A stretch of 64,000 bases of DNA from Patescibacteria group bacterium (GCA_028688055.1 JAQTYZ010000002.1:68256-132255); one strand, 5' to 3'. Counted from the stretch's first letter, positions 1-64,000 are shown. Numbers and translations: made by a program. The notes: a model not told the origin generated them from the sequence alone.

Positions 1-317
1 CGATGATGATACCAATAATACTGCCACGAATAATCGCCTTGGCCTTGGTAACTGACTCTTCGTTACCGCGTGCCATCATCCACAGGTAGCCAGCATAAAT
101 AATGTAAGCCATAAAAACCACACCCAGGATGGTGAGTAGACCTTTGATGACTTGGCCAATGGTGGTGGCTAAATTCGGGGTCGCGGTGTCATAAGATTGG
201 CCAGCAACATTGGTTAATTTACTGGTAATATCTAAGGCTAAAGCACTGTTCAGTGCTAAGCCTAGGACGCTGAGAACGATGGTGATAAAAATTAAAGTCT
301 TTAAAGTTTTGGTCATA
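1..317 (-). CDS. TrbC/VirB2-like pilin-family small secreted membrane protein (paralog 1). Its C-terminal end runs off the window edge
   Basis: Reverse-strand ATG at 317-315 gives MTKTLKTLIFITIVLSVLG..., a signal peptide. The conserved core GYLWMMARGNEESVTKAKAII...IIGIII is shared with seven downstream paralogs. No stop codon before the window start. Confidence 0.55.
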
Positions 318-320
318 AAA

Positions 321-734
321 TTATTTGGCGGTCGTGGCGCTTTGTAAGGCCTGAGCGACAAAGTAGCTAATGGCATAGGCCGACAAGACAATGATTAGAC
401 CGATGGTCGCCGCTCTCATCGTGTCTTTAGCCTTCTGAACTTCATCTTCTCTTCCTGAGGCCATCATCCATTTGTAGCCACCGTAAATGATTAAGACTAA
501 AAATAATATTCCAAAAACACTTAAGAAGGTATTAAGTACTTTACCAACAATAAGCTGCGACGCTGTCTCAACGTCCGTTCCGGCACTCGGTAAATCAATG
601 TCGGTAATACCTTGTTGCATTCGGTCGATAATGGTCTCCGCTAAAACTGTTGGGGCCTTAATTAAACCGATTGCTAGCAATAAGCCAGCCGTTGTCAGCC
701 CGGACGCGATTCTTTTTGATATTTTATTAGGCAT
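321..734 (-). CDS. TrbC/VirB2-like pilin-family protein (paralog 2)
   Basis: ORF track. Signal peptide, then motif YGGYKWMMASGREDEVQKAKDTM and a C-terminal transmembrane helix. The gap to each neighbouring paralog is 4-5 bp. Confidence 0.55.
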   Translation of the reverse strand: MPNKISKRIASGLTTAGLLLAIGLIKAPTVLAETIIDRMQQGITDIDLPSAGTDVETASQLIVGKVLNTFLSVFGILFLVLIIYGGYKWMMASGREDEVQKAKDTMRAATIGLIIVLSAYAISYFVAQALQSATTAK

Positions 735-738
735 ATTT

Positions 739-1146
739 TTATTGTTTAATGGCGCCGCTAAATTGAGTTAAGACAAATTCGGTAATAATTCTGGCCATTA
801 GGATAATTATTAAGCCGATGACCACCTCGCGGGTCATTTTTTTAGCCTTTTCAATGTGTTCTTCGTTGCCGCGCGCCATCATCCAGGTGTAGCCGGCATA
901 AATCAGTAGGAGAAAAAAAATGACCCCTAGGAAAGTTAGGAGTGAGCCTAAAATTTTAAATAAGGAGCCGGTAAAGGCATTGGTGCCAACTGTAATATTA
1001 TTGCCGCCGCCGTAGGCTTCATTAATAGTTGTTTGTAAGCCCGATTTGGCTTTTTGTAAAATTGATGCTGAAGCGTTTGTCGCCGAGCCAATAAACATTA
1101 AGACTGCTCCAATGGTAATTTTTTTTGTTGTTAGTGATAATTTCAT
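739..1146 (-). CDS. TrbC/VirB2-like pilin-family protein (paralog 3)
   Basis: Motif YAGYTWMMARGNEEHIEKAKKMT plus two hydrophobic segments. Confidence 0.55.
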   Translation of the reverse strand: MKLSLTTKKITIGAVLMFIGSATNASASILQKAKSGLQTTINEAYGGGNNITVGTNAFTGSLFKILGSLLTFLGVIFFLLLIYAGYTWMMARGNEEHIEKAKKMTREVVIGLIIILMARIITEFVLTQFSGAIKQ

Positions 1147-1150
1147 AAAT

Positions 1151-1564
1151 TTATGGATTTCCCGGTAGCGTTTTACCTAGGTAATTCAAGACAAATTCTG
1201 TTATGATCCGACCGCTAATGACGATAGCTAAACCAATCAAGGAGTTAATTATCATTCGCTTGGCTTTTTCCACTTGTTCTTCTTTGCCTTGGGCGGTCAG
1301 CCAAAGCCAGCCAGCATAAATGATTAAAATCATAAAGTAAGCACCCATGATCGTTACCATCCCTGTAACATAGGCCGAGAAAGCGACGACGAATTCTTTT
1401 TTGGGAGCACCTTCCTGAGTAGTACTGTAACCGGCGGCATCACCGGTTTGTTTAAAGCCATTAATCACCTGACTTGAGGTGTCGGCCGAGCTTAAACCGG
1501 CCAGCCAAAAATTTATGATAATCAAGCTTAAGATTATGGCTGAACTTAATTTTTTATTTTTCAT
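1151..1564 (-). CDS. TrbC/VirB2-like pilin-family protein (paralog 4)
   Basis: Motif YAGWLWLTAQGKEEQVEKAKRMI and a signal peptide. Confidence 0.55.
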   Translation of the reverse strand: MKNKKLSSAIILSLIIINFWLAGLSSADTSSQVINGFKQTGDAAGYSTTQEGAPKKEFVVAFSAYVTGMVTIMGAYFMILIIYAGWLWLTAQGKEEQVEKAKRMIINSLIGLAIVISGRIITEFVLNYLGKTLPGNP

Positions 1565-1570
1565 AAATAT

Positions 1571-2002
1571 TTAGGCGCCGTTAGTTGAAAATTCTAAGGA
1601 GTTGAAAATAACAAAGACTAGGGCATAGGCAATAAAAATTACCATCAGCCCAAAAATACCGTTGAGGATAAAGGTTTTTGCTTTTTGAATTTGTTCTTCT
1701 TTACCGTTAGATTCCATCCAGAATACGCCGCCGATTAGAATAACAGTTAAAAATACGACCGCGACTGAGGCAAATAAGTAGTTAATAATACGCCCAATAA
1801 TGGTCGCTAAATTTTGGGTTGGTTTGTCGGCCGCTGGGCCTTTTGATACGCCGGCTTGTTGCGCGGTGTTATTGACCCCCTCAAGCACATCGGTGGCCGT
1901 GCTGGCCAAAATTACCGGCGCTAACATTAAATTGAAAACCACCGACGCTAAAATTAGTAGTAGATTTATTTTTGACATTTTCATATTAACCGCTGGTTCC
2001 AT
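1571..2002 (-). CDS. TrbC/VirB2-like pilin-family protein (paralog 5). The true start may be the internal ATG near 1984
   Basis: Motif IGGVFWMESNGKEEQIQKAKTFI. The annotated start overlaps the stop of the upstream paralog at 1986. Confidence 0.5.
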   Translation of the reverse strand: MEPAVNMKMSKINLLLILASVVFNLMLAPVILASTATDVLEGVNNTAQQAGVSKGPAADKPTQNLATIIGRIINYLFASVAVVFLTVILIGGVFWMESNGKEEQIQKAKTFILNGIFGLMVIFIAYALVFVIFNSLEFSTNGA

Positions 2003-2390
2003 ATTTTAAAGCTGCTAAGACGACATAGACCAGCGAATACGCCAGGAAGACCACAATTAGACCATTAATACCCTCGCCCACGAATTTTTTGGCTTTGCCA
2101 ACTTTTTCTTCATTACCGCCCGCGATCATCCATAAAAAACCGCCGGTGATGGTAAAGACCAGTGAAATAACTCCGATGATGCCGAAAAAATAGCTGACAA
2201 TTGATCCGATTTTAGCTGGCAGGTTTGATTCGATGTCAATGTGACCGGAATTAGCCGTGGTTTGCAGAGTGTTGTCCAGCGCTTTTAAGCCCGTTACCGT
2301 GGCTGCCATTACTGGTATTTGGAGGATAAAAAATATGGCCGTGATTGTCAGCAACAGCGCTAAGTAATTTTTTTTAAAATAAGTCGTCAT
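1986..2390 (-). CDS. TrbC/VirB2-like pilin-family protein (paralog 6)
   Basis: Motif TGGFLWMIAGGNEEKVGKAKKFV. Confidence 0.55.
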   Translation of the reverse strand: MTTYFKKNYLALLLTITAIFFILQIPVMAATVTGLKALDNTLQTTANSGHIDIESNLPAKIGSIVSYFFGIIGVISLVFTITGGFLWMIAGGNEEKVGKAKKFVGEGINGLIVVFLAYSLVYVVLAALKYGTSG

Positions 2391-2472
2391 TTGATTTTAC
2401 CAATGGGGGAGACCCCCGTTTAAACGGCGAAGGTCTCCCCCTGAAGGAATACTCCGAAATATAAGTGGTTTT

Positions 2473-2832
2473 TTAAGCTGCGCCGGTTGCTGTGATTAAC
2501 TGACTGATGACGAAGCTGGCGATGGCGAAGGAAACAAAGATAATTACCAAACCGATGATGCCGGCGGTAATAATCTTTTTAGCTTCACCAACTTTTTCTT
2601 CAGAACCACCAGAAGTCAACCATCGGAAACCTCCCCACAGAATAATAATGATGGCTAGGATACCCAAGAATCCGAGTAAAACGTTGACAACGTTCATAAT
2701 GCCTTCGCGCAAATCCTTTGTTCCTAGACCGGTGTAAGTTCCGTAGTTAATTCCAGTTTCTAAAGCCAACGCCGGCATAACTGTTAAGGCAAAGATGGTA
2801 ACTAAGGTTGATAAAACGATTAATTTTTTCAT
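2473..2832 (-). CDS. TrbC/VirB2-like pilin-family protein (paralog 7). Candidate major pilin
   Basis: Motif WGGFRWLTSGGSEEKVGEAKKII. Strong ribosome-binding site AAAGGGGGTGAGAAA before the ATG. About 80% identical to the distant copy at 10675-11034, which has the same leader. Confidence 0.6.
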   Translation of the reverse strand: MKKLIVLSTLVTIFALTVMPALALETGINYGTYTGLGTKDLREGIMNVVNVLLGFLGILAIIIILWGGFRWLTSGGSEEKVGEAKKIITAGIIGLVIIFVSFAIASFVISQLITATGAA

Positions 2833-3004
2833 TTTCTCACCCCCTTTCGTTTTTAGCCGCTGACTATTTTTTTAATTTTGGCGGCCCTCATTTTTTAAAT
2901 GACTATCTATATTATACGAGAAAACGGTGAGTGATGTAAAGTGGAGAATTAATCAGTTGTTAATCTTAGAGTTGGTTGGCGACTGGGCTGTCGTCAGGCC
3001 CCCA

Positions 3005-3526
3005 TTAGGGGTTGCTCCCGGTGTTACTTGGGATTTGTCCAAATGGTGTACTACGGAATATGGTAGCTCGGGTGCCGATCGTTCCACCGGTTAAAGCTAA
3101 AATAATAAAGTTTACAACTAGCCAAGATGTTAAGACAATTGTTAACCCAATGGCCGCGGCGGTTATTGCGGCTTTGCCCTGCTGAATTTTTTCCTGACTG
3201 CCGGCTGAAATAATCCACAACACCCCGCCATAAAGAATCATTACCAGCGCCGCTGTTCCGGTCACCGCGACAATTAAGGTGGCAATGTTAATGATTACTT
3301 GCAGCAATTGATCAAGGCCGCAGTCGTTGACATCTTTTCCTTGCTCGCCAGTGCATTTGGTTGGGACAAGTTGTCCATCGGGGATTCCAATGCTAGTTAA
3401 AAAACTGGTCAGTCCGTCGGGCTTTGGTGGTGGTGGCGGCATTAAAGCCATCGCGGGTGCTGCTGTCATTAGCGCTGAAAAAAATATTGTTAAGGCCACC
3501 GTGGTGACGACAAAAATTTTTCTCAT
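3005..3526 (-). CDS. TrbC/VirB2-like pilin-family protein (paralog 8), with a Pro-rich N-terminal extension and a C-terminal tail
   Basis: Motif YGGVLWIISAGSQEKIQQGKAAI. A PPPPPKP stretch follows the signal peptide. The start overlaps the stop of the upstream solute-binding-protein gene. Confidence 0.5.
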   Translation of the reverse strand: MRKIFVVTTVALTIFFSALMTAAPAMALMPPPPPKPDGLTSFLTSIGIPDGQLVPTKCTGEQGKDVNDCGLDQLLQVIINIATLIVAVTGTAALVMILYGGVLWIISAGSQEKIQQGKAAITAAAIGLTIVLTSWLVVNFIILALTGGTIGTRATIFRSTPFGQIPSNTGSNP

Positions 3527-4902
3527 AAGGTTTGTTGAATTTTAAGACTTGCTAAATTAACGGCCTGTTGTACCTCAGTCCCGTCGTTAACACTTTTAAG
3601 CATATCTTTGAAGGCATTTTCCATGGCGTTAGCGTTATTGCCCTGATACCAGCTTTTGGCTGTTAGTAATTGGTCGGCAAAAACTTTTAGGTTATCATTA
3701 CTGCTTTGGTCAGCGACTAGCGTTCGCAAGGCGGTTGGCTTAGCGGTTTTAGCTAAATATTTTTTTGCTTCCTCAGGCTTTGACATAAATTGAATAAAAT
3801 CCCAGGCCTCATTAACGTGCTTACTTTTTTTGGACACACTTTGCACCCAGTAATTGGCGAAGTTCACCGGCGGTCGGCCATTGATTTGCGGCACGCTGGT
3901 TATGCCATAATTAAGTTTTCCCTGTCGTTTGCTTTCGAGGTAGGGGATATGATAATTGTAGCCAAACATCATGGCAACTTGACCGGCGGCGAAAGCGTCC
4001 ACGGAATTTGGAAAATCCTTGCTCCAGGTATAAACTTCTTTGGCGGAGTTGGCAAAATCAGTGTAAAATCTGACTGCTTCCGGACCCGGGACGTAATTTC
4101 GGTCGGTTACCCCTGAAGGGATTGAGCCAAACGTCACTTGTTTGCCTACTGACATCTGCGCTCCGTTTTGCATCATTAATAGTGAGACAATATCGCTGGC
4201 TCGGTCAACATTGTCAGCCGTTCCCATGGCGATGCCAGCCTGAACTAGTTTTCCACCTTTATCTTGGAAGGTTAATTTTTTAACATCAGCTTGCAGGGTG
4301 ACCCAATCATTGGGTGGTAGTGGGATGGCGGAATTATTAAGTAAATCGCGATTATAAAATAGAGCCAAGCTGTCGACACTTAATGGCAAGCCATAAATTT
4401 TGCCATCGCGCACCGCGTCATAATAAACGGCGTCGACATAAGCATTTTTTAGTTGAGCCGGGGTAATGCTGGTGGTATCTCTGACTTCGAAGATTGTTTC
4501 TTGTTTAATACCCAAACTCATTCTGGTCACCTGATAGGCCATGGTGGTTTTGGCTGGCAACGGTTCAATTTTACTTAAATATTTTGTCACCCAGTCGTTG
4601 TGAATTGAAAAAATATCAGGGCCTCGGTCCTCGGCTAACGAATTAAGCAATTGGGTTTCAAATTCTTCGGGACGAAGTTTTTTATAAGTGATGGTAACAT
4701 TTGGATGGACCGCTTTATAATCATTAATAATTTCTTGGAAACTATCCGGGTCGTCATAAACGCCCCACCAAGTTAGTTCAATCGGTTCTAATAATTGTTG
4801 TTGTTGTGGTGTGACAAATTTGCACTGAAAACCGCTGCTAGCTACAACAGCCGCCAATAAAACTAAGATCGGCAACTTGATAAATTTATTTTTATTTTTC
4901 AT
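3523..4902 (-). CDS. Extracellular solute-binding protein (ABC transporter, family 1, sugar-type). No permease or ATPase gene is adjacent
   Basis: Signal/lipobox-like N-terminus (LLAAVVASSGFQC). MalE-like composition and length. Start overlaps the galU stop. Confidence 0.55.
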   Translation of the reverse strand: MKNKNKFIKLPILVLLAAVVASSGFQCKFVTPQQQQLLEPIELTWWGVYDDPDSFQEIINDYKAVHPNVTITYKKLRPEEFETQLLNSLAEDRGPDIFSIHNDWVTKYLSKIEPLPAKTTMAYQVTRMSLGIKQETIFEVRDTTSITPAQLKNAYVDAVYYDAVRDGKIYGLPLSVDSLALFYNRDLLNNSAIPLPPNDWVTLQADVKKLTFQDKGGKLVQAGIAMGTADNVDRASDIVSLLMMQNGAQMSVGKQVTFGSIPSGVTDRNYVPGPEAVRFYTDFANSAKEVYTWSKDFPNSVDAFAAGQVAMMFGYNYHIPYLESKRQGKLNYGITSVPQINGRPPVNFANYWVQSVSKKSKHVNEAWDFIQFMSKPEEAKKYLAKTAKPTALRTLVADQSSNDNLKVFADQLLTAKSWYQGNNANAMENAFKDMLKSVNDGTEVQQAVNLASLKIQQTL

Positions 4903-5762
4903 AGTTTACCTTTTAAAAATTTTTTGAATTCCGTTGCAATTGTTTTATCTTTTAAACCGAATTCCACATTGGCCTTGAGCCAGCCAAGCTTGGATCCGGG
5001 GTCGTGCAGTTCGCCGTCAATCAACTTGGCATAAATTGGACGTTTTTTTAGCAACAGCGCAATGGCATCAACTAACCATAGCTCATTGTCGCGACCGATT
5101 TTCGTTTTTTCTAACGCCTCAAAGATATCCGGCGTAAAAATATAGCCGCCGAAACTGGCCACCCGGCTTTTAACTTTTGGTCCGGGCTTTTCCACGATTG
5201 AATTAACTTGGAAAACATCATTTTCAATTTTAATACCCTCAATGATCCCGTATTTTGAGGTTCCGGCCGTATCGGTCATTTTCGCCGTAATTACCGGATC
5301 GCCATATTTTTCGTAAACTTCAATCAACTGTCGAATGTGTGGTTTTCTAGGGCAAGTCCAAATGTCGTCGCCCCAAACAACAGCAAATGGCTCGTCGCCG
5401 ATAATTTGCTTGGCATTTAATACCGGCGTGCCATTGCCATAAGGGCCTTTTTGTCGGATATAAATAAAGTTTGCCATTTCGGCAACTTCTTTAACCTGCC
5501 TTTGGGCCTCTTTTTTCCCGGCCTTAAGCAGAAATTGTTCCAGGGTTTCGTTGCGATCAAAATGATCTTCAATTGCTCTTTTCGTTGAGCCGGTAACTAA
5601 GATAATGTCAGTAATTCCAGCTTTAACGGCGTCTTCGACAATGTACTGAATAATCGGTTTATCAACGATTGGCAACATTTCTTTTGGTTGGGCCTTGGTT
5701 GCCGGTAGCAATCTTGTGCCGAGACCGGCGACGGGGATAACAACTTTTCTAATTTTTTTCAT
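4899..5762 (-). CDS. galU: UTP--glucose-1-phosphate uridylyltransferase
   Basis: N-terminus KVVIPVAGLGTRLLPATKAQPKEMLPIVDKPIIQYIVEDAVKAGITDIILVTG is a canonical GalU signature. Confidence 0.8.
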   Translation of the reverse strand: MKKIRKVVIPVAGLGTRLLPATKAQPKEMLPIVDKPIIQYIVEDAVKAGITDIILVTGSTKRAIEDHFDRNETLEQFLLKAGKKEAQRQVKEVAEMANFIYIRQKGPYGNGTPVLNAKQIIGDEPFAVVWGDDIWTCPRKPHIRQLIEVYEKYGDPVITAKMTDTAGTSKYGIIEGIKIENDVFQVNSIVEKPGPKVKSRVASFGGYIFTPDIFEALEKTKIGRDNELWLVDAIALLLKKRPIYAKLIDGELHDPGSKLGWLKANVEFGLKDKTIATEFKKFLKGKL

Positions 5763-5856
5763 AGCGATTTGATTGATTATTGATAAAATTATAACAGAAA
5801 AGCGTTGAATTGTAAAAAATAAAATAATGTGTTAATTTTATAGCTGTTTAAAACGC

Positions 5857-5946
5857 GGAGAGGTGGCCGAGTGGTTTAAGGCGACGGTCTCGAACACCGT
5901 TTGGGTTTAACCGCCCTCGCAGGTTCAAATCCTGTCCTCTCCGCCA
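5857..5946 (+). tRNA. tRNA-Ser(CGA)
   Basis: Acceptor stem GGAGAGG/CCTCTCC. Anticodon stem ACGGT/ACCGT with loop CTCGAAC. Long variable arm. 3' GCCA is encoded. Confidence 0.8.
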
Positions 5947-5951
5947 TTGTT

Positions 5952-6455
5952 ATGTCTGTTACTAAAAGAAAACTTATTGTTTTTATCGGTAAGCCTGGGG
6001 TGGGTAAGACTACCCTCATTAAGGCTGTTTTTCCTGATCAGATTTTTATTGATGTTTTGCCGTTTATTGAAAAGTTTCGTTTGCCTGACGCAAGTATTCC
6101 GGAAGAAAAGACCATTATCGCGTATGAAAATATGTATCGCTATCTTGAGAGAGTTGATAGCGATTTTGTCGTTTTAGAGTTGGGTACTAACCACCCCGAA
6201 TTTAATATTAACCAACTAAAAAAATTGCAGACGCTTTATGATCTTAAAATTTTTTTATGCCTAGCCTCAGTCTTGACCTGTTGGGAGCGCGCTCGTGCCA
6301 GGGGTATGCGACATACGACCGAAGCGTTTCAAGCCAGAATGGCACGTGATTTTCCGGCCAGCCACGAAAAATTATTACATGCCGCCGGTTTGAATTATCA
6401 ATTAGTTGATATGGAACAGCCGCTGGCAGTGACCGCGGCTGTTGTTTTGAGTTAA
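5952..6455 (+). CDS. P-loop NTPase (kinase-like, Walker A GKPGVGKTT)
   Basis: The internal ATG at 5952 gives MSVTKRKLIVFIGKPGVGKTTLIK. The ORF-track start at 5901 lies inside the tRNA. Confidence 0.5.
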   Translation: MSVTKRKLIVFIGKPGVGKTTLIKAVFPDQIFIDVLPFIEKFRLPDASIPEEKTIIAYENMYRYLERVDSDFVVLELGTNHPEFNINQLKKLQTLYDLKIFLCLASVLTCWERARARGMRHTTEAFQARMARDFPASHEKLLHAAGLNYQLVDMEQPLAVTAAVVLS

Positions 6456-6480
6456 GTTTGTTTTATTCTCTGAGCGAGTT

Positions 6481-7002
6481 CTAGATTTCGGATAATGATG
6501 CTGACTGGGTATTATTTTCGGCCGCTGACAATGCCGCCAGCTCTTCGTCAAGCTTTTGAGCCAAGAACGGTGATAGCTGTTCTCTTAATTCTAATTTTTC
6601 CGATAACCTTAGGCTTTTGAAACCGGCAATATATTTTTTGCACTTGGCCGACTGACAATGACACTCAAAAATATCCTCCTCATCGTAATCGCTGGTACAA
6701 TAGTTGTAAGTTATTTCTTCGCCACTTGTTATCGGCCGTCGTGCCACTAGCGATAATGATTTAAAATCAATATAAGCGTTGGCATCGCAGGAGTGATTGA
6801 TAAAATTTTCCGGACTATTCGGATCGGCGCTGATTTGATGGGTGTTTTCATCAATGCGTAAGGTTTTGTTGGTTGAGTATGAAACAAATTTTTTTTCAAA
6901 AGCTAGAATTGTTTCACCAGCAGCAATTTTTTTTATCGTAACCAGTCTTTTCCCAGTGGCCGTTTGAGCCACTACGAACAACGGGGAGCTTGCTCTGTCC
7001 AT
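6481..7002 (-). CDS. SET-domain protein (putative protein-lysine methyltransferase)
   Basis: NHSCDANAYIDF...EEITYNY and a post-SET Cys cluster CHCQSAKCKK. Confidence 0.6.
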   Translation of the reverse strand: MDRASSPLFVVAQTATGKRLVTIKKIAAGETILAFEKKFVSYSTNKTLRIDENTHQISADPNSPENFINHSCDANAYIDFKSLSLVARRPITSGEEITYNYCTSDYDEEDIFECHCQSAKCKKYIAGFKSLRLSEKLELREQLSPFLAQKLDEELAALSAAENNTQSASLSEI

Positions 7003-7407
7003 TAGCGCGCAATAAAGTTAATTAATTTGGTAATCATTTTAATAAAAAAATATAACCACCTTTGAGGTAGTGGTTTTAAGGCTAACTAGGCAATCTTTTT
7101 GGCAAAGCCGCCAGGGTGCTATAAGTAACGTGCGTCTCATCGTTTGACTCGGCTTAGGCTGGCGCCCAGGGTTTTGGTAAATCAGATGAGGTTTTTATAT
7201 CTAAAGTTTAACCCCATTTAAAATAAAAAATCAACACCCTTTAGCTTAGTCAGGAAAAACAAACCACCAACAATGATTTTTTAGCTTAATTAAGATAAAT
7301 CAAGGTGCTCCAGCGTTAGGTCGGCGAGTTCCATCGTTTTTTGTTATAATGTTTTTAGGTATAAATTATTAAATTAAGGCAAGTGATCAACTGAAGTCAG
7401 CCCAATT

Positions 7408-8025
7408 ATGTTAAAAATATATTTAACCCGACACGGACAGGATCAAGACAACGCCAGCGGTTTATTAAATGGCCACCGCGATACGCCCTTGACCGCCAGG
7501 GGCGTTGAACAGGCTAATGAGTTAGCGGACAAAATTTTTGCCGCGGGTTTCGTCTTTGACAATATTTATTCGTCACCGCTCCAGCGCGCTAAAACAACGG
7601 CGGAAATTATCGCTCAAAAATTAAATTTTAAGCCGGTGGAAATTTTGCCGGACTTAATCGAGCGGGATTTTGGCATTTTAGCCGGTAAGCCGATTAAGGA
7701 TATTGAGGTTTTATGCTATCCTGAAATTATTAAGTCTGGGCCCGTTGCTTATTTTTTGTCGGCCCAAGGGGCTGATACTTTTCCGGCCTTGATGCTACGC
7801 GCTAAAAAAGTATTAGACGCGCTGACTCAAAAATATCAGCACGGCAATATTTTGTTGGTCAGCCACGGTGATTTTGGCAAAATGTTATACGCGGCGTTTT
7901 ATCAGCTGGACTGGCAACGGGTTTTAGCAATGTTTCACTTTGGTAACTCCGAATTAATTTTATTATCACCAGACTCCGATCCTGAAGACGTCTATATTTT
8001 TAGGACTAAACAATTTAACCCATGA
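7408..8025 (+). CDS. Histidine phosphatase family protein (phosphoglycerate-mutase-like)
   Basis: LTRHGQDQDN...HRDTPLTARG...LLVSHGDF catalytic motifs. A TATAAT box lies at about 7345-7350 upstream. Confidence 0.7.
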   Translation: MLKIYLTRHGQDQDNASGLLNGHRDTPLTARGVEQANELADKIFAAGFVFDNIYSSPLQRAKTTAEIIAQKLNFKPVEILPDLIERDFGILAGKPIKDIEVLCYPEIIKSGPVAYFLSAQGADTFPALMLRAKKVLDALTQKYQHGNILLVSHGDFGKMLYAAFYQLDWQRVLAMFHFGNSELILLSPDSDPEDVYIFRTKQFNP

Positions 8026-8255
8026 TCACCGCTAGTCAAAATTTTAAACTCGGGCGTTACCGTCATTATAAGGGTAAGGATTATCAGGTGGTTGGCATCG
8101 CTAAGCAGAGCGAGACGCTCGAAGATTTGGTAATTTATGAGGCTTTATATAATAACGAGACCAGCAAGCTCTGGGCGCGACCATTGAAGATGTTTACTTC
8201 GGAAGTTATTTTTGAAGGCAAAAAAGTTCCGCGGTTTGAATACTTGGGTGATTAG
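8022..8255 (+). CDS. DUF1653-family small protein
   Basis: GRYRHYKGKDYQVVGIAKQSETLEDLVIYEALY...LWARPLKMF matches the DUF1653 pattern. 4-bp overlap with the upstream gene. Confidence 0.55.
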   Translation: MITASQNFKLGRYRHYKGKDYQVVGIAKQSETLEDLVIYEALYNNETSKLWARPLKMFTSEVIFEGKKVPRFEYLGD

Positions 8256-8267
8256 ATTAAAATTTAA

Positions 8268-8332
8268 AATTAAAAAAAGTTGAGTTTTTGTCATCCCGAG
8301 CTTGTCGAGGGATCGCTCAACTTTTTTTAATT
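8268..8332. terminator. Bidirectional intrinsic terminator. The hairpin loop carries a TGTCATCCCGAGC...GGGATC repeat module
   Basis: AAAAAAGTTGAG ... CTCAACTTTTTTT inverted repeat between two convergent genes. Confidence 0.6.
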
Positions 8333-10548
8333 TAATCAACTCTAATAAGTTGTTTGAAAAATTCGCCGCCGTTTAGATAAATGACTTTATTATTTTTGTC
8401 TAGTAACCTCAATCTAAACTTAAGAATGTAACTTCCTTTTTTGATGCGCCTTGGGTTTAGGGTAAATTTGAATTCGGCATTATCACCTGGCTTAATTGTC
8501 GCTTTATTTAGTGGCACCCCGACCACGTTTGGTCGAACCCAGTCGTTGGCGTCATAAAAAATACTAGTTGAGCCATCGTCATTATAAAGTTCTAACGCTG
8601 TTCGGCGTGATAGCCAACTCGTTGTTTGGCTATTATTTTTTACTTTCATCGTTATTTGAACTGGCTTCCAAGTATTTTTTACAGCCAATGGCAGGTTGTG
8701 ACTTATTATTTCAGCGGAGTCACCGGTTTTAACGATAATAAATTTTCCCATTGTCGCCAGTTTAGTGGTGCTACCGTTATGGTTGGAATATAAATTGAAG
8801 TTTTGTGTTAATAAACCGTTTTGATCAATGGGGGCGGTGAGCTGGAAAGTGAAGCTGCCAGTTTGACCGGCTTGGACTGAGGCTTGATCTAAAGTAATTT
8901 TATTCATTACGCCAAATGATGTTTGGTCATCGTTTTTATTACTAACTTGTACCCAAACCGTAGTTGGCGTCCAAGTTGTTTGACCAGTATTCTTAAATTT
9001 TACTGAGACCATGGCGGCTTGGCCAGTAATTAGCTGAATACTGTCGGGGGTAATTGATTCAAATTCGCCCGCGACGCTTCCGGCTGGTGTGATAGCTGGA
9101 TCTTTAATGGTGCTATCGACGTAGTCGATGATTTCACCGGCGGGATGAAGATTGAGCAAATCAGTCGAGATAGTCAGGGCTGAGGCTTGTTTGTCCGGCC
9201 CAAAGGTTCGATTAAAAATGCCCGGGTCATCGATTCTCATGCGCTGGCCGTCAGAAATTAAATAATATTTTCCGCCGCTCAAAACAAAAGTACCATCGTC
9301 GAACAAGATCGGCGTTGAGGTTGGGTATTGGTTAAGTTGATCTGAGGTGGTCGGTTCCGGTGTGGCAGCAGCAAATTTATTTTTCCAAACGACGGGATCG
9401 ACCAAGTGTTTTAGGCCATCCTGAACTTGCCAAATGGTGCCAGTTTCATCTTTAAATAATTGACCTTGCGGATAAATTGAACTAGCCGAAATCCAGGGCC
9501 CTAAAGTGTAACCGGATAAATCAGCCTCCGGAACGAATGGCAAGTCGACATTGGTGATGGCGATTGAATAGTTTTTTAGTAAAGCTAAGGCGTTATTATC
9601 AATCACCGGACGTTTTGTCAGGCCAACTAATAAATACATTTGACCTGTTGCATCAGATTTGACTAAAGTATTGTCAGCATATTTAATTGTTGGTCCATCC
9701 GGATAGGCATTCAATTGTTGAGTCGAGGCCACGATTGCCTCATTGGCGGTATGATTTTTTAAATAGAATGTTTCCGAAGTAAATTTTCTTTTTTGGTTAT
9801 CGGCAATCAGCCAGTAGTCGTTGCCATTTCTAACAACTTGACCATCCAGAAAATTTTGGCCGGTAAAGTAGCGATTCCAAATCCGCCAAAAAAGTTTATT
9901 GGCACCATAATTGACATTAATGCCAAGCTCCGGCGCCTTACCGACATGGGGCGTATAGATATAGAGGTTGGCTGTCGCCTTGTTAGCCGGTGTCACCGGA
10001 TAACCATCATAAGTCATCGTGGTCTGCCCGACCTTAAAAGAAAATTGTCCGGCGCGATCCCAGTAAATTTGTTGGGTTTCCGCTGTTGCTTGAACTTGAT
10101 TATAAAAACCTTGATATTTGTCTTTGCAGCCGCCATTAAAACAACTGTAGCCAGTGGCCCAGTCGAGCGCTTTTTCGGTAGCCGAACTTTTTTGGACTAA
10201 CCCTTGTTCTTTTTCGAGCGTGGTTAATAAAAATTCGGGATTGATATTCGTGGCTTGGCCAACATTCCAAATTATCTCTGATGCTTTTTGGGCTACGCCG
10301 TTGATGATTTGGCTATAACGCGCTAAGACGCTATTTTCTCTTTCCAGGAAAACTTGAATGGCGGTTTTTGAGAGCGCATCTTTATTGGTTAAGTCAGCAT
10401 CGGTAATAATATTATTTGGATCAAAGGTTCTGGCCTGGGCCATGGTTGGTAAAATAACAAAAAGAGCTAAGGCACTAATTCTTAGCTTGAATGGTAACTT
10501 AGAAATTTTTTTTGTTTTATTTTTTTTGTAACTTCGGCGAAAAAACAT
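8332..10548 (-). CDS. Large secreted hypothetical protein (738 aa)
   Basis: Signal peptide ISALALFVILPTMAQA. No recognisable catalytic motif. Beta-rich repetitive C-terminal half. Confidence 0.5.
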   Translation of the reverse strand: MFFRRSYKKNKTKKISKLPFKLRISALALFVILPTMAQARTFDPNNIITDADLTNKDALSKTAIQVFLERENSVLARYSQIINGVAQKASEIIWNVGQATNINPEFLLTTLEKEQGLVQKSSATEKALDWATGYSCFNGGCKDKYQGFYNQVQATAETQQIYWDRAGQFSFKVGQTTMTYDGYPVTPANKATANLYIYTPHVGKAPELGINVNYGANKLFWRIWNRYFTGQNFLDGQVVRNGNDYWLIADNQKRKFTSETFYLKNHTANEAIVASTQQLNAYPDGPTIKYADNTLVKSDATGQMYLLVGLTKRPVIDNNALALLKNYSIAITNVDLPFVPEADLSGYTLGPWISASSIYPQGQLFKDETGTIWQVQDGLKHLVDPVVWKNKFAAATPEPTTSDQLNQYPTSTPILFDDGTFVLSGGKYYLISDGQRMRIDDPGIFNRTFGPDKQASALTISTDLLNLHPAGEIIDYVDSTIKDPAITPAGSVAGEFESITPDSIQLITGQAAMVSVKFKNTGQTTWTPTTVWVQVSNKNDDQTSFGVMNKITLDQASVQAGQTGSFTFQLTAPIDQNGLLTQNFNLYSNHNGSTTKLATMGKFIIVKTGDSAEIISHNLPLAVKNTWKPVQITMKVKNNSQTTSWLSRRTALELYNDDGSTSIFYDANDWVRPNVVGVPLNKATIKPGDNAEFKFTLNPRRIKKGSYILKFRLRLLDKNNKVIYLNGGEFFKQLIRVD

Positions 10549-10674
10549 AGCGTTGCTAGTGTTGGTATTTTATCATTTTTTTAGTGGTTTGTAAATATTT
10601 GGCAGTTGTCTCGCTTTGTGGTATATTATAAGCAGTTTTATTAAATAAAAATCATCAAGAAAGGGGGTGAGAAT

Positions 10675-11034
10675 ATGAAAAAAGGATTAATTATTGCTTC
10701 AATGGTTTTTCTATTCGCGCTATCCGTTATGCCGGCCTTAGCTTTGGATGTTGGTTTAAATTACGGCACTTACACTGGTTTAGGAACAAAGGACTTGCGT
10801 GAAGGTATAATGGCAATTGTTAACGTCTTGATGGGCTTTTTGGGTATTATCGCCATCATTATCATTTTGTACGGCGGTTTCACTTGGATGACTGCCGGTG
10901 GTAATGAAGAAAAGGTCAGTCAGGCCAAAAAGATTATCACTGCCGGCATCGTCGGTTTGGTAATCATCTTCATTTCATTTGCTATCGCCAGCTTCGTCAT
11001 TACGCAGTTAATTTCCGCCACTGGCGCTGTTTAA
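10675..11034 (+). CDS. TrbC/VirB2-like pilin-family protein (distant ninth paralog, near-identical to 2473-2832)
   Basis: YGGFTWMTAGGNEEKVSQAKKII. Same AAGGGGGTGAGAAT leader. An extended -10 (TGGTATATT) lies near 10619-10627. Confidence 0.6.
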   Translation: MKKGLIIASMVFLFALSVMPALALDVGLNYGTYTGLGTKDLREGIMAIVNVLMGFLGIIAIIIILYGGFTWMTAGGNEEKVSQAKKIITAGIVGLVIIFISFAIASFVITQLISATGAV

Positions 11035-11076
11035 ACAATAAAATTACTTAAGGCTTTTCCGTTTGGTAAATTATTT

Positions 11077-11748
11077 ATGCCATCAATCAACGACTGGGGG
11101 TCGGTTGCGACCTCTTCCCTAAATGAAATTTGGTTTCGCTTTGTCGATTTGGTCCCTAACCTGATTGGCGCCGCGTTAGTTTTGATTGTTGGTATTTTTT
11201 TGGCGCAGGCCGTTGGTCGCGTCATTGCCAAACTGATTCATAAAATTTATGTCGATCGCGCTGCCGAAACTACTGGTCTAACCACTTTTTTGCAGCGCCT
11301 TGGATTTAAACTTGAAATCAGTAGAGCCTTAGGTCTTCTGGTTACCTGGTTTTTGTATATCATTATTTTAGTCGCCACCGCTGAAATTTTGGGTCTTGAT
11401 CAGATTTCTCAATTTTTGGGTTCGGTGGTCCTCTATATCCCAAACGTCCTGATTGCCGTGGTTATTTTGCTCGTTGGCATTATCGTTTCTAATTTTGTTC
11501 ACACGTTAGTTAAAGAAATGTCGATTGCCGCTAATTTAGATTTTGCCGATTCGTTAGCTAATGTTGCCAAATGGGCGTTGTTAATTTTTACCTTTATGGC
11601 CGCCCTAATTCAGCTTCGGGTGGCCACGGAGTTAATTCAGATTTTATTTACCGGTTTGGTGTTAATGGTTTCCTTGGCCGGTGGTATTGCTTTTGGGCTT
11701 GGTGGTAAAGATCAGGCTAAAGAATTTTTAGATAAATTGATTAAGTAG
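11077..11748 (+). CDS. Membrane protein with TM_helix repeats (mechanosensitive-channel-related N-terminal repeat family)
   Basis: Three repeats of the type LVPNLIGAALVLIVGIFLAQAVGRVIAKLI. Confidence 0.5.
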   Translation: MPSINDWGSVATSSLNEIWFRFVDLVPNLIGAALVLIVGIFLAQAVGRVIAKLIHKIYVDRAAETTGLTTFLQRLGFKLEISRALGLLVTWFLYIIILVATAEILGLDQISQFLGSVVLYIPNVLIAVVILLVGIIVSNFVHTLVKEMSIAANLDFADSLANVAKWALLIFTFMAALIQLRVATELIQILFTGLVLMVSLAGGIAFGLGGKDQAKEFLDKLIK

Positions 11749-11765
11749 TAGGTTTTAATAAAAAA

Positions 11766-11793
11766 ATAACCCCCGACGTGCGGGGGTTTTATC
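11766..11793. terminator. Intrinsic terminator
   Basis: CCCCCGACGTGCGGGGG followed by TTTTAT. Confidence 0.65.
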
Positions 11794-11801
11794 ATTGCCA
11801 A

Positions 11802-12470
11802 TTATTTTATTTCAGCTAAGCCGTAAATGGCAAAGGGTTTTTGTCGTTCAAGTGCCCAGATTTGATTGCCATAATCGAAATGCCACCATTCATATTGGTC
11901 AAATCGAAAACCGCCGGTCACCATCGCTTCGCGCAGCAATTTTCGGTTAGCTCTGATTTTTTGGTCAAGTTCAGGATGATTTTCATAATATAAGGCCGCG
12001 TCTTCATCGCTAAAATGATCAAACTCACCACCCATATTAAGTTCCTGGCCATCTTGATCGACCAAGGTCAGATCGACCGCGCCGCCGGTTAAATGGAGTG
12101 GTATTTTTTTAGGGTTATAAGGGTCGGAGACAAAAGTTAAAGTTCGGTCTTTAAGTTGTTCGTCGTTCCAAGTTGGGTTAAGTTTTTTCAGTTTGTCGTG
12201 AAGTGTATCATAGAGAATTTTTTGCGTTTTGTAGTCGCGCCAACCGTCCCAAATTTTAATTTTATGGTCCCCGAGACTTTTTTGAACTTCTAAAAGTTTT
12301 TTGGCTGCTGACTCACGTAAGTACATTGCTGTTCGATCAGCGATATTATTTTTGAAGTACATCGGTTCGAGTACAAAACCATAAGCTTTGAGATTAACCA
12401 GCGGTTCGCCGCACTCTTTAATAATAATATGTTCGTAATCTCTAATCATAGGATAGCTATAATCAGCCAA
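11802..12470 (-). CDS. D-alanyl-D-alanine dipeptidase (VanX/DdpX, peptidase M15D)
   Basis: Length and motifs (...SDPYNP...HLTGGAVDLTLV...EWWHFDYG) typical of the VanX family. Confidence 0.65.
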   Translation of the reverse strand: MADYSYPMIRDYEHIIIKECGEPLVNLKAYGFVLEPMYFKNNIADRTAMYLRESAAKKLLEVQKSLGDHKIKIWDGWRDYKTQKILYDTLHDKLKKLNPTWNDEQLKDRTLTFVSDPYNPKKIPLHLTGGAVDLTLVDQDGQELNMGGEFDHFSDEDAALYYENHPELDQKIRANRKLLREAMVTGGFRFDQYEWWHFDYGNQIWALERQKPFAIYGLAEIK

Positions 12471-13723
12471 AATAAAATTGCTAAGTCATTTTTAAAATAG
12501 GGGACATCAATTAAGCCATGAATTATAATTGTGATCATCGCCGCCATGATTCCTAACGTCAACCACTTGTCTGTTTTTATTTTTACTATCCCTGACTTGA
12601 AAAACTGGACCATTAGTAGCGCCATACCGGTTAGTCCAATCAAGCCGATTTCGACCCAGAAATTTAGAATAATATTGTGCGGGTACAGTAAGGGTTCTAA
12701 TTTTAGCGGGTCACGCCATTGATTTTGGATTTTAGCAAAGCCCAAGATGCCCGCGCCAGCAACAAAGTTAGTCGGGCTGGCGGTTAAATAATTATTGGCC
12801 ATTTGCCAAAGTTCTAAACGGTTTTGGCTTGAGCTGCTTTTGACGACTCCGGACAGCAGCGACGGTTGCAACGAAATTGCTAACAGGCCAATGATAAATA
12901 TTATTAGCACTGCCGCAACAGTTTTTTTCTGGCTGACGCCAAAAAATAACATGAAAATAAGAGCCGCTGTTAATCCCAACCACGTCCCTTCGGACCAGGT
13001 AAAAAATATTGCCACTAAGCTGATTAATATTAGGGAAGCTTTAAGGACGGTTGGCCAGATTTTTTTTATTTCGCTTAGCAACCAACCAAAGTAAATGGCA
13101 ACAATGGGTGCCAAATAAAGTCCCACGGCATTGGGCGATGAGAATATTGAAGTAACCCGTCGGTGCGCCATCGCGGTCCAGGCTGGCTCATAAATACCAA
13201 AGCCAGTAAATTTTTGGTCAATGGCCAATAAGGCGATTGGTAAAGCCGAAATACCCAGTGACCATAAAATAATTTTTTGGTTTTTCTTTCCTGGCCAGAT
13301 ATTATATAGCAGCACAAAAAACATAATTGGCTCGATGAAATAAGCTTTCCATAAACCGGCCGCTTCGATTTTATTAGGTGCAATAATCATCCCAATCGTC
13401 GCGCCGACTAAAATTAAAATAATCGCCGCTCGATAAGGATACTGCCCGCCTCGCTTTATTTTATGTTTTATTAAATTGGCAATCGTGAAGCTTACAAAAA
13501 CCACCCAGATTAGAAGTTCTAAAAAAGTGATTGGCAAAAATGCCAAACGTGAGCGAAATAAATAAGTTGGCAAGCAGATAATAATTAAGCTTACCGCCCA
13601 AGCTGGTTTTTTGCTGGCCAGATAGCCGGCCAGCACGACGATAATAAGCAAGCCGATGTTAATCGGCCACCAGAACTGATTTAAGACGTGCGCAATTTGC
13701 CAATTGAAATCAAACCAAAACAT
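12446..13723 (-). CDS. Polytopic membrane protein, O-antigen ligase/polymerase-like
   Basis: About 10-12 predicted transmembrane segments. Glycoconjugate context (flippase and HD protein adjacent). Confidence 0.4.
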   Translation of the reverse strand: MFWFDFNWQIAHVLNQFWWPINIGLLIIVVLAGYLASKKPAWAVSLIIICLPTYLFRSRLAFLPITFLELLIWVVFVSFTIANLIKHKIKRGGQYPYRAAIILILVGATIGMIIAPNKIEAAGLWKAYFIEPIMFFVLLYNIWPGKKNQKIILWSLGISALPIALLAIDQKFTGFGIYEPAWTAMAHRRVTSIFSSPNAVGLYLAPIVAIYFGWLLSEIKKIWPTVLKASLILISLVAIFFTWSEGTWLGLTAALIFMLFFGVSQKKTVAAVLIIFIIGLLAISLQPSLLSGVVKSSSSQNRLELWQMANNYLTASPTNFVAGAGILGFAKIQNQWRDPLKLEPLLYPHNIILNFWVEIGLIGLTGMALLMVQFFKSGIVKIKTDKWLTLGIMAAMITIIIHGLIDVPYFKNDLAILFWLIIAIL

Positions 13724-13724
13724 A

Positions 13725-14723
13725 TTAATTCAAAATCTTTATATAAAATCCTTTTTTAACTTTGGCCGCCCAGGCGGCAACTCTTTGGTAGTAGACCGGG
13801 TCGACTTTTGACAGCCGGATTAATTTGCCATCCTGCAAAAAGTAGGGGTCAACGACCCGAGTTTTTGAAGTGCCCCAGAAGTCAGCCGCTGTTTTTTTGG
13901 ATACGATTTTAATTTTTAAATTTTTGATTTGTTGCAATTTTTTGGTAATGATTGGATTTTTAGTGTGGCCTAACTTTTTTAGAATGTATTCATCGGTAGT
14001 ATAAAGTTCTTTTTTGGTAATAATTTTTTTTGTCAGCGCTTCACGGAGGACCTGGGCTGAGATGGTATAAATGGCAATTTGGAGCGGTTTGCACCAGTTA
14101 TTTCGGTTATGCTTTTCATAAAGTCGAGCGAATGCTTGGGCGCCGCTCCGGCTTTTAAATACAAACTGCTGCTGATAAACGGTCAGGTCTTTTAAGATTT
14201 TTTTGGGATCAGCGGTATCAAATACTTTAGCCCAAGGATCGGATAACGTGTAATCAATGCGATCAGCACACAGATCCGGTAAATCGCGTTCGGCTAATGG
14301 AAAGGTGCTCGTGCTTAGAATTTTAGTATGGTTAAAGCCATACTTTTTTAAAATTGCGTTGACCCCCTGAAGTTGAAAGGCTTTTCCTAGTCGATCGTCT
14401 TGATAGCTGTGTTTACTGGTGTCCTTATTAAATAAAAAATCGGCAACGTGAGAAAATACCGTGTGTGATATGTCGTGGAGCAACCCATGGAGCTGTTCTT
14501 CAATGCTAGCATTAAACTTTCGCAACAATAACATAACGCCGATTGAGTGGTCATAACGACTAAAGTGATGACTTTTTTTCCAGCTTTGGTGCAACTGCCA
14601 AGTGCCGTGCTGTTCGATTTTTTTTAGTCGTTGGAGCGCTGGCGATTTAATTAAATCAATCAGTACTGGCTCCTTAATTGTAACGTGCCCATAAAGTGGG
14701 CTATTAATTTTTATGGCTTTCAT
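13725..14723 (-). CDS. HD-domain phosphohydrolase
   Basis: HSIGVMLL...LLHDISHTVFSH motif. Confidence 0.6.
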   Translation of the reverse strand: MKAIKINSPLYGHVTIKEPVLIDLIKSPALQRLKKIEQHGTWQLHQSWKKSHHFSRYDHSIGVMLLLRKFNASIEEQLHGLLHDISHTVFSHVADFLFNKDTSKHSYQDDRLGKAFQLQGVNAILKKYGFNHTKILSTSTFPLAERDLPDLCADRIDYTLSDPWAKVFDTADPKKILKDLTVYQQQFVFKSRSGAQAFARLYEKHNRNNWCKPLQIAIYTISAQVLREALTKKIITKKELYTTDEYILKKLGHTKNPIITKKLQQIKNLKIKIVSKKTAADFWGTSKTRVVDPYFLQDGKLIRLSKVDPVYYQRVAAWAAKVKKGFYIKILN

Positions 14724-16138
14724 TTTATTGAAATAATTTCGGCCACTAATTTTTTATTGATGGCCCCAAGTAAAACCAACATTAAGCCATACACTGCCGC
14801 GCCGATAACAATGGAAGCCGCTAGGTTGATTGTTGGAAAATAGGCTAGAGTGCCGCCCATTACCGCTGCCGCGACAATAATTTTGGCCACCAAATTAATT
14901 TTTGGCAAAAAACTTATTTTTTTATATAAAACATAACTGGCGGTCACTAAAATAAAGCCTTCGGTAAAAACCGTCATCCAAGCCGCCCCCCAATATGAGT
15001 AGCGGGGGATAAAGATCAAGTAGCCGATAATTGAAACAACGGCATTAATAAAATAAAATTTAATCATTTGTTTCTGGGCGTTGAGGGCCACGACGGCATA
15101 GCCAAACAGGCTGGCAATAAAAATAGTTGCTGTCGCAATCAAGAGGATTTTAATAATATCACCCGAGATGATAAAATCGGCGCCAGCGATTAAGGCCATT
15201 AATGGCCGACCCAAAAAATAGCCGCCGACGACCATCGGTATTGCTAGCATCATTAAAAAGTCAAACGCTGATTGAATGGTTGTTTTTAGTTTATTAAAAT
15301 CTTTAATGGCCACCGCGGTTGCCAGAATTGGCAGGATTAAACCCAAGAAGATATAGACGGTATTAATGAGGACGTCTAAAACCCGATAGGGAGCGCCGTA
15401 CAAACCAACTTCCGCTTGGGTTCGCGTCAGTGACATGATAATAATATCACCTTTGAAATAAATTAGGTTTAGGGCAATGGTTAAGGCAATTGGCCAAGTT
15501 TGGCTGAGGATTTTTTTCCAGACGGTTTGGTTTATTTCAAATTTTAATTTAATTTTTTTATCAGCAAAATATAATAAAATGGCCAACGTCAGTAAACTGT
15601 CTAAAGTAATGGCGGCAATCACGGCGATTAGGCCTAAGTTGAAATAAATCGCTAACAAAATACCAGCTAAATAAATAATTTTGGCCACCACCTCGGCGAT
15701 GGCCAGCTTGTGCATGATTAAATGTTTTTGGAAATAGCTGGTTAAAGTTGAAACCAGCGAACTAAAAACAAAACCAATGGCGGCAACAATTGTGCCGGCT
15801 TTAATAATCGTTGGGTAAGGAAAAAAAATAATTACCAGCGGCGCAATGCCTAAAAAAATCAACGACGCCACTAGTCGCAGCGATAGGGCATTGCTAAGGA
15901 TTTCACTTTCGTTTTCGTTTGGGTCAGAAATTAATTGGGTGGTGGTCATCTGTAATCCGAGGTCAACTAAAATTCCGAAGACGGCCAGGAAGCCGTAAAT
16001 CGTCGTGTAATAACCAAAACCTTCTTGACCTAAATATCTCGTCATCGCTCCAAAACCGATTAAGGCCATCGCCACGGTAATGGTTTTGCCAAGTAGTTGG
16101 ATGATGGTGTTGTGCGCAATTTTTTTAATTTCCGTCAT
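14720..16138 (-). CDS. Polysaccharide/oligosaccharide flippase (MOP/Wzx-type)
   Basis: 472 aa with about 12-14 transmembrane segments. Wzx-like N-terminus MTEIKKIAHNTIIQLLGKTITVAMALIGFG. Confidence 0.6.
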   Translation of the reverse strand: MTEIKKIAHNTIIQLLGKTITVAMALIGFGAMTRYLGQEGFGYYTTIYGFLAVFGILVDLGLQMTTTQLISDPNENESEILSNALSLRLVASLIFLGIAPLVIIFFPYPTIIKAGTIVAAIGFVFSSLVSTLTSYFQKHLIMHKLAIAEVVAKIIYLAGILLAIYFNLGLIAVIAAITLDSLLTLAILLYFADKKIKLKFEINQTVWKKILSQTWPIALTIALNLIYFKGDIIIMSLTRTQAEVGLYGAPYRVLDVLINTVYIFLGLILPILATAVAIKDFNKLKTTIQSAFDFLMMLAIPMVVGGYFLGRPLMALIAGADFIISGDIIKILLIATATIFIASLFGYAVVALNAQKQMIKFYFINAVVSIIGYLIFIPRYSYWGAAWMTVFTEGFILVTASYVLYKKISFLPKINLVAKIIVAAAVMGGTLAYFPTINLAASIVIGAAVYGLMLVLLGAINKKLVAEIISIK

Positions 16139-16170
16139 ACATCAGGAATGATAACATTTATTAAGCTTGG

Positions 16171-16199
16171 TTGACAAAAAGTTTTTGTTGTGCTATACT
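16171..16199 (+). promoter_or_regulatory. Sigma70-type promoter (TTGACA-17-TATACT). It is one copy of a duplicated 38-nt promoter module
   Basis: TTGACAAAAAGTTTTTGTTGTGCTATACT. An identical copy sits at 19877-19905 and a truncated copy at 63991-64000. Confidence 0.7.
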
Positions 16200-16395
16200 A
16201 TATTTAGTGAGGGCTTAGTTGCGCTCTTCTTTATTATCTCAAATTACCTCCAAGAGGTTTTTAATTTCTTAATAATTAAAAGAATACGTATGACTCTAAG
16301 GTCATTCGATTCTAGTATCACAAAGCGGCGGCTGTGGTTAGTCATTACCGTAAAGTTGGGTATTAATCCCAACTCTTTTTAGTTATTGAAATTGT

Positions 16396-19300
16396 ATGGC
16401 GGACCGGAAAAAAATAAATTGGCGTGGTCCACGCGTTAAGGTGGTCGGTGTTTTATTATTTGGGTCTGTCATGTTGGTTGGTGGCGTGTTGGTTTTTCGA
16501 TTGGTTATAAATCATGGTCGGGTCTTAGGCGAGTATACTGTTGCCACCACGGACAATCCATTAGTTGCTACAATTACTGTTGATGAGTCAGCTTGGTTTA
16601 CCAATGTAACTTCCTGGCGGCCGGATGGCTTTTCGGTCACCAAAGGATATGCTCCTTTCCCCGTTTTTTTTCAGGGTTGGGAGTCGACCCCAAGAGCCGA
16701 GCTTGTTGATTATAACTGGAATTTTGGCGATCCCGGTGCGATTGGTAAAAATTTAAATATTTTAACTGGTTTTAACTCGGCCCACGTCTTTGAACAGCCG
16801 GGCAACTATCGTGTCACCTTAACGGTCAAAAACCGCCAAGGCCAAACGGCTCAAGCCACGATTGACGTTGAAGTTTTAGAACGGCCTAGTACTGGTAAGT
16901 ATTACGTTGATTCGATTAATGGCCGTGATACTTATACTGGTAAGTGCCAAACCTATTCCGTCACTGACAATTGTGGCCCTTGGCAAACGGCGGAAAAGGC
17001 GTTCGCCAACGTTTATGTTCATCCTACTGGTGGCGACTCTTCTTTTTATCAATATGGTGATAGTGTCTTATTTAAACGAGGGGGTACTTATCCGATAATG
17101 ACTGGCACCACCACCGAAATCTGGATCCAGGGTGTACTATTTGGAGCTTATGGTGAGGGGGCTAAACCTATCATCCAATATAACGGTAGCACGGATTCTG
17201 TTAATGGTGCTGCTGGTCGAGTGATTACTGGGAAAGCTGGTTCACACGATGTTTATTTTCAAGATTTAAATTTTGAATTCAAAAATCCTACCGTCAGCGC
17301 TCGCTTAACCGGCTTAATCAGTGTTGCTGATCAAAGCCGCGGCTTTCTTTTCTTGCGCGTTGACGCTGAAGATCCCAGAGCTTCCTTGTTTCGTTTTGGT
17401 GGTCCTAGCTCGGCCGCAATGGCGAATGAAGCAATCGTTACCGGTGTTTATGTAATTGATAGCTCCGTTAAACTAAATTATTATGGTCAAGATTCGGTTA
17501 ATGATCCAAATTTTGGCGGCAGTGATATGTTTTTTGGTTATATGCGCAATATGGCTTGGATCGGCAATACTTTTGACAAGTCTGATGGTCACATCGCCTA
17601 TTTATCACATCTAAATAAAGCCGTCATTATCAATAACGTCTTTAGTCGTCCGGCTTTTAGTAGAAATGCGTTGAGAATTGACGGCAGTTTGGTTAATAAT
17701 AAAGGTACCAATAATGTTTATGTCGCCGATAATTATTTTCTCGGTTGGCGGGATCCGATTGATAGTACTCGCAGTGACGCTGGTGGTGCTATTCACAATG
17801 GTGGCGGTACCAGATATAACTTGGAATTGATTCACCTGGGGCCGAATAGTGGCCTGACTGATCAATCTATTAGTGACGTTGTTTTTGAGCGTAATATCGT
17901 CACTAATTATGAAAGTGTGATGTCCATTGCTGACGCTGATAACATTATAATTCGCAATAATTTATTTATTACGCCAAATCAGCAGGCGGTTTCTCCCGGT
18001 AGTTTAGTAATTGGCAATCGTGACTGGGAAAAAAGACCGAATAATAATATTACGATCGTTGGCAACACTTTTGCTATCCAGTCAAAATCTCCCTCCGGTG
18101 CTTTACCGTCGGCGGCCTTTTATATTAATCCATATAATACTAGCCGCGGCACGACCATTGGTATCACGCAGCACACCAATATAAAAATTCTCAATAACCT
18201 GGTTTATCGCCCCCAAGCTAGTTCGCCGGTTATCGCGGCTTTTAATTATAATCCGCCGGCTACTTTAAAGTCGCAATTACACTTTGATGGCAATCTCTAT
18301 TACGCCCAGACCGCCACCGATGACAAGATGTTTGCTTATTTTAACTGGAGTGGCAATACGGTTGTCTCCACAACCTATTATACTTTTTCTGAATGGCAGA
18401 CTTTAAAAGATGCCAATGGCGTTGGTTATAACTATGACCCAAGTAGCCAAGCGTCTAGTAGTTTAGCCTTTGCCTCGTTGTTATTTAATTCATTACCGGT
18501 ATTTTACTCAAATAATCCAGGTTATCCTTTTACTTTAGACGATAATATCAGCCAAGCCGATTCCTATAAGGAGATGTTTAAATTAATTAATAATGCCACT
18601 AATCCCGCCATTGACAATGGTGTTGATCTTAACAACTATCTGCCCAGTAATTATTTACCTTACGATTTTAGTGGTAACGAGCGGCCGGATGGCTCATTAT
18701 TAAATGGTACAAATTATGATATCGGCGCCTATGAAATATATAAAAATTCCGTTCCGAAACCCGCTCCTTGCGTGGAGCATTGGTCTTGCAGTGCTTGGTT
18801 AACCTGCAGTTCATCGAGTTCTCAGACCAGAACCTGCACTGACGCCAATCATTGCGGTACCACGGTAACTAAGCCGCTGGAAAGTCAAAGTTGCGTCCCT
18901 GCGCCATCCGCTTGTGTGGAGAGTTGGTCTTGTACTAGCTGGTCGGCGTGTGCCGCCAATAATACCCAATCGCGTTTATGCGCCGATGCAAATAATTGCA
19001 GCACCACTAACGACAAACCTAGCATTTCGCAGTCTTGTGGCAATACTTCTACTCCTAATGCCAGTGCTGGGTCCGGTGGCGCACCACCGCCGACGGTAAC
19101 TTTGACACCATCACCAACCACGGAGACCGAAAATAGCACTACGCCAACCGCCCCGTTACTCAGCGGGTCATTAGTCAAAACCGCTAATTCACCCAAGCTT
19201 TATTTAATTGGCGCCGACCGTAAAATAAGATATATCCCAACTTACGGCATCTTTTTAGCCAATCGATTCTTAAGCAAGCATATTGAAGTCTTATCCGATT

Positions 19301-19875
19301 CTGAATTAAGTGCCTATCCAACCGGGGCTGAAGTAAGTTATCCGGTCGGGACGCTATTTAAAGGGGCTAATAGTTCGGCGGTATTTATGGTTGTTGATGG
19401 TAAGCGTCAGGTTTTTTTCAATGCTAAATATTTTTTAGCTAACCATTATTCATGGTCAAATATTATTTCGATACCTCAAGCCGACCTTGACGTAATCAAT
19501 TTGGCCGGCAACGTTAAATATCCCGATGGTACTTTAATCAAAAGTGAAGGTGCTAATATTTATTTGCTTGACGGCGGGGTAGCCAGAAAGATTGCATCCG
19601 AAACAGTTTTTAATGATTTAGGTTTGGACTGGTTAAACTTGATTGTTGTTTCGCCCCTCGAACTTTCTTTCTATATGCAAGGTTACGATATTAATTCCGC
19701 GAGTGAGGTGTCAGTTTTGTTGATCAATAGTTTAGACTCAGATCAAGATCACGTTTACGACTATTTGGAAAGAATATATGGCACCAATGTCAACAGTGCT
19801 GATACTGACCACGATGGGTACAATGATTACCTGGAAATTTTAACTGGCCATAATCCTTTGTCACCCCCAAAATAA
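16396..19875 (+). CDS. Giant secreted/surface protein (1159 aa): PKD domain, right-handed beta-helix (pectate-lyase-like), two Cys-rich repeats, Thr/Pro linker, acidic Ca-binding-like C-terminus
   Basis: N-terminal signal anchor. PKD-like YNWNFGDPG...YRVTLTVKN. Tandem repeats CVEHWSCSAWLTCSSSSSQTRTCTDANHCGTT and CVESWSCTSWSACAANNTQSRLCADANNCSTT. C-terminus DTDHDGYNDYLE. Confidence 0.6.
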   Translation: MADRKKINWRGPRVKVVGVLLFGSVMLVGGVLVFRLVINHGRVLGEYTVATTDNPLVATITVDESAWFTNVTSWRPDGFSVTKGYAPFPVFFQGWESTPRAELVDYNWNFGDPGAIGKNLNILTGFNSAHVFEQPGNYRVTLTVKNRQGQTAQATIDVEVLERPSTGKYYVDSINGRDTYTGKCQTYSVTDNCGPWQTAEKAFANVYVHPTGGDSSFYQYGDSVLFKRGGTYPIMTGTTTEIWIQGVLFGAYGEGAKPIIQYNGSTDSVNGAAGRVITGKAGSHDVYFQDLNFEFKNPTVSARLTGLISVADQSRGFLFLRVDAEDPRASLFRFGGPSSAAMANEAIVTGVYVIDSSVKLNYYGQDSVNDPNFGGSDMFFGYMRNMAWIGNTFDKSDGHIAYLSHLNKAVIINNVFSRPAFSRNALRIDGSLVNNKGTNNVYVADNYFLGWRDPIDSTRSDAGGAIHNGGGTRYNLELIHLGPNSGLTDQSISDVVFERNIVTNYESVMSIADADNIIIRNNLFITPNQQAVSPGSLVIGNRDWEKRPNNNITIVGNTFAIQSKSPSGALPSAAFYINPYNTSRGTTIGITQHTNIKILNNLVYRPQASSPVIAAFNYNPPATLKSQLHFDGNLYYAQTATDDKMFAYFNWSGNTVVSTTYYTFSEWQTLKDANGVGYNYDPSSQASSSLAFASLLFNSLPVFYSNNPGYPFTLDDNISQADSYKEMFKLINNATNPAIDNGVDLNNYLPSNYLPYDFSGNERPDGSLLNGTNYDIGAYEIYKNSVPKPAPCVEHWSCSAWLTCSSSSSQTRTCTDANHCGTTVTKPLESQSCVPAPSACVESWSCTSWSACAANNTQSRLCADANNCSTTNDKPSISQSCGNTSTPNASAGSGGAPPPTVTLTPSPTTETENSTTPTAPLLSGSLVKTANSPKLYLIGADRKIRYIPTYGIFLANRFLSKHIEVLSDSELSAYPTGAEVSYPVGTLFKGANSSAVFMVVDGKRQVFFNAKYFLANHYSWSNIISIPQADLDVINLAGNVKYPDGTLIKSEGANIYLLDGGVARKIASETVFNDLGLDWLNLIVVSPLELSFYMQGYDINSASEVSVLLINSLDSDQDHVYDYLERIYGTNVNSADTDHDGYNDYLEILTGHNPLSPPK

Positions 19876-19876
19876 G

Positions 19877-19905
19877 TTGACAAAAAGTTTTTGTTGTGCT
19901 ATACT
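19877..19905 (+). promoter_or_regulatory. Sigma70-type promoter, duplicate of the module at 16171
   Basis: Identical TTGACAAAAAGTTTTTGTTGTGCTATACT. Confidence 0.7.
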
Positions 19906-19980
19906 GTATTTATAAGAGGTCGCAAGACTCTCTTTTTGTAACCCAAGCGGTTGCCACTCAAAAACCAAAATAAAAATTAT

Positions 19981-20262
19981 ATGTCACGCCCCCAACCAGT
20001 TCACGAAATGTTATCGTTATTCGGCTTTAATGCTCAGGCCAATGCCCTGAGTCAAAAAATAGCCAAATATCGTTTGGCTATAAGTTTGCTCAGTGCTTTT
20101 TTTATTGTTTTGGCGGTTGCTTTCTTAATGAATATTTCGGAAAATGTTATCAAGGCTAAAGCCGTTGTTCCGTCAGCTACCATTGAAGAGCGAGCGGCTT
20201 TTATTCCCGGCCATTTTATTAGTGACAAAATCAGTTTGGGTTATTTGGGTAGCTATCGCTAA
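19981..20262 (+). CDS. Small membrane protein (one transmembrane segment), hypothetical
   Basis: ATG at 19981 gives MSRPQPVHEM.... The ORF-track start at 19951 is TTG. Driven by the duplicated promoter. Confidence 0.4.
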   Translation: MSRPQPVHEMLSLFGFNAQANALSQKIAKYRLAISLLSAFFIVLAVAFLMNISENVIKAKAVVPSATIEERAAFIPGHFISDKISLGYLGSYR

Positions 20263-20370
20263 TCCTTTTTTAATATTTATTGCCAGCCGGCCGCTGGTTT
20301 GACGGCCCCATAATCATTGGCAACAAAATTTTTGTTCTTTTCGTCGACAACTAAAACAAAAACAAAAATA

Positions 20371-20399
20371 TATGGCTTGGCCATATATTTTTTTTATTT
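20371..20399. terminator. Bidirectional intrinsic terminator
   Basis: ATATATGGCTTGGCCATATAT followed by TTTTTTT. Confidence 0.6.
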
Positions 20400-20407
20400 A
20401 AATAAAA

Positions 20408-21022
20408 TTAAATACTGCCTTTTTCGTCGTTAATCGTATCCGCCACCATCAGCTGATGGGCGCGCTTGCTATCCTCAACTAGTTTAGTGATTTTTCGCGC
20501 CACTTCGTTTGGGTTGGGGACTTGCTTAAAAGTAAAGCGCTCTTGCTCGGCCGCCGTTTGAATGTACACCGTACCGTAGTTAATTAAAGTTGGGAAGATG
20601 CCTTTTACCTCCGACGTGATATCTTGGACGCGATATAATTCTTGTTCCGAGATAACGCGATCAAATAAACCAGCTTGTTCAATATTGACAATTCGATGGG
20701 TGGTAATAATCCAAACATCTAAATAATAATCAACGTAGCTGTAAAAAATTAGCACCCAAACAAATAAGTAATAAATACTTAAGGCTAAAAGAATGATTGG
20801 CCAGATAATGGTGCTGGTAAAAAAATCGCCCAAGATATCGCCGTTGACTAAAAAACCATAAAAAACCGGCGGCAGTAAGGCCACCATTAGCCAGAAAATA
20901 ATTTTTAAAAAAATTGTAAAAGGGTGGCGACGCAATAATAAAATAATCGTCTCGTTGTCTTTTTTATGTGGTAGGAAAAATTTTAACATTTTATTTGAAA
21001 GTAAACTGAGGTTGGATATCAA
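20408..21022 (-). CDS. Membrane protein with a bacterial PH domain (bPH_2, YdbS/YdbT-like)
   Basis: Two transmembrane helices followed by DVWIITTHRIVNIEQAGLFDRV...NYGTVYIQTA. Confidence 0.55.
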   Translation of the reverse strand: MISNLSLLSNKMLKFFLPHKKDNETIILLLRRHPFTIFLKIIFWLMVALLPPVFYGFLVNGDILGDFFTSTIIWPIILLALSIYYLFVWVLIFYSYVDYYLDVWIITTHRIVNIEQAGLFDRVISEQELYRVQDITSEVKGIFPTLINYGTVYIQTAAEQERFTFKQVPNPNEVARKITKLVEDSKRAHQLMVADTINDEKGSI

Positions 21023-21233
21023 TGATCTGCTTCCAGTCGACTTGGCTGATGTAGTACCAAGAAATGGCGAGGATAATAATTGATACTAAAATATAAAAGA
21101 TCGCCAAGGCGCTGCTAAAAATTGTCGGGAGGCCAAAGCGAATAATGTGATAAAGATTAAAGAAACTAAAAAGAAGAAAAGCTAAGACAAAAAATAAGTA
21201 GATATAATAAAATAATGCCAATGGGATATACAT
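20991..21233 (-). CDS. Small hydrophobic protein, hypothetical
   Basis: 80-aa ORF with two predicted transmembrane segments. Overlaps the downstream gene. Confidence 0.3.
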   Translation of the reverse strand: MYIPLALFYYIYLFFVLAFLLFSFFNLYHIIRFGLPTIFSSALAIFYILVSIIILAISWYYISQVDWKQIIDIQPQFTFK

Positions 21234-21240
21234 CTTTATA

Positions 21241-22269
21241 TTATAGCAATTTATTGGCCTGATCGGTACTGCTAAGCTTTAGGTGCTCGTAAGCCGCTTC
21301 CGTGGCCATGCGACCTTTTGGTGTTCTTTTTAACATACCAATTTGGAGGAGGAATGGTTCGTAAACATCTTCAATCGTGGCCATTTCTTCGCCAGTCGCC
21401 GCGGCAATGGTATTGAGGCCAACAGGTCCGCCTTTAAATTTGGTAATAATCAACTCCAAAATTTTTCGATCAATTTCATCAAGTCCGAATTCATCGATAT
21501 CCAGCATCGTTAAGGCTTCGTTGGTAATGTCGTCGTTGATTTTGCCATCACCTTTAACTTGGGCAAAATCCCTGACTCGTTTTAAAATGCGGTTCGCGAT
21601 GCGTGGTGTTTTGCGTGATCGTGACGCAATTTTTTCGGTTGCTTCCGGCACAATGTTAACGTCTAAAATTTCAGCGGACCGTTTAACAATTTTGCCAATC
21701 TCATCATTTTCATAAAAGTTTAAGTGATAAATATTGCCGAAACGATCGCGTAATGGTGATGACAACATACTGACTTTGGTGGTGGCGCCGACAATGGTAA
21801 AGCGCGGCAAGTCGAGTCGTAATGTTCGGGCGGACGGACCTTTGCCAATGACAATGTCTAACGCGTATTCTTCCATGGCCGGGTAAAGGATTTCTTCAAT
21901 GACTTTATTTAAGCGATGAATTTCGTCAATAAATAAAATATCGCCAGCTTCGAGATTGGTTAGAATGGCGGCCAAGTCGCCCGATCGCTCAAGCGCGGGG
22001 CCGGAAGTCACTCGAATATTAACGCCCATTTCTTCGGCAATAATGTGGGCCAAAGTTGTTTTACCTAAGCCTGGTGGCCCGTAAAGTAAAACATGCTCAA
22101 TCGGCTCTTGCCGCTGTTTGGCGGCGGCCATAAAAATGGTGAGGTTGTCTTTAATTTTTTGTTGGCCGATAAATTCATCTAATTTTTTGGGCCGCAAAGA
22201 AACATCAAGGGTTTGTTCTTCCTTGGTTTCTTTGGGATCGATAATTCGATTGACTTCGGAGTCGATCAT
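21241..22269 (-). CDS. ruvB: Holliday junction branch-migration helicase RuvB
   Basis: [12 protein letters not shown]...[14 protein letters not shown]...DEIHRL...[15 protein letters not shown]. Confidence 0.9.
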
Positions 22270-22339
22270 AGCAATCTTATCTTAGCGGTTTAAAGTTAAA
22301 AATTCAACTAAAATAAAAAAGAGTGTAACTCTCTTTTAA

Positions 22340-22425
22340 TGGTGCCCAGGGCGGGACTCGAACCCGCAAGGCATTACTGCCAAAGGATTTTAAGTCCTTC
22401 GTGTATACCATTCCACCACCTGGGC
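22340..22425 (-). tRNA. tRNA-Leu(TAA)
   Basis: Reverse complement GCCCAGGTGGTGGAATGGTATACACGAAGGACTTAAAATCCTT...CCTGGGCACCA. Class II variable arm. CCA is encoded. Confidence 0.8.
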
Positions 22426-22471
22426 TCAACTTGTTTGGAAACGTTAATTATAATAAGATAGAATAACGTTT

Positions 22472-22933
22472 ATGTCAACAAAAAAATTTCCAATTTACTT
22501 GGTGGTTCAAAATGTTCGCAGTCTCTATAATGTCGGTTCAATTTTTCGTTGCGCCGATGTCTTTGGCGTTGATAAAATTTTTTTGTGCGGCTATACCGGT
22601 TTTCCGCCGCGGAAAGAAATTTCCAAAACTGCACTGGGGGCTGAGACTTGGATTCCTTGGGAACGGCAGTGGCAAACTCATCTCGTGGTTAAAAAGTTAA
22701 AGACTGCAGGCTTTAAAATTATCGCCCTCGAAACCGGGGAGCATAATGTTAGTTTGCCAAAATTCAAGCCCGCTGGACCAATTGCTTTGGTCGTTGGTAG
22801 TGAAGTCAATGGCATCAGTCGTTCAATTTTAGCGCTGGCTGACAAAAAAGTTGTTATTCCAATGCTGGGCAAAAAAGAATCGTTAAATGTGGCGGTGGCT
22901 ACCGGCATTGCTTTGTACGCGCTGCGTAATTAA
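22472..22933 (+). CDS. SpoU/TrmH-family RNA 2'-O-methyltransferase
   Basis: SPOUT motifs LVVGSEVNGIS...IPMLGKKESLNVAVATGIALYAL. Confidence 0.7.
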   Translation: MSTKKFPIYLVVQNVRSLYNVGSIFRCADVFGVDKIFLCGYTGFPPRKEISKTALGAETWIPWERQWQTHLVVKKLKTAGFKIIALETGEHNVSLPKFKPAGPIALVVGSEVNGISRSILALADKKVVIPMLGKKESLNVAVATGIALYALRN

Positions 22934-22980
22934 GGCTTGCAATTATTTAAAATTTTGCTATAATCTCATTTGTAGTAAAT

Positions 22981-23089
22981 GCGGGTGTGGTTTCCGCCGA
23001 AGGCGGACTAGTCTCTGGCTGGCAGTTGCTGGAGTTTTCTGGTCGCCAACGCGTTCGTCCTGATAGTATTGTGATCACCCGTAATAAGT
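22981..23089 (+). pseudogene. Decayed tRNA-Gly-like duplicate (pseudo-tRNA) upstream of the functional tRNA-Gly
   Basis: Starts GCGGGTGTGGTT, the same first 12 nt as the tRNA-Gly. A GAAG-tetraloop hairpin (TCCGCCGAAGGCGGA) replaces the D-arm. The GGTCGCC and CACCCGT acceptor 3' strand are retained. Shares the flanking motifs CTAGTCTC and CGTCCTGATAGT with the sequence downstream of the real tRNA. Confidence 0.4.
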
Positions 23090-23120
23090 ATTTCAAATTG
23101 ATATACCTTGTGTCCCCTGA

Positions 23121-23192
23121 GCGGGTGTGGTTCAGTGGTAGAACGCTTCCTTGCCAAGGAAGAGGTCGCCGGTTCGATCCCGGTCACCCGCT
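23121..23192 (+). tRNA. tRNA-Gly(GCC). No encoded CCA
   Basis: GCGGGTGTGGTTCAGTGGTAGAACGCTTCCTTGCCAAGGAAG...GGTTCGATCCCGGTCACCCGCT. Flanked by the inverted repeat GTCCCCTGA / TCAGGGGAC, which extends the acceptor helix. Confidence 0.85.
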
Positions 23193-23365
23193 CAGGGGAC
23201 AGAATCTAGTCTCAGCCTAAAATAAGGGTCGTCCTGATAGTGTATCGTAATTACCGCTCCATCAAATCTTCCATTGGGAAGATTTTTTGTTTATAAAAAA
23301 AACTGCACCGTTGCCAAAGCATTGGTGCAGAAGATAGACAAAACGCAAAGATCGGAAATGTCGAC

Positions 23366-24676
23366 TTAGAATTCGAAGTTGACGGTTTTCAGTCGCCGCA
23401 TCGCTTCGACAATGACGGATTCTTCGGTTGGCAATCCGCATTCCGGAACCGGCATTAAAGTTGTAGCCCAGCGCAGGTAAGGCTTTTCGTTAATGGTTTG
23501 AGCCATTACCGAAACTCTGAGAGTGTGGCGGAGCCATTCCGCACATTCCACAGAATTGCTGAAGGTAATACCGTTGACGCTTTTCGGCGCGGGCGTAATT
23601 TGGCACAGCCCAGCCTCCGGCATAGCGGCGCTAAAGCCACTTGCCTCCAGGCCTTCAAATAGGTTCTGGTGAAGTTGTTGGTAGCACTCGCGGGTGGCAT
23701 CGGCCCATTCGGGATGTTTCAGGCAAGCCAAGCCGGCAACAATGGTTGGACCAAAGGCTCCGGAGTGCTTGACATCCGAGACTTCTCGAATCGCCGCGAT
23801 AATGGTTGGATGACCCACCATCCAGCCGAAGCGTAGACCGGTTGCCGACCAGCCCTTACTGACCGACTGTAAGACGATGCAGCAATTTTCCCAACCTTCA
23901 ACTTCAAGTACACTGCAGGTCCGGTCGTTGTAACGAAGGTCAGTATAGGCCTCGTCGACGATTAGGGTGACTCCATAAATCTCCGCCCAAGCAATGATAT
24001 TTTGCCACTGCTCTTTGGAATAGCCGGCGCCAGTTGGATTGTGCGGGAAGTTAATGTAGGCAACCCGTTTACCTAACTTGGCCAAGAGAACTTTACCGAT
24101 GTGTCCAAGGTCTAGATCCCACAATCCGTCGCAGAGCACGAGTGGTTGGTTGCTGACCGTGGCCCCTCGAATATTCTTGGGGTTGGCAATTACACCGTAT
24201 CCGGGCGTGGGAAACACCACCTTGGTTCCTTCTTCGAATAGGAGAGTGGGAAGAATCTCAGCCAGGGCACCTTTGATTGCCTGAGGTGAATACTGTACCC
24301 AGTTCCGATCGAACCTGGTCTGCCCGTTGGCAAACCGTTTGTTCAACCAAGCGGCAATTAACGTGTGAGTGTCACAGAACACTCCCGCTTTTTCGCAGAC
24401 TCGTGCACCAGTGTTGTCGGTGTAGCATGTTGACCATGGAAAATGGCGATAGTATTGCATTCCAGCATTCATCGCCTCCTCTTCCATCTTTTGGCGTGGG
24501 TCAGCCACTGACATCGTGATCAGTGCTGAAGTTGGGTTGCCTGGTTGGTTTCCTCTGGCCAGTTCTTCTTCGGCCGCGATCATGGCGCTGAAAGCATAGC
24601 CGCCACCTCGTTTGTCAAATTCGAAGCCACCGCAGCAATCGCTTATCCGTTGTCTCCATAATCTGTCCGTATCCAT
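23366..24676 (-). CDS. PLP-dependent aminotransferase, class I/II
   Basis: YINFPHNPTGA...SVSKGWSATGLRFGW (Lys-pyridoxal motif region). Visibly higher GC than the surrounding genes. Confidence 0.55.
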   Translation of the reverse strand: MDTDRLWRQRISDCCGGFEFDKRGGGYAFSAMIAAEEELARGNQPGNPTSALITMSVADPRQKMEEEAMNAGMQYYRHFPWSTCYTDNTGARVCEKAGVFCDTHTLIAAWLNKRFANGQTRFDRNWVQYSPQAIKGALAEILPTLLFEEGTKVVFPTPGYGVIANPKNIRGATVSNQPLVLCDGLWDLDLGHIGKVLLAKLGKRVAYINFPHNPTGAGYSKEQWQNIIAWAEIYGVTLIVDEAYTDLRYNDRTCSVLEVEGWENCCIVLQSVSKGWSATGLRFGWMVGHPTIIAAIREVSDVKHSGAFGPTIVAGLACLKHPEWADATRECYQQLHQNLFEGLEASGFSAAMPEAGLCQITPAPKSVNGITFSNSVECAEWLRHTLRVSVMAQTINEKPYLRWATTLMPVPECGLPTEESVIVEAMRRLKTVNFEF

Positions 24677-25020
24677 CTGCTACCTTTCTAGTAAACCACT
24701 GGTTTACTCGTCAAGACCGATTTCATTTTCGATCAACTGTTTCAGTGTCTGCCGTTATCCTTTCTTCCGCAGCTGTTATATTTGCTGGTGCTTGGTTAGA
24801 TTTTAGGGTACGAAAAAGGAGGCGATTGTGCCTCCTCCTTTGAGCTTATTAAAACAAATTATTTTTAAATAGTCAACGTGGTTAATATTCACTCCACTAA
24901 AATTTTTACCTCCAAATAAATCATTGTTAGCCTGAGCGTAAGCAAGTAGTTCAGAAAAGATTTTTAGGTATTAAAAAATAGCACTTTTAGCGAGGTGCAA
25001 ACTCGGAATGACTCGGACGA

Positions 25021-25263
25021 TTATTTGATGCTATCGTCACAAGCCGTGTTTTGGTGGTTTTGTCGTCCTGTCATACCGTTTCGGCGGTAGACGACCCGTG
25101 CCGTTGCCATCCAAATCGCCAAGACAAGCTCATACACCCCTGGCCAATATTTGTTCATGTCCAAGCCGTGGGCATAAACATCCCAGATGTCGGCAACGGA
25201 CACAAGAATCAATAAGATGACCAGGGCGACCATCAAGGTGCGGTACTCGTTTCTCGCCTTCAT
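25021..25263 (-). CDS. Small membrane protein, hypothetical (GC-rich)
   Basis: 80-aa ORF with two hydrophobic helices. Confidence 0.3.
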   Translation of the reverse strand: MKARNEYRTLMVALVILLILVSVADIWDVYAHGLDMNKYWPGVYELVLAIWMATARVVYRRNGMTGRQNHQNTACDDSIK

Positions 25264-25606
25264 TTATATGCTCCTGTTTGAGTACAATCTCACTTATCGA
25301 ATACTACAGCGCAGTCGTTAATGAGATTAATATACTATATCATATTGTTAACATAATGTCAATAGGTACGTAATGGATCAATAGCTTGGCAATACCTTTG
25401 GCAGAATACAAGCATTAGGCAGATAGCTTTTGAACTTGAAAAATCATTATCAACTATCTGTTGTGAACTGCAGCAACTTTTCTAGGCAAAGTATGGTTTA
25501 CTCACCGCGGTTAGCTCATGAACGGGCTTGCATAATAATTAAAAAATACCTCTCAATGCAGCCATAATTGGTACATTGATAATCAATTAACCAAACTGTC
25601 ATTTTA

Positions 25607-25706
25607 TGTCATTGCGAGCGAATGAGGTGAGCGAAGCAATCTTAGGGTTGTCGTAAATTTAAGGGATTGCTTCGTCTCCGCCAGCTGGCGGATCCTCGCA
25701 ATGACA
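25607..25706. repeat. MITE/REP-like palindromic element (about 100 bp) with terminal inverted repeat TGTCATTGCGAG / CTCGCAATGACA
   Basis: Nested inverted repeats (CGAAGCAATC / GATTGCTTCG). Its left half recurs at 31665-31700. Confidence 0.6.
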
Positions 25707-25844
25707 ACCGTAGACAGTGGTATTGAAAACGCCTAACGAAGCGCTGAAGATATTAACAAACTAAAACCGTCAAAAAAGTGTTTCTAAAACATAGACTGTT
25801 AGATATCAAAAAAGAAGCGCCAGGCTCCTTTTTTTGTTTAATTT

Positions 25845-26018
25845 CTACCGCTGTTCTCTGGAAAAATTAATTTCGCCTTCATTGGCCCAACTCGGTGGAA
25901 CAATCGGCTTTTGAAATTCAACATAGACCCAAGTCCAGCAGCCGATGGAGACCACGATTAAAATTATTATTTTAATCCAGTCAGCTTTAGTAATTACATC
26001 TTTTAATTTTATCGTCAT
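25845..26018 (-). CDS. Small membrane protein (57 aa), hypothetical
   Basis: Reverse-strand ATG at 26018 gives MTIKLKDVITKADWIKIIILIVVSIGCWTWV.... Not in the ORF track because it is under 60 aa. Confidence 0.25.
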   Translation of the reverse strand: MTIKLKDVITKADWIKIIILIVVSIGCWTWVYVEFQKPIVPPSWANEGEINFSREQR

Positions 26019-26110
26019 AACCAAATTATAGCATACCGCCCCGCCGGTTGCCCAAAATTAAGCACTCAATTATAATGAATTTAATAAGTAGCTAAACGCT
26101 AGGATAACTA

Positions 26111-27556
26111 ATGGAAAACATTTTGACCCAGAATAAAAATTTAGCCGACGCCCTAAAAGATGAAGCGTCTTATCTGCTGGAACGCCAAAAGCATACGCGC
26201 TACACGATGCTGAGAAAATCCGGTCAGGTGGGACGAGTTTTAATCTCCGGCGCGGCTTTTATTATTACCGTTGACCAAAACGACAAATTAAAAGTTTTGG
26301 CCAATCATTCGGTTTATATTGTTAATGGCGTGATTAAAGAAGTTTTTCCCGCCAAGCAAAAGTTAATACCCGAAAGTAAAATTGATTTATTATACGACGC
26401 GGCCAAGCGCAGCGGCGTGGTGATTACGCCAGGATTTATTAATGCGCATACTCATCCGCCGATGTATTTATTGCGTTCATCAATGACGCTCGACAAAGGC
26501 AACGTCGTTGATCAGGTGGCAAAGATGGCACTGTTGGAAGCTAAAATGGATGAATTGGATTTTTTCTTGGGCGCGGTTGGCGATTTTACCGAAGAGCAAA
26601 AAAATGGTATCACCACCACTTTAAGCCATTATGGCGTTTTTGATCCGATTGAGCGCGCGGCCAAGATGACGAGACAAAATGTGATTAACGCCATTTCGGC
26701 CATCTCAAATTCTCATCCGAAAAATTCGCCGGCGCTGGTTGAAAAAATCTTGCAGCATAAAAAACAATATTTTTCGCAGCCGGCCATCGCGATTCATTAT
26801 ATCCATAAGGCCAGCCCCGAGCAGCTGCAGGAAATTAGACGGCTGACTAAAAAATATAAAGTTTTATTAACGATGCACGCCGCGGAAACCGAAAGCTGGG
26901 TGCAAGATTGTATTGAACGGTACGGCAAGCGCACGATTGAAGTTTTAGTTGATTTAGGTTTGGCTAATTCTAATACCGTGTTATCGCACGCCGTTCATGT
27001 TTCTGACGCCGAAATTAAATTAATTGCCAAGCATAAAATTGGCATTGTTCATTTGCCGACGTCCAATAAAATTCACCGCAGCGGCGAATTCAAATATCCG
27101 TTGTTTGTAAAATACAAGGCGGATAAATTAATTTCTCTTGGTACTGACAGTGTTATTTCTAAAAATACTTTGGATTTGTTGTCCGAAGCCCTACAAACTC
27201 GCATTATGCACCAGCATTCGCATCGAGTCTTATATGAAGATTTATTTAAAATGATGACTTCCCAAGGCGCTAGTGTTTTAAAGCTTGGCAAAGTTGGTCG
27301 CATTGCGCCGGGGTATCGCGCCGACATCGCGTTTTGGAAATTGCGCGACCGCGGCTTTATGCCGTACAACGAAGCCAAGCCGATTAGCTTGGTTGGCAAT
27401 ATGATTACACACGGCGGCCGCAACATCCGTGACTTGATGATTAAGGGTGAATTTGTTATTTCCAACCGCTTACACAATCGGGTTAATGAAAGTAAGTTAA
27501 TGACTGAATTGCAATCGGCCCATATGAGACTGCGAAAACGACTTGGCAATGATTAA
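26111..27556 (+). CDS. Amidohydrolase-family metal-dependent deaminase (chlorohydrolase, MTA/SAH- or guanine-deaminase-like)
   Basis: GFINAHTHPPM...HAAETESW...HAVHVSD...LGTDS metal-binding motif series. Confidence 0.6.
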   Translation: MENILTQNKNLADALKDEASYLLERQKHTRYTMLRKSGQVGRVLISGAAFIITVDQNDKLKVLANHSVYIVNGVIKEVFPAKQKLIPESKIDLLYDAAKRSGVVITPGFINAHTHPPMYLLRSSMTLDKGNVVDQVAKMALLEAKMDELDFFLGAVGDFTEEQKNGITTTLSHYGVFDPIERAAKMTRQNVINAISAISNSHPKNSPALVEKILQHKKQYFSQPAIAIHYIHKASPEQLQEIRRLTKKYKVLLTMHAAETESWVQDCIERYGKRTIEVLVDLGLANSNTVLSHAVHVSDAEIKLIAKHKIGIVHLPTSNKIHRSGEFKYPLFVKYKADKLISLGTDSVISKNTLDLLSEALQTRIMHQHSHRVLYEDLFKMMTSQGASVLKLGKVGRIAPGYRADIAFWKLRDRGFMPYNEAKPISLVGNMITHGGRNIRDLMIKGEFVISNRLHNRVNESKLMTELQSAHMRLRKRLGND

Positions 27557-27571
27557 TCTAGAAATAAAAAA

Positions 27572-27601
27572 GCCCCGCCAACTGGCGGGGCTTTGGTTAG
27601 G
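27572..27601 (+). terminator. Intrinsic terminator
   Basis: AAAAAAGCCCCGCCAACTGGCGGGGCTTTGGTT. Confidence 0.65.
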
Positions 27602-27643
27602 CGGTTTTTTGGTAGCTTATTTATCATCCTAAATTTATTAAAA

Positions 27644-27700
27644 TTGTCATCCTGAACTGGTTTCAGGATCTTGAGATTCCGGACCAAGCCCGGAATGACA
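27644..27700. repeat. Palindromic repeat element: TTGTCAT, hairpin ATCCTGAA..TTCAGGAT, hairpin ATTCCGG..CCGGAAT, ATGACA
   Basis: Terminal inverted repeat TGTCAT/ATGACA enclosing two hairpin modules. Confidence 0.6.
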
Positions 27701-27710
27701 CTTCCTAAGT

Positions 27711-27791
27711 TTGTCATCCTGAACTAGTTTCAGGATCTCTGGAGATGCCAAACCCACCGCCACGGCGGGGCAAGCAAGTTCGGCATGACAC
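27711..27791. repeat. Palindromic repeat element of the same family, with a CCGCCACGGCGG module in reverse orientation
   Basis: TTGTCATCCTGAACTAGTTTCAGGATC...CCACCGCCACGGCGGGGCAAGCAAGTTCGGCATGACAC. Its reverse complement matches 34889-34984. Confidence 0.6.
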
Positions 27792-27847
27792 GGGAAACTT
27801 CGTCGGTCGCCAATTGACGTGTCGGGCAAATCTCATCAGTGTTTGCT

Positions 27848-28930
27848 CTAAACAAAATCACTTCCCTGATAATTTGCCGACTTTTGGATGTTTTGCAGGC
27901 TATGCGGATGACTTTCTTTCAAGCCAGCATTGGTAATTTTCACAAACTCGGCCTGGCGCCACAGCTCGGCGATATTCAAGCTGCCACAATAACCCAAGCC
28001 TTGTTTTAGTCCGCCGACGAGTTGACCGATAACATCAATTACCGCGCCCTTATAGGGGACGGTGCCAACCACGCCTTCGGCGACCACTTCTCGTTTTTGT
28101 TTGTCGCCCTGCAAATAGCGATCTTTTGAGCCTTGTTCCATCGCCGCCATTGAACCCATCCCACGGTAGGTTTTAAATTTTTCTCCTTTGACGGAAATAA
28201 CTTTTCCCGGTGCTTCGTCGGTACCGGCTAATAGACCGCCAATCATCACGGCCGTTGCTCCGGCGGCTAGTGCTTTGACAATGTCACCAGAATATTTAAT
28301 GCCACCGTCAGCGATAATTGGTGTTTTAGTTTTTTGAGCCGCCTTAACGGAATCCATAATGGCGGTTAACTGCGGCACGCCAATACCGGCAATCACGCGG
28401 GTAGTACAAATTGAACCGGGTCCAACGCCAACCTTAACAACATCGGCACCGGCCTTGATTAAGTCAGCTGTTGCTTGGCCAGTGGCGACATTGCCACCGA
28501 TAATAATGATATTTTTTGGTAAAATCTTTTTTAGTTGTCTGATTGTTTCGGCTACTTTATAATAATGACCGTGCGCCACATCAATGACAATTGCATCAAC
28601 TCCCGCCGCCGCTAAAATTTTTGCTCGTTCAATGGCTGTCTCACCAACCGCGACTGACGCACCGCAAAGTAAGTTGAGTTTTTTAACTTTTTTAACTTCC
28701 GCCGCCTGCTGTTCGGGTGTATTGTTTTTATGGATAATGCCAAGACCGCCGGCTTGAGCCAAAGCAATAGCCATCCGGCTTTCAGTAACGGTATCCATCG
28801 CGGCTGACAGAATCGGAATTTGCAAGTTAATATTTTTGCCAAGCGTCACCGCGGTGCTAACTTTACTCGGTGAAGCGGTGGATTTTTTGGGAACTAATAA
28901 AACGTCGTCAAAAGTTAAAGCTTCTTTCAT
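27848..28930 (-). CDS. IMP dehydrogenase/GMP reductase family protein lacking the CBS subdomain. Probably guaB, since guaA is divergent next door
   Basis: [10 protein letters not shown]...[24 protein letters not shown]...GSICTTRV...IADGGI motifs. 360 aa. Confidence 0.65.
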
Positions 28931-28940
28931 ATTTTTTTTA

Positions 28941-29028
28941 GTGTCATCCTGAACTCGTTTGCTCCGCTCTGGTAGCGGTTTCAGGATCTTATTATTTTTA
29001 CTAGCTGCCGAAATAAAATCGGCATGAC
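28941..29028. repeat. Palindromic repeat element in the divergent promoter region between the guaB-like gene and guaA
   Basis: GTGTCATCCTGAAC...TTTCAGGATC ... GCCGAAATAAAATCGGCATGAC. Confidence 0.55.
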
Positions 29029-29083
29029 TTTATTATTTATTATACTTTATCATAGCCCAAAATTACGATATAATCAATTTACT

Positions 29084-30889
29084 ATGAGTAAACTTCAAAT
29101 CGCCATTATCGACTTTGGTTCGCAATACACCCATCTCATTACCAGGCGGATTCGTCAGCTCGGCGTGTTGGCCGAAATTTTTCCGCCGACGGTTAGCGTC
29201 AAAGAATTGTCGGGTATCAAAGGACTAATTTTGTCCGGTGGTCCCAACAGCGTCCATGACCGAACGGCGGTAAAATATAATGCTAAACTGCTCGATTTGC
29301 CCGTCCCGATTTTAGGTTTATGCTATGGGCATCAACTTTTGGCGCAGCATTTTGGCGGTAAGGTTGTGCCGGGCAAGACCAAGGAATATGGTCTGGCTCA
29401 TTTGGAAGTTATTAATAGCTCAAAATTATTTTCTGGGTTGCCCAAGCAAAGCCGCGTTTGGATGAGTCATGGCGATAGCGTTTCGGTGCTGCCGAAAGAT
29501 TTTATCGTCGGTGGCCAGACTTTTGATTGTCCGATCGCGGCCATGGCCAATGATAAAAAGAAAATGTATGGCCTGCAGTTTCACCCCGAAGTCAGCCATA
29601 CGGTGATGGGCCAGCAAATTATCAAGAATTTTGTTTTTGCGATTTGTCATTGTCGAGTTGATTGGTCCTTGGAAAAATATTGGAAACAAATTGTTGCTGA
29701 TCTTAAAAAAACCGTCGGTCGGCGGAAAGTCTTTTTATTAGTTTCCGGCGGTGTTGATTCGTCGGTCTGTTTTGCCTTGCTCGAAAAAGTTTTAGGTAAA
29801 ACTAAGGTTTTTGGTCTCCATATTGATAATGGTTTTATGCGTCAAAATGAATCGGCGCGCGTTAAAAAAGCTTTGGCACAAGCCGGCTTTGGCGGCCTAA
29901 AAGTCGTTGACGCTTCGGCCACTTTTTTGCAGGCGGTCAAAGGTGTGATTGATCCGGAAGAGAAGCGCGCCATCATCGGCCGGACTTTTTTACGCGTTAA
30001 AGACGAGGTGATGGCTGAATTAAAAATGAAGCCAGCTGATTGGATTTTAGGGCAAGGGACCATTTATCCTGATACCATTGAAACCGGTAGCACCAAGCAC
30101 GCTGACAAAATTAAAACTCATCACAATCGGGTTAAAGAAATTTTGACATTAATGAAATTGGGCCAAGTGGTTGAACCGTTAGCAACGCTCTATAAAGATG
30201 AGGTGAGGGAGCTGGGTAAAAAAATTGGGTTGCCAGCGGCGTTGATTAGTCGACACCCATTTCCGGGGCCGGGTTTATCAATTCGCGTACTCTGTTCTGA
30301 CGGGCGGGAAAAAGTTGAGAATTTAGCCGAAGTTAATCGTCGGCTGAAAAAAATTGTCGGTGCCGCTTATCAAAGTACGGTTTTACCAATTAAAAGTGTT
30401 GGGGTGCAAGGGGATAATCGAACCTACCGTCATCCAGCACTATTGTCTGGTCCAATGGACTGGGAAAAATTACACCACTTGTCAGTCCGAATTACCAATG
30501 AAATGCCGGAGGTTAATCGCGTGGTTTATTTATTAAATCAAGAGCAAGTTGACCTTAATAAAATTAAAACGAAAGCTGAATTTTTAACCAAGTCGCGGCT
30601 TGATTTGCTCCGCGTCGTTGACGAAGGAATTAACAAGGTAGTAAAAGCCGAAAAATTAGCCGCTCAGATTTGGCAGTTTCCCATTGTCCTATTGCCGTTA
30701 GGGGTGAGGGGAGGATCGTCGATAATTTTACGACCGATCGAATCAAAAGAAGCGATGACGGTTAATTTTTATCGTCCGACCAAAAAAGTGGTTAATAAAA
30801 TGTTGGCCACGGTGCTAGAAAATGAAGCGATTGATTTGGTAATGTATGACATTACCAACAAACCGCCAGCGACGATTGAATGGGAATAA
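29084..30889 (+). CDS. guaA: GMP synthase (glutamine-hydrolysing)
   Basis: GATase-1 (LGLCYGHQLL, HPEV), ATP-PPase P-loop (SGGVDSSV), and a conserved C-terminal dimerisation domain ending IEWE. Start moved to the ATG at 29084 (MSKLQIAIIDFGSQYT). Confidence 0.85.
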   Translation: MSKLQIAIIDFGSQYTHLITRRIRQLGVLAEIFPPTVSVKELSGIKGLILSGGPNSVHDRTAVKYNAKLLDLPVPILGLCYGHQLLAQHFGGKVVPGKTKEYGLAHLEVINSSKLFSGLPKQSRVWMSHGDSVSVLPKDFIVGGQTFDCPIAAMANDKKKMYGLQFHPEVSHTVMGQQIIKNFVFAICHCRVDWSLEKYWKQIVADLKKTVGRRKVFLLVSGGVDSSVCFALLEKVLGKTKVFGLHIDNGFMRQNESARVKKALAQAGFGGLKVVDASATFLQAVKGVIDPEEKRAIIGRTFLRVKDEVMAELKMKPADWILGQGTIYPDTIETGSTKHADKIKTHHNRVKEILTLMKLGQVVEPLATLYKDEVRELGKKIGLPAALISRHPFPGPGLSIRVLCSDGREKVENLAEVNRRLKKIVGAAYQSTVLPIKSVGVQGDNRTYRHPALLSGPMDWEKLHHLSVRITNEMPEVNRVVYLLNQEQVDLNKIKTKAEFLTKSRLDLLRVVDEGINKVVKAEKLAAQIWQFPIVLLPLGVRGGSSIILRPIESKEAMTVNFYRPTKKVVNKMLATVLENEAIDLVMYDITNKPPATIEWE

Positions 30890-30901
30890 GACGTTGTCAC
30901 A

Positions 30902-31510
30902 TTGAATATGAATCACCTGGTAGCGCTGAAAAAAATAAATAATCGGTATTTCATTTTAAGGCACGGACAGAGTCAGGCCAATGTGGCTGGTATTATTTTG
31001 AGTCATCCGCAAAATGGCCTTAAAGGCTATGGCTTAACCAAGGGAGGTAAACTTCAGGTTGAAAAGTCAATCAGAACTAATAAAGTTTTGGACACTCACA
31101 CCGAAATATACAGCTCAGATTTTATCCGCGCTAAAGAGACTGCACAAATCGTGCGGCGGCATCTTGGCGCCAAAGCAATTACCTATACGGTCCGCTTAAG
31201 GGAACGAAATTTTGGTGGCTGGGAGAAAACCAGTGATAAAAATTATCATCATGTTTGGCTTGAAGATGCCAAAAATTCCCACCACCAGCTTAAGGGTGTC
31301 GAGAGTGTGGCACAAGTCGTCAATCGGGTGACAAAATTAATTTTAAAATTAGAAAATAAATTTAAGAATAAAAAAATTTTACTGGTTGCCCATGGTGATA
31401 CTTTACAAATTTTGCAGACCGCTTTTTTAAACGCCTGCCCGTCGACGCATCGCCAGGTTAAACATCTGGAAGTGGCGGAAATTAGAGAATTAAAATTAAT
31501 TAAAACCTGA
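30902..31510 (+). CDS. Histidine phosphatase family protein (second copy)
   Basis: LRHGQSQANV...LLVAHGDTLQIL. Confidence 0.6.
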   Translation: MNMNHLVALKKINNRYFILRHGQSQANVAGIILSHPQNGLKGYGLTKGGKLQVEKSIRTNKVLDTHTEIYSSDFIRAKETAQIVRRHLGAKAITYTVRLRERNFGGWEKTSDKNYHHVWLEDAKNSHHQLKGVESVAQVVNRVTKLILKLENKFKNKKILLVAHGDTLQILQTAFLNACPSTHRQVKHLEVAEIRELKLIKT

Positions 31511-31700
31511 GATTGCCGCGTCGGTCGCCTATGGCTCCCTCCTCGCAATGACAATAAATGAGCTGCATCCTAGTGTTATAGCACGCGAACAAATTAATCA
31601 TTGCGTCATTGCGAGCAAAGCAAACTGCGTTGTGTCATTCCCGACAAATTACTTTACGTGTCATTGCGAGCGAACGAAGTGAGCGCGGCAATCTCTCGGT
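31511..31700. repeat. Cluster of fragments of the TGTCATTGCGAG / GTCATTCCCGAC repeat family
   Basis: Right half GATTGCCGCG...CCTCGCAATGACAA. Left halves GTCATTGCGAGCAAAGC, GTCATTCCCGAC and GTCATTGCGAGCGAACGAAGTGAGCGCGGCAATC. Confidence 0.55.
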
Positions 31701-31757
31701 ATTTAGTTTGACAAAAAATTTGTAAGGCTTAAGATGAGCCTAGGCAAAAGGAGGGTA

Positions 31758-32294
31758 ATGCCCGTCCTTTTTAACACTGGAGGAAATAGTGAGATGAATG
31801 AAACAGCCGCCGGGAAGTATCTAACTTTCGCTCTGGCCGGTAAAACGTATGGCATCGATATTTTGAAGGTGCATGAGATTATTGGATTGATGCCAATAAC
31901 TCAGGTGCCAACAACTCGCGAATTCGTGCGGGGGGTGATCGTTCTTCGTCATCGCGTAACCTATGTCGTTGACCTCCGGCGCTTCTTCAAATTTGAAGGG
32001 CAGAGAAACACGGAGCGATCCTGTATTATCATCGTACAGGTAAATCACAATGAGCAGAAAGATAAGGTCGGTTTGCTCGTTGATGAGGTCTGTGAGGTGG
32101 TAGCACTTAAGGAAGATCAGATTGAGCCAATGTCAGAAGAGACGGAGATCGAAATTAGCCGTGAATTTGTTTTGGGCACTGCCCGAATCCAAAAAGGTAA
32201 AATCGCCACCGTCGTTATGCTGTTGGATTTTGATGCCATGGGTCTCGTCGCCGCTGTTGTTCCGGTTGGCAAAGACGTGCCACCGTCGGTGTGA
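31758..32294 (+). CDS. CheW-like domain protein (orphan)
   Basis: YLTFALAGKTYGIDILKVHEIIGLMPITQVP...VGLLVDEVCEVV. AGGAGG lies 5 nt before the ATG at 31758. GC-rich codon usage. Confidence 0.6.
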   Translation: MPVLFNTGGNSEMNETAAGKYLTFALAGKTYGIDILKVHEIIGLMPITQVPTTREFVRGVIVLRHRVTYVVDLRRFFKFEGQRNTERSCIIIVQVNHNEQKDKVGLLVDEVCEVVALKEDQIEPMSEETEIEISREFVLGTARIQKGKIATVVMLLDFDAMGLVAAVVPVGKDVPPSV

Positions 32295-32325
32295 CTTTTT
32301 TGAGTCGCACCTTTTTTTATCCAAA

Positions 32326-32356
32326 AACCGCGGGTAGTTACCGCGGCTTTTTATTT
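32326..32356. terminator. Bidirectional intrinsic terminator
   Basis: AAAAACCGCGGGTAGTTACCGCGGCTTTTTATTTTTT. Confidence 0.65.
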
Positions 32357-32613
32357 TTTGGTTGCCGGCATTTTATTGATCGGCCGTTCTAATTTCGGCG
32401 GCGCGAACTTCGTTAATTTTTTGAAACTCAACAAATGGTTTTTCAAACGCCTGTTTAATGTAGTAAAAAGATATCGCGGTGGCCGCGATAACGATGGCGA
32501 GTTGAAACCAACCGGTTTTCATTGTGTGGTTTACAAGCATACACGTAGTATAATAAAAAATTATTTTTTCGGCAACAAAATAAAAGTGGCAGCTATGTCA
32601 TCTAGCGCCACTA

Positions 32614-32973
32614 TTAAACGAGCCATTCATTCGGAACTTGCGCCGCTTTACCACAATGTGGGCATTGATAGGTATCGCCGTTGCCGTCAATAATCGAAAT
32701 AAAACAGTGATGGCAAACCGGTCCGTGGCAGTGCGGACAAAAAGTCTTGACGTTGATGGTCTTTAGACAATTCGCGCAAACCTGACATTCTCGCAGGCAA
32801 AAGTGTTCGCCGCACGACGGGCAAAGGCCAGTTGAGCCATCGCTTTCAAGGTCGACTCTAAAGCAGTGTCCGCAGAGTATTTTCCGGCACTGGTTGCAGC
32901 AAAATCGATTGCCGTTGTCTGACTGACAGTTCGGACAAGGCTGTGTTACCGTCAGGCTTAAATGAACTAACAT
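32614..32973 (-). CDS. Cys-rich multi-zinc-ribbon protein
   Basis: At least eight CxxC pairs (CPNC, CNQC, CPSC, CQVC, CPHC...). GC-rich. The overlapping plus-strand ORF 32358-32693 was rejected. Confidence 0.45.
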   Translation of the reverse strand: MLVHLSLTVTQPCPNCQSDNGNRFCCNQCRKILCGHCFRVDLESDGSTGLCPSCGEHFCLRECQVCANCLKTINVKTFCPHCHGPVCHHCFISIIDGNGDTYQCPHCGKAAQVPNEWLV

Positions 32974-33027
32974 ACCGCCCTCCTTTCAGCTGTCCTAAAA
33001 ATATATTTTTATTTTTGGCTTGTCAAA

Positions 33028-34878
33028 TTAGGCTAGGTGCTTGTATTTTATCGCCAGACCAAACAATACAGCGGCCACGGCCAGGCCGCCGGACAGTAGG
33101 TATTTATTAATGGCGTTATGGGGTGGCGCGACGCTGTCGGTAATTTCTGTCCCTAAGATTTTGCCGCTGCCGGTTGCGGCGGTTGTGGTATTTTCTGGCA
33201 GTCCAACATTGATGGCATTTATTTCTCCCGGTGTGGGAGTATCGGTTAACTGCCAGTCGCCATTTTCATCTTTAATATAGCTGCTGCCTTCTTTTGAACT
33301 ATCATAAGTTGATTCGTCAATTATGTCACCGTTGGGCGAAAAAAGTCTGACACTGTCACTGTCATTATTTAAGGCAATTTTTGTTTGTGGTCTGGTAAAA
33401 ACCAGATAGCTATTCGGCTCAATGATAGTATTATCCAAAATGGTAAATGGTTTACTGCCGTTGACATCGTCATCAAGCTGCCAGCCGCTTAAATCAATTG
33501 GTTTAGGTTCATTATTATAGAGCTCAATAAACTCGTGATCAGTATCACTTCCGACTGGATCAGGTAAATATTCCGCTAACATGATGTCAGGCTTGGCCTT
33601 GGGCGATATGGTAAAATTATTTTTTTCTATTGTTTCCGGCGTGCTGGTGGCCGTGGTCGTCGCCAGTTGTTGGTTTGGGTCAACTATATTGATTGATAAT
33701 GTCGTTGAACTGGTCAGCCCCTGATCAACTGTCGCTGATAGTTTAATTTTAAATTTACCGGCGGACAAAAACAGATGTCTGACCATTTCGCCGTCACGAC
33801 TCTGCCCATCACCGAATTCCCAATTTAATGTTAACGCTCGATGTTGGGGATCAAAAGAGTCAGATCCATCAAACATAATTATTTCGCCGACCTTGGCCAC
33901 GGTTGGCCCATAGGCAATGGCCAGTGGCCAAATTGTCGGTGGCAATTCTAAAATTTTATTTGGTGAAGGTTTGACCCACTGGTAGTCGTCGCCGTTAATT
34001 TGGTAGCTTTCGTCTTCTTGGGCCAAATGGTTGTAGCTTATTTGATTAATAATTTTATTATTTTTGGCGGCGAGAGTAATGGTGTCCTTCTGGTTATTAA
34101 ATGCCAAGTTAGTTTGTTGTCTCAAGTAAACAACGATGCTTTGCGGCGACATTATTAAAGAGGGCAGGATAAAACTTTGTTTAGTCGCGTTGGTTATTGT
34201 CCAGCCGGTTAAATCAATATCGGCGTTGGAAACATTTTTTAGTTCAATAAATTCGTTAGCATTATCAGGACCGGGTGGATTTGGATAAACTTCGGTGATT
34301 AAGATGTCATCGCGCTTGGCCACGGTGATGGCTTGTTCGTTATCATCAGCGGCAGCCGTCGTCGGCACCGCTTTGGTGGTTTGATTGATTACCCCAGAAT
34401 TTTTTGGCGCGCCACCAACCGTTTCGTTAGTTTGCCAATTGCTATTATCAACTCGGACTAAAGTTTGTTTCGTAACATTGTCACCGCCCGGCCAGCCGTC
34501 TGAGGCTTTAAGTTGATCAATAATTTTTCCATTTTGATCCAACAGTTTTAGCCATTCGCCGGAATTACTAAGTGAGCCACTATAAATTTGATCGGCCGTT
34601 ATTTGGGGCACTGTGTCGTCATCAGTTCGTTCCAGTAAAAAATAGCCGTGTGCTGGAATTAGACCACTCAGTTCAATTGACGGTGTGCCATCAGCGGCCT
34701 CTAGTTTCCAGCCGGCTAGGTCGATATCATTTTCCGTGGCGTTGTATAAATCAAGCCATTCGTCGTTGCTGGAATTTTGCGTTCCCATCCAAGCGATTTC
34801 ATTTATTACGACCGTTGGTGCCTCAGCCCAGGCAACGGTTGGTAATAGTAGTAAGGCCAGCATGATTATTTTTTTCAT
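33028..34878 (-). CDS. Surface protein with three lamin-tail-domain (LTD) repeats, a central PKD domain and a C-terminal transmembrane anchor
   Basis: LTD motifs VINEIAWMG...NDEWLDLYNATENDIDLAGWKL, ITEVYPNP...EFIELKN...DLTGW and LAEYLPDP...EFIELYN...DLSGW. PKD-like NWEFGDGQ. Start moved to the ATG at 34878 (MKKIIMLALLLLPTVAWA). The ORF-track N-terminus is repeat-encoded. Confidence 0.65.
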   Translation of the reverse strand: MKKIIMLALLLLPTVAWAEAPTVVINEIAWMGTQNSSNDEWLDLYNATENDIDLAGWKLEAADGTPSIELSGLIPAHGYFLLERTDDDTVPQITADQIYSGSLSNSGEWLKLLDQNGKIIDQLKASDGWPGGDNVTKQTLVRVDNSNWQTNETVGGAPKNSGVINQTTKAVPTTAAADDNEQAITVAKRDDILITEVYPNPPGPDNANEFIELKNVSNADIDLTGWTITNATKQSFILPSLIMSPQSIVVYLRQQTNLAFNNQKDTITLAAKNNKIINQISYNHLAQEDESYQINGDDYQWVKPSPNKILELPPTIWPLAIAYGPTVAKVGEIIMFDGSDSFDPQHRALTLNWEFGDGQSRDGEMVRHLFLSAGKFKIKLSATVDQGLTSSTTLSINIVDPNQQLATTTATSTPETIEKNNFTISPKAKPDIMLAEYLPDPVGSDTDHEFIELYNNEPKPIDLSGWQLDDDVNGSKPFTILDNTIIEPNSYLVFTRPQTKIALNNDSDSVRLFSPNGDIIDESTYDSSKEGSSYIKDENGDWQLTDTPTPGEINAINVGLPENTTTAATGSGKILGTEITDSVAPPHNAINKYLLSGGLAVAAVLFGLAIKYKHLA

Positions 34879-34888
34879 AATTTTATTG

Positions 34889-34984
34889 TTGTCATTCCGG
34901 ACTTGTTTGCCCCGCCGTGGCGGTGGATCCGGAATCTCGTTAACTGCTCCCCAGCCGAGATCCTGAATCAAGTTCAGGATGACA
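34889..34984. repeat. Palindromic repeat element (96 bp). TTGTCATTCCGGAC..CCGCCGTGGCGG..TCCGGAATC..ATCCTGAATCAAGTTCAGGATGACA
   Basis: Near-identical to 36486-36581. Immediately upstream of the LTD gene start. Its read-through makes the spurious N-terminal extension MIQDLGWG...PPPRRGKQVR. Confidence 0.65.
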
Positions 34985-35516
34985 TTATTAAGTTAGTTAA
35001 ATTTTTTATAATAAAAGCGCACTAATCGTGCGCTATATTGATTTTGTCTGTCTTAATTTTTTGTCAGTCTGAACCGGTATTTGTCACCCTGAGCCGGTCG
35101 AAGGGTAAAGAGAAAACCCCGAAAGAATCGGAGTTTTCGCGCTATATTGAGCCTAAGCTCAGTTCCAACATATGATATTTTAGTAAATTTGTCAAAAAAA
35201 AGCCCGGTCGAATTTCTACTGGGGCGTGTTTTGCGTCAAAGACAGTTTATAGACAAGATTACACCGACGCGGATCCAAGGCGAAATTGGCAACAATGGTT
35301 GCCGGTGCGGTTTTGCGCGGACCAAGATCCGGCGGTTGGCTGAAAATACTGTCAACGAGTTGTCTAAGGTTCATAATGTTTGTCTTCCCTTCGTTCAGCT
35401 GTTTAGGGGACTGTCAAAAACAGCTAAAATATAATATGTTAACAAAATTGTGTCAAATTTTTAGGAGGTTATTTTCGCCTTGATTAATGGTATAATTTTT
35501 GATAGATTAATGTTTT

Positions 35517-36554
35517 ATGAAAAATAATTTCTGGCAAAAATTAAAGAAGCCGATTATGGTTTTAGCGCCGATGGCCGATGTCACCGATGCGGCTTTTCGT
35601 CGGATCATTGCTAAGTATGGCAAACCGGATGTAGTTTACACGCAATTTGTTTCTTGCGACGGCTTATGTTCCGCCGGTAAGAAAAAACTTTTGGTTGATT
35701 TAAAATTTACCGCCCAGGAACGGCCGATTGTCGCGCAATTTTTTGGGGCTAAGCCGGCCAATTTTTATCAGTGCGCGAAGCTGGCTGTTGCGCTTGGTTT
35801 TGACGGTATTGATATTAATATGGGTTGTCCGGATAAAGCCGTGTGTAAACAAGGCGCCGGCGCGGCCTTAATTAAAAATCCAAAGTTGGCGCGTGAGATA
35901 ATTCGTGAAACCAAGCGCGGAGCGGGGGAGTTGCCCGTCTCCATTAAAACCAGAAGCGGCGATACTAAAGATTCGCTTGCAACTTGGCTGCCCGAACTTT
36001 TAGCCGAAACACCGGCGGTCGTTATTATTCACGCCCGCACGCGCAAAGAAATGTCCAAAGTTTCAGCCAACTGGGATTTAATCAAACAAGCCGTTGTTAT
36101 TAGAAATAAAATGAAAAGCAAAACTTTGATCATTGGTAACGGTGATGTTGTTGGCTTGGATGATGCCAAAAAGAAAGTTAGCGAAACTGGCTGCGATGGC
36201 ATTATGTTTGGCCGGGCGATTTTCGGCAACCCATGGTTATTTAATAAAAAAATAAAACCCGCCGATATTACTATTGAAAAAAAACTTAAAGTAATGGTTG
36301 AGCATACCAAGCTATTTGAAAAATTACTGATGCATCCCGCCGGAGGCGGGTCCGCCTCCGGCGGAAAGAATTTTGCAATGATGAAAAAGCACTACAAAGC
36401 TTATGTTAATGGTTTCGACGGGGCGAAAGAATTACGGATGGAATTAATGGAATGTGACAACGCTCAAGAGGTTGAAAAAATAGTATTGTCATTCCGGACT
36501 CGCTTGCCCCGCCGTGGCGGTGGATCCGGAATCTCAAGAGGCTCTGTCTCCTAG
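35517..36554 (+). CDS. tRNA-dihydrouridine synthase (Dus). The last roughly 20 codons are encoded by a repeat element
   Basis: VLAPMADVTDAAFRRI...DGIDINMGCPDKAV...ALIKNPKL. C-terminal ...SFRTRLPRRGGGSGISRGSVS comes from the element at 36486-36581. Confidence 0.75.
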   Translation: MKNNFWQKLKKPIMVLAPMADVTDAAFRRIIAKYGKPDVVYTQFVSCDGLCSAGKKKLLVDLKFTAQERPIVAQFFGAKPANFYQCAKLAVALGFDGIDINMGCPDKAVCKQGAGAALIKNPKLAREIIRETKRGAGELPVSIKTRSGDTKDSLATWLPELLAETPAVVIIHARTRKEMSKVSANWDLIKQAVVIRNKMKSKTLIIGNGDVVGLDDAKKKVSETGCDGIMFGRAIFGNPWLFNKKIKPADITIEKKLKVMVEHTKLFEKLLMHPAGGGSASGGKNFAMMKKHYKAYVNGFDGAKELRMELMECDNAQEVEKIVLSFRTRLPRRGGGSGISRGSVS

Positions 36555-36581
36555 TGATCCTGAATCAAGTTCAGGATGACA
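36486..36581. repeat. Palindromic repeat element (96 bp), a copy of 34889-34984, overlapping the 3' end of the Dus gene
   Basis: Sequence match. Terminal inverted repeat TTGTCAT/ATGACA. Confidence 0.65.
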
Positions 36582-36606
36582 TTATTAAATTAGCTAAATC
36601 TTTTTT

Positions 36607-36660
36607 TTGTCATTCCGGGCTTGATCCGGAATCTAGATCCTCACTTTTGCTGGAATGGCA
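36607..36660. repeat. Short palindromic repeat element (GTCATTCCGGGCTTGATCCGGAATC module)
   Basis: TTGTCATTCCGGGCTTGATCCGGAATCTAGA... Confidence 0.5.
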
Positions 36661-36753
36661 AATCAGTTAGGAAAAATTGTCAGTCGATTTCTAAAAATTT
36701 GCAGGTAAGTCGGTTGACAACCAAGATAAAATTAGCAATTATAAGTATGAACT

Positions 36754-36999
36754 GCAGGCGTGGTGGAATCTGCCTGTCGGCAGGCAGGTTGGTATATTTA
36801 TCTCGCACAAATGATGGGCAAGTGGTGGAATTGGTATACACGCTAGCCTTAGGAGCTAGTGCCGCAAGGCTTGAGAGTTCGAGTCTCTCCTTGCCCACCA
36901 TTTGTGCGAGACACGCATATCTTACTTGCCCACCTTTGGCGGGGGAGCATGTTTCCGAGTTCGAGTCTCTCCGCCTGCACCATAATCAACTAAATATAA
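36754..36999 (+). pseudogene. Outer pseudo-tRNA(Leu-like) whose 5' part (36754-36826) and 3' part (36912-36999) flank the functional tRNA-Leu(TAG)
   Basis: Acceptor strands GCAGGCG ... CGCCTGCACCA are perfectly complementary. The 3' part carries a duplicated T-arm (GAGTTCGAGTCTCTC). The 5' part has GTGGAAT, then the hairpin CTGCCTGTCGGCAGGCAG, then GGTATAT. The T-stem and anticodon arm are degenerate. Confidence 0.35.
36827..36911 (+). tRNA. tRNA-Leu(TAG)
   Basis: GGGCAAGTGGTGGAATTGGTATACACGCTAGCCTTAGGAGCTAG + TGCCGCAAGGCT variable arm + GAGAGTTCGAGTCTCTC + CTTGCCCACCA. Flanked by the perfect 11-bp inverted repeat TCTCGCACAAA / TTTGTGCGAGA. Confidence 0.8.
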
Positions 37000-37004
37000 A
37001 TAGT

Positions 37005-37577
37005 ATGGATAATATCACCTTAGTCGGTTCACGATTACCGGAAATGATATTAGACGTTTATCAGCAGGATGAAATTAAGAAAATGGAGTTGTCAGACTAT
37101 CGCAAACAATGGCTAGTCTTATTTTTTTATCCGGCCGATTTTACTTTTGTTTGTCCGACTGAGTTAAGAGAGTTGGCCGAAAATTATGCTAAGTTTAAGG
37201 AGATCAATACTGAAATTATGAGCGTTAGTACCGATACGGTTTTTACGCACAAGGCTTGGCATGACCACTCTGAGGCGATAAAAAAAATTGAATTTCCCAT
37301 GGGTTCAGATCCGACCGGCAAACTTTCTAAAGCGCTTGGTGTTTATCTTGAGAACGAAGGTCTGGCGTTGCGCGGAACTTTTATTGTGAATCCGGAGGGG
37401 GAGATTAAGGCGATGGAAATCAACGACAACAGTATTGGCCGTTCCGTTGATGAACTCTTGCGCAAGTTGCAGGCGGCGCAGTTTGTCGCCGAGCATGGCG
37501 ATCAGGTTTGTCCTGCCAGCTGGCATCCCGGCGATGCCACCCTAAAACCGGGTTTGGATTTGGTTGGAAAAATTTAG
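37005..37577 (+). CDS. Peroxiredoxin (typical 2-Cys Prx, AhpC/TSA family)
   Basis: FFYPADFTFVCPTEL (peroxidatic Cys) and VCPASW (resolving Cys). Start moved to the ATG at 37005 (MDNITLVG). The upstream in-frame ORF spans tRNA DNA. Confidence 0.8.
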   Translation: MDNITLVGSRLPEMILDVYQQDEIKKMELSDYRKQWLVLFFYPADFTFVCPTELRELAENYAKFKEINTEIMSVSTDTVFTHKAWHDHSEAIKKIEFPMGSDPTGKLSKALGVYLENEGLALRGTFIVNPEGEIKAMEINDNSIGRSVDELLRKLQAAQFVAEHGDQVCPASWHPGDATLKPGLDLVGKI

Positions 37578-37655
37578 GTCCGGTGTCGTCTCGAGTTAAC
37601 CTAGACCCTGAAATAAATTCAGCACCAGATTCAGGATGACAGCAAATGATAATTG

Positions 37656-37709
37656 TGTCATTCCGGCCTACGAGCCGGAATCTAGATTCCCGCTTTCGCG
37701 GGAATGACA
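37656..37709. repeat. Palindromic repeat element: GTCATTCCGG..CCGGAATCTAGATTCCCGC..GCGGGAATGACA. A half element lies at 37600-37641
   Basis: Two hairpin modules between TGTCAT and ATGACA. Confidence 0.55.
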
Positions 37710-37723
37710 AAATAAATAAACAT

Positions 37724-38017
37724 ATGTCCAACCAAAAATTATCACCTCAACAACAAGAAGAAAAAAAGGATTTGAAAATTGAGATTTTGGAAAAAGTTAT
37801 TGATTTGTCCACTGCCGGTTTTGGTTTGGTGGCGGCCTTGGCTTGGAATGATGCTATCAAGGCGATGTTTGCCAAATTCTTCCCGCAACCCGAGAATAAT
37901 CTGTTAGCGATGGTTATTTATGCACTGTTTATCACCAGTTTAGTCGTTTTGATCACCGTTCAGCTGGGTCGAGCTGTAAATTTAGCCAAAAAAAGTCTCA
38001 TCAAAAAGCAAAAATAG
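37724..38017 (+). CDS. Small membrane protein, hypothetical (about 97 aa, N-terminal Glu/Lys-rich region then two transmembrane segments)
   Basis: ATG at 37724 gives MSNQKLSPQQQEEKK.... The ORF-track N-terminus from 37646 is repeat-derived. Confidence 0.45.
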   Translation: MSNQKLSPQQQEEKKDLKIEILEKVIDLSTAGFGLVAALAWNDAIKAMFAKFFPQPENNLLAMVIYALFITSLVVLITVQLGRAVNLAKKSLIKKQK

Positions 38018-38042
38018 GCTCAACTTGGTCACTTGACAACAG

Positions 38043-38071
38043 TTTTAACTTGAGCTATAATGATACAGTTA
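38043..38071 (+). promoter_or_regulatory. Consensus sigma70 promoter (TTGACA-17-TATAAT), probably the rRNA promoter P1
   Basis: TTGACAACAGTTTTAACTTGAGCTATAAT about 440 nt upstream of the 23S 5' end. Confidence 0.7.
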
Positions 38072-38077
38072 ACTAGA

Positions 38078-38212
38078 GATACATCTAGCAATAACGCCAA
38101 ATATAAAAGAAGATATGATATTAAGTGTTCTAATTCATAAATTCCCAAGCGCATAACTGCCTCAATATTTTGGTTGAAATGCTAGCCGCTTGGGACCAAG
38201 CGGCTTTTTTAG
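38078..38212 (+). ncRNA. Candidate roughly 135-nt small RNA or leader ending at an intrinsic terminator, between the rRNA promoter and the 23S
   Basis: Perfect promoter followed by the hairpin AGCCGCTTGGGACCAAGCGGCT + TTTTTT at 38186-38212. Confidence 0.3.
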
Positions 38213-38511
38213 TCCCTTCCAATCTAAACCACGCTAAATTTATTCCAGTATCTATTTCATCTGTTGCTTGAAAGCAATAAGTAAGCACATTTGATGCTTA
38301 ACGGCACTTGAGTGGACACTGAACATGGATTCTGAAATAAGTTTAGAAAATCAGTTTACCGTTGAAGTGGTGGATCATTAACAATTCAACAACGCGCATT
38401 TAAATATCTCCAGTATTTAAATGCAAATGTATCAAGCATCTTAAATTAGAAAGTACACCTAGAAGAATAGAAATGACTGACAAGTTATAAATCTTGTCTC
38501 TCAATTCTTGT

Positions 38512-41586
<3,075 letters not shown>

Positions 41587-41697
41587 AACTGGGGAAAATA
41601 GCTAATGGCATTTGGCAAATCGCTAATAGCCAATTAGTAATACTCTGAATTAAAATCATTAGAACCTGGATGCCTGGCATTTGGTCGGGCATCTCGT

Positions 41698-41802
41698 TTT
41701 GGTGGTTTTAGCGGTAGGGTCACACCTGTTCCCATCCCGAACACAGCAGTTAAGCCTACCAGCGCCGATGATACTCTTTAGGGGAAAGTAGGTCGCCGCC
41801 AA
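41698..41802 (+). rRNA. rrf: 5S ribosomal RNA
   Basis: TTGGTGG...GTCACACCTGTTCCCATCCCGAACACAGCAGTTAAGC...AGCGCCGATG...AGTAGGTCGCCGCCAA. Confidence 0.8.
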
Positions 41803-41812
41803 TTTATCATCA

Positions 41813-41842
41813 AGTCCCGCCTGATCGCGGGACTTTTTGTTT
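41813..41842 (+). terminator. Intrinsic terminator of the rRNA unit
   Basis: AGTCCCGCCTGATCGCGGGACTTTTTGTTT. Confidence 0.7.
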
Positions 41843-41867
41843 ATCATTTTTTTGTTATACTGTTGGT

Positions 41868-42602
41868 ATGAATATTATTGTTGCCAAAAATTACGATGAT
41901 TTATCCGCCCATGCCGCGGCCATCGTTGCTGACCAAATTATTAAAAAACCAAACTCGGTTTTAGGGTTGGCTACTGGCGCGACGCAGCTTGGGTTATATC
42001 AAAAGCTCGTTGAACTTTATCACCAGGGGAGTCTTAGCTTTAGTCAGGTAACAACTTTTAATTTGGATGAGTATTTTGGGCTAGCTAATGATGATTCACA
42101 AAGTTATCATTATTTTATGTTTGAAAATTTTTTTAAACACCTTGATATAAAAAAAGAAAATATTTTTATTCCGGCTGGTTCAATTTCAATGACCGAAGTT
42201 GGACCGTATGGTCAAAAATATGAAGCGGCCATTAAGATTAAGGGTGATCTTGATTTACAAATTTTAGGTATTGGTGAAAATGGTCACATCGGTTTTAATG
42301 AACCGGGTTCTGATTTTAATTCAGTGACTCGTTTGGTTAGTTTGAGTGATAACACTATTAAGGCTAATGCTCGCTTTTTCTCTGCCCCCGAAGCAGTTCC
42401 CCGACAAGCCATCACGATGGGTTTGGCAACTATTATGTCAGCCAGAAAAATTATATTGTTAGCTTCGGGTAAAAGTAAAGCCGCGGCCGTCGCCCAGGCT
42501 TTAAGCGGGGAGGTCAGTGAGGCAGTCCCGGCTTCCGTTTTGCAGCGACACCAAAATCTTACTATTATTTTAGACACCGAGGCAGCGGTAATGGTTAAAT
42601 AA
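41868..42602 (+). CDS. nagB: Glucosamine-6-phosphate deaminase
   Basis: LGLATGAT...FNLDEY...ILGIGENGHIGFNEPGS. Confidence 0.75.
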   Translation: MNIIVAKNYDDLSAHAAAIVADQIIKKPNSVLGLATGATQLGLYQKLVELYHQGSLSFSQVTTFNLDEYFGLANDDSQSYHYFMFENFFKHLDIKKENIFIPAGSISMTEVGPYGQKYEAAIKIKGDLDLQILGIGENGHIGFNEPGSDFNSVTRLVSLSDNTIKANARFFSAPEAVPRQAITMGLATIMSARKIILLASGKSKAAAVAQALSGEVSEAVPASVLQRHQNLTIILDTEAAVMVK

Positions 42603-42753
42603 TTTAAAGGTTAAAATTAAGCCGCCAGTGAGCGGTTTTTAGATTTGACTAATTTTAGCTAATAAACTAAGATATTTTATTAATTTAATGAAGTGTGAAA
42701 GATATTGACTTATTAATATGTATGATATAGTATGATAATATGACAACTTTAGT

Positions 42754-42879
42754 TGTCATCCCGAGCTTATTTGCATACCTAATAGTATGCAAATTAGTAG
42801 GCAGACTCGTCAATTAGATAATAATTTAAGAGATTCTGAAACCGCCGCCAGAGCGGGGTAAATAAATTCAGAATGACAA
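42754..42879. repeat. Largest copy (126 bp) of the TTGTCAT...ATGACAA palindromic element family
   Basis: TTGTCATCCCGAGC + hairpin ATTTGCATACC..GGTATGCAAAT + hairpin ATTCTGAA..TTCAGAAT + ATGACAA. Preceded by a facing half-site ATGACAAC. Confidence 0.6.
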
Positions 42880-42885
42880 TTACCA

Positions 42886-43719
42886 ATGGATCGATCACGA
42901 CTGACAATTACTTTAGCTAAAGAAGTCCTCAAGCAACTTGATGGCTTAATTGATGGTGCGCGAATTAGAAATCGTTCGCACGCGATTGAGTATGTCTTGT
43001 TAAAACATTTTGCGCCTAAAATCCGCAAAGCTTTGATTTTGGCCGGCGGTCAGGGATTGAAGATGAGGCCATTTACGTATGAAATGCCTAAGGCGATGAT
43101 TCCGTTAAATGGTCGTCCGGTTTTAGAGCACATCATTGAAAATTTCCGTCGCTATGAGGTGAGAGAATTGGTTATCTCAATTGGCCATCAAGGCAATAAG
43201 ATTAAACAGTATTTTGGTGATGGTTCAAAATTTGGTGTTAAGATTACTTACCTGGAGCAAGGTTTGGCTGAAACGGGAACGGCGGCGCCGATTTTACAGG
43301 CCAAAAAAATAGTCGGTGATAATCCATTTTTTGTGTATTATGCTGATGTGTTAGCCGCCGTGGATCTGGATGATATGGTTGATTTTCATACCTCAAATAA
43401 TGGTTTAGTCACTATGGCTTTAACTTCCGTTAATCGGTCGTCAAATTGGGGTGTCGTTCGCTTGCAGGGCAATCGCGTTTATTCATTTTTGGAAAAACCG
43501 GATCAGCGAAAGAATTTATCAAATATTATTAACGCTGGTTTTTATATTTTTAACCCTAAGATTTTTGATTATCTTAAGCCTGAGACTAAGCGGCTGGAAA
43601 AAGATATTTTTCCAAAATTAGTGGAGCAGCGCAAAATGTTTGGTTATATGTTTGCCGGTCAGTGGTTTGACGTTGGCAATCCGGAGATATATGAGCAGGC
43701 GATTAAGGAATGGAAGTAA
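42886..43719 (+). CDS. Fusion protein: N-terminal ribbon-helix-helix (CopG-like) domain plus a sugar-phosphate nucleotidyltransferase (RmlA/GlmU-N-like)
   Basis: N-terminus MDRSRLTITLAKEVLKQLDGLIDGARIRNRSHAIEYVL is RHH-like. Then KALILAGGQGLKMRPFTYEMPKAMIPLNGRPVLEH, the NTP-transferase G-loop. Confidence 0.55.
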   Translation: MDRSRLTITLAKEVLKQLDGLIDGARIRNRSHAIEYVLLKHFAPKIRKALILAGGQGLKMRPFTYEMPKAMIPLNGRPVLEHIIENFRRYEVRELVISIGHQGNKIKQYFGDGSKFGVKITYLEQGLAETGTAAPILQAKKIVGDNPFFVYYADVLAAVDLDDMVDFHTSNNGLVTMALTSVNRSSNWGVVRLQGNRVYSFLEKPDQRKNLSNIINAGFYIFNPKIFDYLKPETKRLEKDIFPKLVEQRKMFGYMFAGQWFDVGNPEIYEQAIKEWK

Positions 43720-43826
43720 AATTTATTTTTGAAAGTTGAGGTAAATCGTTAAATTTTTCTTAACGATTTACCTCGTCCTTTGAATGTTGAATCATCCACA
43801 ACCCATAACCCATGGAGGGATTCATA

Positions 43827-44792
43827 ATGAGTGGTTTAGAGCGCTTGAAGCTAACGGGCCGTGTTGAATTGTTGCCATCAGGTTTTTACTCTTCGGTCGT
43901 TCTCGTTGTTGAGAACGGTCACAAAAAGGTGGTGAAGCTTATTAGGAAGCCTGAGTTGAACGAGCAAGCCATTGCTCAGCAGCTTGGTGACGACATCGTC
44001 GCGTACGGCGCAGAATTGTTGCGACGGGGAGTACGTTCACCGCAAGTGAAAGTTCGGTTATTGGGCGACGTCGGCGAAGGCTGGGATGTTGTGGTCGAAG
44101 CCCCATTTCAGGGCACCGATGTGGCACATTTGTTGCTCGAGGCTGATGAGTCGGATTCGGTGCGGCTGACGCGAGGCATGCTGGGCATGATTTCAGCTTT
44201 ATTTGATTATCCGTTGGAAAGTGGCTTTGAGCTACAAATAGGCATTGATCCTAAGCCGGATAACTTCACTGTTTCCGAAACTGGAGAGATGCATTATATT
44301 GACTTGATGCCACCGCGGTATCGACGCGATGGCGTGCCAATTGTTGAATTCCCAGAGCCAACAACGGATATTGGGAAAAAGGTGGCATATTATCGTTACT
44401 ACGATATGCGCGGCATACTGACCGTTCTTAGATCCCAGCTTTGTCGCAATCGTTTTGACCTGAGGCCGTTGTTTCGTCGCCTCATCGCGGAATTTGCCGC
44501 GCAGTACCCTGGTCTTGGCCGTCATATGGGACTCTCCGTCGGGGAAGTCTTTGTGGATGCAAACCTAAGCGGTCGACTTGCTATTATCGAGGCGTTAGCC
44601 GGTGATGATATGTATGCCATGCGTGACATTGTAACGCAATTGGCGTTTGAGAACCCGCTTTATCGGCACCCGTGTATCGACAAGGTATTCCACCTGTCAC
44701 ACTTCTATCAAGAGGCTCCGTCCCCGGAGAATGTTTGTCGGGTTAAGAAAATCCTGCGAGCAATGACTCGTAATGAGTCGGTGGAAGTTTAG
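43827..44792 (+). CDS. Protein-kinase-like / aminoglycoside-phosphotransferase-like fold protein (atypical kinase), GC-rich
   Basis: Catalytic-loop-like IGIDPKPDNF and HYIDLMPP (Mg-binding-like). GGAGGG lies 7 nt before the ATG at 43827. Confidence 0.4.
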   Translation: MSGLERLKLTGRVELLPSGFYSSVVLVVENGHKKVVKLIRKPELNEQAIAQQLGDDIVAYGAELLRRGVRSPQVKVRLLGDVGEGWDVVVEAPFQGTDVAHLLLEADESDSVRLTRGMLGMISALFDYPLESGFELQIGIDPKPDNFTVSETGEMHYIDLMPPRYRRDGVPIVEFPEPTTDIGKKVAYYRYYDMRGILTVLRSQLCRNRFDLRPLFRRLIAEFAAQYPGLGRHMGLSVGEVFVDANLSGRLAIIEALAGDDMYAMRDIVTQLAFENPLYRHPCIDKVFHLSHFYQEAPSPENVCRVKKILRAMTRNESVEV

Positions 44793-44804
44793 TCGGCGAA
44801 CTTG

Positions 44805-45692
44805 TTAAGGGCGCCGATTTTTTTTTATTGTTTTAATAAATGTTTTAAAATTATGTTCGTTTAAACCGCCATCACCCATAGCGATTTCTGGATGATGATG
44901 TTCACCGTGCCAGTCAGAACCACCCGTTATCAACCAATGATGTTTTACTGCTAACTCCTTACAACGATTGCGCATTTCCAGATTATTTTTTGGGGAATAG
45001 ACTTCAATGGCATCAATTTTACTTTTACTAAGCTCACTTATAAGTAATTTAAATTTTTTTTCGCCAATTGTCTGACCGAAACGTTTTACTAATTTTTCTA
45101 AAGTTTCTCCAGGGTGGGCTAGGCTAGCGTAACCATTGGCTTGGTGGATTAATTTAACCGCGGCGCTCGGTAACATTGCCCAATCGCCGTAGGGCACTTG
45201 TGCTACGCCGCCACTATTAAAATACGCGAGGGCTTGTTTTGGCGTTATTTTAAGGCGTTTAGCAATCGTTTTGGCCAAGTCGTATTTAGTCATTGGCAGC
45301 AAAGAATTTTTAGATTTTTTGATAGCACTTATTTTTAGATTTATAATTTTTGTCGCCGCCAATTTTTCAAGCATCATTTTTGCCCGTTGGTTATAGCCGT
45401 TCACCGTTTCAGTTAAGCCCAATTTTAAAATATGTTCATCAAGATTGAGGCTATACCCTAAAATGTGAACCTCAGTGTCAAAAATTTTTGTGCTAATCTC
45501 GACACCTTGAACGTTTAGTATATTAGCCGCCCGAGCGAGACGTTCTTTAAGTTTTAGGCCATACCAAGTATTATGGTCGGTAATTGATATCGCCCGTAAG
45601 CCATTTTTTTTTGCCAATTTTATAACATCCTTAACGGCGTAATCACCATCGGAAAAGTCAGAGTGGGTTTGCATGTCATATTGATATCTCAT
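44805..45692 (-). CDS. PHP-domain metal-dependent phosphoesterase
   Basis: MQTHSDFSDGDYAVKDVIKLAKKNGLRAISITDHNTWYG... and C-terminal ...GGSDWHGEHHHPEI. Confidence 0.6.
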   Translation of the reverse strand: MRYQYDMQTHSDFSDGDYAVKDVIKLAKKNGLRAISITDHNTWYGLKLKERLARAANILNVQGVEISTKIFDTEVHILGYSLNLDEHILKLGLTETVNGYNQRAKMMLEKLAATKIINLKISAIKKSKNSLLPMTKYDLAKTIAKRLKITPKQALAYFNSGGVAQVPYGDWAMLPSAAVKLIHQANGYASLAHPGETLEKLVKRFGQTIGEKKFKLLISELSKSKIDAIEVYSPKNNLEMRNRCKELAVKHHWLITGGSDWHGEHHHPEIAMGDGGLNEHNFKTFIKTIKKNRRP

Positions 45693-45719
45693 AAGATTAT
45701 TATAATACTTTTTAACTAT

Positions 45720-46496
45720 CTAATCAGTAATCTCAACTATTAATGGAAAGTGATCCGAAGAATGGTTGGTTAATTTATTTTTTATAATTTTAGCGTCCTT
45801 AATTTGTTTGGCCAGTTCGGGCGTAACAAAAGCGTAATCTAGGCGAAGTTTTGTCGCGTGGTCGACATCCGTGCAAATATCGGTTGGAACGGAGTAGTAA
45901 ACAGTTGCCCCATGATGAAATTTTTTTGTAATATCAATCAAGCCGCTTTTTAGGATTTTTTTGATTACTTTTTTTTCAATTGATTGGCTGCCAAATTTTG
46001 TAATATTTTTTTCTTGAAACTTTTTTAGCAATTTTTTGTCATTATAATTATCCTGGGGTGACAGCGAATTGAAGTCACCCAAAATAATTGCCCTTTTCTG
46101 GTGACCTATTTGGTTGATGATTTTTTCAGCTTCGTCGATTCGGATTGTTTCTTTTTTAGGACTGAGATGGACGCCAAAAATTTCAAGCTTATTTTCAAAA
46201 TTTGCTTCGATCACTGAGTGATGAAAACCTTTATTGGTTGAGCTGATTTTTTTAGGTTTGGTTTTTGATAGCAAGGCCAAATTATGTTTTGTGTTTGATT
46301 TAGCTAAAAATTTATATTTGAACGAAGTTTTTTTGGCGAAATCAGCTAAATCTTGTTGCTGCCAACTCCAAGCTTCCAAAATAATGGCAACGTCCGGATT
46401 AATTTCTTTTATCACGCGAGTAATTTTTGGCCACCGACCGCGAGGATTATTTTTAGTTCGGCCGCCATGGTCAATGTTGTATAGCAGTATGCGCAT
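45720..46496 (-). CDS. Endonuclease/exonuclease/phosphatase (EEP) family protein
   Basis: N-terminal MRILLYNIDHGG..., internal ...ILGDFNS... and C-terminal ...SDHFPLIVEI motifs. Confidence 0.55.
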   Translation of the reverse strand: MRILLYNIDHGGRTKNNPRGRWPKITRVIKEINPDVAIILEAWSWQQQDLADFAKKTSFKYKFLAKSNTKHNLALLSKTKPKKISSTNKGFHHSVIEANFENKLEIFGVHLSPKKETIRIDEAEKIINQIGHQKRAIILGDFNSLSPQDNYNDKKLLKKFQEKNITKFGSQSIEKKVIKKILKSGLIDITKKFHHGATVYYSVPTDICTDVDHATKLRLDYAFVTPELAKQIKDAKIIKNKLTNHSSDHFPLIVEITD

Positions 46497-46696
46497 TGAA
46501 GGTAAAAATGATTGTTTTTAGTAGTAGCTTAGTAATTGAATTGTATTTCAATATGAACCATTTGTCAAAGTTTTATATATATTTTTTGACACCTTAAATG
46601 ATGTAAATTGGCTAATTTTAGCCAATTTAATAATTTATACATATATAGTGCAGGAAAAAAATTGACAAACATCGTCTATAGTATATAATATCTTTA

Positions 46697-47443
46697 TTGA
46701 ACAGTATGATTGAAACTATTCTCCAAAAATTTGGTTTAAGTGATAAAGAGATTAAGATTTATATGACTTCAATCAAAATCGGGCCAGCTTCGGTTCGTCG
46801 GCTAGCGGGCGCTGCCGGGGTTAATCGAGGCACGGCTTACGATATCTTGAAATCTTTAGTGGAGTCCGGTTTAATCAGTTATTATCACAAAGAAAAGAAT
46901 CAATATTTTATCGCCGAAGATCCGTCAAAACTTAAGGACGTTTTGGAATACAAACAGCAACAGCTGGAAAAAATGAAAGGGGAAGTTGACGATATCATTC
47001 CTCAGTTGCGCTCAATTTATGATAATGCTAACGCCAAGCCGGTGGTCAAGTTTTATGAAGGGCTGACTGGTATTAAAACAATTTTGGCTGATGTGATTGA
47101 TTCGGTTTCACGCCAGGATAAAAAAGTTTATTATGCTTTTTCTTCCGCCGACATTAAAAATTATTTATACGCGGCTTACCCATCGTATTCCGATGACCGC
47201 ATTGAGGCGGGAGTCAATGTCAAAGTCATTTCACTCGGACCCGGTGGCGAGATGCGCGGATTAGATGAGCGCAAGTGGTTGATTAAAGATAACAGTGCGC
47301 CAACTTATACCTTAATTTATTCAGGCAAAGTGGCGATGATTTCAGTCGACAAGGATGATAAGCCGATCGGCGTTTTAATTGAAGATAAAAATATTTATGA
47401 TACGCAAAAAATAACTTTTGAACTCATTTGGGAAAAACTTTAA
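46697..47443 (+). CDS. TrmB-family (sugar-responsive) HTH transcriptional regulator
   Basis: GLSDKEIKIYMTSIKIGPASVRRLAGAAGVNRGTAYDILKSLVESGLI wHTH domain plus a C-terminal sensor-like domain. Confidence 0.55.
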   Translation: MNSMIETILQKFGLSDKEIKIYMTSIKIGPASVRRLAGAAGVNRGTAYDILKSLVESGLISYYHKEKNQYFIAEDPSKLKDVLEYKQQQLEKMKGEVDDIIPQLRSIYDNANAKPVVKFYEGLTGIKTILADVIDSVSRQDKKVYYAFSSADIKNYLYAAYPSYSDDRIEAGVNVKVISLGPGGEMRGLDERKWLIKDNSAPTYTLIYSGKVAMISVDKDDKPIGVLIEDKNIYDTQKITFELIWEKL

Positions 47444-47444
47444 T

Positions 47445-48194
47445 ATGGATAAAATTCAAATAATAATTTTAGCCGCCGGACACGGCCGACGAATGAATAA
47501 TGAAAGCTTGCCCAAGGCGCTGACACCTTTAAAGGGTAAGCCGTTAATCATTTGGTTAGCAGAAGCGATTAAAAAATCCGGCGTTTGTGAACGACCAGTC
47601 ATTGTCGTTGGACAAAAATCGGAAATGGTTAAAGCAACTTTAGGCCAAGACTATACGTATGTGACGCAATCAGAACAACTAGGAACCGGTCACGCCGTAA
47701 TGGTGGCGCGCGGCGAACTCGAAGGCAAAGCGGAAAACATTATGGTGCTTTATGGCGATCATCCGTTGGTTAGCAGTGAAACAATCAAAAAATTAACCCA
47801 AGCCCACCTTGACTCTGGTAACGTTCTAACGATGGCAACGGTAAAAATCGAAGACTTTAATGACTGGCGGAAAAGTTTTAGTGATTTTGGCCGCATCACC
47901 CGCGCTAGCGACGGTACCATCTCGGCTATTATTGAGGCCAAAGATGCTAGTGTTGAGCAAAAAAATATTTTAGAAGTTAACCCAAGCTATTTTGTTTTCC
48001 GGGCCGATTGGCTGTGGCAGAATTTGGCAAAGCTTAAAAGTGATAATGTTCAGCATGAATATTACCTGACTGATTTGCCAAAAATTGCAGTGAGTGAAAA
48101 TGAAAAAATTACTTCAGTGGAAATCGATCCGCGCGAGGCGTTGGGTGTAAATACCGTTGAGCAGTTAGATTTAGTTGATAACAATTTAAAATAG
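47445..48194 (+). CDS. GlmU-N-terminal-like sugar-1-phosphate uridylyl/nucleotidyltransferase, no acetyltransferase domain (native-composition copy)
   Basis: IIILAAGHGRRM...QLGTGHAV...LYGDHPL. Start at the ATG at 47445 (MDKIQII). Confidence 0.6.
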   Translation: MDKIQIIILAAGHGRRMNNESLPKALTPLKGKPLIIWLAEAIKKSGVCERPVIVVGQKSEMVKATLGQDYTYVTQSEQLGTGHAVMVARGELEGKAENIMVLYGDHPLVSSETIKKLTQAHLDSGNVLTMATVKIEDFNDWRKSFSDFGRITRASDGTISAIIEAKDASVEQKNILEVNPSYFVFRADWLWQNLAKLKSDNVQHEYYLTDLPKIAVSENEKITSVEIDPREALGVNTVEQLDLVDNNLK

Positions 48195-48310
48195 GATGAT
48201 TATATTTACTTAGAGTTTTTAGGTCTCGAATGGCTGATGATAGAGGAATGAGTCAATTGATTTATTCCCGTGTCATTATTTGAAGATCAGACTTATTGGG
48301 AGGAATGGTG

Positions 48311-49060
48311 ATGGCGATTGAACCTTTAAGGGTAGTTATTTTGGCTGGTGGGCTTGGCAAAAGAATGGGCCTATCGTTGCCAAAGGCTTTGGTACCGCTG
48401 AATAATCGGCCGATGATCAGTTATCTGCTTGATGCCGTTAAGGCCTCGGGTGTTTGTGGCCGACCACTCGTGGTTTCCGGTCAGAAGGCGGAACTTCTTG
48501 AGAGCGCCTATGGCGATCAGTGTGACTTTGTAAGACAGCATGAACAGTTAGGAACTGGCCATGCTGTAGGTTGCACTGAAGCGATGTTGCGAAATGTCGC
48601 AGAGAGCATCATGGTTTTATACTGCGATATGCCAACCTTGAAACCCGAAACGATTGCTCGTTTATTCAACGCACATCAATCAGCTTGTGCCGACCTGACT
48701 ATGGCAACGGTAATGGCCCCTGATTACTTGGACTGGCGTTCGGCCTTGTTTAATTACGGCAGGGTCATTCGTGATAAACACGGAGATGTCTGTCGTATCG
48801 TCGAAATCAAAGACGCCGACATGGAACAGCAAGCGTTGCAAGAGGTTAATCCAAGCTACTTTGTCTTTCGAGCTGAGTGGCTATGGAATAATATTGGTCA
48901 GGTGCAAAACGACAATGCACAAGGGGAGTACTACCTAACCGACTTACTTGGCCTGGCGTTTAGTCAGGGTCGCAAAATTGTTTCGGTTCCAATTGAACCA
49001 GTAGAAGCGGTCGGGGCAAATAGCATTGATGAGTTTAGGCAACTTGCCAAACTTCTTTAA
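48311..49060 (+). CDS. GlmU-N-terminal-like nucleotidyltransferase, a GC-rich paralog of 47445-48194
   Basis: VVILAGGLGKRM...QLGTGHAV...LYCDMP. About 45% identical to its neighbour but with clearly higher GC. GGGAGG lies before the ATG at 48311. Confidence 0.6.
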   Translation: MAIEPLRVVILAGGLGKRMGLSLPKALVPLNNRPMISYLLDAVKASGVCGRPLVVSGQKAELLESAYGDQCDFVRQHEQLGTGHAVGCTEAMLRNVAESIMVLYCDMPTLKPETIARLFNAHQSACADLTMATVMAPDYLDWRSALFNYGRVIRDKHGDVCRIVEIKDADMEQQALQEVNPSYFVFRAEWLWNNIGQVQNDNAQGEYYLTDLLGLAFSQGRKIVSVPIEPVEAVGANSIDEFRQLAKLL

Positions 49061-49097
49061 CAGGGGCGACTCTGTCGTCCCTGCTTTATTTTTTTAG

Positions 49098-49718
49098 ATG
49101 ATCATACTAGATTTAGACAATACCATATTTAATACGCCATTACTTAAAGAGGATATTTATTATTCATTTAAGGTTTTTGGCATTTCTGATGAATTATTTT
49201 TTACTACGTTAAAAGCAGCTTATGATGTTGATCAAGAGAACAAAAATTGTTATAGCCCAAAAAGACACGCAAAATTATTATTTGATACTAAGGAAAAGGC
49301 AGAACGAGCTGTTGCCAAACTATTTCAAGTCATGGAAGAACGTGGGCATACCTATTTGTATTCTGATGTCAAAGAAACTTTAGTAGAAAATAAAAAAAAT
49401 GGGGTTAAACTAATTTTATTAACTCAAGGCGATGAGTTTTTTCAAAAGAAAAAGATTGAAGTTAGTGGCATTAGCGATTTATTTGATGACATCATTATTG
49501 TTCAGGACGGGAAAAGTGCGATGGCTGAATTATTACCCCTCGAAGATATTAGGTTGGCTGTTAATGATCGACACGATGAGCTAGAGAAAATGCATAAACT
49601 GTTTCCGCGTGCCCGATGCGTTGAGATTCAACGTTCGGGGACGCGGGCAACGGTTTCGAAACCGTGGCCTGTGGTCAGCACGATTGCTGACGCAATATTG
49701 TACTTCAACAAACAGTAG
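49098..49718 (+). CDS. HAD-superfamily hydrolase (phosphatase/phosphomutase-like)
   Basis: Motif I MIILDLDNTIF. Rossmannoid length. Confidence 0.5.
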   Translation: MIILDLDNTIFNTPLLKEDIYYSFKVFGISDELFFTTLKAAYDVDQENKNCYSPKRHAKLLFDTKEKAERAVAKLFQVMEERGHTYLYSDVKETLVENKKNGVKLILLTQGDEFFQKKKIEVSGISDLFDDIIIVQDGKSAMAELLPLEDIRLAVNDRHDELEKMHKLFPRARCVEIQRSGTRATVSKPWPVVSTIADAILYFNKQ

Positions 49719-49746
49719 CAAGGCAAACTTGCTGGGAGGGAAATAG

Positions 49747-50673
49747 ATGCGTGATGTAGTGGTTGGGTTCTCCTTAAACCCTGAGATCTACTGGACAGGA
49801 ATTCCAGTTCAGTCCGGGATGTTGGCCGGCCAGAAGGTGTCAGCCCAAGCCAGCTGGAGTGTTTCTGGCACGTCGTTTGATGTCGCTTGGGCGTTGCTCC
49901 AAAGTGGCTGCACGCCGTTGCTGCTTGGTGCAGTTGGCGCTGATGACCCGCTTAACCGGGTTATCGAACAACGACTCGGTGAGATCAATATGCCTCACCA
50001 GTTACTCGGCGTGCGCGAGCATACCTGTCTGGCGTCCATTGAACCAGAACATGAACGGCACTTGTCGTTCAAGTCACCGGTCGTCACGGTTGATACCGCG
50101 GCCATCAAGTTGGTCATCGAACAGGAGCAACCGAAATTTCGGGTGGTGACTGGTTTGATGCCTGATGAAAACGAGATTGTGCTAGCCCAGACTTTGCTGG
50201 CGCCCAATGGTGGTATTCGCATCCTCAATCCGCGGCAGGCGTTGACTGGCAATCGGCCGGTATTCAAGGAGATTGTTCAATCGGCCGACTGGCTCTTCAT
50301 GAATCGGTTTGAAGCTGCCGAATTCCTCGAGGTTGGATCGGGTGATCTGCAGTTGTCAATGCTTGAACAGTTCCTTGAGTTGGGACCAAGTCTCGTGGTC
50401 GTCACGATGGATGGCGACGGATCGTTCGCTCTCAGTCGTGAAGGCTTGACAGTGTCAATGCCCTCGCATATTCATGGGCCTAAGGTTGATGAGAAGGGAG
50501 CAGGTGACTGTCTACTCGGTTTCTTCATTGCAGCCACCCTGAAAGGGTGCTCCCCTGAAGATGCGCTTCGCATGGCGACTGTTGCCGCCGGAATTAAGGT
50601 GACCCGTATGGGTACCACCAACATTCCGTCCATGGCCGAAGTCATGGAAGTTGTGAGTCATTATGAGGTGTAA
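49747..50673 (+). CDS. PfkB-family carbohydrate kinase (ribokinase-like), GC-rich
   Basis: C-terminal DEKGAGDCLLGFFIAA (PfkB signature 2). Confidence 0.6.
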   Translation: MRDVVVGFSLNPEIYWTGIPVQSGMLAGQKVSAQASWSVSGTSFDVAWALLQSGCTPLLLGAVGADDPLNRVIEQRLGEINMPHQLLGVREHTCLASIEPEHERHLSFKSPVVTVDTAAIKLVIEQEQPKFRVVTGLMPDENEIVLAQTLLAPNGGIRILNPRQALTGNRPVFKEIVQSADWLFMNRFEAAEFLEVGSGDLQLSMLEQFLELGPSLVVVTMDGDGSFALSREGLTVSMPSHIHGPKVDEKGAGDCLLGFFIAATLKGCSPEDALRMATVAAGIKVTRMGTTNIPSMAEVMEVVSHYEV

Positions 50674-50734
50674 GGCTACGGTCTTGCCCTCTTTTTTTGT
50701 CCGAAATTGAGTAAAGTGTTAAAATACTTTAACT

Positions 50735-52018
50735 ATGCGAGTAATTGCCGATTTACACATCCATTCAAAATTTTCCCGCGCTTGTTCCAAGGACTTAGAT
50801 TTGGAACATAATGATCTTTGGGCGCGAAAAAAGGGGATTGATATTGTCGGGACCGGTGATTTTACCCATCCGGGCTGGATCAAGGAGCTGCAGGAAAAGT
50901 TAATTGAAGAAAAACCGGGGCTATATAAATTGAAAGGCAACCACCTTCGCCAAGGCTCCGGCGGTCAGGCTGCCGGTAAAGTGCTTTTTATGTTAACGAC
51001 TGAATTAAGTTGTATTTATTCTCAGGGCGGCAAGGTTCGACGAATTCATTTGTGCGTTTTTGTTCCGGATTTTGTCACCGTCGAAAAAATTAATACGGCC
51101 TTGGAAAATAAAGGTGTAAATTTAAAATCAGATGGCCGGCCGATTATGGGTTTGCACGCTGATGAACTGACCAAAATAATTATTGATGCTAATCCTGAAT
51201 CTTTGGTTATTCCAGCACACGCTTGGACACCCTGGTTTTCTGTTTTTGGTTCTAACTCAGGCTTTGATACTTTGGAAGAGTGTTTTGGCGCTATGACGCC
51301 ATATATTTATGCCATTGAAACCGGGTTATCATCTGATCCGCCAATGAATTGGCGACTCTCAGCCCTGGATCAGATCACTCTCATTTCAAATTCTGATGCC
51401 CATTCATCGCCCAACTTAGGACGGGAAGCGAATGTTTTTGAAATTGCCGAAAGCAAATTAAGTTATCGTGAAATACGGCGCATTATAAAAAGTAAAGATC
51501 AGAAAAGTTTTTTGTCTACCATTGAATTTTTTCCCGAAGAGGGCAAATATCATTTTGATGGTCATCGCGCCTGTAACGTCAGGCTGTCGCCCGCCGAAAG
51601 TAAAAAACATAAAAATATCTGCCCGGTCTGTAAAAAACCGCTCACGATTGGGGTGATGAATCGGGTTGAGATTTTAGCTGATCGAGCGGAAGGCTATCAA
51701 AATAATTTTATTCCGTTCAAGAGTATTGTTCCGTTGCCGGAAATTATGGCTGAAGTTTTTGAAGTGGGGAAGGGAAGTAAAAAGGTAATGGCTGAATATG
51801 AAAATATGCTAAAAAAAGGGGGTAATGAGTTTAAAATTTTGCTTGATTTACCCATTTCTGAACTGGAAAAGTTTGCCCTGCCGCCAGTCGTTATGGCGAT
51901 CAAAAATATTCGTGGTGGGCTGGTTAAAGCTGTTGCTGGCTATGATGGTGTTTATGGTGTCATTAGTGCCCTTGGCAGCGATCGACGCTGCCAAAGTCAT
52001 CAGCCGACGTTACTATAA
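50735..52018 (+). CDS. Endonuclease Q-like PHP-domain nuclease (TIGR00375-like) with a Zn-ribbon
   Basis: MRVIADLHIHSKFSRACSKD...GIDIVGTGDFTHPGW, a later ...CPVCKK... motif (CxxC half of the Zn ribbon), about 427 aa. Confidence 0.45.
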   Translation: MRVIADLHIHSKFSRACSKDLDLEHNDLWARKKGIDIVGTGDFTHPGWIKELQEKLIEEKPGLYKLKGNHLRQGSGGQAAGKVLFMLTTELSCIYSQGGKVRRIHLCVFVPDFVTVEKINTALENKGVNLKSDGRPIMGLHADELTKIIIDANPESLVIPAHAWTPWFSVFGSNSGFDTLEECFGAMTPYIYAIETGLSSDPPMNWRLSALDQITLISNSDAHSSPNLGREANVFEIAESKLSYREIRRIIKSKDQKSFLSTIEFFPEEGKYHFDGHRACNVRLSPAESKKHKNICPVCKKPLTIGVMNRVEILADRAEGYQNNFIPFKSIVPLPEIMAEVFEVGKGSKKVMAEYENMLKKGGNEFKILLDLPISELEKFALPPVVMAIKNIRGGLVKAVAGYDGVYGVISALGSDRRCQSHQPTLL

Positions 52019-52039
52019 AAAAATTTTATTAAAATAAAA

Positions 52040-52066
52040 ACCCCTGTGTTGCAGGGATTTTTATTT
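52040..52066. terminator. Bidirectional intrinsic terminator
   Basis: AAAAACCCCTGTGTTGCAGGGATTTTTATTT. Confidence 0.65.
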
Positions 52067-52080
52067 ATGAAATCTATAGA

Positions 52081-52161
52081 CTATCTCTTTTTTTTCTTAG
52101 CTGCCTTTTTCTTAGGAGCTTTTTTTGCTACTTTCTTTTTTGCTACTTTCTTTTTTGCCAT
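52081..52161 (-). CDS. Very small Lys/Ala-rich basic peptide (26 aa, MAKKKVAKKKVAKKAPKKKAAKKKKR)
   Basis: Reverse-strand ORF with a GGGGGTGAT ribosome-binding site 7 nt upstream. It ends at the terminator. On the opposite strand it overlaps the implausible poly-Phe ORF 52046-52372. Confidence 0.3.
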   Translation of the reverse strand: MAKKKVAKKKVAKKAPKKKAAKKKKR

Positions 52162-52390
52162 TTGGTATCACCCCCTTCCAATTGTATTGTTTACAAAATT
52201 TTTTTTGTTATTTTATAAACTTTTTATTTTCTATAACAATTTATTTAATTATAAAACTTTTTTTGACAAACAACAATATTTATTTTATAAAACTGTGGAT
52301 AACTTTAAAAAATATTTTATGAAGACGACTTTGATTTTTATTTTTTTCAGCAAGGATTTATGCCCTAATTAGACTTGAAGCTATTATCCG

Positions 52391-52744
52391 TTAATCCGAG
52401 TTGGCTAGCTGGTCTTCCAGCACCTTAATTTCTTCCTCTAATTTTTTTATTGTTGTTTCATAATTCTCTACATTACCGCCATAGCCAATGGCCGATCTCT
52501 CATGCTGAGCCATACCCAAATCAGATTTTGCTTTGGACAGTTCATTCCTTTTTTTATCAAGTATTTGTTGAAGATTAAATTGAAGATTTGTCGTAACATC
52601 CACTGTTGGTTTATCAACATTTTGTTCTTGCGTATTGGCTGGATTTTGATTATTGTCCGCCAGGGGACCATTAATGTTTTTATTTTGGTCACTCAATCGT
52701 TCGGCTGTTTTGCCAAAGGCAAAACAGGCCACAACTACGACCAA
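52391..52744 (-). CDS. Coiled-coil protein, probably N-terminally membrane-anchored, hypothetical
   Basis: The first start is TTG. The upstream in-frame hydrophobic codons have no start codon. C-terminal heptad pattern ...KKLEEEIKVLEDQL. Confidence 0.35.
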   Translation of the reverse strand: MVVVVACFAFGKTAERLSDQNKNINGPLADNNQNPANTQEQNVDKPTVDVTTNLQFNLQQILDKKRNELSKAKSDLGMAQHERSAIGYGGNVENYETTIKKLEEEIKVLEDQLANSD

Positions 52745-52874
52745 GATGAAGATGACAATTCCAAAAATAATGTTTAGAGTCTTTTGGTTAATATTGTTTT
52801 AAAATTAATTAATATCTTAGTAATGAATTTAAAATTTTTTTACCATGAATTCTAATCTAGACTAAAGTGTCAAT

Positions 52875-52930
52875 TTTCTTTAACGCCAACTTCGTTTTGA
52901 AGTTACTCAAAATCAGAATGTAAGACTCTA
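52875..52930. repeat. 52-bp direct repeat B, copy 1 (contains the hairpin AACTTCGTTTTGAAGTT)
   Basis: Repeated at 53934-53992 with one mismatch. Confidence 0.6.
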
Positions 52931-52961
52931 AAAGGTTGGTCGAGTAATCTCAGTTTTTTAA

Positions 52962-53306
52962 TTAATGCGGAAACAAAAATTCGCCAACAATCATAAAAAT
53001 CCAAAATAACCCAACTAAAATGGCCGGGACAAATCCGATCCATAATACCCAGGACCGCTCGCCAAGTCTGTACGCACGAATCGCTGTTATCAGTGCGGCG
53101 ACAGAAATAATTAGTGCTAATAATCCGGTGATAAAACCCATCGTCGCTCCGGTAGTCTCATTGCTAATATTATCTATGATCGGACGAATAATCGCAGCAA
53201 AAATACCTAGGGCTGGAAAAATTAAAAGTGTACTCACCCCTAGCCACATCGCCTGCCAGGCAGTTTTGGTTTTTGGTGTTTCATTAAATTTGCTGACTAT
53301 GTTCAT
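52962..53306 (-). CDS. Small membrane protein (four transmembrane segments), hypothetical
   Basis: Hydrophobicity pattern. Confidence 0.4.
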   Translation of the reverse strand: MNIVSKFNETPKTKTAWQAMWLGVSTLLIFPALGIFAAIIRPIIDNISNETTGATMGFITGLLALIISVAALITAIRAYRLGERSWVLWIGFVPAILVGLFWIFMIVGEFLFPH

Positions 53307-53405
53307 ATTTCTGGTGTAAATATAAGTAGTCTATTGTGGCTTTGGTGTACCTCATTCGTCCTAGTTCGAATTAGATAGTTGGGTAATTTTCAAATTACGC
53401 CCACC

Positions 53406-53828
53406 CTAGGCGTCAATAAAGTTTGTTTTCTTAAGAAAATTTTCTATTTGTTTAATGTGCGGCGGGAAAAGCTCTGGCGGTAGTTCATTGAGCTTAAACC
53501 ATTTCCATTCTTCACATCGGTCAGGTTCTTTTAGGGTAAGTTCACCGTCTGTATTTTGAGCAGTAAACCCTATCTGTAGGTAATGCTGATTGCCGCTTCG
53601 ATCATTAACGACATTCGCAAATTCAAAATTATTTGCCTGTAGTCCGGTCTCTTCCATTAGTTCTCGTGCGGCAGCGTCTTCCATCGCCTCGCCCGTCTCA
53701 AGATGACCACCTGGCAAACCCCACGTACCAGCCCCATAAACACCCTTTCTTTTTCCTAAAAGAAGCTGGTTGTTTTTTACAACAAAAACGTTGATACCGA
53801 TATGAAATGTTTGATATGTATCTTCCAT
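53406..53828 (-). CDS. NUDIX hydrolase
   Basis: Nudix box GLPGGHLETGEAMEDAAARELMEETGL. Confidence 0.75.
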   Translation of the reverse strand: MEDTYQTFHIGINVFVVKNNQLLLGKRKGVYGAGTWGLPGGHLETGEAMEDAAARELMEETGLQANNFEFANVVNDRSGNQHYLQIGFTAQNTDGELTLKEPDRCEEWKWFKLNELPPELFPPHIKQIENFLKKTNFIDA

Positions 53829-53860
53829 AGATATAGATATGTGTAAATATAAATAGTTTA

Positions 53861-53900
53861 AAATGGATTGGACCCGAGCGGGTTTGAGCTCTCACTCCCT
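53861..53900 (-). repeat. Degenerate copy of the tRNA-Ala 3' end plus a conserved leader (att-like remnant)
   Basis: GGACCCGAGCGG shared with the tRNA-Ala at 57286-57362. The flanking AAATAGTTTAAAATGGATTGG resembles the leader at 57251-57285. Confidence 0.5.
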
Positions 53901-53933
53901 GGTAGACAGATGCTTTTGGTGGAACAAGTCTCC

Positions 53934-53992
53934 ATTTTTTTTAACGCCAACTTCGTTTTGAAGTTACTCAAAATCAGAATATAAGACTCTAG
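53934..53992. repeat. 52-bp direct repeat B, copy 2
   Basis: See 52875-52930. Confidence 0.6.
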
Positions 53993-54019
53993 CTAATTGT
54001 CTCTAATAAATCGAAACGT

Positions 54020-56173
54020 CTATTGATAAGTTATCTGCACTCTAGCATGGCTACCAGTTCGCTCTAATAGTTTTATCTTAATATCTGTCCCAGGCCAAAC
54101 CAGGTGGGTTTCTCCGTCTACCGGAATTGTATGTCGATAAGAAGAAACGAAAAGATTATTCGGATCGCTACCAAGATTATTATTGTAGCTATAAAACCAT
54201 TGCTCACCAGCTACTTGGTTTGCCACTCTACCAGTCAATTCGCCGGCACTCAAACGTATGCCATTACCAATGTAGTCGTCGCCACCATTAAACCAAGAAG
54301 GAGCCTCAACAACAGTTTTTTTATTTGGGGCTATTAAATAAACAAAATCAGTGAATGTTTTATCAAAATCTAAAATATAGTTGCTCCCATTCCATCTGTT
54401 ATTGTTTGGTGAAGTAACTAAAACTTGCAATATCAATGGTTTATTAATGTCAGAAGTAAAATCGTCATTATCACTATACAAGTCATAAACCCCTGAACTG
54501 GTAACCATAGTAATTTGACCACTCTTTAACCATCCTAAGGAAGCTCTTTCTAGTGGATCATACCAATTACTGCCTAAATACGGACCCATAGACTGATAAA
54601 ATGGCCCCAGAAACCTTCCTCGCAAAATATCAGGCGCGCAATTTACAAAAATATGTTCATATTTTACTTCAGATGATCCAATAGAATCCGGACAATAAGC
54701 ATTCAACTCTGCATATGCATTAGATAATCCAATGCCATGACCCAGTTCATGCATTATTAGTCCAGTCGTGGTTTGCAGATTATGAATAGTGGCTCCCGGA
54801 CCACAATATAAGCATGCCGGTGAAGGTGATACGCCCTGAGCTCCTGTAAGCCATATTGTCGGATTTGATAAAGAATCAAGGGTTGACTTATAGTAACTAA
54901 AAATTGTCCAGTCAAAATATTGGCGGTAATTAGATCCATCCGCCCCAAGAGATTGTAAGATATTTTTCTGGAGATCGGAAGATTCTATCGACGTTGAGTT
55001 TAGAGGATAATACACTTCTTTAATAAGATAGCTCATTTTTAATTGGCCATTGGACATATTAGAAAATAACTGCGCTAATTTGTCCAAAACCAGGGGACTG
55101 AAATCTCCATAAGGATCCGCGGTGGGCTGATATGCCTGGCTATTTCTTATCTTCAAAAACCAACCAGTTTTATTGCCAATCCATGGCCTGATGTGAAACC
55201 GTGATAACAGGACTGGCTTAATTTGAGGAGTAGCCGTTCCCGTAATATGCCAACTCATGCGATATTGCTCCTGGCCACCACTTTTAACGGCCACAAATTC
55301 ATCACCCAAATTTTCATCATATAAATTATTACTTAAAAAAGGCGCATTACTATATTTGCTTATCGTTGGGCAAATAAATCCTGCCGGGAGATTTGAGCAT
55401 TGCACATTTCCCAACACCCACTGTAAATCTTTAGCGCTATCAAATGAAACGTGAGACGTGACCGTAAATGATGGGTCTGTTGCTGAAGTACCGACCAAGG
55501 TGAGATCAGCCTGATGAGGTCCGTATGGATTTGATAATGCTAATATATTAGAAGGCGTTTCAGACATATAAACATCTACAGTCTCATCAAAAGCATTTGA
55601 CAAATTTGAATTTGAGCACGCCCCATCATTACAGCCATTAGGACAGTTATATTTCCAGCTATTAATCATTTTTTTGGCAGTGGCGCCAGTCGGCATCCAA
55701 TATTTAGTAAATGAAGAACTAAAGTTGGCAGAGTCAAGAATAAAACTCTCTTGTAAGCGGCAATTGGTATCCTGCGCGGTACAAGAGGAAACAGCAGTTG
55801 GTTGGCAGGAACCGCCGGTACAGACATCTTTCATGCATTTATCAGCTATAGCTACTTTGCCAGTACCTTTAACGCATTGCGCGGTACTTTTGGTGTAAAC
55901 ATCAAAATATTTAGTTTTACTGATATCGCCGTTATAAGTTTTAAAAGATGCGGGGTTAACAACGGCGTTCGGATCAAGGCTATTGGCCGTCTCAGCTGTT
56001 TCCGAACAAGTCCAATAGTCATTAGCCGCCATTATTCCGACAACACCAGTTGCCATACTGACGCCAAAAGTTGCCAATACTACAAAGCCACAAATTAGGC
56101 TAATACCAAAAAACACTGTTTTGTGAACAGCAATTTTTTTAGTAGTTATTGTTTGCCAAGGAATTCTGGCCAT
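54020..56173 (-). CDS. Large signal-anchored secreted protein with an HExxH zinc-metalloprotease motif
   Basis: N-terminal transmembrane segment. Cys-rich N-terminal region. LIMHELGHGIGL zincin motif. Confidence 0.5.
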   Translation of the reverse strand: MARIPWQTITTKKIAVHKTVFFGISLICGFVVLATFGVSMATGVVGIMAANDYWTCSETAETANSLDPNAVVNPASFKTYNGDISKTKYFDVYTKSTAQCVKGTGKVAIADKCMKDVCTGGSCQPTAVSSCTAQDTNCRLQESFILDSANFSSSFTKYWMPTGATAKKMINSWKYNCPNGCNDGACSNSNLSNAFDETVDVYMSETPSNILALSNPYGPHQADLTLVGTSATDPSFTVTSHVSFDSAKDLQWVLGNVQCSNLPAGFICPTISKYSNAPFLSNNLYDENLGDEFVAVKSGGQEQYRMSWHITGTATPQIKPVLLSRFHIRPWIGNKTGWFLKIRNSQAYQPTADPYGDFSPLVLDKLAQLFSNMSNGQLKMSYLIKEVYYPLNSTSIESSDLQKNILQSLGADGSNYRQYFDWTIFSYYKSTLDSLSNPTIWLTGAQGVSPSPACLYCGPGATIHNLQTTTGLIMHELGHGIGLSNAYAELNAYCPDSIGSSEVKYEHIFVNCAPDILRGRFLGPFYQSMGPYLGSNWYDPLERASLGWLKSGQITMVTSSGVYDLYSDNDDFTSDINKPLILQVLVTSPNNNRWNGSNYILDFDKTFTDFVYLIAPNKKTVVEAPSWFNGGDDYIGNGIRLSAGELTGRVANQVAGEQWFYSYNNNLGSDPNNLFVSSYRHTIPVDGETHLVWPGTDIKIKLLERTGSHARVQITYQ

Positions 56174-56212
56174 AAATTTTCACTGAATAGTTATAGGCTA
56201 AAATTTATTTAA

Positions 56213-56258
56213 TGGACATCGTCCGAGCCAGCTGGAACCAAGTTATTGAGGCTTTGCT
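56213..56258. repeat. 46-bp repeat A (tRNA-Ala-3'-end-derived), copy 1. It overlaps the stop codon of the VOC gene and forms the leader of the metalloprotease gene
   Basis: TGGACATCGTCCGAGCCAGCTGGAACCAAGTTATTGAGGCTTTGC. Compare 56645-56690. Confidence 0.6.
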
Positions 56259-56608
56259 TGTTTTTCAACAAACTGAACCTTGTTTCCGTCTGGGTCTAAA
56301 ATACTAAAATTTTTGCCCCAATCCTGAATAACCAATTCCTTGTGGATTGAAACATTTTTTTGCTTCAAATTTTCGTACAGATTTTCAATCCCACTCTCTA
56401 AAGAAACAAAAACAGTTTGAGCTCCTGGTATTTCCCGTTCTTCATTTTTTAGTTTGATCCCAAGACGAGCATTATTTGGAAAAATAAAAGCGACGTATTT
56501 GTCGCCCTGCTGGTATTCAACGGTAAAATCAAGAATGTCCTTATAAAACGAAACAACCTTCTCAATGTCGTTGCTATAAAATACTGCGCTGTCTAATTTC
56601 ATATTCAT
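56243..56608 (-). CDS. VOC/glyoxalase-family protein
   Basis: About 120 aa with a beta-alpha-beta-beta-beta module pattern. The C-terminal ...KQAKPQ is encoded within repeat A. Confidence 0.5.
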   Translation of the reverse strand: MNMKLDSAVFYSNDIEKVVSFYKDILDFTVEYQQGDKYVAFIFPNNARLGIKLKNEEREIPGAQTVFVSLESGIENLYENLKQKNVSIHKELVIQDWGKNFSILDPDGNKVQFVEKQAKPQ

Positions 56609-56644
56609 ATTAACGTAGATATGCGTAGTTTAAAATAAATTTGG

Positions 56645-56690
56645 TGGACATCGTCCGAGCCAGTTGGGGCCAGATTATTGAGTCTCTGCT
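56645..56690. repeat. 46-bp repeat A, copy 2
   Basis: TGGACATCGTCCGAGCCAGTTGGGGCCAGATTATTGAGTCTCTGC. Confidence 0.6.
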
Positions 56691-57250
56691 AAAATTTTCA
56701 GAACCACATCACGCAACTTTTCAAACTTCACGTAGCCAGCTTTCTTATTGAAATGCCCTGCATTCGGTACAAAGGAAAGCTCAACGCCAAGATTCTTTGC
56801 AAGTTCTTTGCCGTTTTCTAATCCAACATAGGGGTCATCATCAGACTGAAAAACTACAAAGTGTTTAGCTTTTCCCTTAATCTTGTCCCAATCAAAGGTA
56901 AAACCACTAAAACTACTGTCTCTGTCATAGTTTGCAATAGGGCGAACCCCAATCGGAGTTCCTATGAAGAACGCTGCTTTAACTGGATGTTTTAACTTTT
57001 CTAATACACGCAAAGTGAAAATGCCACCCAAACTATGCCCGATTAGGAAGGTATCTTCGTTGATATACTGCTCATAATTTTTAAGAACATCAAACCATTC
57101 GGATATTTTTGCAGGAACTATTAGTGGCGAAGGGAACTGTGGTACACGCACCTCATATCCTCTTTGTTCCAATTCCTGTTTCATCCACGGAAACCAATTT
57201 TCTCCAGGGTAACCTTCTGTGCCGTGAAATATGAAGGCGTTGTTTTTCAT
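56675..57250 (-). CDS. Alpha/beta hydrolase (RBBP9/YdeN-like serine hydrolase)
   Basis: GHSLGG nucleophile elbow. 191 aa. Confidence 0.6.
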   Translation of the reverse strand: MKNNAFIFHGTEGYPGENWFPWMKQELEQRGYEVRVPQFPSPLIVPAKISEWFDVLKNYEQYINEDTFLIGHSLGGIFTLRVLEKLKHPVKAAFFIGTPIGVRPIANYDRDSSFSGFTFDWDKIKGKAKHFVVFQSDDDPYVGLENGKELAKNLGVELSFVPNAGHFNKKAGYVKFEKLRDVVLKILAETQ

Positions 57251-57285
57251 AGATATTTGTAGATACGAATAGTCTAAAGTGGATT

Positions 57286-57362
57286 TGGTGGACCCGAGCG
57301 GATTCGAACCGCTGACCTCCTGCTTGCAAAGCAGGCATTCTAACCAGCTGAACTACGGGCCC
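57286..57362 (-). tRNA. tRNA-Ala(TGC)
   Basis: Reverse complement GGGCCCGTAGTTCAGCTGGTTAGAATGCCTGCTTTGCAAGCAGG...GGTTCGAATCCGCTCGGGTCCACCA. G3:U70 Ala identity pair. Confidence 0.85.
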
Positions 57363-57440
57363 CCTGTTTAGCCACTGGCAAATAGTTGATCGCAAGTAGT
57401 TATTAATTATTTGCTCTCAGCTATTTACTAACAGCTAATT

Positions 57441-57698
57441 TTATTTTGCCAAACCGCCAAAAAAAGCGTTAAAAAATGCCAGTAACACGACGTTAATTAA
57501 ATTAGTCACTATCATAAAACCAATAATGCTAATCAGGACGCCAATTAATTTATAGGCTAAGCGGCTGCCACCTTCGGTACCGAGATATTTTTCCGCTGAC
57601 GGTATGCCACCAAAATTTTGATAAATCCACTCGGCTTTGATGGTGATAATCGCGCCAGCAACGGCAACAATCAACCCTAAAATTATTTTTCCCAACAT
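57441..57698 (-). CDS. Small membrane protein, hypothetical
   Basis: 85 aa with two or three transmembrane segments, between tRNA genes. Confidence 0.35.
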   Translation of the reverse strand: MLGKIILGLIVAVAGAIITIKAEWIYQNFGGIPSAEKYLGTEGGSRLAYKLIGVLISIIGFMIVTNLINVVLLAFFNAFFGGLAK

Positions 57699-57712
57699 AT
57701 AAAAAACTCCAA

Positions 57713-57786
57713 TGGACGATGTAGGATTCGGACCTACGGCCTTCTCGGTGTAAACGAGACGCTCTAACCAGCTGAGCTAATCGTCC
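57713..57786 (-). tRNA. tRNA-Val(TAC). No encoded CCA
   Basis: Reverse complement GGACGATTAGCTCAGCTGGTTAGAGCGTCTCGTTTACACCGAGA...GGTCCGAATCCTACATCGTCCA. Confidence 0.85.
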
Positions 57787-57797
57787 TTAGATCCAAA

Positions 57798-57881
57798 TGC
57801 GGACGAGAGGACTTGAACCTCCACGGCCTTGCGGCCACAGCCACCTCAAGGCTGCGCGTATACCAGTTCCGCCACGTCCGC
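57798..57881 (-). tRNA. tRNA-Leu(GAG). No encoded CCA
   Basis: Reverse complement GCGGACGTGGCGGAACTGGTATACGCGCAGCCTTGAGGTGGCTG + long variable arm + GGAGGTTCAAGTCCTCTCGTCCGCA. Confidence 0.8.
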
Positions 57882-57893
57882 CCAATTTTGGCT

Positions 57894-58277
57894 TTAATTT
57901 ATTTTAGTTTCCTTCAATCTTTTTTTAGAGGTTCGGAGGTAGTAAAGTTTTGCTTGTCGAGTTTTGGCCTGTTTGATTGGCTCGATTTTCATGACATTCG
58001 GTGAATGAAGGGGAAATATTTTTTCCACGCCAATACCGTCCGAAACTTTTCTGACCGTAATGGTGGCGCCTGGTTGCAGGCCATGCTTATGGGCAATAAT
58101 AATGCCTTCATAAACCTGAATTCTTTTCTTTTCACCCTTGGGACCTTGTTCACTGATTAACTGGTGAACTTTTACCGTCATCCCAGTTTTTAATTCAGGC
58201 AACGCCGCCCGTTCCATTTTACTTTTTTCCGGCTTAGTCTCCTTGTCTGAAGCCTTCTGTTTTTTATCTGCAGCCAT
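57894..58277 (-). CDS. rplS: 50S ribosomal protein L19
   Basis: [62 protein letters not shown]. Confidence 0.85.
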
Positions 58278-58338
58278 ATTTTTGCTTAAAGTTTAAAAAA
58301 TTAATACCTAACAACTATAATCTAAAACGATCCAAAAG

Positions 58339-58917
58339 TCAACCCTCTAAATTAAGCTCTTTTTCGATCAGCGACTTTACTTTTTCAATCGTTTCTTTAA
58401 TTTTGCCCTCATCGTTGATAACCACGTGGTCATACCTCTTGGCCAGTGACAGTTCCTTTTTAGCATTAGCGAGCCGTAACGCTAAAATCGCTTCAGGCAT
58501 TTTTTCTCTTTTTTTAATATGTTTAACCAAATCGATAAATGATTTTGTTTTGAGAAAAATCAAAATCGTTTCCCTGGGCATTTTTTCTTTTATTTGTAAG
58601 GCGCCTTGAACGTCGATGTTCATTAGTAGGCTTCCTTTTTGTAGCTCTTGTGAAACCACCGCCGAGTCCGTGCCGTAGAAATTATTGTGAACAATGGCCC
58701 ATTCTAAAAATTCGCCGTTGTCGATTTTATTGCGAAATTCTTGTTCGGAGACGTGAATAATTGTCTTGTCTTCTTTCTTGCCCAGCCGCATTGTGCGCGT
58801 AGTGTAAGTCACGGTGGTTTTTAAAAAAGGCAATTTTTTTAGAATGCCTTTAGCAACCGTGGTTTTGCCAACGCCGGACGGGCCGGAAATAATGAAAATT
58901 TTATGATCTTTTTTCAT
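58339..58917 (-). CDS. gmk: Guanylate kinase
   Basis: ISGPSGVGKTT...TTR..R..E..G..Y.F...EF...NFYGT pattern. Confidence 0.75.
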   Translation of the reverse strand: MKKDHKIFIISGPSGVGKTTVAKGILKKLPFLKTTVTYTTRTMRLGKKEDKTIIHVSEQEFRNKIDNGEFLEWAIVHNNFYGTDSAVVSQELQKGSLLMNIDVQGALQIKEKMPRETILIFLKTKSFIDLVKHIKKREKMPEAILALRLANAKKELSLAKRYDHVVINDEGKIKETIEKVKSLIEKELNLEG

Positions 58918-59863
58918 TTAAAAAATCGTTTAAAATTTTTGGCAGGGGAGCGGTAAACTCTTGCCAATTATTAGTTAAGTCGTTAAAGCCAATTTTTTGC
59001 GAGTGCAGAAAAATGCGGCCCGGATCAACCACTTTAATCCGCCGCCGTAAAAAATTAAAAATTTCTCTTTTGGGTTTATAAATTTGGTCACCTAAAATTG
59101 GGTGGCCAATTGCCGAAAGATGAGCTCGAATTTGATGAGTCCGGCCGGTTAAAATAGTGACCTCCAGCAAGCTGTAATCTTTTAAGTATTCTAATACTTT
59201 ATATTTGGTTTTGGCAACCTTATCTTTGGCGTCCAATTTAAGTTGATGGCGCCAGGGGTGGGCGACAAATTGTCCATCCTTATTACGACCAATTGGCAAA
59301 TCGATTTCGCCTTGGGTTTGTGGTAGCCGGCCATAGACTAAAGCCAGGTATTCTTTTTTAACTTGCCGATCCTTAAATTGTTTTTTTAAATGATCGTAGG
59401 CCGCTTGATTTTTGGCAATCGCCATTACCCCTGAGACATCTCGATCCAGCCGATGAATGATGCCATCCCGATTTTTTTCTTCACCAACGCCGGCAATCTC
59501 CGGATATTTTTTTAACAGCCAACTGACCAAGGTATTTTTTTCAGCTTGGTTAGTGGCGTGAACCAGTAAGCCGGCCGGTTTTTCAACAATTAAAAAATCT
59601 ATTTCGTCGGCAATTATTTTTGGCTCTAACATTACCGTCGGGCGCGCTTTTACTATGGGCGGTTCGATTTTTGTCACTTCGACAAAGGATATCTCGTCGT
59701 CAATTCTTAAGAAACGATGAACGTTAACGGTTTTACCGTTAACTAAAACCCCGCCATTTTTAATCAACTTTTGGATTTGCGAGCGGGTTTGGTTTTTTAA
59801 TTTTTCCGTCAGGAATTTATCTAAACGATCGCCATTATTAGCCTCCGCGATTTTGTAGTTCAT
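58901..59863 (-). CDS. RluA-family 23S rRNA pseudouridine synthase (RluD-like) with an N-terminal S4 domain
   Basis: HRLDRDVSGVMAIAKNQ catalytic-Asp motif. S4-like N-terminus RLDKFL. Confidence 0.7.
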   Translation of the reverse strand: MNYKIAEANNGDRLDKFLTEKLKNQTRSQIQKLIKNGGVLVNGKTVNVHRFLRIDDEISFVEVTKIEPPIVKARPTVMLEPKIIADEIDFLIVEKPAGLLVHATNQAEKNTLVSWLLKKYPEIAGVGEEKNRDGIIHRLDRDVSGVMAIAKNQAAYDHLKKQFKDRQVKKEYLALVYGRLPQTQGEIDLPIGRNKDGQFVAHPWRHQLKLDAKDKVAKTKYKVLEYLKDYSLLEVTILTGRTHQIRAHLSAIGHPILGDQIYKPKREIFNFLRRRIKVVDPGRIFLHSQKIGFNDLTNNWQEFTAPLPKILNDFLNEKRS

Positions 59864-61350
59864 AGATTTTTTTTCAGGTAGTTTAAGGCCTCGGTCTTGT
59901 TCTTAAGTTTGCCATTTAATTGGGCTTCGCGGGCCAGCTTGAGTAGCCAGCCGATTTTTGGCCCGGATTTCAAGCCTAATTTTTTTATTAGGTCATTGCC
60001 GTCGACTAATGGTTCTTGGATAACCCTTTTGCCGGCAACAACTTTGCTCAAACTGTTAATTTGTTTTTTTAGCTTTCGATATTGAGTATAATCGGGTTTG
60101 CCGTTTAACCTAAGGGCCGAGGAAACATCGGCAAACATAACCATTAGTAATTCTTTGCCCGGAAAAAGGGTATTGTAGAAATATTTTTCAACGGTTGTAT
60201 TTTTCAGATCATTTCTTTTTAGACTGGACAAGATCATGTGCTTGGCAATGACCTGTTCGGTTCGGTCGATATCCACTCCGGCTGACGCGATTTTTAATTT
60301 TTCAGCCGTTCGGCGAAACAATTTGGCGGATGCAATATCATGACCGTGAAAATGTATCCGATCGGTCTTAATCATTGTTTGTGGTTTGGCGGCGTCGTGG
60401 AATAAAGCGCCCCAAAACACTGTGGGATTAGGCCTTTCATTTCCAAATTCTTTTTTAAAACGCTGATTGTTAAGATTATTTAAAACCAGCATATTATGCG
60501 TCCAGACGTCACCCTCACTGTGCCACTCTTGGGGCTGGGGGCATTTTTTCATTTTTAGTAATTCCGGTATGAGGATTTTTAACGCGCCACAATCGTCCAA
60601 TAATTCAACGGCTTTGACTGGCGCGGCGACTAGCGCTTTAGTTAATTCTTTGGCAATGACTTCATACGGGACAATTTGTTCCCCGTTGATTTTTTTTGTT
60701 AGGCCGTTGATTTTTTGTTTGATCACTGACCAAGTTTTTGGTTCAATGGCAAAATCGAGTTGGCAGGCAAAACGAATGGCGCGCAACATCCGTGAGTAAT
60801 CTTCTTGAAATCGGAGTTCCGGTTTCCCCACCGCGCGAATTTTTTTGGCTTTTAAATCCGCTAAGCCGTCGAACGGATCGATTAATTTATTTTGTTTAAT
60901 ATTCCAAGCCAGTGCATTAACGGTAAAATCGCGGCGACTTAAATCGTCTTCAATTTTAATTTTTTTATCACTGGTGATTTTAAAATCACGATAGCGTCCT
61001 GACCAATTCAATGAATGCTCGGTGCGCGGGAGCGCAATATCAAGATCGTTTCCCTGCCAACCCTTGGGCTTGAATTTCAGCACGCCGAATTTTTTTCCGA
61101 CCAAGCTAACCCGTCCGATTTTTTTTAATTTTTCTTCCAGCTTTTTGATGCTGACGTTTCTGACCACCAGATCAAAGTCGGCCGTCGGTCGCCCGATGAT
61201 AATGTCACGCACCGCCCCGCCCACTAAAAAAATTTCAGCCTCGCCGAGATTCCGGCTTAGCTGTTTAACAAAGGGCTGATTGCCCCAGGCGACTAAGGTT
61301 TGATGCCATTTTTCCATACTTTCATAGTACCATATTAAATTGACAGTCAA
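59860..61350 (-). CDS. cca: CCA-adding tRNA nucleotidyltransferase / poly(A)-polymerase family, with an HD domain
   Basis: LVGGAVRDIIIGRPTADFDLVV polymerase-beta motif, followed by an HD-like region. Confidence 0.65.
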   Translation of the reverse strand: MTVNLIWYYESMEKWHQTLVAWGNQPFVKQLSRNLGEAEIFLVGGAVRDIIIGRPTADFDLVVRNVSIKKLEEKLKKIGRVSLVGKKFGVLKFKPKGWQGNDLDIALPRTEHSLNWSGRYRDFKITSDKKIKIEDDLSRRDFTVNALAWNIKQNKLIDPFDGLADLKAKKIRAVGKPELRFQEDYSRMLRAIRFACQLDFAIEPKTWSVIKQKINGLTKKINGEQIVPYEVIAKELTKALVAAPVKAVELLDDCGALKILIPELLKMKKCPQPQEWHSEGDVWTHNMLVLNNLNNQRFKKEFGNERPNPTVFWGALFHDAAKPQTMIKTDRIHFHGHDIASAKLFRRTAEKLKIASAGVDIDRTEQVIAKHMILSSLKRNDLKNTTVEKYFYNTLFPGKELLMVMFADVSSALRLNGKPDYTQYRKLKKQINSLSKVVAGKRVIQEPLVDGNDLIKKLGLKSGPKIGWLLKLAREAQLNGKLKNKTEALNYLKKNL

Positions 61351-61580
61351 AAGATAAAAGGTTAACCTGTGGGCAGGAAAAAATGGAGGGCTCCGTCATG
61401 AGTAGAAGTGCCGGTTGTAACCGCCGCGGTGAAAAAGGCGACAAGCGTCGTCCCTACCGTGTTGGTGGCAAGGGTAAGTCCGGAAAGGGTGGCCACAAAA
61501 GGAAAACGGCCGCTCAGGGTAAGGGCGGCCAGGTCGGGAAAAACCATGGCAAGCCAAGCTAACTTAGGAGGACGCTGACG

Positions 61581-62255
61581 ATGAATCGTCCGAAAAATCG
61601 CAAGCCAAGAATTTTGGTTTTGGCCAGCGGTGGTGGTTCTGGCTTTGAAAAGTTGGTGACCGAATCGCGTCTTCGCAACGGTGACTTGGACGCTGACATT
61701 GTCGGCGTCGCCTGCAATGTTCCCAAAGCCGGTGTATGCCAGCGCGCTGATCGTTTGCAAGTGTCGTTGGCCTTGCTGCCGTCGATTCCGTCAACGTCGG
61801 ATTACGAGGCGTTGGTTGAAGAATTCAAGCCGGATTTAGTGGCCTGCTCCGGTTACCTGCGTCTAATTTCAGGCATTGCGCCTGAGATGATGATCAACAT
61901 TCATCCGGCACTACTGCCTAGATTCGGCGGTCAAGGGATGCATGGCCATTACGCTCACGCGGCCGTTATCAACGCTGCCGCGGCTGATCCGAGCATTAAA
62001 CACTCGGGCGTGTCAATGCATTTTGTTGATGAGGCGTACGACCATGGTCAATTGTTCTGCCGGTTCTTGGTTGGAATTTTGGAGGGCGATGATGCCGACA
62101 GTCTCGGACTGCGCGTCAATCAGCGCGAGCATCTGATTCAGCCATTTCTGACCAATTTGGTGGCCCACGGTCACATTCGGCTGTCACCAACCGGACGAGT
62201 TATCGTGCCTAGCTGGTACAAGCTCACGCCGTTTTGTCCGATCGAATTGGTCTAA
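61581..62255 (+). CDS. Formyltransferase (PurN / GAR transformylase-like), GC-rich
   Basis: ILVLASGGGSGFE...INIHPALLPRFGG.. with the His-Asp catalytic region. Confidence 0.55.
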   Translation: MNRPKNRKPRILVLASGGGSGFEKLVTESRLRNGDLDADIVGVACNVPKAGVCQRADRLQVSLALLPSIPSTSDYEALVEEFKPDLVACSGYLRLISGIAPEMMINIHPALLPRFGGQGMHGHYAHAAVINAAAADPSIKHSGVSMHFVDEAYDHGQLFCRFLVGILEGDDADSLGLRVNQREHLIQPFLTNLVAHGHIRLSPTGRVIVPSWYKLTPFCPIELV

Positions 62256-62578
62256 CCATGCAACGCGATCAGATGTTGCCACCACCAAATGTTACAGTCG
62301 GTGAAGTGTACTGGTATGACCGTCGGCTTACGGCTAGGACCACTCAGCGCGTCTTGGTTCATCTTGAGTTAATTGATGGCTATGGCGGTTACGGAGAAAT
62401 GATTTGCCCGGACGGCGAAACCATTTCCGGCGGAGTTTATCTGCCGAGTTTACTGCTCAACGTACCGGTCGAAGTCCAGGACTTAAAACGCTTTACCGTT
62501 CTCGCGGTTAAGCGTTTGTCTCAGCACCTTCAAGAGAAGTTTGCATTACGCGGTCAGAAGCTTGCGAAAGCGATTTGA
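62234..62578 (+). CDS. Hypothetical protein (GC-rich)
   Basis: 114-aa ORF with 22-bp overlap with the upstream gene. No recognisable motif. Confidence 0.3.
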   Translation: MSDRIGLTMQRDQMLPPPNVTVGEVYWYDRRLTARTTQRVLVHLELIDGYGGYGEMICPDGETISGGVYLPSLLLNVPVEVQDLKRFTVLAVKRLSQHLQEKFALRGQKLAKAI

Positions 62579-62706
62579 ATGACTTTTCCAAAGCTGGAAA
62601 ATGTCATTCAAGCTAAAGGCGATGACCGCCTTTTTTTATTTAAAAAAACAAGCGCGGCGGAGATCCAACGCGCTTGGCGATTTTAGGAACAATTCTTGAG
62701 AATGAA

Positions 62707-63834
62707 TTAAAGAGCGGTGCCGACTGCTTCGGAAACGTGATGGAATCCGTCGCGCCGCAGTAAGAACGCGAGCCGCTTGAGCGCGCGCTTCACAAAATCC
62801 GGCCCTTCAAACGGCCAGGCGGTCAAGGCTTGAACCAGATCAGCACCGAGCGTGATTCGCTCGTACAGATCATCGCCCGAGGCAACGCCACCAACGCCAA
62901 TCAGCGGAATTTCGCCTTTCAGTTCTCGGCGTAGAAATACCAAGACTTCTTTGGCGCGCTCTTTCAACGGTTGGCCGCTAACGCCGCCGCGATCAGCTGG
63001 GATATCCCAACCGTCGCAGCCCTCACGGTTGGTGGTGGTGTTAGTAGCGATAATGAACGCTACTTTATGCTTGCGGCAGACGCTGACAATGTCAGCAATG
63101 GTTTCATCGGTTTCATTCGGCGACAGTTTGATGCCAAGTGGCCTTGGGGTAAACATATTTTTCGCCGCCGTCATGACATTAGCCTGCATGCAGGCTGACA
63201 ATAAGTTGTTGAAAGCATCTAGCTGTTGGAGCTGACGTAGGCCGACGGTGTTGGGCGATGAAACATTGATGGCGAGATAATCAGCCTCCTCCGCTAGCGT
63301 TTCAATGCTGTAGACGTAGTCTTGAGCTGCTTGAGTAATCGGCGTTTTAGCGCTCTTGCCCAAGCTGACGCCGACTACAGATCCTGAGCGGACCGGCGGG
63401 TTGGTGGCCATCGTCAGTGCCGCCTGGCCCGCGCCGGGATTATTGAAACCCATGGCGTTATAGATGGCACGATGCTTAAGTGACCGTAACATTCGTGGTC
63501 GGGGATTACCGGGTTGGTCAAGCATCGTGATGGTGCCGACTTCGGTAAAGCCCCAGCCGCAGAGCGGGACTCCACCCCAATAAACTTGGCAGTACTTGTC
63601 ATAGCCGGCGGCCAAGCCAAACGGATTGGTGAACTTTAATCCAAATACGGTGGTTTCGAAAATTGGATCCGCATGGACAAGGAATCGCTCGGCTAAAGCT
63701 GAAGCGATTCGACTGGATTGTAGTCTCTCCAGTTGTTTTAGCCCCCACAAGTGGGCGATTTCGGCATCATTGACGCTGGCGGCAAAAATCCGCGGTCGCA
63801 CTAAGCCCTTATAGATTCTTTCGATTATTGTCAT
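62707..63834 (-). CDS. pyrD: Dihydroorotate dehydrogenase (class 2 / quinone-type)
   Basis: NVSSPNTVGLRQLQ...LIGVGGVASGDDLYERITLGADLVQ. Start moved to the ATG at 63834 (MTIIERIYKGL). Confidence 0.7.
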   Translation of the reverse strand: MTIIERIYKGLVRPRIFAASVNDAEIAHLWGLKQLERLQSSRIASALAERFLVHADPIFETTVFGLKFTNPFGLAAGYDKYCQVYWGGVPLCGWGFTEVGTITMLDQPGNPRPRMLRSLKHRAIYNAMGFNNPGAGQAALTMATNPPVRSGSVVGVSLGKSAKTPITQAAQDYVYSIETLAEEADYLAINVSSPNTVGLRQLQQLDAFNNLLSACMQANVMTAAKNMFTPRPLGIKLSPNETDETIADIVSVCRKHKVAFIIATNTTTNREGCDGWDIPADRGGVSGQPLKERAKEVLVFLRRELKGEIPLIGVGGVASGDDLYERITLGADLVQALTAWPFEGPDFVKRALKRLAFLLRRDGFHHVSEAVGTAL

Positions 63835-63990
63835 TTTGTTCGTTCCTCCGTTGTCAAATAACCGAGTCAATATTATCAAACTTAATTTGATGTGTAAATA
63901 AAGAAAAAAATAATAAATTGTTTTGCCCTTCAAGGAAGTGAAGGATTTTTTTTATTTTCGGAAAGAAGATTCTTGTTAGCTTAAAATCGG

Positions 63991-64000
63991 TTGACAAAAA
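63991..64000 (+). promoter_or_regulatory. Start (TTGACAAAAA) of a third copy of the duplicated promoter module, cut by the window end
   Basis: Matches the first 10 nt of the module at 16171 and 19877. Confidence 0.3.

Follow-up and report, generated by a model that had tools for sequence, protein, structure and literature searches.

Within the 64,000-nucleotide stretch that was analysed (the window), taken from a metagenome-assembled genome of an uncultured Patescibacteria (CPR) bacterium, the minus strand carries a tRNA-Ala(UGC) gene followed by five co-oriented single-ORF units that are read in the same direction as the tRNA (Table 1). The tRNA gene, which was called by ARAGORN and matches the Rfam tRNA model with 71 bits, has G3:U70, encodes its own CCA and ends in ...GGTTCGAATCCGCTCGGGTCCACCA, the sequence that is copied in the units. 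It is intact, and the array begins 0 nt past its CCA, as in a tRNA island. The units are 0.43–2.3 kb in size and each opens with a homologous leader of about 40 nt that immediately follows a copy of the tRNA 3' end of the "...GTCCACCA" type. They are labelled u1 (hydrolase), u2 (VOC), u3 (HExxH), u4 (NUDIX) and u5 (membrane protein), each label denoting the junction that precedes the gene. An earlier note on this DNA had described these features, and all of them were found, at or within a few bases of where it placed them. Its count of four gene units was borne out for the hydrolase, VOC, HExxH and NUDIX genes; the membrane-protein gene proved to have a leader of its own (53304–53350), making five copies and not four.

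Table 1 Coordinates of the platform tRNA gene, the cargo genes, their junctions and the D1 repeat, counted from the first letter of the window.
Feature	Position	Strand	Details
tRNA-Ala(UGC)	57286..57362	-	platform tRNA gene
Hydrolase, cassette 1	56675..57250	-	alpha/beta serine hydrolase, 191 aa; Pfam PF06821 Ser_hydrolase, E 6e-22
VOC/glyoxalase, cassette 2	56243..56608	-	121 aa; Pfam Glyoxalase/VOC, E 4e-13
HExxH protein, cassette 3	54020..56173	-	717 aa; ORF, HELGH motif; N-terminal membrane anchor, Cys-rich module
NUDIX, cassette 4	53406..53828	-	NUDIX hydrolase, 140 aa; Pfam E 3e-26
Membrane protein, cassette 5	52962..53306	-	114 aa; ORF; no recognised family
u1 junction	57248..57293	-	true tRNA 3' end GTCCACCA, 35-nt leader AAATCCACTTTAGACTATTCGTATCTACAAATATCT, hydrolase ATG; leader HMM E 4e-10, PWM 36.8 bits
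Hydrolase right-end element (D2 copy)	56640..56681	-	CAATAATCTGGCCCCAACTGGCTCGGACGATGTCCACCA; HMM E 1.4e-9; shuffle p~4e-3
u2 leader, before VOC gene	56607..56649	-	leader HMM E 3e-8
VOC right-end element (second D2 copy)	56208..56249	-	end GTCCATTA; contains VOC stop codon; HMM E 1.8e-10
u3 leader, before HExxH gene	56171..56217	-	PWM 25.4 bits; HMM E 1e-3; most diverged copy
u4 junction	53833..53887	-	near-exact tRNA-Ala 3' remnant CTCAAACCCGCTCGGGTCCA, then NUDIX leader; PWM 38 bits
u5 junction	53304..53381	-	NUDIX right-end element (..TTCGAACTAGGACGAATGAGGTACACCA) and membrane-gene leader; PWM 33.8 bits; HMM right end E 3.6e-6, leader E 6e-6
D1 copy A	53926..53991	-	66 nt, hairpin AACTTC/GAAGTT; 29 nt past HExxH stop codon
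D1 copy B	52865..52930	-	32 nt past membrane-protein stop codon; distal end of repeat-bounded array

The cargo genes differ widely in how common their families are. The hydrolase has 1638 homologs at E ≤ 1e-30, and the 120 listed matches are 73–100% identical to it and come from several CPR lineages; among the matches listed, those in Buchananbacteria, Daviesbacteria and Levybacteria are 73–91% identical. Homologs of the VOC protein are 84–88% identical, and for the NUDIX protein 141 homologs reach E ≤ 1e-20, with identities of 50–100% among the 120 matches listed. The HExxH protein matched no Pfam family and belongs to a rare one, with 57 clusters among 1.8 billion representatives and a best relative that is 46% identical; its motif, taken by itself, suggests a metalloprotease. 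Pfam matches of the 114-aa membrane protein were all sub-threshold, and it shows no homology to the DUF7670 protein that follows a NUDIX gene in a related locus (L140). Taken together, a serine hydrolase, a VOC/glyoxalase, a NUDIX hydrolase and a secreted HExxH protein suggest functions in detoxification, nucleotide housekeeping and at the cell surface.

The earlier note derived the repeated sequences from the tRNA 3' end. A likeness is visible, and in u2, u3 and u5 it covers the segment between the T-loop (GGTTC) and the CCA end, interrupted by a 5-nt insertion, rather than just the last 15 nt. The hydrolase right-end element is such a diverged copy and contains the hydrolase stop codon. At 65 nt each and 80% identity, the two D2 copies run into the stop codons, so that the hydrolase and VOC proteins both finish in ..Q* encoded by CTCAATAA, as had been noticed. 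GGCTCGGACGATGTCCA has two exact occurrences, at 56645–61 and 56213–29 (0.06 expected with up to three mismatches), while CCGCTCGGGTCCA is found exactly at the tRNA-Ala gene and at 53869–81. The fourth copy, in u4, is present, about 6 nt away from the start at 53861 that had been proposed for it; it matches the tRNA-Ala 3' end at 89% over 19 nt, 13 of them exact, and lacks the CCA.

A 29-nt weight matrix of the leader matched just the five sites in the 64 kb, with 25–38 bits, all other positions scoring 12 bits or less, and the matches of profile HMMs of the leader and the right end, with E values from 4e-10 to 1.5e-3, were all at cassette junctions across the window and 1.55 Mb of related loci. 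These models demonstrate specificity only, because they were built from the same sequences that they match. Likeness to the tRNA was assessed by aligning each unit locally with the final 30 nt of tRNA-Ala and comparing the result with shuffled sequences. It is significant alone for u4 (p~2e-4) and u2 (p~4e-3), and not for u5 (p~0.05) and u3 (p~0.1), for which we consequently rely on homology to u2 and on data from other genomes. All copies of the repeats in the 64 kb are confined to this one locus, in contrast to MITE- or REP-type dispersal, and terminal inverted repeats are lacking from the units. An Rfam search with E values up to 1 returned nothing but tRNAs and left the right-end elements unmatched.

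A second repeat, D1, brackets the NUDIX and membrane-protein genes. It had been noticed as a repeat of 52 bp; it is indeed there, with a true length of 66 nt at 94% identity, a 39-nt exact core and a spacing of 1061 nt between the copies. An independent Logan contig of 1080 nt (L002) has both ends inside D1 cores, which fits a repeat-flanked insert, a tandem copy and a circle equally, and the 39-nt core could have led to misplacement of the NUDIX segment during assembly. The pair of genes inside the D1 repeats looks like the youngest event at the locus; it would have used a second site or would have originated by duplication.

The surroundings of the array are conserved in relatives. Their order is L19, tRNA-Leu, tRNA-Val, an 85-aa membrane protein, tRNA-Ala, a variable interval, a lysine-rich small gene and a convergent PHP-like gene. 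tRNA-Ala and the PHP-like gene lie 0.54–2.9 kb apart in 12 relatives, as compared to 5.3 kb here, and the gene content of the interval varies. In five loci (L005, L006, L008, L009 and L025) a hairpin-plus-T terminator stands straight after the CCA and nothing else is present, whereas other loci hold genes there, a presence/absence pattern between conserved flanks that is characteristic of tRNA islands; neither an empty site at the species level nor an excised or circular form was seen in the sequences compared. The comparison across relatives that the earlier note had called for thus revealed a variable interval between syntenic flanks, a gene order that is not common to the relatives, and repeats that travel with the genes.

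The hydrolase, VOC and NUDIX cassettes recur with the same left and right ends in other Patescibacteria and other genomic neighbourhoods, where they sit behind tRNA-Ala(UGC), tRNA-Ala(CGC) or tRNA-Val(CAC). The 658-nt hydrolase cassette is 86% identical over its whole length to that of L040; there the hydrolase stands 1.2 kb away from the tRNA, with GGGGAATCCGCTCGGGTCCACCA and the leader ahead of it and the right-end element behind it. In L049 the hydrolase lies directly behind the tRNA, with the same leader and a homologous right-end element following it. The hydrolase thus adjoins the tRNA in two genomes and is set apart from it in a third, and a simple rule by which the latest arrival is the one nearest the tRNA does not hold. 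The VOC cassette DNA is 87% identical in L219, behind tRNA-Ala(CGC), and 85% identical in L220, behind tRNA-Val(CAC); its leader differs from that of L219 at 2 positions over 43 nt. A NUDIX protein 82% identical to ours is placed in L138 between a tRNA-Ala 3' half with a homologous leader and a right-end element, which is followed by a terminator, and one that is 72% identical lies behind a 19-nt copy of the tRNA-Ala 3' end in L140–142. The boundary is at the CCA: the sequence upstream of it varies with context, while the sequence downstream is gene-specific and conserved. Across genomes the cassette DNA is 80–87% identical (end-to-end for the hydrolase), as against 57–75% protein identity for L19, the 85-aa protein and the PHP-like protein in those genomes that could be compared, and this difference points to horizontal exchange of the cassettes. 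Homologs of the HExxH and 114-aa proteins with such ends were absent from the loci fetched, and the cassette status of these two is therefore drawn from the window itself. The hydrolase is also found without cassette ends and without a nearby tRNA (L123–L135), so cargo and ends can come apart, and its wide distribution is in part due to something else. In one of these loci, L123, a large serine recombinase lies 2.3 kb from a NUDIX-hydrolase cluster that has neither a tRNA nor cassette ends.

Since three units recur with the same boundaries behind tRNAs in distant relatives, we read the locus as a hotspot for the insertion and exchange of single-gene cassettes. We regard it as rather probable that small, mobile gene cassettes were inserted one after another at the 3' end of tRNA-Ala(UGC), and that this end is an insertion hotspot. 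The earlier note had proposed serial integration at a tRNA 3' end or, alternatively, an integron-like cassette array; this proposal is supported, and the outcomes that it had set against it, a gene order shared by relatives without the repeats and a tRNA likeness lacking statistical support, came out the opposite way. The wording of a cassette array fits slightly better, as the cassette boundaries fall at the CCA end and the tRNA-like element accompanies the gene upstream of it.

An account in which the junctions are conserved for RNA or expression roles, the array having arisen by local duplication of a control region and not by insertion, would make them a promoter, a translation-start leader, or a processing or stabilising signal such as a small GGAC..GTCC-ACCA helix. 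The co-orientation of the units and junctions devoid of any terminator-like site are in keeping with it, as are the motif TATCTAC, located 6–13 nt ahead of every start codon but that of the HExxH unit, where it is degenerate, and leaders that lack a Shine-Dalgarno sequence where a neighbouring gene in relatives has a strong one. However, no sigma-70-like promoter was called in the leaders, and the junctions fold no better than shuffled sequence (z -0.18 and +0.18); the upstream part of the u5 junction gave an RNA fold z of -2.5. Local duplication is contradicted by the gene order, which relatives do not share, and by the same ends and genes in unrelated neighbourhoods. Moreover, the elements are absent from the 1.55 Mb of related DNA outside cassette junctions and are thus not general expression signals. 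We give this account very little credence, and an expression role of the leader could coexist with mobility.

Copies of tRNA ends are also found behind other tRNAs in the relatives. Of 176 non-redundant tRNA contexts, 12 include a second copy of the tRNA's own 3' end within 3 kb downstream, and none includes one upstream. Remnants in the relatives extend to the 3' end from the T-loop (about position 57/58) or from anticodon-loop position 36. L140 has a 19-nt exact copy and L122 a 31-nt copy. In L122 an aminotransferase and the hydrolase lie between tRNA-Ala and the remnant GAGTCCACCA, and there, as in L138, the remnant is followed by a displaced terminator. The tRNA-Ala remnants of L040 (AATCCGCTCGGGTCCA) differ in type from its own tRNA-Ala (AATCTCCTCGAGTCCA) and speak for a foreign origin. 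Many remnants bound gene-less inserts of 36–400 nt, and ORF-less 3' remnants with hairpin insertions accumulate behind tRNAs. tRNA genes split at position 35/36 were observed in L019 and L138 (tRNA-Ala) and in L126 (tRNA-Gly), two of them with a GIY-YIG ORF, and small GIY-YIG ORFs adjoin tRNA genes in L019, L126 and L030. The tRNA-Leu(UAG) gene of the window is nested between pieces of an older tRNA-Leu.

The tRNA-like pieces might be mainly debris of repeated tRNA-gene replacement, in which new tRNA copies, some with a GIY-YIG nuclease gene, land in the old gene and leave its 3' pieces downstream; the accessory genes would then be ordinary neighbours and not mobile. The split or nested tRNA genes of L019, L138 and L126, the nested tRNA-Leu(UAG) and the pile-up of ORF-less remnants are what such a process would produce. 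It leaves unexplained, however, why three genes carry the same leader and right end in several genomes and behind different tRNAs, and why the elements of u2, u3 and u5 are found in between genes, at 0.6–4 kb from the tRNA. The two processes can also coexist, as they do in L138. We consider replacement improbable as the main source of the array. SegB is described as a GIY-YIG homing endonuclease encoded in the tRNA gene cluster of phage T4 (PMC2330249), and the GIY-YIG ORFs beside the tRNA genes in L019, L126 and L030 resemble this arrangement; the likeness concerns split and replaced tRNA genes and not the cassettes, and no GIY-YIG gene is present in the array.

As the earlier note stated, no integrase was found: the five cargo proteins and 13 other ORFs of the window were searched with Pfam and carry no recombinase domain, the remaining ORFs being judged by eye. 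Neither intI nor a tyrosine recombinase is among the ORFs tested, within the 64 kb covered of a 201-kb contig. No recombinase lies beside the arrays in L040, L049, L122, L138, L219 and L220, and no autonomous element using the tRNA-Ala site was found in the 1.55 Mb of related loci or in scans of viral contigs. A CIME is defined by two things, att-flanked units devoid of recombination genes and an autonomous element, adjacent or ancestral, that uses the same att site; the units here agree with the former.

The same hotspot and exchange could also arise without a dedicated recombinase, if taken-up DNA entered by RecA-dependent or homology-facilitated illegitimate recombination, with the tRNA 3' end and the tRNA-like right ends providing the short homology, for example in a single crossover of a circularised fragment. 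Consistent with such a route are the recombinase searches just described, identity blocks that are short but real (13–31 nt), the occurrence of cassettes behind Ala-UGC, Ala-CGC and Val-CAC, a range not obviously within reach of a single site-specific enzyme, and the D1 pair, which is not tRNA-like and still brackets an insert. The boundaries nevertheless recur at the same positions, the CCA end and, for many remnants, the T-loop. Different genomes keep the right-end element as a unit, yet it is too diverged from the resident tRNA to offer good homology, and the downstream-only polarity of the remnants (12 versus 0) is as recombination at att sites predicts. Homologous or illegitimate uptake by itself is in our judgement a rather unlikely source of the array.

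Under the reading of serial cassette insertion, a cassette consists of an A/T-rich leader of about 35–45 nt (..TATCTAC..ATG), one ORF, and a right-end element of about 40 nt, the latter a diverged copy of the tRNA from T-loop to CCA (..CTTGGTTCCAACT..GTCCACCA). Insertion would take place at or just past the ...GTCCACCA of the tRNA or of the pseudo-end of a resident cassette, which would leave each cassette flanked on both sides by tRNA-tail-like sequence. We infer that the cassettes may move as small circles by site-specific recombination, and that a recombinase would act on them from elsewhere in the genome or from a helper element; the enzyme and the crossover point are both putative. Expression may come at least in part from read-through of the tRNA operon.

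Several known systems share parts of this organization. Integrons hold co-oriented single-ORF cassettes, each with a recombination site at its 3' end, on a fixed platform with a possible upstream promoter, and their recombinase is encoded outside the cassettes; the cassettes recur in different arrays and genomes, and clusters of attC sites without an integrase are known as CALINs. The locus described here likewise has co-oriented single-ORF units with a site-like element at the 3' end, and three of these recur elsewhere with their ends. In contrast to integrons, no intI was found and the right-end elements are not imperfect palindromes; the junctions are not attC-like, because they fold no better than shuffled sequence. 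The platform is a tRNA gene and not attI, and the site carried by the cassette mimics the T-loop-to-CCA segment of a tRNA. K. P. Williams (2002) reportedly mapped att sites of tyrosine integrases to tRNA genes, where crossover takes place in the anticodon loop, in the T-loop or at the 3' end. Remnants in the relatives begin at two of these places, the T-loop or anticodon-loop position 36, whereas the cassette boundaries of the window map to the CCA end and no integrase lies alongside.

Prochlorococcus tycheposon islands and the tandem accretion of streptococcal ICE, IME and CIME elements are alike in inserting at tRNA genes and in leaving partial tRNA copies between units, and such islands, too, lie in a streamlined genome, gather remnants and vary in content between conserved flanks. 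Elements of the tycheposon and ICE type, however, span several kb and encode a tyrosine or large serine recombinase of their own, in many cases together with replication genes, while the units here are 0.43–2.3 kb long, have one ORF and no recombinase, and keep short conserved ends whatever their cargo. It is possible, and we suggest it tentatively, that Patescibacteria have an integron-like system of their own, in which the CCA end serves as platform for cassettes with pseudo-tRNA ends and a shared leader, shuffled within and between genomes by a recombinase encoded elsewhere, possibly a housekeeping enzyme of the Xer type. The cassettes of such a system would be promoterless or weakly promoted, and the leader would serve expression from the tRNA operon.

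The CPR/Patescibacteria, one of the largest uncultured bacterial radiations, have tiny genomes, and we know of no well-described route by which they gain accessory genes. The locus and its relatives represent a compact and recurrent route of gain, in which single genes with standard ends are stacked behind tRNAs and shared between lineages with much more strongly diverged core proteins. If the mechanism is confirmed, the system would stand beside integrons and tycheposon islands as their minimal equivalent, the search for its recombinase would become a concrete co-occurrence problem, and the leader and right-end profiles would provide a signature for cataloguing the mobile accessory genes of these bacteria.

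The source organism is a bacterium of the Patescibacteria (CPR) near Candidatus Buchananbacteria, and its ribosomal protein L19 is 75% identical to that of Buchananbacteria genomes. On the 3' side of tRNA-Ala(UGC) five ORFs, all co-oriented, encode a PF06821 serine hydrolase, a VOC/glyoxalase protein, a 717-aa HExxH protein, a NUDIX protein and a 114-aa membrane protein. None of the junctions that separate these ORFs contains a terminator-like site. The hydrolase is unusually well conserved: all of the 120 homologs listed (P0001-P0120) share at least 73% identity with it, and identity is 73-91% across Buchananbacteria, Daviesbacteria and Levybacteria among the matches listed. An identical protein, P0001, comes from a 201-kb contig of an NCBI metagenome-assembled genome. 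In Daviesbacteria-type contigs it stands at the head of another block (HTH protein, two unknown proteins, GrpB), and in L123, one of the related loci retrieved from other genomes, it has a large serine recombinase at a distance of 2.3 kb.

The HExxH protein belongs to no Pfam family, and a search of representative sequences returned distant relatives only; its family counts only 57 matching clusters among 1.8 billion representatives. It consists of two modules, an N-terminal Cys-rich one of ~190 aa and a C-terminal HELGH one of ~520 aa, each of which is found separately in other proteins. NUDIX and membrane protein were rejected as a conserved two-gene module, as the DUF7670 protein encoded after NUDIX in L140 shows no homology to the 114-aa protein. 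The variable interval beyond the tRNA also contains a possible further cargo gene, a 117-aa ORF that starts with TTG and has no leader, no tRNA-like repeat and no homologs among the fetched loci. A stretch of low GC (30%) includes the 26-aa lysine-rich ORF of the window.

All of the repeats listed in the earlier note are present, but their number and extent had to be corrected. The four leader copies that it described exist and are joined by a fifth, at the membrane-protein gene. The direct repeat given as 52 bp (D1) is 66 nt long, with 94% identity and a 39-nt exact core. The tRNA-likeness of the repeat at u2, u3 and u5 (the junctions before the VOC, HExxH and membrane-protein genes; u4 precedes NUDIX) spans the T-loop (GGTTC) to CCA with a 5-nt insertion and is not limited to the last 15 nt. 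Judged against shuffled sequence, similarity to the 3' end of the tRNA is significant at u4 (~2e-4) and u2 (~4e-3) but not at u5 (0.05) or u3 (0.1) taken alone; the latter two are linked in through their homology to u2 and through cross-genome data.

Across the 64 kb, a leader weight matrix matches the five leader sites and nothing else. Profile HMMs built for the leader and for the right-end element (the diverged tRNA copy that closes a unit) match cassette junctions only, in the window and 1.55 Mb of related DNA, a test that shows specificity only, because the matched sequences are those used to build the HMMs. No cassette junctions beyond those known were found when the fetched loci were searched with the HMMs. 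The repeats do not behave as a general signal in the source genome. A role of the leaders as generic promoters was rejected, since matrix and HMMs match nothing else in this DNA and the leaders are not among the promoters called in a sigma-70 scan. A structured RNA or attC reading was likewise dropped, as the junctions fold no better than shuffles; Rfam matches are tRNAs only in the window and weak tRNA/tmRNA-like fragments only in L004.

In order to define the cassette boundaries, three VOC contexts and three hydrolase contexts were compared. Left of "CCA" the contexts are unrelated save for a tRNA-tail-like TCC(A/G)CCA, and right of it the sequence is conserved and gene-specific. At the other end of the units, the alignments show CAATAACTTGGTTCCAACT...GTCCACCA as an element that moves together with the gene upstream of it. 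From this left/right comparison and the movement of the element, a cassette comprises a leader, an ORF and a pseudo-tRNA end, with the joint probably at or beside CCA. The hydrolase stop codon in L040 and L049 lies just ahead of a conserved CAATAA; the reading frame in the window continues to the TAA of CAATAA, so that the protein end is encoded in the repeat, as had been noted.

Three of the cassettes recur in other genomes. The L040 hydrolase lies 1.2 kb from tRNA-Ala, with GGGGAATCCGCTCGGGTCCACCA and a window-type leader (minus 10 nt) before it and CAATAACTTGGTTCCAACTAACCCGAACGTGGTGAACCACA after it; this GGGGAATCCGCTCGGGTCCACCA remnant, a partial tRNA 3'-end copy, is the window-type tRNA-Ala end and differs from the GAATCTCCTCGAGTCCACCA of L040 itself. 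In L049 the hydrolase is directly 3' of tRNA-Ala and has the same right end as in the window, and in L122 tRNA-Ala is separated by an aminotransferase and the hydrolase from a short remnant, GAGTCCACCA, which has a terminator after it. The NUDIX gene of L138 (82% identical) is preceded by a tRNA-Ala 3' half and the leader AAATCCACGATAAAATATTTGTATCTACTGTAATCT and followed by the right-end element and a terminator; that of L140-142 (72% identical) comes after tRNA-Ile and tRNA-Ala, 11 nt past a 19-nt stretch identical to the 3' end of tRNA-Ala. The VOC gene is found in L219 (84% identical) behind tRNA-Ala(CGC), after a series of remnants and with a leader that has 2 differences from the window leader over 43 nt, and in L220 behind tRNA-Val(CAC), with GGACATCATCCGCCA and the leader before it and the right-end element after it. 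The hydrolase cassette (658 nt) shows 86% DNA identity to L040 from end to end, and the VOC and NUDIX cassettes 85-87% and 80% to their relatives; in these relatives, protein identity is just 57-75% for L19, the 85-aa protein and the PHP-like protein. Recurrence with the same ends and such identity levels mark the units as horizontally exchanged.

A scan that used L19 as anchor and a second that used the convergent PHP-like gene together yielded 119 related loci. Relatives that keep synteny carry a small lysine-rich gene and then the PHP-like gene some distance past tRNA-Ala, and this distance differs widely among them. A hairpin-plus-T terminator is located directly 3' of the tRNA in L005, L006, L008, L009 and L025, and a tRNA with an immediate terminator is the simplest state. 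The lysine-rich gene is longer in relatives, has a strong Shine-Dalgarno sequence and is conserved beside the PHP-like gene. The arrangement that the earlier note had set against its own reading, the same genes in the same order without the repeats, was not what the relatives displayed: cassettes recur with the same ends and the interval is variable. Its interpretation, an integration hotspot or cassette array, is supported in repeat structure, hotspot and exchange between genomes.

Coordinates of the features. "Interval" gives how far the PHP-like gene lies from tRNA-Ala.
Feature	Locus	Position or length	Strand	Remarks
Ribosomal protein L19	window	58277-57894	minus	first flank gene of locus
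tRNA-Leu(GAG), then tRNA-Val(UAC), then 85-aa membrane protein	window	between L19 and tRNA-Ala	minus	
tRNA-Ala(UGC)	window	57362-57286	minus	array starts downstream
PF06821 hydrolase	window	56675-57250	minus	
HExxH protein	window	54020-56173	minus	
Fifth leader copy	window	53304-53350		
117-aa ORF	window	52391-52744	minus	
Low-GC stretch	window	52046-52372		
Lysine-rich ORF	window	52161-52081	minus	26 aa, MAKKKVAKKKVAKKAPKKKAAKKKKR, with 15-nt tandem repeat
Older tRNA-Leu, 5' and 3' pieces	window	36745-36985	plus	
Intact tRNA-Leu(UAG)	window	36816-36900	plus	
Interval	L053	0.54 kb		
Interval	L007	0.6 kb		
Interval	L094	0.62 kb		
Interval	L005	0.74 kb		
Interval	L004	0.88 kb		
Interval	L019	1.4 kb		patatin gene
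Interval	L119	1.9 kb		
Interval	L006	2.0 kb		
Interval	L049	2.2 kb		
Interval	L040	2.4 kb		
Interval	L042	2.5 kb		
Interval	L052	2.9 kb		
Interval	window	5.3 kb		five cassettes
tRNA-Ala split at 35/36	L019	11106-11585		
tRNA-Ala split at 35/36	L138	541-740		
tRNA-Gly split at 35/36	L126	5463-5950		
tRNA-Lys pair	L030	3598-4090		
Two-hairpin element	L040	10676-10730, 11630-11724		
Two-hairpin element	L052	14113-14054	minus	
Two-hairpin element	L122	4516-4700		
~150-nt element	L219	7700-7990		
~150-nt element	L040	11726-11886		
tRNA with complementary leader/trailer	L007	~11012-11087		
tRNA with complementary leader/trailer	L019	~11446-11522		
tRNA with complementary leader/trailer	L094	4266-4341		
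tRNA with complementary leader/trailer	L122	4406-4481		
tRNA with complementary leader/trailer	L138	612-688		

The D1 copies are spaced 1061 nt apart and enclose the u4 remnant, NUDIX, u5 and the membrane-protein gene. D1 is conserved far above the other repeats and the stretch that it brackets is therefore probably the youngest event; the segment could stem from second-site recombination or from duplication. A contig of the independent SRR22315507 assembly is 100% identical to the D1 segment and has both ends inside D1 cores, as expected for a repeat-bounded segment, which an insert, a tandem copy and a free circle fit alike.

Other tRNA genes of the window and its relatives are split, nested or hairpin-bearing. 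In the window, an intact tRNA-Leu(UAG), flanked by an 11-bp inverted repeat (TCTCGCACAAA / TTTGTGCGAGA), has the 5' piece of an older tRNA-Leu on one side and the 3' piece on the other. The acceptor strands of the older tRNA (GCAGGCG / CGCCTGC) are complementary, a GC-rich hairpin of 19 nt is inserted in its D-loop, and a peroxiredoxin gene begins 22 nt past its 3' end. The tRNAs split at 35/36 in L019, L138 and L126 contain in their insert an entire replacement tRNA with the identity of the resident one, and the L019 and L126 inserts also an 84-92-aa GIY-YIG ORF (Pfam E 5.5e-20 in L019; precomputed PF01541 in L126). The inserts of L019 and L138 end in inverted hexamers, TCCCGA/TCGGGA, and the anticodon stems of the old L138 tRNA-Ala halves still match (CTCA/TGAG). 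Group I introns at 35/36 were newly reported in Patescibacteria tRNA-Asn and tRNA-Asp (PMC13011429). Such an intron is unlikely here: the inserts are ~140-390 nt long, are for the most part taken up by an entire tRNA gene and have A, not G, as their last base; they look too short for a ribozyme core. In L030, a GIY-YIG-like ORF (by eye) comes after tRNA-Lys(CUU) and precedes a 5'-truncated second tRNA-Lys with three GC-rich hairpin insertions (D-loop, after the D-arm, anticodon loop).

A conserved two-hairpin element, GGTTC-TGCGCCAGAGGCGCA-CCCGCCTCTGGCGGGG-AATCC..., lies within the T-loop of tRNA-Ala and tRNA-Leu 3' remnants of different genomes; its second hairpin is approximately the reverse complement of the first, resembling a REP doublet. 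An ORF-less element of ~150 nt (..GGAGTTTCCCGACGCACAGATTATTT..GGGGCGAG|TCTCCTCGGGTCCACCA), conserved in L219 and L040, interrupts a tRNA-Ala T-loop remnant. At five loci, perfectly complementary leader/trailer pairs of 11-14 bp extend the tRNA acceptor stem. Pairing is retained while the sequences vary between genomes, which suggests selection on a pre-tRNA helix or on the ends of an element.

As to mechanism, we somewhat favour one in which the cassettes move as circles by site-specific recombination, where the pseudo-tRNA end of a cassette would recombine with a real tRNA end or with the pseudo-end of another cassette. The enzyme would be encoded elsewhere, and expression would come, at least partly, by read-through from the tRNA operon. 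The main rival is homology-driven insertion following DNA uptake. In agreement with the earlier note no integrase was found in the cargo or in 13 further window ORFs, and no recombinase was consistently found near related arrays. The XerD-like gene of L140 and the serine recombinase of L123 are not consistently linked to arrays. In viral contigs, scanned for a possible phage or plasmid attP, the two-hairpin element has no match, the right-end element has four candidate matches, and the tRNA end plus leader has chance matches only, none in tRNA context. A confident claim for site-specific recombination is weakened because no recombinase was found, no circles were seen, the folds are not attC-like, the hydrolase also occurs without these ends at some related loci, and among the fetched loci no copy of the HExxH or the 114-aa unit is known to carry such ends.

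We further searched 176 non-redundant tRNA contexts in 144 fetched CPR sequences (1.55 Mb) for a second copy of the 3' end of the tRNA concerned, over 16 nt with ≤2 mismatches and no more than 3 kb away. Such a copy was present downstream in 12 of the 176 contexts, 36-392 nt away, and upstream in none; the 12 belong to tRNA-Ala, Val, Leu, Lys, Ile, Arg and Asp, and the inserts in between are mostly gene-free. This census supports such recombination as a general process in these bacteria.

The nearest known kind are tRNA-anchored islands grown by serial integration, a concept that also covers ICE/IME/CIME elements in tandem accretion; unlike these, the array has no element-borne integrase or replication module. 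Its logic is that of integrons, with single-ORF cassettes that carry a site at their 3' end, a platform and a proposed recombinase supplied in trans, but neither intI nor an attC-type site was found. Since the defining features of each are missing, the array falls outside both classes, and a literature search found no description of such cassettes in Patescibacteria. The locus is best filed as very small, recombinase-less cassettes with their own, tRNA-tail-mimicking site, in CPR bacteria.
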